From: a virus
Virus genome (UHGV): UHGV-0348126
Reading direction: 5' to 3' (one strand)
DNA length: 35,770 bases
A model generated the notes under the pieces. That model searched no databases. It was not told the origin of the DNA and worked only from the letters and a program-made list of their open reading frames with translations. The position numbers were made by a program, and so were the translations under genes. Below are positions 1 through 35,770 of this stretch, in pieces (within the stretch, counting starts at the first letter, position 1; every line of letters begins with the position of its first letter).

Positions 1-444
1 TGGCATGTTGACCTGCCAGTAATACCGCCATTCCGGCGCATTCACCGCGTCAGTACAGGCCGATGAGCAGGTGAAGGTGCTTTTGTCGTATCGCGTGATG
101 GTGGCATCTGGTCTGCCCAGGGCAGCAAGCTGTGCAAGATAAAAATCCTCGTTGATGCCGCCCGCCAGGTTAACCTTCGCATCCAGCCGTTGCTGACGCT
201 GGCGAAGGGTCTGTGTCCCTGCGGGAATACATTCATCCGGCAGGCCGCACAGACGCTCCCAGCGATTTATCAGTTCGGTGGTGGTGCGCGGATCCAGCTC
301 CCGCATCAGGGCATCCGCACGCTGATGAACACGGGTTAATGACGGTGCTGCACCGGCAATCGCCGGATCGCTGGCTGGCCACGCCGGACCTGGCGGCAGC
401 AGTGCCGACAACAGACGGATGTAATCATCGTTTGTCACGTCCAT
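1..444 (-). CDS. Mu gp48-like tail/baseplate protein (DUF2313-type), N-terminal 148 codons only; gene continues beyond window start
   Basis: Manual translation of minus strand from ATG at 444..442 gives [36 protein letters not shown]... open to position 1 with no stop; start overlaps the stop of the upstream baseplate J gene; position matches Mu gene order. Family assignment from memory. Confidence 0.6.
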
Positions 445-1493
445 AAAATCGTCCCCAGAACCGCCAGTTCATTTTTTGCAATGGAGATATTGTCCGCCGG
501 TGCAAGCAACTGATGGCTGTATTCCCCGTTCGCACCGGAAATCGCTTCACTGATACGCGACACCTTCAGTTCTCCCTGCGGATAACCATCACGCAGCAGG
601 AACGAACGCAACTCCGCAGTAATGGCGGCTCGTATTTCCGGTGTGTCCGGCGTCACGCGGATATGAAAATCCACCGTATGTGCCACCGGCCTGAATACAT
701 ACAAATCAGAGCCTGCCACCGGGGCCAGTGGCTCGATATGTTGTCTTGCCGCCATTTCCGTTGATTCTTCCGGAATGGGGTTAATCAGGTCACTGCTGGC
801 AATCATCACACCGACAGTTCCCGTTCCCATCCAGTGACGGTATGTCCATGCGCGGGTAATGCCGGGCACTTCTTTAGCCCAGACGACATAGTCCCCGTCA
901 GCCCCGCCCTGCGGCGTCCAGTAATACCGCTCAATGACACGGACGCGCCACGTTTCCAGCTCTTCAGTATCAAATCCGCCTGTCAGGGTGTCAGCCACAC
1001 CGGAAGACGGCAGCCCATTCACCGGCGTGACCAGGATTAATGCCGTACCGTCGTCAGCGTTACCGACCGCTCCTGCACTTGAGCAGGCGATCGGCACGCG
1101 CAGGACACCACCGGTGCTGATTGCATCGGCAGTTGCCGTGTACTGAACCAGGTCATCGCGCTGAATAACACTTCCGGCGGTCACCTTCAGGCCATCGCTG
1201 ACACCTTCCCAGCGCATATACCCGCTGGCAGCCGTGGCCCCCTTGCGCGGACACCGTTTCATCGCAGCATGTCGCGCCAGCCAGGACTCATCGCACAGGT
1301 CAGGCAGCATATTCATTGCCAGATAATCGATGTACCCGTAAACCGTATGCAGCGCCGCCGCATACACCTTTGCCCGCACGTCTTCATCCATGCGCCGGAG
1401 CGTGTCGCTGACGTCCAGCCTGGCGAATAAATCGTTACGGAGCATACTGATATTTTCTGCCAGCGTCGGGCGCTGAAATTCACTGTCCGCCAT
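435..1493 (-). CDS. baseplate J-like protein (Mu gp47 / P2 gpJ family)
   Basis: 352-aa ORF from the track; recalled resemblance to baseplate J family; translationally coupled to neighbours on both sides. Confidence 0.8.
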
Positions 1494-1908
1494 GCGTTAT
1501 CGCACTCCACAGATCATCAAAAGAAATCATTACCGGTCCGTCACGACGCCAGAGAGTGATACTGTTACCCAGTTCATTAATCCCGGTGCGGCGGATATCC
1601 AGATCAATACGGGACACCACGCCATCATCAATCATCCATTGCAGGCATTCGCGGATATACCCCCTTACCGTCTGCACCAGCTGATTGGTCAGTTTGCTGC
1701 GCTGAAGCAGCCACAGTCGGGAGCCGTAACGGTCATTCTGTACCGCAGGCCAGGTATCCCCCCACCATCCCATCGGGACGTCGGCGTTGTCATCAGGCTC
1801 CGCCCGCCGCCAGGTAAACAGGGAAATCACCACGGCGCGGGTCAGCGGATCCAGCGGTGCGCTGGCGCAGGTGCGTTTACCGTTCACCGTCAGCCACAGT
1901 TCCATCAT
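1480..1908 (-). CDS. Mu gp46-like baseplate protein
   Basis: 142-aa ORF; size, position between baseplate V and baseplate J and recalled GP46-family resemblance; overlapping start/stop with neighbours. Confidence 0.7.
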   Translation of the reverse strand: MMELWLTVNGKRTCASAPLDPLTRAVVISLFTWRRAEPDDNADVPMGWWGDTWPAVQNDRYGSRLWLLQRSKLTNQLVQTVRGYIRECLQWMIDDGVVSRIDLDIRRTGINELGNSITLWRRDGPVMISFDDLWSAITHGGQ

Positions 1909-2453
1909 GCCTCCATCGCTTTATCAGGTTTGTCGGTGTTACTGCCCTGACCGTTCTCTCTGTGACGATGCCCGTTATAGGCAAGCCGCATCGCTGACAT
2001 GGTGGTGCCGCTGGAGTCGCACAGGTCTTTCACTTGTCCTGTCACTTCCAGGTCCATTTCAAAACGTGCTTTAGGTGAATTGCGAAACGTGATCGTTTTA
2101 CCTGCACCGTCCACCACGATCCCCTCCCGGGTCAGCGTCACGGACTGCCCCTGATCGTCATAGACAGCCACCTCACCCGTCTGCAGCCCTTTCAGGCGGT
2201 AACGCCGATCCGACACCGTAACAACCACCGCATGAGAACGGTCGCCATCCGGAAACAACACCACCGCTTCCGCACCGCTGTTTGCCCTTGCGGTAAAACC
2301 GTAAGGTTCAAGATGTTCAACCCCGGCTTTGGGTTCACCGGCAATCAGGGACACATCCACGGTCTGACATTTCGTTGCGGCACTGATGCTTTTCACCACG
2401 GCCCGCCCAATCAGCCCGAGGAGTTGTCGCTGTATGGTTTCAATCGCCCTCAT
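1905..2453 (-). CDS. baseplate assembly protein V / spike (Mu gp45-like)
   Basis: 182-aa ORF; position and recalled similarity to phage baseplate assembly protein V; 1-nt overlap with upstream gene. Confidence 0.7.
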   Translation of the reverse strand: MRAIETIQRQLLGLIGRAVVKSISAATKCQTVDVSLIAGEPKAGVEHLEPYGFTARANSGAEAVVLFPDGDRSHAVVVTVSDRRYRLKGLQTGEVAVYDDQGQSVTLTREGIVVDGAGKTITFRNSPKARFEMDLEVTGQVKDLCDSSGTTMSAMRLAYNGHRHRENGQGSNTDKPDKAMEA

Positions 2454-3532
2454 CAGAACGGGTCCTCCTGTACTCTGGCTTTTTTCTTTTTCCGCGCGCC
2501 GGGATCTTCGGGTTCAGGCAGATAAGCATCAGGCGGGCCGACACGGATTTCCGTCAGGGTGCCGTTCTGGTCCTGAGTAAACGTGACTTCCGAAACAAGC
2601 AGTTCGGTATTGTCGAAACCACAGACCGGATCAAAGACAATCACCCGCTGGTTGGGCTGCCACAGCGTACCGTTACCCTGTCGCCAGCCCTGCACCACAT
2701 AGGTGGTTTCATCCGTCCGCGCCGCCCGTTGTCGGGCTTCAAAGTCAGCACGCGCAATACAGCCTGCCCCCGTGGCCTGCCCTGTCTGCCTGATATACAT
2801 CGGACGGTAACGGGCAATAAATGCGTCCTCTGTGCGGGCCCGCAGCGCGGTGGTGGTGGCCTCACCGAAATCATCGTCGTTTCCGGCACGCTGCCCCGCC
2901 ACCTGGTAAACTGAAAACCGCTCCCGGATACTCTTCTCCGTATCACAGGAAAGGATGTTTTCCCCAAGTACCAGCGCGGTATGTGCCCGCGTTGAGCCAA
3001 TACCGCCAATCACCAGCCTGCCGTGCGGGTCGTCGTAAGCCAGTGCCTGCTGCTGACCGAGTATTTTGTTGATTACCTCAATCACCGTTTCACCGTGATC
3101 AGGCTGGACGTCAGGAATAACACCCGACGGCGCACCGTTGTTCACCACCTCAATGCCGAAGGGCGCAGCAAGCGCCTGCGCAATCTGTACCAGCGATCGT
3201 CCGTTAAACTGTGTCGGTTCGGCTGCACAGTCAATCAGATCAGCGGTTAGACTGCGTCCGGCAATACCGGTGCTGACCGAACGGGCATCGTAACGAACGG
3301 GCGTCGCCTCCACCCAGCCGGTGATCACCAGCTCATCACCAATCAGCACTTCCACTTTTGAACCGTTTTTAATGCGCGGCTGAAGCGTGGTGATACCCTC
3401 ATCTCCCGGCCACTGGCGGGTGATCTCCACACTGAAATCCCGCGCCAGTCGTTCAACACCGGCACCGATGCGCACCGATGTCCAGCCATTCCACTCCCGG
3501 CCATTTACCCGTAGCGTGACGTTATCGTTCAT
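2453..3532 (-). CDS. tail protein, Mu gp44 (P) / P2 gpD-like baseplate hub
   Basis: 359-aa ORF directly downstream of the DNA circulation protein gene as in Mu; 4-nt overlap with upstream gene. Confidence 0.7.
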   Translation of the reverse strand: MNDNVTLRVNGREWNGWTSVRIGAGVERLARDFSVEITRQWPGDEGITTLQPRIKNGSKVEVLIGDELVITGWVEATPVRYDARSVSTGIAGRSLTADLIDCAAEPTQFNGRSLVQIAQALAAPFGIEVVNNGAPSGVIPDVQPDHGETVIEVINKILGQQQALAYDDPHGRLVIGGIGSTRAHTALVLGENILSCDTEKSIRERFSVYQVAGQRAGNDDDFGEATTTALRARTEDAFIARYRPMYIRQTGQATGAGCIARADFEARQRAARTDETTYVVQGWRQGNGTLWQPNQRVIVFDPVCGFDNTELLVSEVTFTQDQNGTLTEIRVGPPDAYLPEPEDPGARKKKKARVQEDPF

Positions 3533-4857
3533 TGCACTGGCACCTTTAGAGGGATCACCGGCACAAAGCCGGGATGCGTAATGGCATTACGCCGGATAAT
3601 GTCCGCGTCACGCGCCGCGTTATCAAACCAGGTCGCCGCCAGCACCAGCGCGGGTAAAACCTCATCCGGCGTGCGCTGAATGATCCGTGCAGACTGTTCA
3701 AGGCGCGTGTTGATATCCGCATTCAGATCTGCTTTCACCCGGCGCAGCGCCAGAAACAGCGCATCACTGGTTGTACGGGACAACTCCTTATCAATTGCCG
3801 TATTCAGTGTGTCGCGAATGTCAGTCAGTTCTTCCCACGTCGGCAGGTCAACTGTGTTTTTCACCGCCGGTGCATTGTTCAGTGCCGGATGCGTGACGGA
3901 AGGCCAGCCAGTGCTCTGCGCAGGTGTTGTTGCCTGCCCCACTGCGGAATTCTGCATCACCGCGGAAGTTGTTGGCGCAGGCAATCGGGTGACGGCATAC
4001 GCCGCTTCGCTGATTGCGGTCGTACGAAGGGTGCTGGCAACCACGTTACGCTGCTGCGTCGCCGTGGCGGTGGTTTTACTGTCCGTTTTCCAGACGCCGC
4101 GCGGTTGCAGATCGCTGCCGAGGCTGACACCGGAAAGCGTTTTGATCATGGTGACCAGGTCGCTGGCGTTACCATAAAGGCGTTTCCCGGTACGCCACAT
4201 TTTCTGCACCTGCTCAACGAAATTTTTGCCTGACGATGGCGGCGGCAGAAGTACCGAGATATCCCCCTGCAACAGCCTGGCGGCATCCGATACGGCAGAA
4301 TCCACCACTTTCATCGCATCAGAAACATACCCCAGCATTATGCTGGCATTACCGATAACGTCGTTCTGCACGAAATCCGCCACACCATCGATACTGAAAC
4401 CGCTGAAGCTGTCACTGATGCAGTCATCCAGTGCAGAACAGGATGACATCAGCGTCTGCGCCGTCGCCGCACCTGATGTGGGGTAAGAGAGTTCTCCTGC
4501 TTCGACAAACTTCAGGTCAAAGCGGACAATACGCCCTTCACTTTTCGATGTGCTGACCCGAACTTCCCCGTCAACACAGACTTTCAGCTCACCATATGTC
4601 GGGTGGACAAGCGTGCCGGGACCGGGTTTATTCAGCGCTTCAATCAGGCGATCGCGCTGGTCAAAGCAGTCATCTCCCACCACATAAGCTGTGATGGACG
4701 GGCGGAAAGTGACTTTTCCCAGATCTTCGGTATAGGGCTTGTCGCGGTTCGGATATTCGTGTGTTTCCACACGGCGACCGGTTCCCGCACTTTCTTCTTC
4801 AACCTTAAACGGTACGCCGCGAAATGACGCATCCTGAAGCCTGTCTTTCCACGTCAT
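3529..4857 (-). CDS. DNA circulation protein (Mu N / gp43-like)
   Basis: 442-aa ORF; N-terminus MTWKDRLQDASFRGVPFKVEEESAGTGRRVETHEYPNRDKPYTEDLGK recalled as typical of the DNA circulation N-terminal domain. Confidence 0.8.
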   Translation of the reverse strand: MTWKDRLQDASFRGVPFKVEEESAGTGRRVETHEYPNRDKPYTEDLGKVTFRPSITAYVVGDDCFDQRDRLIEALNKPGPGTLVHPTYGELKVCVDGEVRVSTSKSEGRIVRFDLKFVEAGELSYPTSGAATAQTLMSSCSALDDCISDSFSGFSIDGVADFVQNDVIGNASIMLGYVSDAMKVVDSAVSDAARLLQGDISVLLPPPSSGKNFVEQVQKMWRTGKRLYGNASDLVTMIKTLSGVSLGSDLQPRGVWKTDSKTTATATQQRNVVASTLRTTAISEAAYAVTRLPAPTTSAVMQNSAVGQATTPAQSTGWPSVTHPALNNAPAVKNTVDLPTWEELTDIRDTLNTAIDKELSRTTSDALFLALRRVKADLNADINTRLEQSARIIQRTPDEVLPALVLAATWFDNAARDADIIRRNAITHPGFVPVIPLKVPVQ

Positions 4858-4870
4858 ATAAACTCCGGAT

Positions 4871-4928
4871 ACAAAAAACCCGCCAAATCTGCTTTGTCAG
4901 TTATTTACATCGCAGAAGATGTGGCGGG
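4871..4928 (-). terminator. putative intrinsic terminator downstream of the AT-rich cargo gene
   Basis: On the minus strand CCCGCCACATCT ... AGATTTGGCGGG forms a long imperfect stem (1 mismatch) followed by TTTTTTGT; lies between the cargo gene stop (4948) and the next tail gene start (4857). Confidence 0.45.
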
Positions 4929-4947
4929 AACCTAATATTTTTAATTA

Positions 4948-5460
4948 CTATCTGAGTTGAACATCAATGGAATAAATATCACCACTCTTTATAAATTTAG
5001 AATCTGTCCTTTCATCAAAAGATTCAAATGACTGTACCTTTAAAAACTTTTTCATTTTATTTTCAAAAATACTTTCATTAACACCAGTTAAATACTTGAA
5101 CGCTCTACCAGCAAGGACCTCATTACTTAAATCCATTGTGTTTTTATTGTCTTTGAAAAACCAAACAATAACCTTTTGTGGGCATGATGGATTATAAACA
5201 GATATATAAAACTGCGGCTCATATTTTTCATCAGCGTCATCACTAAGCATTTCTTCAGAAGATAATTCTCTTCTGAATTCATATTGCCGCTTAGTTATTC
5301 CTTCATCCTTTATTATCTCTTGCTTAACTGGCGCAATACCTATAGAAGAGATTAATTCTGACTCATTAAAGCTGAACTTACACTCTTCCGCAGCCAAGTT
5401 AAAAGATAAAAGTGCAGATATAAAAAAAACAAAGATACGCATAATCATCCCTTCAATCAT
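4948..5460 (-). CDS. hypothetical secreted protein (moron) with N-terminal signal peptide
   Basis: 170-aa ORF in a visibly AT-rich island. Three in-frame ATGs (5460, 5448, 5442); GAAGGG lies 6 nt before the ATG at 5442, giving MRIFVFFISALLSFNLAAEE..., a classic signal peptide with an LAA cleavage motif. No recognisable family. Confidence 0.6.
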   Translation of the reverse strand: MIEGMIMRIFVFFISALLSFNLAAEECKFSFNESELISSIGIAPVKQEIIKDEGITKRQYEFRRELSSEEMLSDDADEKYEPQFYISVYNPSCPQKVIVWFFKDNKNTMDLSNEVLAGRAFKYLTGVNESIFENKMKKFLKVQSFESFDERTDSKFIKSGDIYSIDVQLR

Positions 5461-5541
5461 TTGTAAGGAATGATTATATTAACTACTTAAAGCTGAAAAC
5501 CCAAATTATGCCAGACAAAAACACATTAATCATTTTGTACA
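5461..5541 (-). promoter_or_regulatory. putative autonomous promoter of the cargo gene
   Basis: Minus strand carries a perfect TATAAT (plus 5473..5478) about 13 nt upstream of the first ATG, in an AT-rich 81-bp spacer between the tape measure stop and the cargo gene; the -35 is weak. Confidence 0.35.
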
Positions 5542-7374
5542 CTACCTGAACCGCGTATAGCCAACATCATGGCTGACATCAAAACCGCTGGATCGCGTTT
5601 CCATAACCCGCATACCCGGAGGCGAATTCACAAAAGATACCTTGATCTCACCATCAACTTTTGGCACAGAAGCTTTGTTAATCATGAAGGGATTCGAGCC
5701 TGTGGCATCGGAGGCGTTGTTTGACTGAGCCGGATCCACCGCCGGATAAGGTGTGTATCCCCGCGCCGGTATTCCCGTCCCATAAGCATCATAAGCACCC
5801 GCGCCCCACTGCGCAGAGTTAATGGCATCGACCGTGTCACCGGAACTGTCGGTAAACCACTCAATAATTGGCTTCAGCTTGTCCCACATATCCTGAAACC
5901 ACTTAACAACCGGCCCCCAGTTATTGATCACCATCCCCAGCGGCGACCAGGCAAAAACTTTCTTAAGGAGTTCCCAGCCAGCCTCAAAATAAGGACCAAT
6001 GGTTTCCCAGAGTTTCTTAAAATAAGGTCCGACAACATCCCAGTTAGTGATAATTAATCCCGCAGCCAGGGCTATCGCCGTCGCAATCATGCCAATCGGC
6101 GTCATCGACATGATCCTGCTGACAATACTGATGGCACCGCCAACGCCCATCAATCCCAGTTTCAGAATCGCAAGACCAGCAGCAAGCCCGACGACGCCGC
6201 GAATAACCCGGGGATTTTCATCCGCAAACTTCGTGAATTTCTCCCCCAACTCCCCCAGCCATTGCGTGATATTTTTAGCGTCACCAGAAAATGCGCCGCC
6301 AATAGCCGCAAGGCCGTTAGTTGCGGTCCCTGTCATTGCCTCCCACAGGTTGGACAGCGTACCAAGCTGTGCCTGAACACGTTTATTCAGGCTGGCCTGT
6401 TTATTCATCTTCTGCTGGATCTGATCGTAGCCATCCTTTCCTTTATCGATTAGTGCATTGACCACCTGAAGGGTTTCGGCATCATCACCAAATATTGCCT
6501 TAAGTACACCAGTTCGTTTAACGTCGGTCAGTTTTCGCAGCTTTGCCAGTTGCCTGAACATGTTATCAAGACCGCCAAAACTCCCTTTGCCGTCAGTAAA
6601 ATCGAGCTGTACCCCGAGTTTCTGGCGGGCCATAACTTTATTAACATCCCTGATTTTCTTAACGCTTAATCCGGACTGGATAACTTTTCGCAGGGCATTA
6701 CCTGCCGACTCCCCGTTCATCCCCATCTGATCCATCATGACGCTGATGGGGGCAAGGCTATGTGCAGCCTGAAGACCGTCCTTGTTCACCATCTTCAGAA
6801 CAGAACTGGTTTTAGTGAAGAAGGACAACATGTTGGTATCGTCAACGCCCAGATAAAACGCCTTCTGGATAGTGTCGAACAGCCCCATCATGTCTTCTGA
6901 CGCCGTTCCGGTAGCATCCTGCATCTTTGCAGCAAACTCAGCAGCCGCTTCCGGTGTTTTTTTCAGTTGTACCGCAAGATAAGCTGTCGCTTTACCCACA
7001 CCGCCAAGAATGTTTTCTGCCGGGATCCCCTGACGCACCAGCATCTGCATCATGTTCTGGAAATCAGCCGTTGTACCGGGTAGCTGGTTACCCAGGCCAA
7101 TAGCCAGTTTATTGATGTCCTGAAAGCTCTTTCCAACCTCGCCGTTCGCATCCATCATGGCGACTTTCAGCCCGGTGGCGGCGTTTTCCTGATCGGCATA
7201 AGATTTCAGGGAAAGCGTCAGACCCGCTGCCAGTCCGCCACCAAGCGCCAGCCCACCCTGTGACGCTTCTTCCGCCTGGCGTTTAAATCCCCGGATTTTC
7301 TTTTGCATTTTCGACAGCGCGGGAGAAAGCCTGTCGACACCGGTGATCAACGCCTTAAGCTCAAATTCAGCCAT
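5542..7374 (-). CDS. tail tape measure protein
   Basis: 610-aa ORF following the tail chaperone; Ala/Gly-rich with hydrophobic segments (GVVGLAAGLAILKLGLMGVGGAISIV) and a Trp-rich repeat region (WDVVGPYFKKLWETIGPYFEAGWELLKKVF) typical of tape measure proteins. Confidence 0.85.
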   Translation of the reverse strand: MAEFELKALITGVDRLSPALSKMQKKIRGFKRQAEEASQGGLALGGGLAAGLTLSLKSYADQENAATGLKVAMMDANGEVGKSFQDINKLAIGLGNQLPGTTADFQNMMQMLVRQGIPAENILGGVGKATAYLAVQLKKTPEAAAEFAAKMQDATGTASEDMMGLFDTIQKAFYLGVDDTNMLSFFTKTSSVLKMVNKDGLQAAHSLAPISVMMDQMGMNGESAGNALRKVIQSGLSVKKIRDVNKVMARQKLGVQLDFTDGKGSFGGLDNMFRQLAKLRKLTDVKRTGVLKAIFGDDAETLQVVNALIDKGKDGYDQIQQKMNKQASLNKRVQAQLGTLSNLWEAMTGTATNGLAAIGGAFSGDAKNITQWLGELGEKFTKFADENPRVIRGVVGLAAGLAILKLGLMGVGGAISIVSRIMSMTPIGMIATAIALAAGLIITNWDVVGPYFKKLWETIGPYFEAGWELLKKVFAWSPLGMVINNWGPVVKWFQDMWDKLKPIIEWFTDSSGDTVDAINSAQWGAGAYDAYGTGIPARGYTPYPAVDPAQSNNASDATGSNPFMINKASVPKVDGEIKVSFVNSPPGMRVMETRSSGFDVSHDVGYTRFR

Positions 7375-7785
7375 GTGTGCGTTTCTCCTGCTCTATCCTG
7401 TTTGCCTGACTGACCAGTAAGGGAATTTCACTGATCGGCATATTCAGCAATTCGAAAGGATTAATGCGCCAGTAACTGGCGCAGTCAAAGAAGCGATCAG
7501 TGAGGTATTCAGCCGTCAGGCCTGGAGGAAAAAACCAGCCACAAGCCACGCCGCTGCATTCAGGTCTGCCGGAGACATCTGGTCGACAGAGCTTTGCGGC
7601 ACTTTCGCCAGCCGCACAATGTATTTCGATACCACATGCGCCAGAAGTCTGACGGACTCATCCTGATTCATCTGGTAGGGATACCCCAGCTCGCGGACAT
7701 CTTTCCCGGTGGGCTCATCAAACTCCAGTACGGAGAGTGTCTCGCCATGAGCGGTAATCGGTTTCTTTAACTCAAGCTCTTTCAT
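7367..7785 (-). CDS. tail assembly chaperone, -1 frameshift fusion (GT-like) product
   Basis: Slippery heptamer T TTT TTC on the minus strand (plus 7528..7534) in the zero frame of the chaperone; the -1 frame continues FFPPGLTAEYLTDRFF... for about 55 more codons to a stop at 7367, overlapping the tape measure start (7374). Confidence 0.55.
7516..7785 (-). CDS. tail assembly chaperone, short (G-like) product
   Basis: 89-aa ORF between tail tube and tape measure; ends ...AGFFLQA* directly on a slippery site. Confidence 0.7.
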   Translation of the reverse strand: MKELELKKPITAHGETLSVLEFDEPTGKDVRELGYPYQMNQDESVRLLAHVVSKYIVRLAKVPQSSVDQMSPADLNAAAWLVAGFFLQA

Positions 7786-8141
7786 TACTGGTAATCCCCT
7801 TCTTCACCGTGGAACTCAAGATCAACCGTCCCTTCTTCGGCATTATGGTTTGCTTCGCCGTGCAGCCAGGCAGACGACAGTACATAGACCTGACCGTTCG
7901 CCAGCTCGGCTGTGATGGTCATCTCATCAGACGAGGTGATTTTGCTCACCGGAAAATTCTTCGGCACCTTGAAGGTCCCTTTAACATAAGGCGCACGGTG
8001 AGTTTCCTTGCGGTCCACTGAACCGTCCAGGCCGATGATGTCATCATTGACCGTCCTGTTCATGGGCACCTCAATGCCGCCGGTCAGCGATAGCTGCTGA
8101 CCGTCAATTTTGAAATAACAGGTTCCCCCGATACGGGCCAT
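7785..8141 (-). CDS. tail tube protein (Mu gp40-like)
   Basis: 118-aa ORF immediately downstream of the sheath gene with 1-nt overlap; size and position typical. Confidence 0.75.
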   Translation of the reverse strand: MARIGGTCYFKIDGQQLSLTGGIEVPMNRTVNDDIIGLDGSVDRKETHRAPYVKGTFKVPKNFPVSKITSSDEMTITAELANGQVYVLSSAWLHGEANHNAEEGTVDLEFHGEEGDYQ

Positions 8142-9637
8142 TATGCGGACTCCTCTGAATACTGAAGACGGAACTGGTTAACCACGGCAAAGACACGCAA
8201 CTGGTTAACATAGTCAGGCGGGAACAGCGTGTTCAGGCGGTTCGGATCGCTGGCATCACGCTCCACAACCAGGTACTGCTTAAAAAGTTCGTAGTTTTCC
8301 ACGATCCCCGCACGCTCAAGCTGACGGTAGGTTGCCAGCAGTTCCCCTTTGATCACCGCCGGGGTGACAATCGCCTGACCGGGACCAAAGCGGGTACCGT
8401 CGCTGGCAAGCTTGTGACGCCCGTACTTACTGGTAATGACGGATTTCAGTTTGCGCAGTACATACGCACTGGTATGCAGCGTCTCGCTGTCGAGGTAGCT
8501 GTTATCCGCAACCCCGTAAGCGTTTTTCCTGTACGTGGTGACATCACGCTGAATGCGCAGTACCCCGCTTTCGACATACGCCGTTGCCACGCCATGAGAC
8601 AGCAGGGTCTGTTGTTCGGTCATCGTGAACCGTTTCCCCTTCGGCGAAGGCAGCATACCCACCAGCTCACCGGTCTGCGTGGGACGTGCCGGATCGTTGC
8701 GGATAAACACCGCTGCGCGGGCGGTACGGCTTGCCGCCAGCTCGTCGGCAGGCGTCTGGGTCTCTTTTTCGTACCCCGCCAGGGTAATGTGCTGCTGGTT
8801 AAACTGGTCACCTGCGGTCACCAGTTCTGACAGCGTGCCGATCTTTGCCGTATACACATGACCATACAGCTGACGCGCATAGCTCCAGCGACCGCTGGTA
8901 TCGTTCATCTCGGTCACCAGCGTGTTAACGGAGGCCGTGTCGTTGAACGGCAGGCCGATATAATCAAACGGCTCATCCGCCATTGCAGCCACCGCGCCGG
9001 TGAGAACCGGAGCACCCGTTCCGGCGGTACCCGTCGCCACGGCAATCTGTACGCCCGCTGGCAGCACTTCGCCCCCACCAAAGCCGTAGTAATTGAGGCT
9101 GACAGGAATTTCATTCCCGCAAAGCCCCTTATGGCGAGCGGTCAATGTAACCACACCAGCCGAAGATGAGGCCGTAAACGGCAGGGCCGGAACGGCATTG
9201 ATGGCATCTTTGATACTGCTGGCAATCGTCGCGACGTTATCGCCGTTGGTCACCGGTGCCTGCACGCGGGTACGTCCCACATAAACATTCACCGTGCCGG
9301 TTTCGGTTGCTGCCCCGGTCACCGTCAGCGTAACTGTTGCCGCCGCGCCTGTGGATTCAGGAACGGCAATCACATACAGCTCGCCAAACGGGTCAGTCTG
9401 GCGATAAGCCTCGACCATACGCGCCAGCTGACTTCCCGCACCACAAATCTGGCGTGCATAGTCTGCCGACGGCATCAGTACCAGACTGTTGGCAACAATC
9501 TCTGCACCGTTATTGGCATGACCAATCAGCAGCGATGCTCCGCTGTCCTGTGCAGTATTCGCCGCCTGGTTATCCATTTCCGCATAAAACAACGGAACCA
9601 GCGTATTCGACGGAATGGTGTTAAAGCTTATCGTCAT
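8141..9637 (-). CDS. contractile tail sheath protein (Mu L / gp39-like)
   Basis: 498-aa ORF; size, position upstream of the tube gene and recalled sheath-family resemblance. Confidence 0.85.
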   Translation of the reverse strand: MTISFNTIPSNTLVPLFYAEMDNQAANTAQDSGASLLIGHANNGAEIVANSLVLMPSADYARQICGAGSQLARMVEAYRQTDPFGELYVIAVPESTGAAATVTLTVTGAATETGTVNVYVGRTRVQAPVTNGDNVATIASSIKDAINAVPALPFTASSSAGVVTLTARHKGLCGNEIPVSLNYYGFGGGEVLPAGVQIAVATGTAGTGAPVLTGAVAAMADEPFDYIGLPFNDTASVNTLVTEMNDTSGRWSYARQLYGHVYTAKIGTLSELVTAGDQFNQQHITLAGYEKETQTPADELAASRTARAAVFIRNDPARPTQTGELVGMLPSPKGKRFTMTEQQTLLSHGVATAYVESGVLRIQRDVTTYRKNAYGVADNSYLDSETLHTSAYVLRKLKSVITSKYGRHKLASDGTRFGPGQAIVTPAVIKGELLATYRQLERAGIVENYELFKQYLVVERDASDPNRLNTLFPPDYVNQLRVFAVVNQFRLQYSEESA

Positions 9638-9791
9638 CGGTATTCACCTTTTTATTCACGCGCCGGATATCACCCGCTGCTTCACGGCGCAGCCAGTAGT
9701 TGTTCTCGTCAACATTTCGCCCTTCGGCGGGCAAAAGGTCGCCGCGGGCAGGGTCAGGAACTGACCGCCCTTTAACAGGTTTCACAAACAT
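9621..9791 (-). CDS. small conserved tail-module protein (DUF2635-like), absent from the ORF track because under 60 aa
   Basis: Manual translation from ATG at 9791: MFVKPVKGRSVPDPARGDLLPAEGRNVDENNYWLRREAAGDIRRVNKKVNTDDDKL* (56 aa); overlaps the sheath start by 17 nt; recalled resemblance to DUF2635 proteins that precede sheath genes in Mu-like tails. Confidence 0.5.
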   Translation of the reverse strand: MFVKPVKGRSVPDPARGDLLPAEGRNVDENNYWLRREAAGDIRRVNKKVNTDDDKL

Positions 9792-9799
9792 GAAGATTC

Positions 9800-10360
9800 T
9801 CAGGTAGGAAGGGTTATTTCGGTGTGATGTTCGATATCGCCGTCAGGCCCGTTACCGGGATCGAGATAATCAACATCAATCGCCAGCGTTCGCAGTTCAT
9901 CCAGACTGTTCAGGTCATCCTGCTGGCGGGTATCGTCTTCGGTCAGCTCGCTGATGACCGAAAAATCGAACTGATAAATCAGCTCATGACGATTCAGATC
10001 CAGCAGCGTGCCGCCGTCATAGGTAATCGGGTTACCGCACGCCTCCGGGTTCCAGCCCAGCAGAGCCTTAAAGAGCATCTGCCGGACATCGTCCACCACA
10101 TCATACGAGGCAAACTGACCGCGCTCATCACGCCCGTTACTCAGTATGACAACCACGGAGAAACCCTCTTTCAGCTCCTGCCAGTAGTCGGTCTGGCTTT
10201 TGTTTTCTCCCGGAGAGTCATCACCCGGTACCACATACGCCGCCGGGAGTCTCAGCTTTCCGACCTCCGGCAGATTTTTGAACTGTGCCGCGCCTGCCAC
10301 CCGGTTTTCAAAATACGGGCAGCGGGCACGCAGCGCAGCAATAACAGGCGTCAGTTTCAT
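9800..10360 (-). CDS. Mu gp37-like tail protein with acidic C-terminal region
   Basis: 186-aa ORF; position between head-tail joining genes and sheath; recalled Gp37-family resemblance. Confidence 0.55.
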   Translation of the reverse strand: MKLTPVIAALRARCPYFENRVAGAAQFKNLPEVGKLRLPAAYVVPGDDSPGENKSQTDYWQELKEGFSVVVILSNGRDERGQFASYDVVDDVRQMLFKALLGWNPEACGNPITYDGGTLLDLNRHELIYQFDFSVISELTEDDTRQQDDLNSLDELRTLAIDVDYLDPGNGPDGDIEHHTEITLPT

Positions 10361-10863
10361 CTGTGTCGTCGCTCCGGCTTCAGTGATTTACGCAATTCCC
10401 GCGCCAGAAAATAGCGTGTCCAGCTGCGGTTCTTTTCAAGAGTTTCCACCATGAAGTTATTACGTGGAGCCAGTCGCCAGCCGCTGCCACCGGATGCACC
10501 ACGATGATGACTGCGACGACGTTTTGCTCCTCCCCGGACACCAAAAAACAGAAACGCCGGATAGAAGTCACCAGAGATCATCCGGTTCCCCTTCCCGTTG
10601 CGCTGGTTAGGGGCAATGCGTGTCATAAAACCGGCTCGCTTTTTACTGGCTCTCGGCACCATATAACCAATCGAACGAGCCAGGCGTCCGGTCTGATAAC
10701 CGGGGTTTTCACCCGGTGCCGACCGCGCACGGCGCATCACCAGCCGACGGGCATCACGCATATGACGCTGCCCAATCGTGACAAACGCCCGTCGGACACG
10801 GGCGCGGTTAAAGCGCATCTCGGCGGGCTGCTGAACATCAACGTGAAAAAAGGGAGTCGCCAT
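10357..10863 (-). CDS. putative tail completion / neck protein (HK97 gp10-like), highly basic
   Basis: 168-aa ORF; contains PGENPGYQTGRLARSIGY reminiscent of HK97 gp10-family motifs; Arg-rich; ATGA overlap with downstream gene. Confidence 0.45.
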   Translation of the reverse strand: MATPFFHVDVQQPAEMRFNRARVRRAFVTIGQRHMRDARRLVMRRARSAPGENPGYQTGRLARSIGYMVPRASKKRAGFMTRIAPNQRNGKGNRMISGDFYPAFLFFGVRGGAKRRRSHHRGASGGSGWRLAPRNNFMVETLEKNRSWTRYFLARELRKSLKPERRHR

Positions 10864-11248
10864 TGCTGCCTCCGTGACTCTGCCTACATTCGCCCAGCTC
10901 CGTACACTCCAGCAGCAGAAAGCGCCGCGCCCCGTTCAGATCACGCTGACGTTTCACCCGGTACACACTGTCATCACAGACCACCTCATAATCAGCAGTG
11001 ATCCCCCGGCGGTAACGAATGGTGATGTAATGGGTGATGGCGTCCCCGGTCTGCGCGGTTTCCTGCCAGGTGGTGGCACTGGTCTGGACAACCTTCGCCC
11101 ATGCCCGGAACGCAACCGGGTATTGAGGCTCCACGCCAAAGTTATCCGCAGGCATATCCACCCGCTGGCGGATCAGGACGCGTTTATTCAGTTCGCCGGG
11201 GTCCGGCAGAATGTAGGTTGCGCTGGTCTGCGTCTGACGAATTTTCAT
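10838..11248 (-). CDS. head-tail joining / head closure protein
   Basis: 136-aa ORF between the gp6-like connector and the gp10-like gene; order matches the HK97-type head-tail joining cluster. Confidence 0.55.
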   Translation of the reverse strand: MKIRQTQTSATYILPDPGELNKRVLIRQRVDMPADNFGVEPQYPVAFRAWAKVVQTSATTWQETAQTGDAITHYITIRYRRGITADYEVVCDDSVYRVKRQRDLNGARRFLLLECTELGECRQSHGGSNGDSLFSR

Positions 11249-11568
11249 TGCGGAAAGTACCTGTACGGGCCGACAAGCCAGCCAAAACTCTGCGGCATGT
11301 CGAGTTTCTCCACTTCCGTAACCGAAGAGCGGTTTTCGTAAAAATGGCTGATAAGCATCAGCATCCCCAGACGAATATCATCCGACAGGTGCAGCCCGTC
11401 CGGATCGCTGTCCGGAATGGTTTCATCCGGTGCATAGAGCTTCCGGTTCAGATACGTTTCCGTCCGCTTTTGCGCCGCACAGGCCAGCAGTTGCAGATGG
11501 CGGTCATCAGCATCGAAATCCTCATCCAGCCGGAGTTGGGCTTTAATCTCTTCCATTGTCAGAAGCAT
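11245..11568 (-). CDS. head-tail connector protein (gp6-like)
   Basis: 107-aa ORF; position downstream of the major capsid gene; recalled resemblance to the phage gp6-like head-tail connector family. Confidence 0.65.
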   Translation of the reverse strand: MLLTMEEIKAQLRLDEDFDADDRHLQLLACAAQKRTETYLNRKLYAPDETIPDSDPDGLHLSDDIRLGMLMLISHFYENRSSVTEVEKLDMPQSFGWLVGPYRYFPQ

Positions 11569-11570
11569 AC

Positions 11571-11771
11571 TCAGCCCTCTTTACTGGTCGTGGCTTTTTT
11601 CTCTTTTGCCGCTTTACTGCTTTTTGCACTGGTTCCGCGCTCTGCTAACCCGGCCTGAAGTGCAATCTCCTGCACCCGGGCAGGAAGCGCCCCGTCGTCA
11701 TACTCACCGGCCCGAATGACCTCAACACGCATACCGTCCGGTGACCATTTCAGATCTTGTTTCAGGATCAT
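11571..11771 (-). CDS. hypothetical small protein (head module)
   Basis: 66-aa ORF with Lys/Ala-rich C-terminus, RBS-like GGGTGAAG upstream; sits between capsid and connector genes. Confidence 0.4.
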   Translation of the reverse strand: MILKQDLKWSPDGMRVEVIRAGEYDDGALPARVQEIALQAGLAERGTSAKSSKAAKEKKATTSKEG

Positions 11772-11820
11772 GATTCTTCACCCGTCAGAACAGGGGGCGC
11801 GGTTCCGCGCCCCTGAGTGA

Positions 11821-13026
11821 TTACGCCGCTGCAATCTTCATCAGTTTGATGGCCTGCGAATCGACCAGCATCCCGCCGGTGCGCTTGGTGGTATAAAAAC
11901 CGACAAACGGTTTATTGGTGTACGGGTCACGCAGAATGCGGGTGCCGATACGGTCAACGATGGTGTAACCCCGTTTGAAGTTACCAAATGCAAGGGCTTT
12001 CGCATCAGCGGCGATATCCGGCATCTGTTCGTTTTCAGCGATACCGTAACCCGCCAGAGAGGACGGCTGCCCCAGTTCCAGCCCCGGACGCCACAGATAG
12101 TTACCCTCGGTGTCTTTCAGCAGACGGATGGCAAACAGGCTGTTGTTATTCATCATGAACTTCGCGCCAGTGCGGTGTGCCTTTCGCAGCGTGTAAATCA
12201 GTTTGATAATGGCGTCTGCGGTCACCGCAGTCGCGTCGCCGGATACAATATGCTGAAGTTTGCCGAACGCCCGGACCTTATCGGTTTCATCCGTGGATTC
12301 ATACGCCAGGAACCCTTTCGGCTTCTTGGTACCATCGCCGGTGGTAAAGGCAATTTCTTCCTGTTCGGCAAATTCGGTTGCCAGCTCTCTGTTGATCCAG
12401 GCCTCCACGTTGAAAAAGGCATCATCCAGCATTTTCTGGGTGGCCTGCGGGTTACCGTAGATTTCCCCCATGAAAGGTTCAATCAGCCCCAGTTTTGAGG
12501 TGGCAGTCTGGGAGCGCGCGTCAGTCTCGCCAACCCACCCGGAAGCCGTGCCGCCCAGATTCACCAGTTTTTTGTAGTCGGAACCACCAACGGTGATCAC
12601 CGTGGCTTCCTGACGCATCACCACTTCATCTTTCAGCAGGTTAAGAATGTTGCGATCCAGTTCTTCCGGCACGGCGTAGCCACCGTCTTCATCGGTGCCC
12701 ACCTGCAATGCCTTACGCTCCAGATCGCGCAGACCGTCTTCACGGCCTTTACGCAGGAAGCCCACAAACGCCTCTTTATGCTCGGTGGCCAGTTTATTTT
12801 GCGCACCACCTGCCGGACGTTTCAGCTCAAGCAGCTCTTTTTCAAGATCGCTTTTGAGGTTTTCCAGCTCGCTGAGTTTCCCGTTCAGGGTTTCCACCTG
12901 CCCGGCAAGCTTGCCTTTTTCCTGCTCAATCGCATCCACGCGCTTGTCGTTCTTTGCTTTGAAGTCGTCAAACTTCTGCTGCAGCTCCTGCGCGACCTGT
13001 TCGACATCTTTAATATCAACCGCCAT
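11821..13026 (-). CDS. major capsid protein, HK97 family
   Basis: 401-aa ORF; N-terminal coiled-coil delta-domain-like region (LQQKFDDFKAKNDKRVDAIEQEKGKLAGQVETLNGKLSELENLKSDLEKEL) followed by a capsid body; directly downstream of the prohead protease. Confidence 0.9.
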   Translation of the reverse strand: MAVDIKDVEQVAQELQQKFDDFKAKNDKRVDAIEQEKGKLAGQVETLNGKLSELENLKSDLEKELLELKRPAGGAQNKLATEHKEAFVGFLRKGREDGLRDLERKALQVGTDEDGGYAVPEELDRNILNLLKDEVVMRQEATVITVGGSDYKKLVNLGGTASGWVGETDARSQTATSKLGLIEPFMGEIYGNPQATQKMLDDAFFNVEAWINRELATEFAEQEEIAFTTGDGTKKPKGFLAYESTDETDKVRAFGKLQHIVSGDATAVTADAIIKLIYTLRKAHRTGAKFMMNNNSLFAIRLLKDTEGNYLWRPGLELGQPSSLAGYGIAENEQMPDIAADAKALAFGNFKRGYTIVDRIGTRILRDPYTNKPFVGFYTTKRTGGMLVDSQAIKLMKIAAA

Positions 13027-13040
13027 CGTATTTCTCCTGA

Positions 13041-13727
13041 TTAGAAGTTCAGATTTTTCAGTGCATTCAGTGCAGAGCCCACATCCTCAGCGTCGCGCAG
13101 GGACAGTGCGCCATAGCCCCCGGCCATGAATGCTTTGGCCTGGGTACGGGAGAGTCCGACATCACGCAGGACTCTTTCGATTTTTTTCTGTTCGGGGATT
13201 TCCCCGCGGGCCAGTGCGTTCTTGACGTCGCTGATCCGCGCCTCGTCGTTAGACGGGAACGTCACCAGGCTGACTTCCCAGAGGTCGATTTCTTTCAGCA
13301 GAAAGGCTTCTTTGCTCCGGTCGTATTCCCAGTCTTTCAGGACGTACCCAATAGAAAGGCCGGTTAACGAACCGGCCTTCATGTGTGCATGTGCGCGTTT
13401 TGCCAGGGGATCATCATCAATAAGCAACCGTCCCCTGACGTAAAGCCCGACATCGTCTTCCTTCATTTCGGTGTAAACACCGATGGGTTCATCCATGCGG
13501 TGCTGCCAGAGCAGTGCAGGTAACGCTTTTCGGTCACTCCACGCCCGCAGGGAAGCAGCAAATGCCCCGGACATCACCACATCATCGTGGCTGTCCTTTA
13601 CACCAAAGACGGAGCCATACCCTTCAAACTCACCGGAGTCACTGACAGATTTCAGACTCAGCGGTACATCAAGACGTTGTTTCGTCTGCATTGGCGTTAT
13701 CCTTCTGCTTACCGGCCTTACTGCCAT
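13041..13727 (-). CDS. prohead protease (HK97 gp4-like); true start may be the internal Met at 13691
   Basis: 228-aa ORF between portal and capsid; recalled HK97-family protease resemblance; overlaps the portal 3' end. Confidence 0.8.
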   Translation of the reverse strand: MAVRPVSRRITPMQTKQRLDVPLSLKSVSDSGEFEGYGSVFGVKDSHDDVVMSGAFAASLRAWSDRKALPALLWQHRMDEPIGVYTEMKEDDVGLYVRGRLLIDDDPLAKRAHAHMKAGSLTGLSIGYVLKDWEYDRSKEAFLLKEIDLWEVSLVTFPSNDEARISDVKNALARGEIPEQKKIERVLRDVGLSRTQAKAFMAGGYGALSLRDAEDVGSALNALKNLNF

Positions 13728-14910
13728 CGGAGGGTTTCGTGGTCATGTTCATCGGTGTGAGATAGACATCACCACCGGGACGCGGATTCATATCTTCCAG
13801 GTCGCGGCAGTCATTGGGAGAGTAAATTCCCCAGTTGATCCCGGTGGCGTAGGCTTCAAAACGGGACTTCATATCCCCGCGCAGTAACGCCCCGGCGTTA
13901 AATTTGGCGTAATAAACGCCCTGCTTACTTTTTCGTACCAGTCCGGTGTTGATCCGCTGTTCGATGCGGGTCAGATACGGCACCAGTGAATAGTTGATAA
14001 ATCCCAGCCCCAGCTCTTCGATATTGTTGAAGGTGGCGCGATCGGTGTTCTGCACCATGTGCAACGGCACCCGGAACAGACGACAGATTTCTTCAAGCTG
14101 AAACTTGCGGGTTTCCAGGAACTGGCTGTCCTCGGCGTTCAGCGCCATCGACTTCCAGTCCAGCCCCATCTCAAGGATCATCGGGCGGTGAGCATTGCCA
14201 AGCCCGGTGTGACGCTCCTCAAAATCTTTCTTCAGGCGCTCATAAGCCTGATCTGACAGCGTCTGCTCTGTACGCAACACACCCGACGTCACCGCGCCAT
14301 TGCTGAACAGTCTGGCCCCGTGCTCTTCGGTCGCTGCCGCCAGCGATATTGCCTCGCGGGCATAGGCGATGGGATTCAGCCCCACCAGTCCGTCCAGCGT
14401 CAGCGTGCGCACATGCCAGATATCCTCCTGGCTCAGTACATCCGTGGAGCCATCCGGGAATGTGACCTGATAGATCGGCTCCCAGCTACTGTTAAGCTTC
14501 GGTACCACACAGCCGGGATCGACGGGCAGCAGTTCAGCCACTTCGCCAAATGCTTTCACTTTGTAGGCGTAAAAGTTTCCCCGCAGGCACAGACAGGTGA
14601 CCACCAGCTCCCAGAACTCCTGCGGCGTCATATAGCCATTGGGATGCGTGGAGATCAGTTTATGCAGACGTTCGCCGGTGGCTCTCTGCTTCAGGCTGCC
14701 GTTCAGGTGATACAGATTGCAGGGCAACATCCCGACCGACTCTGCCAGCACTCTGACGCAGGAAAAAACCGCCGTCAGTCGCATGGCCCGCTGACTGCTG
14801 ATCTGCTTTCCGGTATAGGTGTCGTAGGACAACCCGATGGCATCCGCCAGCTCTGCTGGCGTGGTCACCGGTGCGTCACTTTTTCGTTGAAATAATCCCG
14901 AAAAGAACAC
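13669..14910 (-). CDS. portal protein, HK97 family
   Basis: 413-aa ORF downstream of the terminase large subunit; size and order typical. Confidence 0.85.
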   Translation of the reverse strand: MFFSGLFQRKSDAPVTTPAELADAIGLSYDTYTGKQISSQRAMRLTAVFSCVRVLAESVGMLPCNLYHLNGSLKQRATGERLHKLISTHPNGYMTPQEFWELVVTCLCLRGNFYAYKVKAFGEVAELLPVDPGCVVPKLNSSWEPIYQVTFPDGSTDVLSQEDIWHVRTLTLDGLVGLNPIAYAREAISLAAATEEHGARLFSNGAVTSGVLRTEQTLSDQAYERLKKDFEERHTGLGNAHRPMILEMGLDWKSMALNAEDSQFLETRKFQLEEICRLFRVPLHMVQNTDRATFNNIEELGLGFINYSLVPYLTRIEQRINTGLVRKSKQGVYYAKFNAGALLRGDMKSRFEAYATGINWGIYSPNDCRDLEDMNPRPGGDVYLTPMNMTTKPSDGSKAGKQKDNANADETTS

Positions 14911-15092
14911 TATTTACCTCCACCAACAGACAGCTGTGTACGGTCGAGATATCGCGCTACCAGCCACGACCAGAACAGGCACAACGCCCCGGCAACAACA
15001 AACCCCGCCGGGGGATAAATCAGCCAGGCACCATACGCCAGCAAAAGCGCCCCCAGCACGCCCACCAGAGGCGCGAGAATCAGCATGATCAT
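14910..15092 (-). CDS. hypothetical small membrane protein
   Basis: 60-aa ORF, two hydrophobic segments ([23 protein letters not shown]; [18 protein letters not shown]); stop overlaps the portal start by 1 nt. Confidence 0.4.
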
Positions 15093-15103
15093 AATTACCT
15101 CAG

Positions 15104-16837
15104 TTAAAGCGAGCGGATCCCATAGGACTCAATGTGGTCAGACAGCGTGTCTTCTTTCTCGTACAGCATGGCTCTGCCAACCGCCATAATCAGCGCAACT
15201 GCACCGTCAATTTTGTTTTCCGCCTGCTCTTTGACGGGTTTCACCACATCATCGTTACCCGGAATGGTTTTGCCGACCACATTGCCGATACACCAGGTCA
15301 TGATGGGATTGCCATCATGATGAAAGCGCCCCGATTCAATTGCCGCTTCCAGCTCTTTCATCGGGTCGGACATGTTGGTGTAGTTCTGAATGATAGTGAC
15401 GGGATTCAGGTCTTCATCAGCAAGGTCATGTGACAACCCGGTCGCCCCGAAGGGGTCGATGGGTGACTCACTGACCGGGCTGATTTTGTTCGCCGCTTTG
15501 GCCTCCTCGAGGATGTAGCGATAATCCACCTCCGCACCATCGGTAACGGTCAGAACGCCCATTTCCACCCATTTCTGAAAGCGTTCGGCTGTCCGGCGAT
15601 CTTCATTTTTCTCGACGCTGTACACCGTGTCATACGGTACCCAGAAGCGCGGAGCCACACTGTAGTAATGCGTTTTACCGTCAATCTCGCGGGTATAAAG
15701 TCGCGCCATGCTGTTCATATCCAGCTTACGCGCCAGGTCAAAGGCCAGAATGCACGGCTGCCCCTCGAACTGCTCAAGGGTCAGTGATTTATCCTCGCAG
15801 CTCTGCCAGCTCACCAGGTTGAAATACGCCGAACGCGCCGACACCCAGATATTGAGGTGTTTTGTTTTAAAGACGTTTGCCAGACGGGCGTTATTTTTCG
15901 CACGCTGCTGCTGACTTAACAAAAATTCGCGATAAACCGACACGCCAATATTTGGATTGGCTTTTTCCAGCACCTGCGGGTCGGTCCAGTCGTCACCTTC
16001 ATCAACGGTATAGATGATCCCGAACAGTTCATCGTTAGGCACCGAGCCGTTGAGCATCTCGATGACTTCCCGCCGCTTGTCGTAGCACGGCCCCTCAATG
16101 TTGTACCCGGCGGTGGTGATGGCCCACATCAGTGGCTGACGTCGCGCCCCCATCCCGGTAAGCATTGTGGTATAAAGCGCATCGGTGGCATGCTCGTGAT
16201 ATTCATCAACCACGGCACAGTGGGGTGATGAACCATCACCGGGGTTGCCGATCAGCGGTTCAAACCGCGCGCCATCCTCCGGACGGTTCATGTTTGAGGC
16301 GTTAACCTCAATCCCGAACGCTTCCGTCAGCATGGGTGTGCGTTTACACATCAGTCGCGCCGGGCGAAAGACTTCCCACGCCTGTTTCTCTGTCGTGGCA
16401 CCGGAATACACTTCCGCGCCAAACTCGTTATCACAGGCAAAACAATACAGGGCAACACCGGCAGAGATTGCTGATTTGCCGTTCTTACGGGGGATTTCGG
16501 TATACACCTCCCGGAAGCGGCGCAACCGGGTGCCTTTATTGACCCAGCCAAACGCACAGCAGATCACAAATAGCTGCCACGGCTCCAGCGTGATGGGCAT
16601 CCGTTTGAATGCCCACTCACCCTTGGTGTGCGGCAACAGCTGAATAAATTTCGCGGCCCGTTCAGCCAGGTCCTTGTCGAAGCGGTAACGAAACGACTTA
16701 CTTTTTTCCGCCATCAGGTCATCAAGATGGCGCTGGCAGGCCTGAATCACAAACTGGCAGGCAACAATCTTTCCGCGCACGACATCCCGGGCATACTGAT
16801 TGGCAGCATTTACGTTGGGGTAAGATTTCCGGCTCAT
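15104..16837 (-). CDS. terminase large subunit
   Basis: 577-aa ORF; Walker-A-like RKNGKS; size and position after the small subunit. Confidence 0.9.
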
Positions 16838-17337
16838 GACTCGATGATTTTCAGAAACGGGTTAGTGGCTTTCTTCTGCCCCGCCAGGCCAATCAGACGC
16901 TGGCGGCTGCTGGGGTCGAGTCCGAGCATTGCCCCCGTGCTGCTCATCTCGGACTCCTGTTCTTTCTTGGCGGTCAGCTCCGGGTTTTTGACCATACCGC
17001 CCATTGCACCGGTAATGGTGTTGCCCTGGCTGGCAATATTTTTCACGGCACGTCGCCAGAACTCATAGGCCACGCACCACCGCTCAAGCACCGCGAGGTC
17101 AGTCACGCACAGCAGGCCCTGACCGCAGAGTTCTTTGGTTGTCAGTTGCCACATGATCGTGGCGAGAGGGAGATCTTCTTCAGCGAACCACTCCGGTGGC
17201 TCAACACCTTTGATGGGCGTAAAAACAGGTTCATCTTTATTCAGGGCTCGCTTGCCGGGGTTTCCGGCCAGCGCCTTGCGCGCCGTTGGCTTGGGGCGAC
17301 GCCCGGAACGCCCCGCCGTTCCAGCCATATGCGGCAC
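16834..17337 (-). CDS. terminase small subunit (P27-family-like)
   Basis: 167-aa ORF with basic N-terminus, ATGA overlap with the large subunit gene; downstream of HNH and the likely cos region. Confidence 0.75.
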
Positions 17338-17453
17338 TCCTGGTTAAATTTCATTTTTCGCGGGTATAAAAAAACGATGGGGCGGGCAGTCCGGAAGACG
17401 TCAGGCCGCAGGGATTTGACCCGCCCCTCCCCTCAGGCAGTTGAGAATAATTA
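17338..17453. other. candidate cos (cohesive end) region
   Basis: 116-bp intergenic region between HNH and the terminase small subunit, the usual cos location in HK97-like phages; contains inverted GC blocks GGGGCGGG (17389..17396) and CCCGCCCC (17420..17427). Confidence 0.35.
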
Positions 17454-17804
17454 TCACTTCAACCATTCACGGGCCGTCTTCGCCTTATGACACGGCCAGC
17501 ACAGACTCTGCAGATTACAGTCGGCATCAGTGCCGCCATGCGCTTTAGGGATGATGTGGTCAACAGTTTTCGCCTCACGCACCACACCAGCACGCAGACA
17601 TAGCTGACACAGGCCTTTGTCACGCTTCAGGACACGCACGCGGATAACATCCCACTTCGAACCATAACCGCGCTGATGACGAGATTGTCCTGGCTTGTAT
17701 TGCTTCCAGCCTTCGCTTTTGTGGCTTTCGCAATAGCCTGACGGGTCAGTCGTGGTATGGCGGCAGCCGCGAACGCGGCAGGCTTTTGGGGTTCGTGGAG
17801 GCAT
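17454..17804 (-). CDS. HNH endonuclease (terminase-associated)
   Basis: 116-aa ORF with Cys-rich HNH motif DHIIPKAHGGTDADCNLQSLCWPCHKAKT; immediately upstream of terminase genes. Confidence 0.85.
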   Translation of the reverse strand: MPPRTPKACRVRGCRHTTTDPSGYCESHKSEGWKQYKPGQSRHQRGYGSKWDVIRVRVLKRDKGLCQLCLRAGVVREAKTVDHIIPKAHGGTDADCNLQSLCWPCHKAKTAREWLK

Positions 17805-17931
17805 CTATTATCCCTGTAGTTTTCGTTAAATATCTAACCATAACTGCAATCAGAAACCGCTTTAACACGGTTTGTTAAATAGACTTTTCAATCCAATGAA
17901 TAAACGGCAAGTAAATACCAATCGTTCATTT

Positions 17932-18378
17932 TCATTTGAATACAAACTGTTCTGAAAGAATATTATGACAAATATATTTCGCCTGAATACTATTATCTCT
18001 CATTCTAATATATTCTTTGTGGGCAACAGATAAAGAACGACAACCGCTGTTTACACGTGGGTATTTTTCCAACATATGTTCGCATATCAAAAAAGCATTA
18101 TTAACAGCATTTAATTTATGATTTAACTCTCGTAGCTCGGCCCTTTTTTCAATACGAACATTACGACTAAGAGATAAAGGTAGTTGTGATAATGCATTTG
18201 AATAATCAGCCACTGCCATTTTCAGAGCCATTTTGGCCTTCAGAGCCTCCTGTCGCCGCCAAACATTCATTGCCCAAAAACCTAATGTAACAGTTACAAT
18301 TGAACCTAAAGCCGATACAGCTGACCACACAGTTCCCCAAGGCCAGTTAAGTAATGTATGCCACATAATAACCTCCAC
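17932..18378 (-). CDS. hypothetical membrane-anchored protein (AT-rich moron)
   Basis: 148-aa ORF in a visibly AT-rich island between the lysis cassette and HNH; N-terminal hydrophobic helix WPWGTVWSAVSALGSIVTVTLGFWAMNVW followed by a charged helical region; no family recognised. Confidence 0.55.
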   Translation of the reverse strand: MEVIMWHTLLNWPWGTVWSAVSALGSIVTVTLGFWAMNVWRRQEALKAKMALKMAVADYSNALSQLPLSLSRNVRIEKRAELRELNHKLNAVNNAFLICEHMLEKYPRVNSGCRSLSVAHKEYIRMRDNSIQAKYICHNILSEQFVFK

Positions 18379-18734
18379 TGAATGAAAAGGTTAGTTTATC
18401 GCAAGTGAACATCACTGGCACTATCTAAAGATTAGCTGCTCTACTAGTTGTACTCTCGATAATCTACACAAAATGATACGTAATAAACCTGTTCATGACT
18501 AGCTCTACTAGACACATGTTTAATCATCGACAAACGATTTGTATAAACTTCCACTTTCATATTGATCCAAAAGGTTGGCCTAATAGTTAATCACGATGCA
18601 TATTTTATGCAAGCTGCTACATTACGCTATAAAAACGCTAGCATCTGAACTTAAAGCCATAGATTTTATAAAATTACCATAATACACAACTTTATTATGA
18701 GCATTCGCAACGATAATGAAAAATATAACTCGAG

Positions 18735-19007
18735 CTATTTGTCTTTCGAATGCAAAATAGCGCGCCGTGATTCAATATTTCTGATTCCAGTTTTATCAAA
18801 ATTACATTGTCCCAAGGCTGACAATAGAGCAACATTCAACTCCAGACTGGTACCATACGTCAGCGGATTGGGTATAAACGGTACTGGAGTATCAGAAGTC
18901 AGGCTGGCTGGCAGCGGTGCCACCGGATCGCTCACGTAAACCGTCCGCGTACTTCCGCAACCGGTCAGCAGCGGCAGCAGGCACAGGACGTGAAGCACAA
19001 TCATCAT
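18735..19007 (-). CDS. Rz1-like outer-membrane spanin lipoprotein (overlaps Rz in another frame)
   Basis: ORF frame 18735..19073 contains MMIVLHVLCLLPLLTGCGS (lipobox LTGC) followed by a Pro-rich sequence; starts inside Rz and runs past its stop. Confidence 0.5.
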   Translation of the reverse strand: MMIVLHVLCLLPLLTGCGSTRTVYVSDPVAPLPASLTSDTPVPFIPNPLTYGTSLELNVALLSALGQCNFDKTGIRNIESRRAILHSKDK

Positions 19008-19284
19008 CCGCAACAGCCACTTTGATATCTTCCTGGGTTCTCTGTGACTCCAGTGCGATCTGCTGTTTTGCATGTTGATTCGCCTCCTGAATGATGTTCG
19101 TTATTGCCATAGTACGCAGAACATTCGCGGTGATAGCCTCAGTAGAATCAGCTCGCTGTTCCGCAGCATCAGCACGCTTCTGCTCCTCCAGAAACTTTCC
19201 ATGATAGTGATTCGCTGACCAGACAAGACCACCAGCGACACAAGCAATAAACGTTAAAATGAGCGCCCAATAACTCATCTTCAT
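18892..19284 (-). CDS. Rz-like inner-membrane spanin
   Basis: 130-aa ORF with N-terminal transmembrane segment (YWALILTFIACVAGGLVW) and charged helical periplasmic domain; directly after the endolysin gene with 4-nt overlap. Confidence 0.7.
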   Translation of the reverse strand: MKMSYWALILTFIACVAGGLVWSANHYHGKFLEEQKRADAAEQRADSTEAITANVLRTMAITNIIQEANQHAKQQIALESQRTQEDIKVAVADDDCASRPVPAAAADRLRKYADGLRERSGGTAASQPDF

Positions 19285-19895
19285 ACCAGCAGCGCCGCCC
19301 GCGCCTTGTTGTATCGGACCTTACGATCCTCAATACCGTTCAAACCGCCGTTAATGATGCGCGTAACACGGTTAATATCGGCACCGTAGATCATGCAACC
19401 TTTAGAGGTGTAGAACCATGCAGCTGAGCGCGCCGCCTGTAGTTCCTGTTCCAGTTGTTCAGGTGAAGTCACCAGATCTAACTTCAGCGCCGCGCCACAG
19501 ATGCGATAATTATGGAGGCCAGTGATTTGAATTAATCCTCTACCACGATATTTCCAGCCATCACCTGGTGCTTTGTTACCCAGTCGGTTGCTATACACCA
19601 GATTGGCAATAGCATCCTGACGAGCTGCATGTCCGGATGTTCTGCCAAGGGCATCAGCCTGCTGCTGTGTGATCCTCTTTCCGAACGTCGCCACAAGCGC
19701 AGATGGTGTGTAGTTAAGATTTTCAACTACGGCGCTAAACCCCATCGACTCATGGCCTGCCTGAGCGATAAACATTGCCTGATCCGCTGGTGCTGTAATG
19801 CCGAATTCCTTCATCGCCGCATCAATGTGCGGAAACCAGCGCGCAGCCAGCCCGGCGCTAATACCAGCCGCCTTTTGAAATAATTGTTGGTTCAT
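19281..19895 (-). CDS. endolysin, glycoside hydrolase family 19-like
   Basis: 204-aa ORF between holin and spanin genes; recalled resemblance to GH19 phage lysozymes. Confidence 0.75.
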   Translation of the reverse strand: MNQQLFQKAAGISAGLAARWFPHIDAAMKEFGITAPADQAMFIAQAGHESMGFSAVVENLNYTPSALVATFGKRITQQQADALGRTSGHAARQDAIANLVYSNRLGNKAPGDGWKYRGRGLIQITGLHNYRICGAALKLDLVTSPEQLEQELQAARSAAWFYTSKGCMIYGADINRVTRIINGGLNGIEDRKVRYNKARAALLV

Positions 19896-20176
19896 TAGTG
19901 CCTCAGATGATCAACCAGACGTGCAACGTTGCCTCTGACGGCCACCAGCACGGAAAGAAAAATAGTATTCGCCACGATAATGGGCCATGAGGAATGGGGA
20001 TAAATCCCACAGAGATAGGCCAATGGAACAGCACTGTATGTAACAGTAATCAGCCAGGCTAAACGTGAAACCCAAGGACGATGCCGCGAATCACCACGAC
20101 GATAAAACATCAGAGTAATAACAACACAAGCACATAACAGCGCATTTATAGTTGCTGTCGGGTCATTTAGCTCCAC
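19895..20176 (-). CDS. holin-like / antiholin membrane protein
   Basis: 93-aa ORF with hydrophobic helices, between holin and endolysin; 1-nt overlap with the endolysin start. Confidence 0.5.
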   Translation of the reverse strand: MELNDPTATINALLCACVVITLMFYRRGDSRHRPWVSRLAWLITVTYSAVPLAYLCGIYPHSSWPIIVANTIFLSVLVAVRGNVARLVDHLRH

Positions 20177-20549
20177 CTGAACCTCCCCGGCGCGTTATGA
20201 GCGCCACCAGCGAGCCGATATCCTGATTATTCAGGAATGTCAGGATTTTAACGGCTAAAGCAGAGACGATTACGGCACCAATAGCATCCAGAGGTTTATC
20301 ACTGTATCCGGTCAAGTTCGCCAGCTTGGAGCCAACCAACCCAGAGCATAGGATCCCGGCAATATATGACACGATAAAATATGCCAGTCGGCGTGATGCA
20401 CTCAGATCTGCTGCTGTTGCTATGTAGAATACAGCCCCTGCAAATGCGCCAAATACAACGCCGTAATCAGTTCCGGTCAGCAGTCCATAAACACTGGCCC
20501 CCGTCAGGGCACCACCAGCCAGCCCAGTACCGGAAATCGGATCGGACAT
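20163..20549 (-). CDS. holin
   Basis: 128-aa ORF, Gly/Ala-rich multi-helix membrane protein with charged C-terminus, first gene of the lysis cassette; AGAGGGGG RBS upstream. Confidence 0.6.
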   Translation of the reverse strand: MSDPISGTGLAGGALTGASVYGLLTGTDYGVVFGAFAGAVFYIATAADLSASRRLAYFIVSYIAGILCSGLVGSKLANLTGYSDKPLDAIGAVIVSALAVKILTFLNNQDIGSLVALITRRGGSGGAK

Positions 20550-20628
20550 TTAGCCCCCTCTTAATTGCTGTTGGTCCTCTCAGATATGAGGGGAAGGGAT
20601 CTTAATGACAGTCTGTTTATTATTTCAG

Positions 20629-20886
20629 TCAAACACTACCCTGTTGATGATTTCTCAGAAGCGAACTTGACTCCCAAGGGAAACTCAACTTTCCGTTAAA
20701 ACCACCAGCAGACATTCGTTCAATTTCCACAGAAATATCACTGAGCCGTTCTTCAAGCTCTGCTTTTTCTTTTACCAGACGGTTATAGCGGCTTAGATGA
20801 AGCTTTTGCTGCTCCAGCCAGTCTTCAAGCTGTTCAACAGTCATACCAGGGTTAAAAAAATATGGCTGCTGCTTTTCGCCCTGCAT
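20629..20886 (-). CDS. hypothetical protein, first late-operon gene (start at internal Met of track ORF 20629..20955)
   Basis: A GGAGG RBS lies 8 nt upstream of the ATG at 20886 (MQGEKQQPYFF...); the upstream part of the track ORF is occupied by a terminator hairpin and is unlikely to be coding. Confidence 0.4.
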   Translation of the reverse strand: MQGEKQQPYFFNPGMTVEQLEDWLEQQKLHLSRYNRLVKEKAELEERLSDISVEIERMSAGGFNGKLSFPWESSSLLRNHQQGSV

Positions 20887-20900
20887 TATTGACCTCCAGA

Positions 20901-20926
20901 AAAGCAAAAACCCCGCCGAAGCGAGG
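20901..20926 (-). terminator. intrinsic terminator, tR'-like (late-leader terminator read through by Q)
   Basis: Minus strand CCTCGC-TTCG-GCGGGG (6-bp stem incl. one G-U pair, UUCG loop) followed by TTTTTGCTTTT; lies between the Q gene and the first late gene. Confidence 0.6.
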
Positions 20927-21036
20927 TTTGTTATGATTTCGTTAACGGCAGACATACAAAGCCCATCGTTAGGAAAATCCTAACCAGATTTTTTGAAAAA
21001 TGCAAGAATCATGTCGCTATCTTCGGCGAAAATCAT

Positions 21037-21789
21037 TTATCTCGTCACTTTTCTTAATTGCGCCTCAGCATATGCTTCTTCCTGCCAGCACTTTGTCACC
21101 AGTTTATCAATGACATCTGCATATCCTTTGTACCACTGATAATCCGTCAGGTCTGGTACCAGCTTCTGGACATGATGCCGCGCCAGTGTGGTTGGTAAAC
21201 GGCTAAACCGGTTTCCATTGCAACGCCCACAAATCTTATAAACAGGCGTGCCATGAAGCCGGGTCCTTTTTTCATCCAGGACAATACCTTTACCCTTACA
21301 CCCTCTGCACGCTGTGCTGGCTTCTCCCTTACCATGACAATGCTGACATAGTTCCTTCACCCACTCTTCCTTGATAACAGATTCCCCGCTTCTGGAGTGT
21401 TTCACCACTTCGCGCAATACATTATGAAATCCAGTACCAGCACAATGCTCACAGCGAGCCTTACTTGCCGCAGACCTGGAATAATCAGCAAAGGCAAAAT
21501 TCACAAGGTAAGGGATGATCTGTAACCGGGTTTCTTCACTCAATTTATTCAATGTCGGATTATCCAGTGCCATCGCGTAATTGAGCAGACCTTCAATCGC
21601 AAACTGAGGATCCTGAACACCAACTTTTGCCAGGAATAAGGCAAATCCAAGCGGTGCTTTCGACTGCACCATCCCCTGCGCAGCCATCACATCCGTAATC
21701 GTTAAACCACCCGAGCCTGTCGCCGGTGCGTCATCGCTCAGTTTTGGAGATTTTGGGGAGTAATATTTTGGTAAGGCTTCAAGGTTCAT
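21037..21789 (-). CDS. late-gene antiterminator Q
   Basis: 250-aa ORF with Cys-rich zinc-binding-like segment (CEHCAGTGF...CQHCHGKGE...CRGCKGKG...CGRCNG); located immediately upstream of the late promoter/terminator and lysis genes. Confidence 0.75.
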   Translation of the reverse strand: MNLEALPKYYSPKSPKLSDDAPATGSGGLTITDVMAAQGMVQSKAPLGFALFLAKVGVQDPQFAIEGLLNYAMALDNPTLNKLSEETRLQIIPYLVNFAFADYSRSAASKARCEHCAGTGFHNVLREVVKHSRSGESVIKEEWVKELCQHCHGKGEASTACRGCKGKGIVLDEKRTRLHGTPVYKICGRCNGNRFSRLPTTLARHHVQKLVPDLTDYQWYKGYADVIDKLVTKCWQEEAYAEAQLRKVTR

Positions 21790-21802
21790 GCTCGTTCTCC
21801 AC

Positions 21803-22798
21803 TTACGCCAGTACGCCTATTGCCAGCGCACGATCGATAAAACGAAATATCAGCTCCAGCTGGGAGCCATACTTCTCTTCAAATGCCACGGTATCCGCAT
21901 GCAGCTCGTCGTGATGCTTTCTGCACAAAGGCAACACAAAGAGGTCATGCGCTTTTGTACCCATTCCCCCCTGACCGTGGCCTATCAGGTGGTGGGGATC
22001 ATCAGCAGGCTTTCCACAACATGCGCACGGCTGTGTCTTAACCCAGCGCGTGTACTTTTCATTAACCCAGCGGCGACGTTTTGGGCGTAACATAAAAGAC
22101 TCCGGCGACTCCGGATCCACTTTCAGCGCCAGCACCTTTTTCGCCTTATCCTGGATGATGCTGGTGGCAGGAACCGAAGGCACAAGGTCACTTTCCCGGG
22201 TGACAGACGGCACAACAGGATTCGGTAATCTCAGTGCCTTACGGGCTGCACTTTCCGGTAAGGCATCCGCCAGATCATTACGAACCAGCCACCAGCACAG
22301 TTCCGGCATTGTCACAACGTGACTGTCATCAAAACCGAGATCCCGACGCACAACAGACAACACCCAGCGGGCACAGTTATCCGTTGCCATTGATTCCAGC
22401 CGTTCCGTGAACTGATCGCGCAGCTGGTTATCGCAGTGCCAGCACAGACGGATTGCGCCCGGAGCGTGTCGCATTGTTGTCATGTTCTCGCTGTGCCAGT
22501 CGGAATGAGGCCACTGGCAGCCTTTTTCACGAAGTAACCAGCTTTCAAGACATTCCACGCCACCAGCACGACGGATCACTGCCTCATTGCGGAACACGGC
22601 CCGAACAGCAGGATCATCCGCCAGCGGTTGTGATGCCGCCGGAACGGCACCACTGGCAAAAGATGAATAACGTTCTGGCTCAGGCTCCAGCAGGACACGC
22701 CCCTGCATAAACAGGGGCATCAGCTCTGAACCGGGTCTGAACAATACGATCCCCATACGCGGGGCAATTTCAGGGGTCAGTAATGCTCTCACGGTCAC
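21803..22798 (-). CDS. DUF968-family protein (YdfU-like), C-terminal HNH-like Cys/His motif
   Basis: 331-aa ORF; C-terminal CACCGKPADDPHHLIGHGQGGMGTKAHDLFVLPLCRKHHDELH; recalled as typical of the nin region of lambdoid prophages. Confidence 0.65.
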   Translation of the reverse strand: MTVRALLTPEIAPRMGIVLFRPGSELMPLFMQGRVLLEPEPERYSSFASGAVPAASQPLADDPAVRAVFRNEAVIRRAGGVECLESWLLREKGCQWPHSDWHSENMTTMRHAPGAIRLCWHCDNQLRDQFTERLESMATDNCARWVLSVVRRDLGFDDSHVVTMPELCWWLVRNDLADALPESAARKALRLPNPVVPSVTRESDLVPSVPATSIIQDKAKKVLALKVDPESPESFMLRPKRRRWVNEKYTRWVKTQPCACCGKPADDPHHLIGHGQGGMGTKAHDLFVLPLCRKHHDELHADTVAFEEKYGSQLELIFRFIDRALAIGVLA

Positions 22799-22799
22799 C

Positions 22800-23597
22800 T
22801 CAATGAACGGTATCGAGCAGCTTTAACAGCTCAGGGAATCGGGATTCGAAGAAATGCGGCTGCGTCTCGCGCGGATTTGCGGGACTGGTGATGTTCTTGC
22901 CGAACATGCAGCCTTTCGCTGTCAGCGACCAGAATTTTTTGATGTTGTTAATCGCGGTACGGCTGTATCGTTCGCGCTGCTCGACGATCCCCAGCTTCAC
23001 CATCTGGTGATATGCCTGATTAGCCGTCAGGCGGATACCATACTGCTTCAGCAGTGCACTCAGTGACAGCGTAGGGCGACTTGAGCCATCGGGTGCATCG
23101 GCAGGAGCATCAATTGCATAGCGCGGAGCCAGATTCGGTAAGCCAACAGCCTCCTGGAGTTTCTGACAAGCCCCAAGCACAGATGAGTTAGACAGGTTTA
23201 ATTCCCGACGCATAAAGTCCAGCAGAATCACACCAGCCTGCATCTTGTCAGCAGCCTGCCCGGATAATTTTTCCGGTGCGCTGGTTACCATATCGAAAGT
23301 ACGGATCACCTTCAGATGGAATGACGGGCTGATCCACATTGCATAGGCATACACCAGTTCTTTGCAGACATACGTCCCCTGGTTATTTCCGCCACGAATA
23401 ACGTTAACTGGCTCTATATTGACCGAGTTGCAAATCTGCAACTCGCTTATTAAACGTTCAGTTTGCTCATTGCGGAGCCAGAATGCAGGCTTATGCTTAT
23501 CCAGAGAACCGGCAGCCCTGTGCAGATCGTTCAGGCTGTAACGACCATAAGCATCACGACGAACTTCAATACCATCAATGACCATCAGATTATTCAT
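22800..23597 (-). CDS. KilA-N domain protein (start at internal ATG 23597)
   Basis: AGGAGA RBS 10 nt upstream of ATG at 23597 giving MNNLMVIDGIEVRRDAYGRYSLNDLHRAAG..., recalled as a KilA-N N-terminus; C-terminal half unassigned. Confidence 0.65.
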   Translation of the reverse strand: MNNLMVIDGIEVRRDAYGRYSLNDLHRAAGSLDKHKPAFWLRNEQTERLISELQICNSVNIEPVNVIRGGNNQGTYVCKELVYAYAMWISPSFHLKVIRTFDMVTSAPEKLSGQAADKMQAGVILLDFMRRELNLSNSSVLGACQKLQEAVGLPNLAPRYAIDAPADAPDGSSRPTLSLSALLKQYGIRLTANQAYHQMVKLGIVEQRERYSRTAINNIKKFWSLTAKGCMFGKNITSPANPRETQPHFFESRFPELLKLLDTVH

Positions 23598-23616
23598 ACT
23601 TCGTTTCTCCTCTTGA

Positions 23617-24006
23617 TCAGGCGGCTGCACCCGCCGTTTTCTCGTACTTACTGATGGTGATCTCGACCTTCCCTTTCGGGATAACCGGTCCCCACTCCAC
23701 CAGCATTCTTTTCACCTGTCTGTCGTCTTCCCACACACCCGCGTGGGTCAACGCGTCAAACAGCGCCTTGTTATAGTTGTCCAGATCGCGGATCCGGTTA
23801 TCCGGAGGAAACAACACGATCTCCACTGAAGCAGGTGCCGACGTTGGTTTTGGCAGACGACGTAACTGCTCAACTATTGCTGCGCACGCCGCGCTCTGAA
23901 ATTTTCGCCCCGCCGCGCTTATCAGGCTCTTACCAGCAAATTCCCCTTTGTTGGGGTGTCGCCAGTACGTGTTCACGCTGGGCGGGAAAGGCAGGATCAG
24001 CTTCAT
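23617..24006 (-). CDS. rusA: RusA Holliday junction resolvase
   Basis: 129-aa ORF; size and recalled RusA-family resemblance (MKLILPFPPSVNTYW...); nin-region location. Confidence 0.8.
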   Translation of the reverse strand: MKLILPFPPSVNTYWRHPNKGEFAGKSLISAAGRKFQSAACAAIVEQLRRLPKPTSAPASVEIVLFPPDNRIRDLDNYNKALFDALTHAGVWEDDRQVKRMLVEWGPVIPKGKVEITISKYEKTAGAAA

Positions 24007-24329
24007 ACTTTCAGGCCTCTCTCATGTAACCAGTGGGTTGCACGCAGCCTGGCGTTTTCCTCACCGGCAAGCAGTGAGCGGATAATCCCGACCGCCTCGC
24101 TGTCGTCGTCCTTCACCGCGGTATGAAGAGTGATACCCCGGGCCACGCCACGCTTTATCGTGATGACGCCTTTTTTCTCCAGTGCGCGAAGATGTTCCAC
24201 CGCTGCATTCACTGAACGGTATCCCAGCATGGTTGCCACCTCCTGATTGGTTGGCGGGAAGCCACGTTCTTTCTGGTAAGAAATCAGCATATCCAGCACC
24301 TGCTGCTGGCATTGAGTTAACGTCGTCAT
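24003..24329 (-). CDS. LexA-family DNA-binding-domain protein (no peptidase domain)
   Basis: 108-aa ORF; N-terminal region (LTQCQQQVLDMLISYQKERGFPPTNQEVATMLGYRSVNAAVEHLRALEKKGVI) resembles a LexA winged-helix; no S24 motifs; ATGA overlaps on both sides. Confidence 0.5.
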   Translation of the reverse strand: MTTLTQCQQQVLDMLISYQKERGFPPTNQEVATMLGYRSVNAAVEHLRALEKKGVITIKRGVARGITLHTAVKDDDSEAVGIIRSLLAGEENARLRATHWLHERGLKV

Positions 24330-24979
24330 GCCGCCATCTCCCTGACCAGTTTTTCCGCCTGCTGGCGAACCTGCGCCAGAAACGCCTCACCACATGCCTC
24401 AAGTTCATCGCGCCCGATGTAGCTGATTGCCGGTCCCTTCCAGGTCTTGTCGAAAACAGCAATAGCACCAGCGAAGAAAGCGCCTGTCGGCACCTGCTTC
24501 TCGTCCTTCGGTATAAACCAGGCAGGCAGTTCAAAACCAATACGCCCGCGAATAAAAGCAATATGATCTGCATCTTCCGGCCACCACACTTCGCTGGTGG
24601 CCGCTTTGATCAGGAAAACATAGCGCCCGCCCTTATCACGCATGGCACTGGCATGTTTCATGATGTAACGCATGCCGGTGATGTATTGCCCCTCATGCTG
24701 ACTGGCGCGGCTGTATGGGGGATTACCAAAGGCAGCACCTTTAAGCTCCGCAAGACGTTCTGACCAGTCATGCGCCAGCGCGTTATCTTCCGCCGTGTAA
24801 TACGCGGCACATTTGGCGTTATCACCGTCAGTAAACAGATCTAGAACAAACGGGCCAAACAGGGTGTTAATTCCCCAGAAAATGTTGTCCGGCGTGCGCC
24901 ACTGATCGCCCACTTCCTTCAGTTCATGGGCTGGTTTGTTCCGCAGCTCCACCAGCGCCTGGCAATATTTATTACTCAT
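24326..24979 (-). CDS. phage N6-adenine DNA methyltransferase (Dam-like orphan); start at internal ATG 24979
   Basis: Contains the NPPY catalytic motif (AAFGNPPYSRAS); the ATG at 24979 overlaps the upstream gene stop by 1 nt (MSNKYCQ...). Confidence 0.8.
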   Translation of the reverse strand: MSNKYCQALVELRNKPAHELKEVGDQWRTPDNIFWGINTLFGPFVLDLFTDGDNAKCAAYYTAEDNALAHDWSERLAELKGAAFGNPPYSRASQHEGQYITGMRYIMKHASAMRDKGGRYVFLIKAATSEVWWPEDADHIAFIRGRIGFELPAWFIPKDEKQVPTGAFFAGAIAVFDKTWKGPAISYIGRDELEACGEAFLAQVRQQAEKLVREMAA

Positions 24980-25473
24980 TAAGCCCCCACGTAATTCCCT
25001 GACAGATACCACTCTTCACCCGATGCAGCGCGCTTGCTGCTTTTCCGTAAGCACCGCTCACGATGCGCCAGAAAATTGTTTCGTTCTGGCTGGGAGTGGC
25101 TTTCACGGAATGCCTCCATCCACACCGTTGCAGCTCGACGGAATAAGCCCCTGGACTCCAGTTCTTCAGCCTGGCGGATCAGGCACAAAATCACCCGGGG
25201 GTCGTTAGTGCCGACATAGAAATTGCGCACAGGTCTGGTTTCACGAACAGATTGTGGTTCCGGCTCCTGCGCTCTCTCAGTCAGGCGCGGGAAATGTCTG
25301 CGTGTATCTCCTTCACAACGGTGAGCCACACGCCCACTCTGACGTAACTTGCTTGCTGACTGCAGAACGCGCTGCCGTGAGTAACCAGCAAAAGCATCCG
25401 CAATGTCTCCGGAAGTACACCCCGGATGGGCTTCAATGAATTTCTGAACTTCATTCAAAAGACTCACGATCAC
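24979..25473 (-). CDS. hypothetical regulator (possible PerC/ANR-like C-terminal region)
   Basis: 164-aa ORF; C-terminal LESRGLFRRAATVWMEAF is reminiscent of PerC/ANR regulators by memory only; ATGA overlap with the replication gene. Confidence 0.3.
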   Translation of the reverse strand: MIVSLLNEVQKFIEAHPGCTSGDIADAFAGYSRQRVLQSASKLRQSGRVAHRCEGDTRRHFPRLTERAQEPEPQSVRETRPVRNFYVGTNDPRVILCLIRQAEELESRGLFRRAATVWMEAFRESHSQPERNNFLAHRERCLRKSSKRAASGEEWYLSGNYVGA

Positions 25474-26288
25474 CCCCTGAATCCTGCCGGGATCTGGCTG
25501 TAGTCCACGTTGTCGTAACTGGATTTGAAGTACGGGTCCTCACGTCTGGCTGCAGATACCGCAGGAACTTCCCAGGATTCTTCGAAATGACGATCCGGAC
25601 CAAAGAACGTGACAGCCTGTTTCACAAATTGTGTGCCGCTATTGCCCATCGCAGATACCCAGCCCGCGTAGCGTTTCACACCTTCCAGCATGGTTTCGGG
25701 GTTTACTCCCTCATTCAAACGGGCTTTCCAGGCTTTGAAGGCTGCAGATTTTGAATTGCCACCAGCACGTTTGGGGTATGCCAGCCATGTCTGCTCAAAC
25801 TCCGGAGAGTATTCCGGTCGGTTTGAACGAACTCGCACAGACTCATCAGCAGATTCACCAACAGCTATTGGTTCATTGACTGGTTCTTTGACTGATTCAA
25901 AAGAGTGACTGGTTCTGGGTGAATCTCCTGCACTACCCCCTGGTGCAACTCCTGCACTACCTGGTGAATTTGCTGCACCAGATAGTGAATTATTTGCACT
26001 ACCCCCTAGTGAATCTCCTGCACCATCCAGATGAAGGAGATAGATATTACTTGAGTTACCTTTTTCACCTTTCCGGGTGACTTTTTTTACCAGCCCGGAC
26101 TCACAAAGGGCCGCAATATGATTCATCACAGAACGTTTGCTAATCTCGCACTGGTCAGCAATATGCTGGTAGCTGGGCCAGCACTCACCCTGATCACTGG
26201 CATTATCAGCCAGCTTGATCAGAACCAGTTTTCGCAATGGATTACCCACTCGAATTTTCATCGCTTTAACCATCAGCTCCATACTCAT
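25470..26288 (-). CDS. replication initiator (lambda O-like; N-terminal HTH, Gly/Ser/Ala/Pro linker, C-terminal domain)
   Basis: 272-aa ORF; N-terminal winged-helix-like region (RKLVLIKLADNASDQGECWPSYQHIADQCEISKRSVMNHIAALCESGLVKK); the linker GAGDSLGGSANNSLSGAANSPGSAGVAPGGSAGDSP is encoded by the iteron repeats, as in lambda O. Confidence 0.7.
   Translation of the reverse strand: MSMELMVKAMKIRVGNPLRKLVLIKLADNASDQGECWPSYQHIADQCEISKRSVMNHIAALCESGLVKKVTRKGEKGNSSNIYLLHLDGAGDSLGGSANNSLSGAANSPGSAGVAPGGSAGDSPRTSHSFESVKEPVNEPIAVGESADESVRVRSNRPEYSPEFEQTWLAYPKRAGGNSKSAAFKAWKARLNEGVNPETMLEGVKRYAGWVSAMGNSGTQFVKQAVTFFGPDRHFEESWEVPAVSAARREDPYFKSSYDNVDYSQIPAGFRG
25919..26023. repeat. five iteron-like direct repeats (candidate replication origin) inside the initiator gene
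   Basis: Plus-strand 15-mers GTGAATCTCCTGCAC (25919), GTGCAACTCCTGCAC (25943), GTGAATTTGCTGCAC (25964), GTGAATTATTTGCAC (25985), GTGAATCTCCTGCAC (26009); spacing 24/21/21/24 bp; an AT-rich stretch follows at 26030..26060. Confidence 0.6.
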
Positions 26289-26509
26289 GCTGCACCTCCG
26301 AGATGCTTCATGTTTTTTCCGGAGCGAAAGGCTATAAGCGGCATACTGACGCGGTAATTACGGCCCAGCGGTTCACAAACCACCTTCTGACATTCACGGT
26401 CAACCAGGCTAACACGTAGAACATGCCCTGCAGGCGTGGTGTACCACTGACCCGGACGAGGACAACGGAAAGTCTGATTGGTAAAACGTTTGAAAATATT
26501 CCGGATCAT
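26285..26509 (-). CDS. hypothetical protein
   Basis: 74-aa ORF with ATGA overlaps to Rha (upstream) and the replication initiator (downstream). Confidence 0.4.
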   Translation of the reverse strand: MIRNIFKRFTNQTFRCPRPGQWYTTPAGHVLRVSLVDRECQKVVCEPLGRNYRVSMPLIAFRSGKNMKHLGGAA

Positions 26510-27657
26510 TTGCGCCCCCTTACCTCTGAAGGGTTCAGCGACAAATTTATGAGGCAGGCCAGCGCCGAAGCATCATTAATATAGTCATATAAGCTAACAG
26601 CCAGCGGAGATTCGGCTTTTGCCAACATAGGATAAAGCTGCTGCAGCCAGACCTGATGAATTGATGAAATGTAGGAACAGAGAACGCTGGCGTTATGTGC
26701 AACGTCGCTCGGTACAGCGGGCTTTGAAAGCTGTTTCTCCATCTGGTTAAAGGCATTGATGTATGCCTCTTTGAACTGGGCAGCACGTTTACCCGTGAAA
26801 CCCATAGCAAGAAACGCAAAGCCGTCGCGGGTTATTTGATAGCAAGGTAGTTTGCGGCCTGTGCAATCGGTGTAATCACTCACCGAAAAATTGCGGGCAG
26901 TGAATGATGCGGAGCATTCAAGCGTGCGGATCTTTTTCAGTACATCGTCATGACGTTTGGAGAAGAAGTTGGCAACAGCCAGGGATGAAGTAACAGCCTG
27001 ACCATCAACGATGGCAATTTCAGGTTGAGTGAGGGTTGGGATCGTAGCCATGATGGCAGCCTCTTTGGTGATTTTAAATAACTCACCACCAAGGCTTTCC
27101 ACGACCTTATTGGTGGTGAGACGTACAGGGGTGGAAATACCGGTCACCAAAGAACCCGGCCCAACCGAAGTTGGCCCTGCACGCCCCACCATAATTTGGG
27201 CGTAATGCTGCTCATGACACAAAAAAACCGCAAGAGCGCGGTTGTGCGCTTTGGTGAATTCCGGGTTTCCACGCCCGGCACCCGCTTTATAAGGTGCCTG
27301 AACAGTGTAACGTCCCGGAATGGCAGAATCAATGTGCTGGTGGTCCTTCACACTCAACAAAATCACGCCTGAATTTCCACAAAGGACTAAAGCACTCATG
27401 CGGGTAGTCTTTGCGAAGATAGATAACGCGCTGTGTTTCTGGCTCCCAACGAATAACATGAACATAAAGTCCTCTTCCGTCACGAAACCAGCGGTTAAGT
27501 TCCTGCACAACTCGCCCCCCACAGTCAGGTAAAGTTCTCTGTGGTTACTTACAGCCAGGTGATTTGGTAATCTGCATTCATGCCGTAACAACAGGTGTTC
27601 AGCCACGCGGACCACCAGCTGTTGCGACCAACGGTTATTTGCCGTTAAACTGTTCAT
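26506..27657 (-). CDS. Rha-family regulatory protein; Rha-like domain occupies 26506..27051 (alternative start ATG 27051), preceded in frame by a 202-codon extension of unknown function
   Basis: C-terminal 181 aa (MATIPTLTQPEIAIVDGQAVTSSLAVANFFSKRHDDVLKKIRTLE...) recalled as Rha-like, with AAAGAGG RBS 9 nt upstream of ATG 27051; the full ORF start at 27657 overlaps the upstream gene stop as ATGA. Confidence 0.55.
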   Translation of the reverse strand: MNSLTANNRWSQQLVVRVAEHLLLRHECRLPNHLAVSNHRELYLTVGGELCRNLTAGFVTEEDFMFMLFVGSQKHSALSIFAKTTRMSALVLCGNSGVILLSVKDHQHIDSAIPGRYTVQAPYKAGAGRGNPEFTKAHNRALAVFLCHEQHYAQIMVGRAGPTSVGPGSLVTGISTPVRLTTNKVVESLGGELFKITKEAAIMATIPTLTQPEIAIVDGQAVTSSLAVANFFSKRHDDVLKKIRTLECSASFTARNFSVSDYTDCTGRKLPCYQITRDGFAFLAMGFTGKRAAQFKEAYINAFNQMEKQLSKPAVPSDVAHNASVLCSYISSIHQVWLQQLYPMLAKAESPLAVSLYDYINDASALACLINLSLNPSEVRGRK

Positions 27658-28205
27658 GCGTTAGTTTCTCCACAGACACAAAACGCCACGACGCCCGGAG
27701 CTGCACACTCGCGGGCGTCACTCTTTTCTGGAACGCAGAAAATTTTGTAGACCAGTGCCGCATGTTCCTGGAGCTTCGAAATCGACAGATACAACTCATC
27801 ATTAATTGCTGTCTGCTCATGTGGCTCCACTACCCCGTCTTCGATTGCCGAACGAATCTGCTTTGAGTAACTCCCGATCTGTTCAATAACTTCCAGTAGA
27901 CGTTGGTTGATATCAGCGTTCTCTACTTCCTCAATTTCTGGAAGTGATACAAACACCCCACCAGCAGACTGTGCGACAGCATCCGCAATGTGGTGAGTAC
28001 CAGCCGCACGCTGTAAAACCATTGCCCATCCCAACGGAAAAAACTGATCGCCATCGGCACGAAGGCGGTTGAATAAAGCGTTCTCTGTTACATCCAGCCA
28101 CTCAGCAGCTTCAGCGTAACCCCCCGGCAACGCCGCGATAGTTTTTCTGACAGCTTTCACGTACCACTCAGGCTGTTTTTCCACTTTCCAGTGATGCTTA
28201 CCCAC
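27654..28205 (-). CDS. putative CII-like / YdaT-like early regulator
   Basis: 183-aa ORF directly after cro, overlapping its stop; assignment by position and weak recall only. Confidence 0.35.
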   Translation of the reverse strand: MGKHHWKVEKQPEWYVKAVRKTIAALPGGYAEAAEWLDVTENALFNRLRADGDQFFPLGWAMVLQRAAGTHHIADAVAQSAGGVFVSLPEIEEVENADINQRLLEVIEQIGSYSKQIRSAIEDGVVEPHEQTAINDELYLSISKLQEHAALVYKIFCVPEKSDARECAAPGVVAFCVCGETNA

Positions 28206-28458
28206 GGCTTACCTCCTGTTCCTGTGGTTTTAACTCATTCCGGTTTTGACTAGATTGAAAGCGTGCAGGATAGAGAATCTGCATTTCGCTGATTTCTCCC
28301 TTAAAAAAATTGGCCAAACGCTCTGCAAGATCGATAGATGGAATTTGTTCCAGTCTCTCAATACGACTCAGCGTTGCTGGATTAACCTGAACGCCCGCAG
28401 CAACATGCTGCAAAGTAAAGCCGTGCGCCTTACGCACATTTCGTAATGGTGATTGCAT
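28198..28458 (-). CDS. Cro-like repressor (XRE-family HTH)
   Basis: 86-aa ORF divergent from CI; HTH-like LQHVAAGVQVNPATLSRIERLEQIPSIDLAERLANFF; GTGGAGG RBS 5 nt upstream of ATG. Confidence 0.75.
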   Translation of the reverse strand: MQSPLRNVRKAHGFTLQHVAAGVQVNPATLSRIERLEQIPSIDLAERLANFFKGEISEMQILYPARFQSSQNRNELKPQEQEVSRG

Positions 28459-28555
28459 ATAACCTCCACATATTGCGTGATGAGCATATTATTTCACGCA
28501 AATATTTTGCGCAAGTTGATTTGCTTAACGCGCAATAAAGAAATGTAATAAACGC
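28459..28555. promoter_or_regulatory. divergent immunity control region (OR-like): PR for cro plus operator repeats
   Basis: Minus-strand TTGCGC (plus 28509..28514) -17 bp- TAATAT (plus 28486..28491) fits a sigma70 promoter for cro; inverted repeat TTGCGTGA-N13-TCACGCAA (28472..28500) overlaps the -10; TTGCTTAACGCGCAA (28521..28535) matches TTGC-N7-GCAA. Confidence 0.55.
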
Positions 28556-29248
28556 ATGAACATAGGAAACCGAGTCAGACAACTTCGCCAGGCGAAGAAC
28601 ATGAAAATCGCCGATCTCGCTGAAGCAATAGGAGTGGATGCGGCGAATATCTCGCGCCTGGAAACAGGTAAGCAGAAACAATTCACTGAACAAGCCCTGA
28701 GTAATATTGCCAGGAGCTTAGGTGTTGATATTGCTGATCTCTTTACCTCAGACGTCAAAAGTAATACTGTATGTAAAAACAGTATTAGTGAGGATGTTGC
28801 GCAGGTGAAGGATGTATTCCGTATTGAAATGCTGGATGTCAGTGCCAGTGCGGGAAATGGCCTTATCCAGGGCGGTGATGTCATTGATGTGATTCATGCC
28901 ATTGAATACAGAACTGATAATGCTGTATCGATGTTTGGCGGACGACCAGCCAATCACATTAAAGTTATCAACGTTCGTGGGGACAGTATGTGTCCAACCA
29001 TTGAGCCAGGAGATCTCATCTTCGTTGATGTCAGTATCAATCAGTTTGATGGAGATGGTATCTATGTATTTGGTTTTGATGATAAAATTTATGTCAAACG
29101 ACTGCAAATGATACCTGACAAACTACTGGTGATTTCTGATAACCAGATTTACCGTGAATGGGGAATTACCAGCGAAAATGAACACCGGTTTATGGTCTTT
29201 GGAAAGGTCTTAATCAGCCAGTCACAAACCCTTAAACGACACAATTAA
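28556..29248 (+). CDS. CI-like repressor (HTH plus S24 LexA-like autopeptidase domain)
   Basis: 230-aa ORF; N-terminal HTH (RVRQLRQAKNMKIADLAEAIGVDAANISRLETGK); C-terminal S24 motifs GDSMCPTI (Ser) and VKRL (Lys). Confidence 0.9.
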   Translation: MNIGNRVRQLRQAKNMKIADLAEAIGVDAANISRLETGKQKQFTEQALSNIARSLGVDIADLFTSDVKSNTVCKNSISEDVAQVKDVFRIEMLDVSASAGNGLIQGGDVIDVIHAIEYRTDNAVSMFGGRPANHIKVINVRGDSMCPTIEPGDLIFVDVSINQFDGDGIYVFGFDDKIYVKRLQMIPDKLLVISDNQIYREWGITSENEHRFMVFGKVLISQSQTLKRHN

Positions 29249-29268
29249 CCCTTACTTCCTCATCAATT

Positions 29269-29293
29269 AGCCACCCGAAGGTGGCTTTTCATT
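29269..29293 (+). terminator. intrinsic terminator after cI
   Basis: AGCCACC-CGAA-GGTGGCT perfect 7-bp stem followed by TTTCATT, 20 nt after the cI stop. Confidence 0.65.
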
Positions 29294-29303
29294 ACCCACC
29301 AAA

Positions 29304-29356
29304 TTGCATATCTCGCAATAAAAACACTTGCACAATGCGCAACTTCATTTTATCTT
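29304..29356 (+). promoter_or_regulatory. OL-like operators with candidate leftward early promoter
   Basis: TTGCATATCTCGCAA (29304..29318) and TTGCACAATGCGCAA (29328..29342) share TTGC-N7-GCAA with the OR-side site; TTGCAC -17 bp- TATCTT (29351..29356) is a possible -35/-10. Confidence 0.45.
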
Positions 29357-29787
29357 TCTTTCCAGACCAACAAACAAGGTACTAACAAAATTTGGTTGTA
29401 ACACGGCGTATGGCACATGCGTCGTTAGCGGTCTGGGGACGTTAAAGGGGACAATCCACTCCTTGCTCGGGCAAACAAACCAGGTAGCCGGAATGTGCAA
29501 GTCAATGATGATGCTGATAAGACGCCTAACCAGCGTGGCGATCCGGTTTGACGCCTGGGAAGAGACCAGGGTGCAACGATGAGGGCATTTATGGAGCCGC
29601 GACAAAGTGTGGTGCCGTAACTGGCTAAGTGCTCTCAGCGTTGTGGTGAAGGCGCAGGCTGATGCGCGAAAGACATTGCAGCTATTGCGGAAAAGAGCTG
29701 TTCGGCGGGGCAATTAAACGCCCGTGAGAGTCTGAAATAACCGCAAGCCGGAGATCAGCACCGGTCACCACAACAGCCACTGCTTTG

Positions 29788-29835
29788 GCGGTACCAGTTT
29801 GTACACTTGCTTCCGGCTGGTACCGCTCTTTTTAC
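29788..29835 (+). terminator. leader hairpin with T-run (terminator-like) carrying a boxA-like sequence
   Basis: GCGGTACCAG (29788..29797) pairs with CTGGTACCGC (29817..29826), then TCTTTTTAC; the 3' arm and T-run read CGCTCTTTTTAC, close to nut/rrn boxA (CGCTCTTA / GCTCTTTAACAA). Confidence 0.4.
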
Positions 29836-29970
29836 AAAACAGAGAAGAGCATCACCGGACGACGGGCTCATAACCCAATCCATCCGGGCGGCTGCCACCG
29901 CAGGTGTTCTTCTCTGTTTTGTGGAGAAACCAACCGACCTTGCAGGGTCGATATGATGAGGAGCAGCAAA

Positions 29971-30333
29971 ATGGCTAGCGAACGCAGTACTGATGTGCAG
30001 GCATTTATCGGGGAGCTGGACGGCGGCGTATTTGAAACCAAAATCGGCGCAGTTCTCAGTGAAGTCGCTTCCGGTGTGATGAACACGAAAACCAAAGGGA
30101 AGGTCTCACTCAACCTGGAAATCGAACCATTTGATGAGAACCGTGTGAAAATCAAACACAAACTCTCATATGTTCGCCCGACTAACCGCGGGAAAATTTC
30201 CGAAGAAGACACCACCGAAACGCCGATGTATGTCAATCGCGGTGGTCGCCTGACTATTCTGCAGGAAGACCAGGGACAGTTACTGACTCTTGCCGGTGAA
30301 CCTGACGGAAAACTCCGCGCAGCAGGTCGTTAA
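29971..30333 (+). CDS. hypothetical early protein, YfdP-like (start at internal ATG 29971)
   Basis: GAGGAG RBS 7 nt upstream of ATG 29971 (MASERSTDVQAF..., 120 aa); first gene after the structured leader; the upstream part of the track ORF is unlikely to be coding. Name by memory of the E. coli CPS-53 gene order. Confidence 0.5.
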   Translation: MASERSTDVQAFIGELDGGVFETKIGAVLSEVASGVMNTKTKGKVSLNLEIEPFDENRVKIKHKLSYVRPTNRGKISEEDTTETPMYVNRGGRLTILQEDQGQLLTLAGEPDGKLRAAGR

Positions 30334-30398
30334 TATCGTTTTTAATTAACTGATTATTTATCTCATCACTGAATATCTTTATATAGTGAGGACTTATT

Positions 30399-31223
30399 AT
30401 GTCTCAGAACTTAGACGCAACCGCAATTAATCAAATCCATGCCCTTATTTCTGCTCAGGGTGTTAATGAAATTATCAGTAAGATTGGTGCCGATGCTGTG
30501 GCATTGCCTGAGAATTTCCGCATTCATGATCTGGAAAAATTTAATTTAAATCGCTTCCGTTTCCGTGGTGCGCTTTCCACTGCCAGCATCGATGACTTTA
30601 CCCGTTATTCTAAAGATCTTGCAGATGAAGGCACCCGCTGCTTTATCGATGCTGATAATATGCGTGCCGTCAGTGTGCTTAACCTAGGTACTATTGATGA
30701 ACCAGGTCACGCAGATAACACCGCCACACTCAAACTGAAAAAGACAGCACCGTTCTCTGCTCTGTTGTCTGTTAACGGCGAGCGTAACTCCCAGAAGTCA
30801 CTGGCAGAATGGATTGAAGACTGGGCCGACTATCTTGTGGGCTTTGATGCTAATGGTGACGCTATTCAGGCAACAAAAGCGGCTGCGGCTGTCCGTAAAA
30901 TCACGATTGAAGCAAACCAGACCGCTGATTTTGAAGATAATGACTTCAGCGGCAAACGCTCCCTGATGGAGTCTGTCGAAGCGAAGACCAAAGACATTAT
31001 GCCAGTGGCATTTGAATTTAAATGCGTTCCGTTTGAAGGTCTGAAAGAACGTCCGTTTAAATTACGCCTCAGTATTATCACTGGCGATCGTCCTGTACTG
31101 GTTCTGCGCATTATTCAGCTGGAGGCGGTGCAGGAAGAAATGGCTAACGAATTTCGTGATCTGCTTGTTGAGAAATTCAAGGACAGCAAAGTAGAAACCT
31201 TTATTGGTACTTTCACCGCCTGA
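30399..31223 (+). CDS. yfdQ: DUF2303-family protein, YfdQ-like
   Basis: 274-aa ORF; length and position match what I recall of E. coli CPS-53 YfdQ. Confidence 0.55.
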
Positions 31224-31350
31224 TTTCATTACTGCAAATGCCCCTGCGGGGGCATTTATGGAAACGTAATTTACTCAATAATCGCCGGATGGTGAGGGAT
31301 TCTTTTTACCAGAATTCAGCGCGGTGCAGCGCATATACGTGGAGAACAAA

Positions 31351-31887
31351 ATGTCATTTATTAAAACTTTTTCCGGGAAGCATTTTTATTATGACAAGAT
31401 AAATAAAGACGACATCGTTATTAACGATATCGCGGTTTCCCTTTCAAATATCTGCCGCTTTGCCGGTCATCTTTCTCACTTCTACAGCGTCGCCCAACAT
31501 GCGGTGCTTTGCAGCCAGCTGGTGCCTCAGGAATTTGCTTTTGAAGCGTTAATGCATGATGCAACAGAAGCGTATTGCCAGGACATCCCCGCACCACTGA
31601 AACGCCTTCTTCCTGACTATAAACGGATGGAAGAAAAAATAGACGCCGTAATCCGTGAGAAATACGGGTTACCTCCGGTTATGAGCACGCCAGTGAAATA
31701 TGCCGATCTCATTATGCTGGCAACCGAACGCCGCGATCTCGGGCTTGATGATGGCTCTTTCTGGCCTGTACTGGAAGGTATCCCGGCAACAGATATGTTC
31801 AAAGTGATTCCACTGGCACCGGACCATGCCTACGGGATGTTTATGGAACGTTTTAACGAGTTATCGGAGTTACGCAAATGCGCATGA
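31351..31887 (+). CDS. yfdR: HD-domain 5'-deoxynucleotidase, YfdR-like (start at internal ATG 31351)
   Basis: GGAG RBS 8 nt upstream of ATG 31351 giving MSFIKTFSGKHFYY... (178 aa); HD motif LMHDATEAY with upstream His (AGHLSHFYSVAQHAVL); recalled match to E. coli YfdR. Confidence 0.7.
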   Translation: MSFIKTFSGKHFYYDKINKDDIVINDIAVSLSNICRFAGHLSHFYSVAQHAVLCSQLVPQEFAFEALMHDATEAYCQDIPAPLKRLLPDYKRMEEKIDAVIREKYGLPPVMSTPVKYADLIMLATERRDLGLDDGSFWPVLEGIPATDMFKVIPLAPDHAYGMFMERFNELSELRKCA

Positions 31888-32240
31888 ATGTTTTCGAAAT
31901 GGAAGGGTTTCTTCGTGGGAGATGTGTACCGCGAGACCTGAAAGTGAATGAAACAGATGCTGAATACCTGGTGCGTAAATTCGATGCGCTTGAAGCTAAA
32001 TGTGCGGCACTGGAAAACAAAGTAATACCAGTGTCAACTGCACTGCCACCAGCAAATGAAAGTGTTTTGTTATTCGATGCTAACGGAGAAGGCTGGCTAA
32101 TTGGCTGGCGTTCTCTCTGGTACACCTGGGGGCAAAAAGAAACCGGAGAATGGCAGTGGACATTTCAGGTCGGGGACCTTGAAAACGTCAATATCACTCA
32201 CTGGGCAGTAATGCCGAAAGCACCGGAGGCTGGAGCATAA
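31878..32240 (+). CDS. hypothetical protein, YfdS-like
   Basis: 120-aa ORF; ATG overlaps the upstream stop; Trp-rich C-terminal half. Confidence 0.5.
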   Translation: MRMNVFEMEGFLRGRCVPRDLKVNETDAEYLVRKFDALEAKCAALENKVIPVSTALPPANESVLLFDANGEGWLIGWRSLWYTWGQKETGEWQWTFQVGDLENVNITHWAVMPKAPEAGA

Positions 32241-33064
32241 TGATCACGTTTACCGACAAAGAACTGATTAAAGAAATTAAAGAGCGAATTGGGAGCCTGG
32301 ACGTTCGAGACAATATTGAGCGCCGTGCTTATGAAATTGCACTGGCATCACTGGAAGCAGATCCAGTTGCTTATATTTTCAAACATCCGGCCGGGAAATT
32401 ATTCTGGGCTTTAACGGATGAAAGCAATAAAGAGCAAGCGGACGTTATTCCTGTTTATGCTGCCGCGCCTGCGTCGGTTGTGCCGGATAATGCATCAGAG
32501 CCTCTTGCTTATGCTTACAAAGAGCTTACGCCTGAGATTATGCGCAACCATTTAGCTGTATTCGAGCGATATGGAATAGCCCCAAACGATAGCTCTACCA
32601 CAATTCAGGCACTGCGAATCGCGCTGGATGGCATAGAGCGGAGCGACGCCATGCTTCATGGTGCTGAACCTGTAAGCCAAACTTACAAGTTGCCAGTTAA
32701 TACACCTTGCCAAGATGCGCCAGCCCATATCTGGCTGCAAACAGCTGGAGTATGGCCAGAAGATGGCGAGTTAAGCGAATTAACGTGGTGCAGCCACAAT
32801 CAGCACCATGATGACACACTATATGTTCGAGCTGACCTTGTGAATGGCAACTATCCGGTAATTCCGGATGGTTGGATAAGCTGTAGTGAGCGAATGCCGG
32901 AAGACGGGCAGGAAGTTGTTGTTCAAACTCATTCAGGGTGGCGTTACATCGCATTCTACGAATCCCACTCTGGATTGTTCTATGACAGTCCTGAGGGTGA
33001 TGTCGAGTATGTTCTCGTAACCCACTGGATGCCACTACCGGAGCCGCCGCAGGAGGTGAAGTAA
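32240..33064 (+). CDS. DUF551-domain protein
   Basis: 274-aa ORF; C-terminal WISCSERMPEDGQEVVVQTHSGWRYIAFYESHSGLFYD...VTHWMPLPEPP recalled as DUF551-like; TAATG overlaps on both sides. Confidence 0.55.
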   Translation: MITFTDKELIKEIKERIGSLDVRDNIERRAYEIALASLEADPVAYIFKHPAGKLFWALTDESNKEQADVIPVYAAAPASVVPDNASEPLAYAYKELTPEIMRNHLAVFERYGIAPNDSSTTIQALRIALDGIERSDAMLHGAEPVSQTYKLPVNTPCQDAPAHIWLQTAGVWPEDGELSELTWCSHNQHHDDTLYVRADLVNGNYPVIPDGWISCSERMPEDGQEVVVQTHSGWRYIAFYESHSGLFYDSPEGDVEYVLVTHWMPLPEPPQEVK

Positions 33065-33258
33065 TGAACAACTTAATGACAACTAAACAAGTCGCCGATT
33101 TCTGTGGTGTTTCAGTATCGACAGTTCTTCGCTGGAACAGCGTAAACAGGAGAACTGGCCAGAAATACAGGCCTGACTTTCCAGATCCTGATATTAAATC
33201 CTGCCCAAATAAATGGGCATCACACAAGATTTACAGATTTGCGGGAGTGATTGAGTAA
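33064..33258 (+). CDS. excisionase / AlpA-family DNA-binding protein
   Basis: 64-aa ORF, last gene of the early-left operon; HTH-like KQVADFCGVSVSTVLRW followed by a FPDP motif; GGAGGTGAAG RBS. Confidence 0.55.
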   Translation: MNNLMTTKQVADFCGVSVSTVLRWNSVNRRTGQKYRPDFPDPDIKSCPNKWASHKIYRFAGVIE

Positions 33259-33540
33259 AATGTATTAGCTTAGATGTGAGCTGACACATCTATGCTTAGA
33301 TGCCAAACCTAATCTGAGCGTCCACTCTTTACCAAGAGCGGACGTTACCAATGACCATATGACATGAATCGATAAGATCAAAACATTATCGCCAAGAAAT
33401 GTCATACCATTGATACAAATAAAATTGATTACCCCCTTACTCTTGTTGAAAAGTTAGTCGTAGAGTACCTATCGCAATGTAATCAGCTTTAATCATCTGA
33501 AAATTACTCCTTAAAAATTAGCTTTTATATACTGAACAAA

Positions 33541-34260
33541 TTAAATCTCTGTTTCTTTTCCTGCTCGGCTCAACCAATACTCCATTGTTTGAGTATGAAT
33601 CTTTTCAGCGTATATTTTATCAATTAATTTATCTTGTTTTTCTTTAATGACTTCACGCAGTGAATCATATAACATAAAAAAACGTTCATCATCTTCCTCA
33701 TTATTACCGTAATTTATTTGATTGAGTTCTGAAAAAATATGATAGTACCTTTTTTTCTTGGTCCCCGGCAATATTAAAACCAAGCCACATTGATCATATT
33801 CGAATTCACCTTTATGGGCAGCAAAGTTATGTCTAACATTCATAATAGAGTCATGTAAATCTCTGTATTTTTCTGGCACATGCTTTCTCTGCAATGTGAA
33901 TCGACGCCCTTTCGCCTCTGTAAAACACTTACCGTAAGTAACAACTTTTGATATAAACAAAGACTTTAATATTAGATTCTTTTCTAAATCCGGATAAATA
34001 AAGTGTTGTTCTTTATTAATGTTATTACAAATGTTTTTTATTATATTCTCCCAACCAATAACATTCCGAAGATCTTTATCAAGCAACTGTAAGGCCACAT
34101 ATTGTTCTACAAAACGGCCTTTTAAAGGTATTCGTGGTAATATTACACCTTTCTGCTTATAAATTCTTTCTATCGTATTATCTGGATATTGGATCTTCCT
34201 TATTTCTATTCCGTCTTCTTCTGATACCCTTACTAATGGTTCATTTTTTAACTTTGACAT
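33541..34260 (-). CDS. hypothetical cytoplasmic protein in AT-rich cargo island (candidate defence / abortive infection gene)
   Basis: 239-aa ORF, visibly AT-rich codon usage unlike flanking phage genes, flanked by AT-rich intergenic regions; no transmembrane segment; contains RHNFAAH (R-x5-H); no family recognised. Confidence 0.55.
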   Translation of the reverse strand: MSKLKNEPLVRVSEEDGIEIRKIQYPDNTIERIYKQKGVILPRIPLKGRFVEQYVALQLLDKDLRNVIGWENIIKNICNNINKEQHFIYPDLEKNLILKSLFISKVVTYGKCFTEAKGRRFTLQRKHVPEKYRDLHDSIMNVRHNFAAHKGEFEYDQCGLVLILPGTKKKRYYHIFSELNQINYGNNEEDDERFFMLYDSLREVIKEKQDKLIDKIYAEKIHTQTMEYWLSRAGKETEI

Positions 34261-34546
34261 GTTAACCCTCTTAAATAAAAAACTAACTTTATCCAGATAG
34301 TGTCCGTTAAGAAGTTTTCGTTACAACTAAGTTTCTAGGTAAATCATGAATCGACCTATAGTATCAAAAACATTTGGTGGTAAACATCTGCATTTATCAA
34401 ATGGCAGGAGCGATTTAGGGGCATAGGGATAGTGATGATATCGATACCCGCCCCCCTCTTATGTCAACACAATGGCGTAAACTTAACGCTCACATCTCGC
34501 TCAAAGTGTGCTAGGAGATTTGGTTATGTTCAGGTGATACAAACCG

Positions 34547-35770
34547 TCAGTTTGAATCAGATATAGTACAATTAACAATCGATTCAACCCTCTTCCACCA
34601 TGCCAGGTAAGCTTTACGCTGTTCTTCTAGATAATCGCTCTTATCATAAACTTGCCATACCCCTGGCAGCTTATGACCAAGCATAATTTCTGCGATATGA
34701 GGCGCAGTAAGATCAGAAAAATTTGTTCGAGCTGTACGTCTCAAGTCATGAAGAGACCAATGAGGGAATTGATATCCTAAACGCCGCCATGCGTACTGCA
34801 TTAAATTGTAAGGCAGCGACTGCAATGATGTCCGACCAACGGGTTCCCTGCTTCCTTCCTTAGTAAAAAGCATATCTGAACCATTGTTCATAGAGATAGC
34901 GTACTTTATAAGCTCTTCAACCGGTTCAATAATCGGCCGCTTTAGCGGTTCGCCTGTTATCTCCCCAGTCTTATGTCGTTCTGGTGGTACAGTCCATACT
35001 TTATTAATGAAATCAAAATCGTCCACCCGGGCGGTAATAAGCTCTGAACTACGGCAACCAAAATGCAGCAATAGTTTAATGAAGGCCCGGTATTTAGGAA
35101 CCATTCGAGAACCATCGATCGCAGCATAAAGGATTTTAATTTCATCATGTGTCAGAAACCGTTTCTTCTGACCTTTACGGATATCCATATCTTTACCCGT
35201 GATATCCGACAGCGGGCGAGTTTCAATGAGCTTTCTCTTATACGCCCAGACATGGGCCTGCTTTGCGTTAATTAGCAATCGGTCTGCTATTGCTGGAGTC
35301 TTAGTGCTAAGAGGCTCCAGGACTTCTAACCAATCATGCAATGTAGCTGCATCGTGAGGGATATTCCCGATTTTAGAGAACAGGTGCAGCTCAAACGAGC
35401 GGAGTATCTGTTCAGAACCTTTTTTATTTTTTACACAATATGCTTCATACCAAGCACGGATCACAGACTCTACCGTCATGGCTTCAGTAGCTTTTCGTTT
35501 TTCAGCCTGCTTGACCAATCGTGGATTACGGTTTGACTCGAGTTCACCACGAAGACGGATAACTTCTTCTCTGGCCTCTTTTAATCCAGTTGCCGGGTAA
35601 GTTCCGATATCAAGACGCTCACCTTTCCCTGCCCATTGATAACGATATTGGAACACTACGCGACCTTTCGGTGATACTCTGACAGACAGACCATCACGAT
35701 CGGATTTAACCAAAACCTTATCACGTTCCTTTCCAACGACTGAACGCAACCACGCATCAGACAGCGCCAT
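34547..35770 (-). CDS. tyrosine integrase, P4-type (N-terminal DUF4102-like arm-binding domain)
   Basis: 407-aa ORF; N-terminus MALSDAWLRSVVGKERDKVLVKSDRDGLSVRVSPKGRVVFQYRYQWAGKGERLDIGTYPATGLKEAREE; catalytic region HDLRRTARTN...LGHKLPGVWQVYDKSDY; start codon is the last 3 nt of the window. Confidence 0.9.
   Translation of the reverse strand: MALSDAWLRSVVGKERDKVLVKSDRDGLSVRVSPKGRVVFQYRYQWAGKGERLDIGTYPATGLKEAREEVIRLRGELESNRNPRLVKQAEKRKATEAMTVESVIRAWYEAYCVKNKKGSEQILRSFELHLFSKIGNIPHDAATLHDWLEVLEPLSTKTPAIADRLLINAKQAHVWAYKRKLIETRPLSDITGKDMDIRKGQKKRFLTHDEIKILYAAIDGSRMVPKYRAFIKLLLHFGCRSSELITARVDDFDFINKVWTVPPERHKTGEITGEPLKRPIIEPVEELIKYAISMNNGSDMLFTKEGSREPVGRTSLQSLPYNLMQYAWRRLGYQFPHWSLHDLRRTARTNFSDLTAPHIAEIMLGHKLPGVWQVYDKSDYLEEQRKAYLAWWKRVESIVNCTISDSN

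Follow-up and report, generated by a model that had tools for sequence, protein, structure and literature searches.

HepS (STM14_3211), encoded by the Salmonella prophage Gifsy-1, is a solo HEPN protein that acts in abortive infection as an anticodon nuclease (Sargen et al., Nature 2026, PMC13043305). It has no partner and is constitutively expressed but inert, and a phage tail-tip protein activates it to cut tRNA anticodon loops (PMC13043305). A second point of reference is AbiU2 (PF18734), known from Lactococcus AbiU (Anantharaman et al. 2013, PMC3710099), and protection against T4 and T7 has been reported for an integron cassette from Vibrio mimicus that encodes a HEPN AbiU2 domain (bioRxiv 10.64898/2026.03.17.712381). 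The HEPN core has been defined by four features, among them an Rx4-6H motif with a polar N, D, or H after the arginine (PMC3710099). Here, we consider a cargo gene of a CPS-53/KpLE1-like temperate phage, recognizable as such from its yfdN, yfdP, yfdQ, yfdR, and DUF551 genes, which we regard as a good candidate for a one-gene anti-phage defense. The predicted kind, a solo, prophage-encoded HEPN Abi protein, is already known; what sets the present protein apart is that it represents a distinct family, with extra beta elements and carriers of unusual variety.

The window, by which we mean the whole 35,770-nucleotide stretch of UHGV virus genome UHGV-0348126 that was analyzed, contains the 239-residue minus-strand ORF of the initial annotation just as it was described there (Table 1), and the product is identical to RefSeq WP_000040218.1 and UniProt A0A0B1N468. 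Two further properties that had been claimed for it, a cytoplasmic product and a base composition far more AT-rich than the phage backbone, hold up as well. No transmembrane or signal features were found (maximum KD19 1.08, GRAVY −0.65), and the GC content is 0.314 in the ORF versus 0.519 in the remainder of the window (window mean 0.51), with values of 0.348 and 0.392 in the two flanks, which are AT-rich and non-coding as had been noted. Compared with all 720-bp segments, the ORF has a z of −3.1, only 0.8% of segments being equally low, and the ORF is overlapped by the 720-bp segment with the lowest GC in the entire sequence, which begins at 33491.

The flanking genes had been named as an integrase and an excisionase, and of this pair, the integrase is secure, with Arm-DNA-bind_3 and Phage_integrase domains (Pfam), while the excisionase is only putative, being indicated by its sub-threshold HTH_17 match and by the excisionase listed under the matched stretch in the RefSeq record of phage 2H10. 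The int gene is upstream of the cargo gene on the same strand, and its start codon is the end of the window. The putative excisionase gene is the last of the early-left operon (yfdP/Q/R-DUF551-xis), with which the cargo ORF is convergent. The 64-aa ORF was also considered as a TorI-type RDF and rejected, as it has no similarity to TorI of CPS-53. In the E. coli genome with a perfect match to the island, the prophage is inserted beside yjjG. No terminator was found between int and the cargo ORF, and no consensus sigma-70 promoter on the ORF strand of the 286-bp spacer passed our scan. An IS1 insertion as inactivator of the cargo gene (H38) was likewise rejected, since IS1 lies downstream and the ORF is intact.

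Table 1. Features of the cargo locus and its surroundings in the window
Feature	Position	Strand	Description
Putative excisionase (HTH_17-type protein)	33064..33258	plus	64 aa; sub-threshold Pfam HTH_17, 22.5 bits vs 27-bit cutoff
Downstream spacer	33259..33540		282 bp, AT-rich; downstream of ORF; first ~90 bp are backbone common to PhiR63_1
Swapped cargo segment	33346..34560 (approximate)		~1.2 kb; no similarity to PhiR63_1 (pairwise alignment)
Cargo ORF	33541..34260	minus	239 aa, ATG start, 28.5 kDa, pI 8.9, soluble
Codons of R143-H-N-F-A-A-H149	33814..33834	minus	putative HEPN Rx4-6H catalytic motif; C-terminal end of third long helix (model)
Upstream spacer	34261..34546	minus	286 bp, GC 0.39; int stop to ORF start; presumed promoter or read-through region
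Shine-Dalgarno AAGAGGG	34266-34272	minus	strong; 5 nt before ORF ATG; read straight from sequence
Tyrosine integrase	34547..35770	minus	407 aa; PF00589, PF13356, and PF22022 above cutoffs; RefSeq: integrase

The protein had been said to show no features of any recognized family, and this was borne out by the searches: neither Pfam, NCBIfam, nor PADLOC-DB v2.0.0 gave a significant match, a PDB sequence search with the single protein returned nothing relevant, and the sole named match was PHROG 8440 (function unknown), full-length at E = 1.4e-142. In particular, the Pfam, NCBIfam, and PDB sequence searches turned up no homology to a known non-defense family. The family itself is large. A word-indexed database search with the single sequence found 25 enterobacterial clusters, and in an exhaustive profile search, 925 representatives of clusters formed at 50% identity reached E <= 1e-3, 398 of them E <= 1e-10. 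Among the best 150 of the 925, almost all are 220-260 aa long and match end to end; the representatives, nearly all of 230-250 aa, are without exception labeled "hypothetical." Further profile searches place the family also in Vibrio, Photobacterium, Psychromonas, Alteromonadaceae, Pantoea, Kluyvera, Legionella, and Pseudomonas, and 23 IMG/VR viral contigs carry a family gene. Word-indexed searches with the single sequence, a broad profile, and a divergent-subclade profile brought up no match with a Pfam domain or a name, and our literature search found no paper on the family. It is therefore undescribed, having no name, no Pfam, NCBIfam, or PADLOC model, and no publication.

What such a family might do was approached through its invariant residues, counted across 177 full-length members, the most distant at about 20% identity. 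R143 occurs in all 177 and H149 in 176, and the position after the arginine, 144, is H in 108, N in 66, and D in 3. Beyond this motif, Y109 and R119 are found in 177/177 members, D63 and H136 in 176/177 each, and position 111 is K in 165 and R in 12, with strong conservation also of F113 (172/177), A148 (171/177), and G151 (173/177). The initial annotation had picked out the R-x5-H motif RHNFAAH as being of a kind seen in HEPN domains, with the caution that this was weak evidence on its own. The caution was warranted, since an Rx4-6H string arises in 74% of shuffles of the cargo protein, so that the motif alone is meaningless and draws its weight only from its invariance across the family. Given that invariance, and a predicted location at the position expected of a HEPN active site, the suggestion of a HEPN-type motif has gained in credibility.

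An AlphaFold2 model of the cargo protein built on the family alignment (pLDDT 87.1, pTM 0.76) has three N-terminal strands at 9-36, a helix at 49-79, a helix at 92-111, a loop at 112-129 that contains R119, a helix at 130-148 with R143...H149 at its C-terminal end, a beta-hairpin at 157-180, and a long helix at 188-221. The second model, of a divergent-subclade member (P0123; pLDDT 91.5, pTM 0.82), has the identical order of elements, with the equivalent R133...H139 at the end of helix 120-137. The fold in these models combines a beta-meander, an up-down four-helix bundle, and a beta-hairpin, HEPN-like with beta additions, and the "unknown fold" of the earlier description was thus too strong a term. 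Foldseek found no significant structural neighbor in the PDB or BFVD, and the fold neighbors of the model are generic bundles.

If the protein belongs to the HEPN superfamily, its signature should be legible in both alignment and fold, and all four core features (PMC3710099) are matched when the alignment and the predicted structures are taken together, the polar residue after the arginine being supplied by a position 144 that is only ever H, N, or D. The usual HEPN acid of helix 2 (Ex3[KR]) is not evident; the invariant acid, D63, belongs to an [E/D]61-K-D-L-[R/K]65 string in the first long helix, not in helix 2. HEPN_AbiU2 (PF18734) was the only Pfam family matched by more than 2 of the 68 members scanned (4/68, best E 0.036), and of three subclade consensus sequences, two had it as their top match, with a best score (E 0.0014) of 18.6 bits, which is below the gathering cutoff of 26.8 bits. 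The alignment to PF18734 spans helix 2 to the R..AH-G motif. The window protein itself did not match PF18734, and a PADLOC scan of 68 members gave scattered single-member matches, each to a different model, with a best E of 0.0004. Searched against all PDB sequences, including HepS and the solved HEPN proteins, the family profile returned nothing at E <= 10, so that no homology to HepS or to any solved HEPN protein is detectable; a further profile of the family likewise had no HEPN or HepS match among the PDB sequences. Alignment of the family profile by hhalign to single DUF4145 and DUF3644/EC042_2821 proteins gave probabilities of 0.4-1.2%, values that are uninformative because the targets were single sequences. 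Taken together, we consider membership in the HEPN superfamily probable, and at the level of sequence, the protein is not assignable to either AbiU2 or HepS.

The same observations can be read another way. The protein could be a defense or Abi effector without being a HEPN RNase, acting as a DNA nuclease, as an enzyme that degrades or modifies nucleotides or NAD, or as a sensor that kills by other means; the helical bundle with its invariant D63, Y109, K111, R119, H136, R143, and H149 would then be a different enzyme. Every HEPN-specific sequence test stayed below threshold, the fold neighbors are generic, and the invariant Y109, R119, and H136, together with an acid in helix 1 and not in helix 2, fall outside the canonical HEPN signature, all of which would suit such an enzyme, and the defense contexts described below would fit it equally. 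Against this reading, AbiU2 is the only profile match that recurs, and we consider a non-HEPN effector unlikely.

The genomic surroundings of the relatives bear on the question of function from a different side. In every context examined, the family gene stands by itself as mobile cargo; its carriers represent six or more types of mobile element, with known defense hotspots and islands among the sites. In Enterobacter, Yersinia, and Citrobacter (39-42% identity), the gene is the last of P2-like prophages, overlapping int or directly after it and downstream of the repressor gene, and the int-att interval of P2-like phages is a minor defense hotspot (NAR 2026, PMC13586616). In Cronobacter (86% identity), the relative lies at the opposite end of a lambdoid prophage, behind tail-fibre and umuDC-like genes. 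Vibrio cyclitrophicus carries the gene as cargo of a filamentous phage (Tubulavirales), V. alginolyticus as an integron cassette of one gene between attC-type repeats, and Photobacterium in a similar same-strand cassette array. The Legionella pneumophila gene is part of a T4SS ICE, where its neighbor is a type I R-M system with PDC-S19 (DUF3644), and the P. syringae gene is also on an ICE, while in P. aeruginosa it lies in an integrase-bounded island, directly between Avs1a/Avs1b and GajA/GajB (Gabija). The earlier proposal that the gene fits a defense-gene setting is supported by the Avs1-Gabija, R-M with PDC-S19, P2 int-att, and integron-cassette contexts, in an association with defense neighborhoods that is qualitative and carries no statistics. 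Most of the contexts indicate mobile-element cargo and only that, which also fits addiction, competition between elements, or anti-defense.

No neighboring gene is conserved across the contexts examined, and no MNT antitoxin gene was found in them. The flanks of the ORF in the window, the 282-bp downstream spacer included, contain no Rfam match, tandem repeat, or conserved small ORF, and a type III TA or small-RNA partner for the cargo gene was rejected on the lack of Rfam matches and repeats there. Because there is neither a conserved neighbor nor an Rfam match, repeat, or conserved small ORF, we conclude that the family gene works alone.

This solitude matters for the next alternative, a selfish factor of the mobile elements themselves. 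As such, it might stabilize its element through addiction or post-segregational killing, act against rival elements, or serve as an anti-defense protein with which the element gains a foothold in new hosts. HEPN domains are common as toxins of TA pairs (PMC3710099), and the family occurs on ICEs near regulatory and transfer genes, in a filamentous phage, and in integron arrays, places where addiction and anti-defense genes gather as well. However, there is no antitoxin-like partner in the contexts examined, be it an MNT gene, a conserved small ORF, or RNA repeats, and a lone, constitutively active toxin could not persist. In prophages, the gene occupies moron slots close to att, as opposed to early lytic or leading-region positions, and the P. 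aeruginosa copy, with Avs1 immediately on one side and Gabija on the other, also speaks against a selfish factor. We therefore hold this to be a rather unlikely account of the family.

The slot that the gene occupies in its own phage was examined by comparison with related elements. The initial annotation had called the int-proximal position a cargo hotspot and had placed O-antigen modification genes at the equivalent site of related elements, and the comparisons agree on both counts. In the alignment to PhiR63_1, xis with about 90 bp beyond it and the 3' end of int are kept, while similarity is gone from ~33345 to ~34560, and the equivalent slot there holds a 377-aa ORF. Stx2c-converting phages, whose integrase is near-identical, have in this slot a 517-aa TM protein with N-terminal hydrophobic segments, and neither the 377-aa nor the 517-aa protein has a Pfam or PADLOC match. 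K-12 CPS-53 has yfdG/H/I (gtrABS) behind intS and in the same orientation. These comparisons mark the interval between xis and int in CPS-53-like coliphages as a swap hotspot, and at least two further single-gene cargos, those of 377 and 517 aa, are worth screening.

That the K-12 CPS-53 slot holds O-antigen glucosylation genes and not defense genes could be taken to mean that the present gene, too, is a lysogenic-conversion or housekeeping cargo with no role in conflict, for instance a regulator, an RNA-processing factor, or a stress-response protein. The cargo protein, however, bears no membrane, DNA-binding, or metabolic domain signatures, and its patchy spread argues against a core function. 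Among 5426 complete E. coli genomes, 71, or ~1.3%, contain the island, which with its flanks measures 1288 bp (70 of the genomes covering at least 80% of it), in every case on the chromosome and annotated "hypothetical protein," and a profile search of species-representative genomes found the family gene in 1 of 185,579. Distribution over six element types and one IMG/VR copy that is a frameshifted pseudogene form a pattern typical of conflict genes, and we regard a cargo without a conflict role as improbable.

The cargo gene is real and under purifying selection. DNA-level comparisons within the family give dN/dS values of 0.09-0.25, and family genes stay at a GC content of 0.31-0.38 whatever the host, a combination that is the signature of horizontal cargo. 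A spurious ORF, which an AT-rich region and a purely hypothetical annotation might have led one to suspect, is refuted by this conservation, by 925 length-matched representatives, by confident AF2 models, and by a strong RBS.

The explanation that we prefer, at a probability of about one half, is that the cargo gene represents a new family of solo HEPN-like abortive-infection nucleases, acting like HepS yet not detectably related to it. If so, the protein would be a stand-alone HEPN-type nuclease serving in abortive infection or superinfection immunity, most like AbiU2 but extended by a beta-meander at the N-terminus and by a beta-hairpin that follows the catalytic motif as an insertion, and the gene would be a self-sufficient one-gene cargo, or "moron," of temperate phages and other mobile elements. 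The course of events that we infer, from HEPN membership and expression in the lysogen through trigger, dimerization, and RNase chemistry to the defense phenotype, would be as follows. The protein would be made in the lysogen, with transcription either starting at a promoter of its own within the AT-rich spacer or reading through from int. Its resting state would be inactive, since no antitoxin or partner gene accompanies it. A cue from the infecting phage, probably a phage protein docking on the beta surface, would then allow two R143...H149 motifs to come together as a composite RNase site, active without metal, at which tRNA or other RNA is cut. Translation would stop, the infection would abort, and the lysogen population would be protected along with its prophage.

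A bolder version of this proposal would have the gene as the founder of an unrecognized family of one-gene immune effectors, in which the beta-meander and hairpin constitute a new phage sensor placed on a catalytic bundle that is either a highly derived HEPN or not a HEPN at all. We consider this doubtful at present. That such a sensor fusion would be autonomous, and would on that account pass between filamentous phages, integron cassettes, ICEs, and tailed prophages with three or more architectures, is a suggestion we make with low confidence, and it is no better than speculative that its trigger and target would differ from those of HepS and of AbiU2-type proteins.

If the preferred reading, a solo HEPN-like Abi nuclease, is correct, HepS would be joined by a second, independent family of HEPN-type Abi proteins that prophages carry without a partner, one with at least 925 diverse representatives that PADLOC, Pfam, and NCBIfam miss entirely. 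The small size and autonomy of the gene, which can be a single integron cassette, would also make it an easy system in which to study how a lone nuclease is kept silent with no antitoxin and how infection is sensed.

Set beside what has been described, the cargo protein is a member of PHROG 8440, which itself carries no functional information. Its sequence identity to the HEPN-MNT toxins (PDB 7ae2) and to an integron-cassette HEPN protein (PDB 3jrt) is 8-9%; compared with both, it is larger, with the N-terminal beta-meander and the beta-hairpin insertion, and unlike the HEPN-MNT toxins, no family member in the contexts examined has an MNT antitoxin gene beside it. From AbiU2, the family is separated by a best profile score short of the cutoff (18.6 versus 26.8 bits) and by the fact that no member has a precomputed PF18734 match. 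The two are alike in that AbiU2 is the sole recurrent profile match, that both are associated with mobile elements and defense, and that the present family is also found in one-gene integron cassettes; the V. mimicus cassette can be likened to it by description only. HepS differs in its motif, R100-x4-H105, compared with R-x5-H at 143-149 in the cargo protein, and appears to be lacking from LT2 Gifsy-1 (NC_010392), where no ORF has R100 and H105. Yet in functional terms, and by analogy only, HepS serves as the model of how the protein would act: both are single proteins of less than 250 aa with an invariant Rx4-6H, encoded in an accessory locus of a prophage with no partner or antitoxin gene, and both have beta-strand elements that could be available for binding a trigger.

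The slot between the excisionase-like or DUF551 gene and the integrase, equivalent to approximately 33346-34560 of the window, is occupied in two other phages by single, AT-rich genes, which lie behind near-identical integrases and encode a 377-aa protein in PhiR63_1 and a 517-aa protein in the Stx2c phage PV98-693 (see table). Neither protein had a match in Pfam or PADLOC scans, and we consider both genes candidates for further cargo or defence functions.

Elsewhere in the window, GC content falls below 0.36 in only 2 patches, 4731-5731 and 17821-18811; the former holds an ORF of 170 aa and the latter one of 148 aa, neither with a Pfam match. The 148-aa ORF is flanked by genes for an HNH endonuclease and a LysC/Rz1-like lysis protein. 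These 2 ORFs may represent further morons.

Location of slot occupants, low-GC ORFs and associated features (L-handles denote loci of relatives in their own coordinates; other positions are those of the window)
Feature	Location	Strand	Context
377-aa protein gene	L002:3422-4555	-	PhiR63_1
517-aa protein gene	L048:2759-4312	+	PV98-693; N-terminal hydrophobic segments
170-aa ORF	4948..5460	-	low-GC patch 4731-5731
148-aa ORF	17932..18378	-	low-GC patch 17821-18811
HNH endonuclease gene	17454..17804		flanks 148-aa ORF
LysC/Rz1-like lysis gene	18735..19073		flanks 148-aa ORF
IS1-split island	L049:1713-2410		E. coli CUVET16-321
Putative excisionase	33064-33258	+	HTH_17/AlpA-like

The cargo gene itself is found damaged in IMG/VR UViG 2896595138_000007 (L030:1510-2226), where frameshifts put residues ~75-165, the putative catalytic core, out of frame; this copy is an allele inactivated in nature. 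An IS1 element interrupts the island in 2 E. coli genomes, H38 (CUVET16-321, L049) and H39. The insertion in H38 falls within the spacer 3' of the cargo ORF, leaving the ORF intact, with the DUF551 gene upstream truncated and no xis-like gene in the annotation.

Homologs of the cargo protein in other hosts have varied neighbors. The Cronobacter homolog is immediately preceded by a complete umuC-like gene and immediately followed by a 23-aa fragment matching the UmuC C-terminus (DUF4113; L039-L041:6984-7055), and this flanking arrangement, at the end of a prophage, suggests that the cassette either landed in the 3' end of umuC or gave rise to a second copy of it. Next to the P. aeruginosa homolog (island L009:8917-11278), the Gabija genes appear degraded, with GajA divided between ORFs of 323 aa and 205 aa and a GajB fragment of 194 aa. 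A V. alginolyticus integron array (L050:2932-4495) carries 2 neighboring cassettes, each encoding a 234-aa protein, one with DUF5677 and the other with no Pfam match; in length, these proteins resemble the cargo-gene family.

Since the start codon of the integrase gene marks the very end of the window (35770), the attachment site and host junction, on the yjjG side in the E. coli genome with a perfect island match (L001), lie outside it. The putative excisionase is unrelated to TorI, the RDF of K-12 CPS-53. The phage described here has xis, cargo and int side by side in a convergent arrangement, while K-12 has torI and intS at opposite prophage ends; the integration module is therefore arranged unlike that of K-12 CPS-53, though the yfd genes are common to both.
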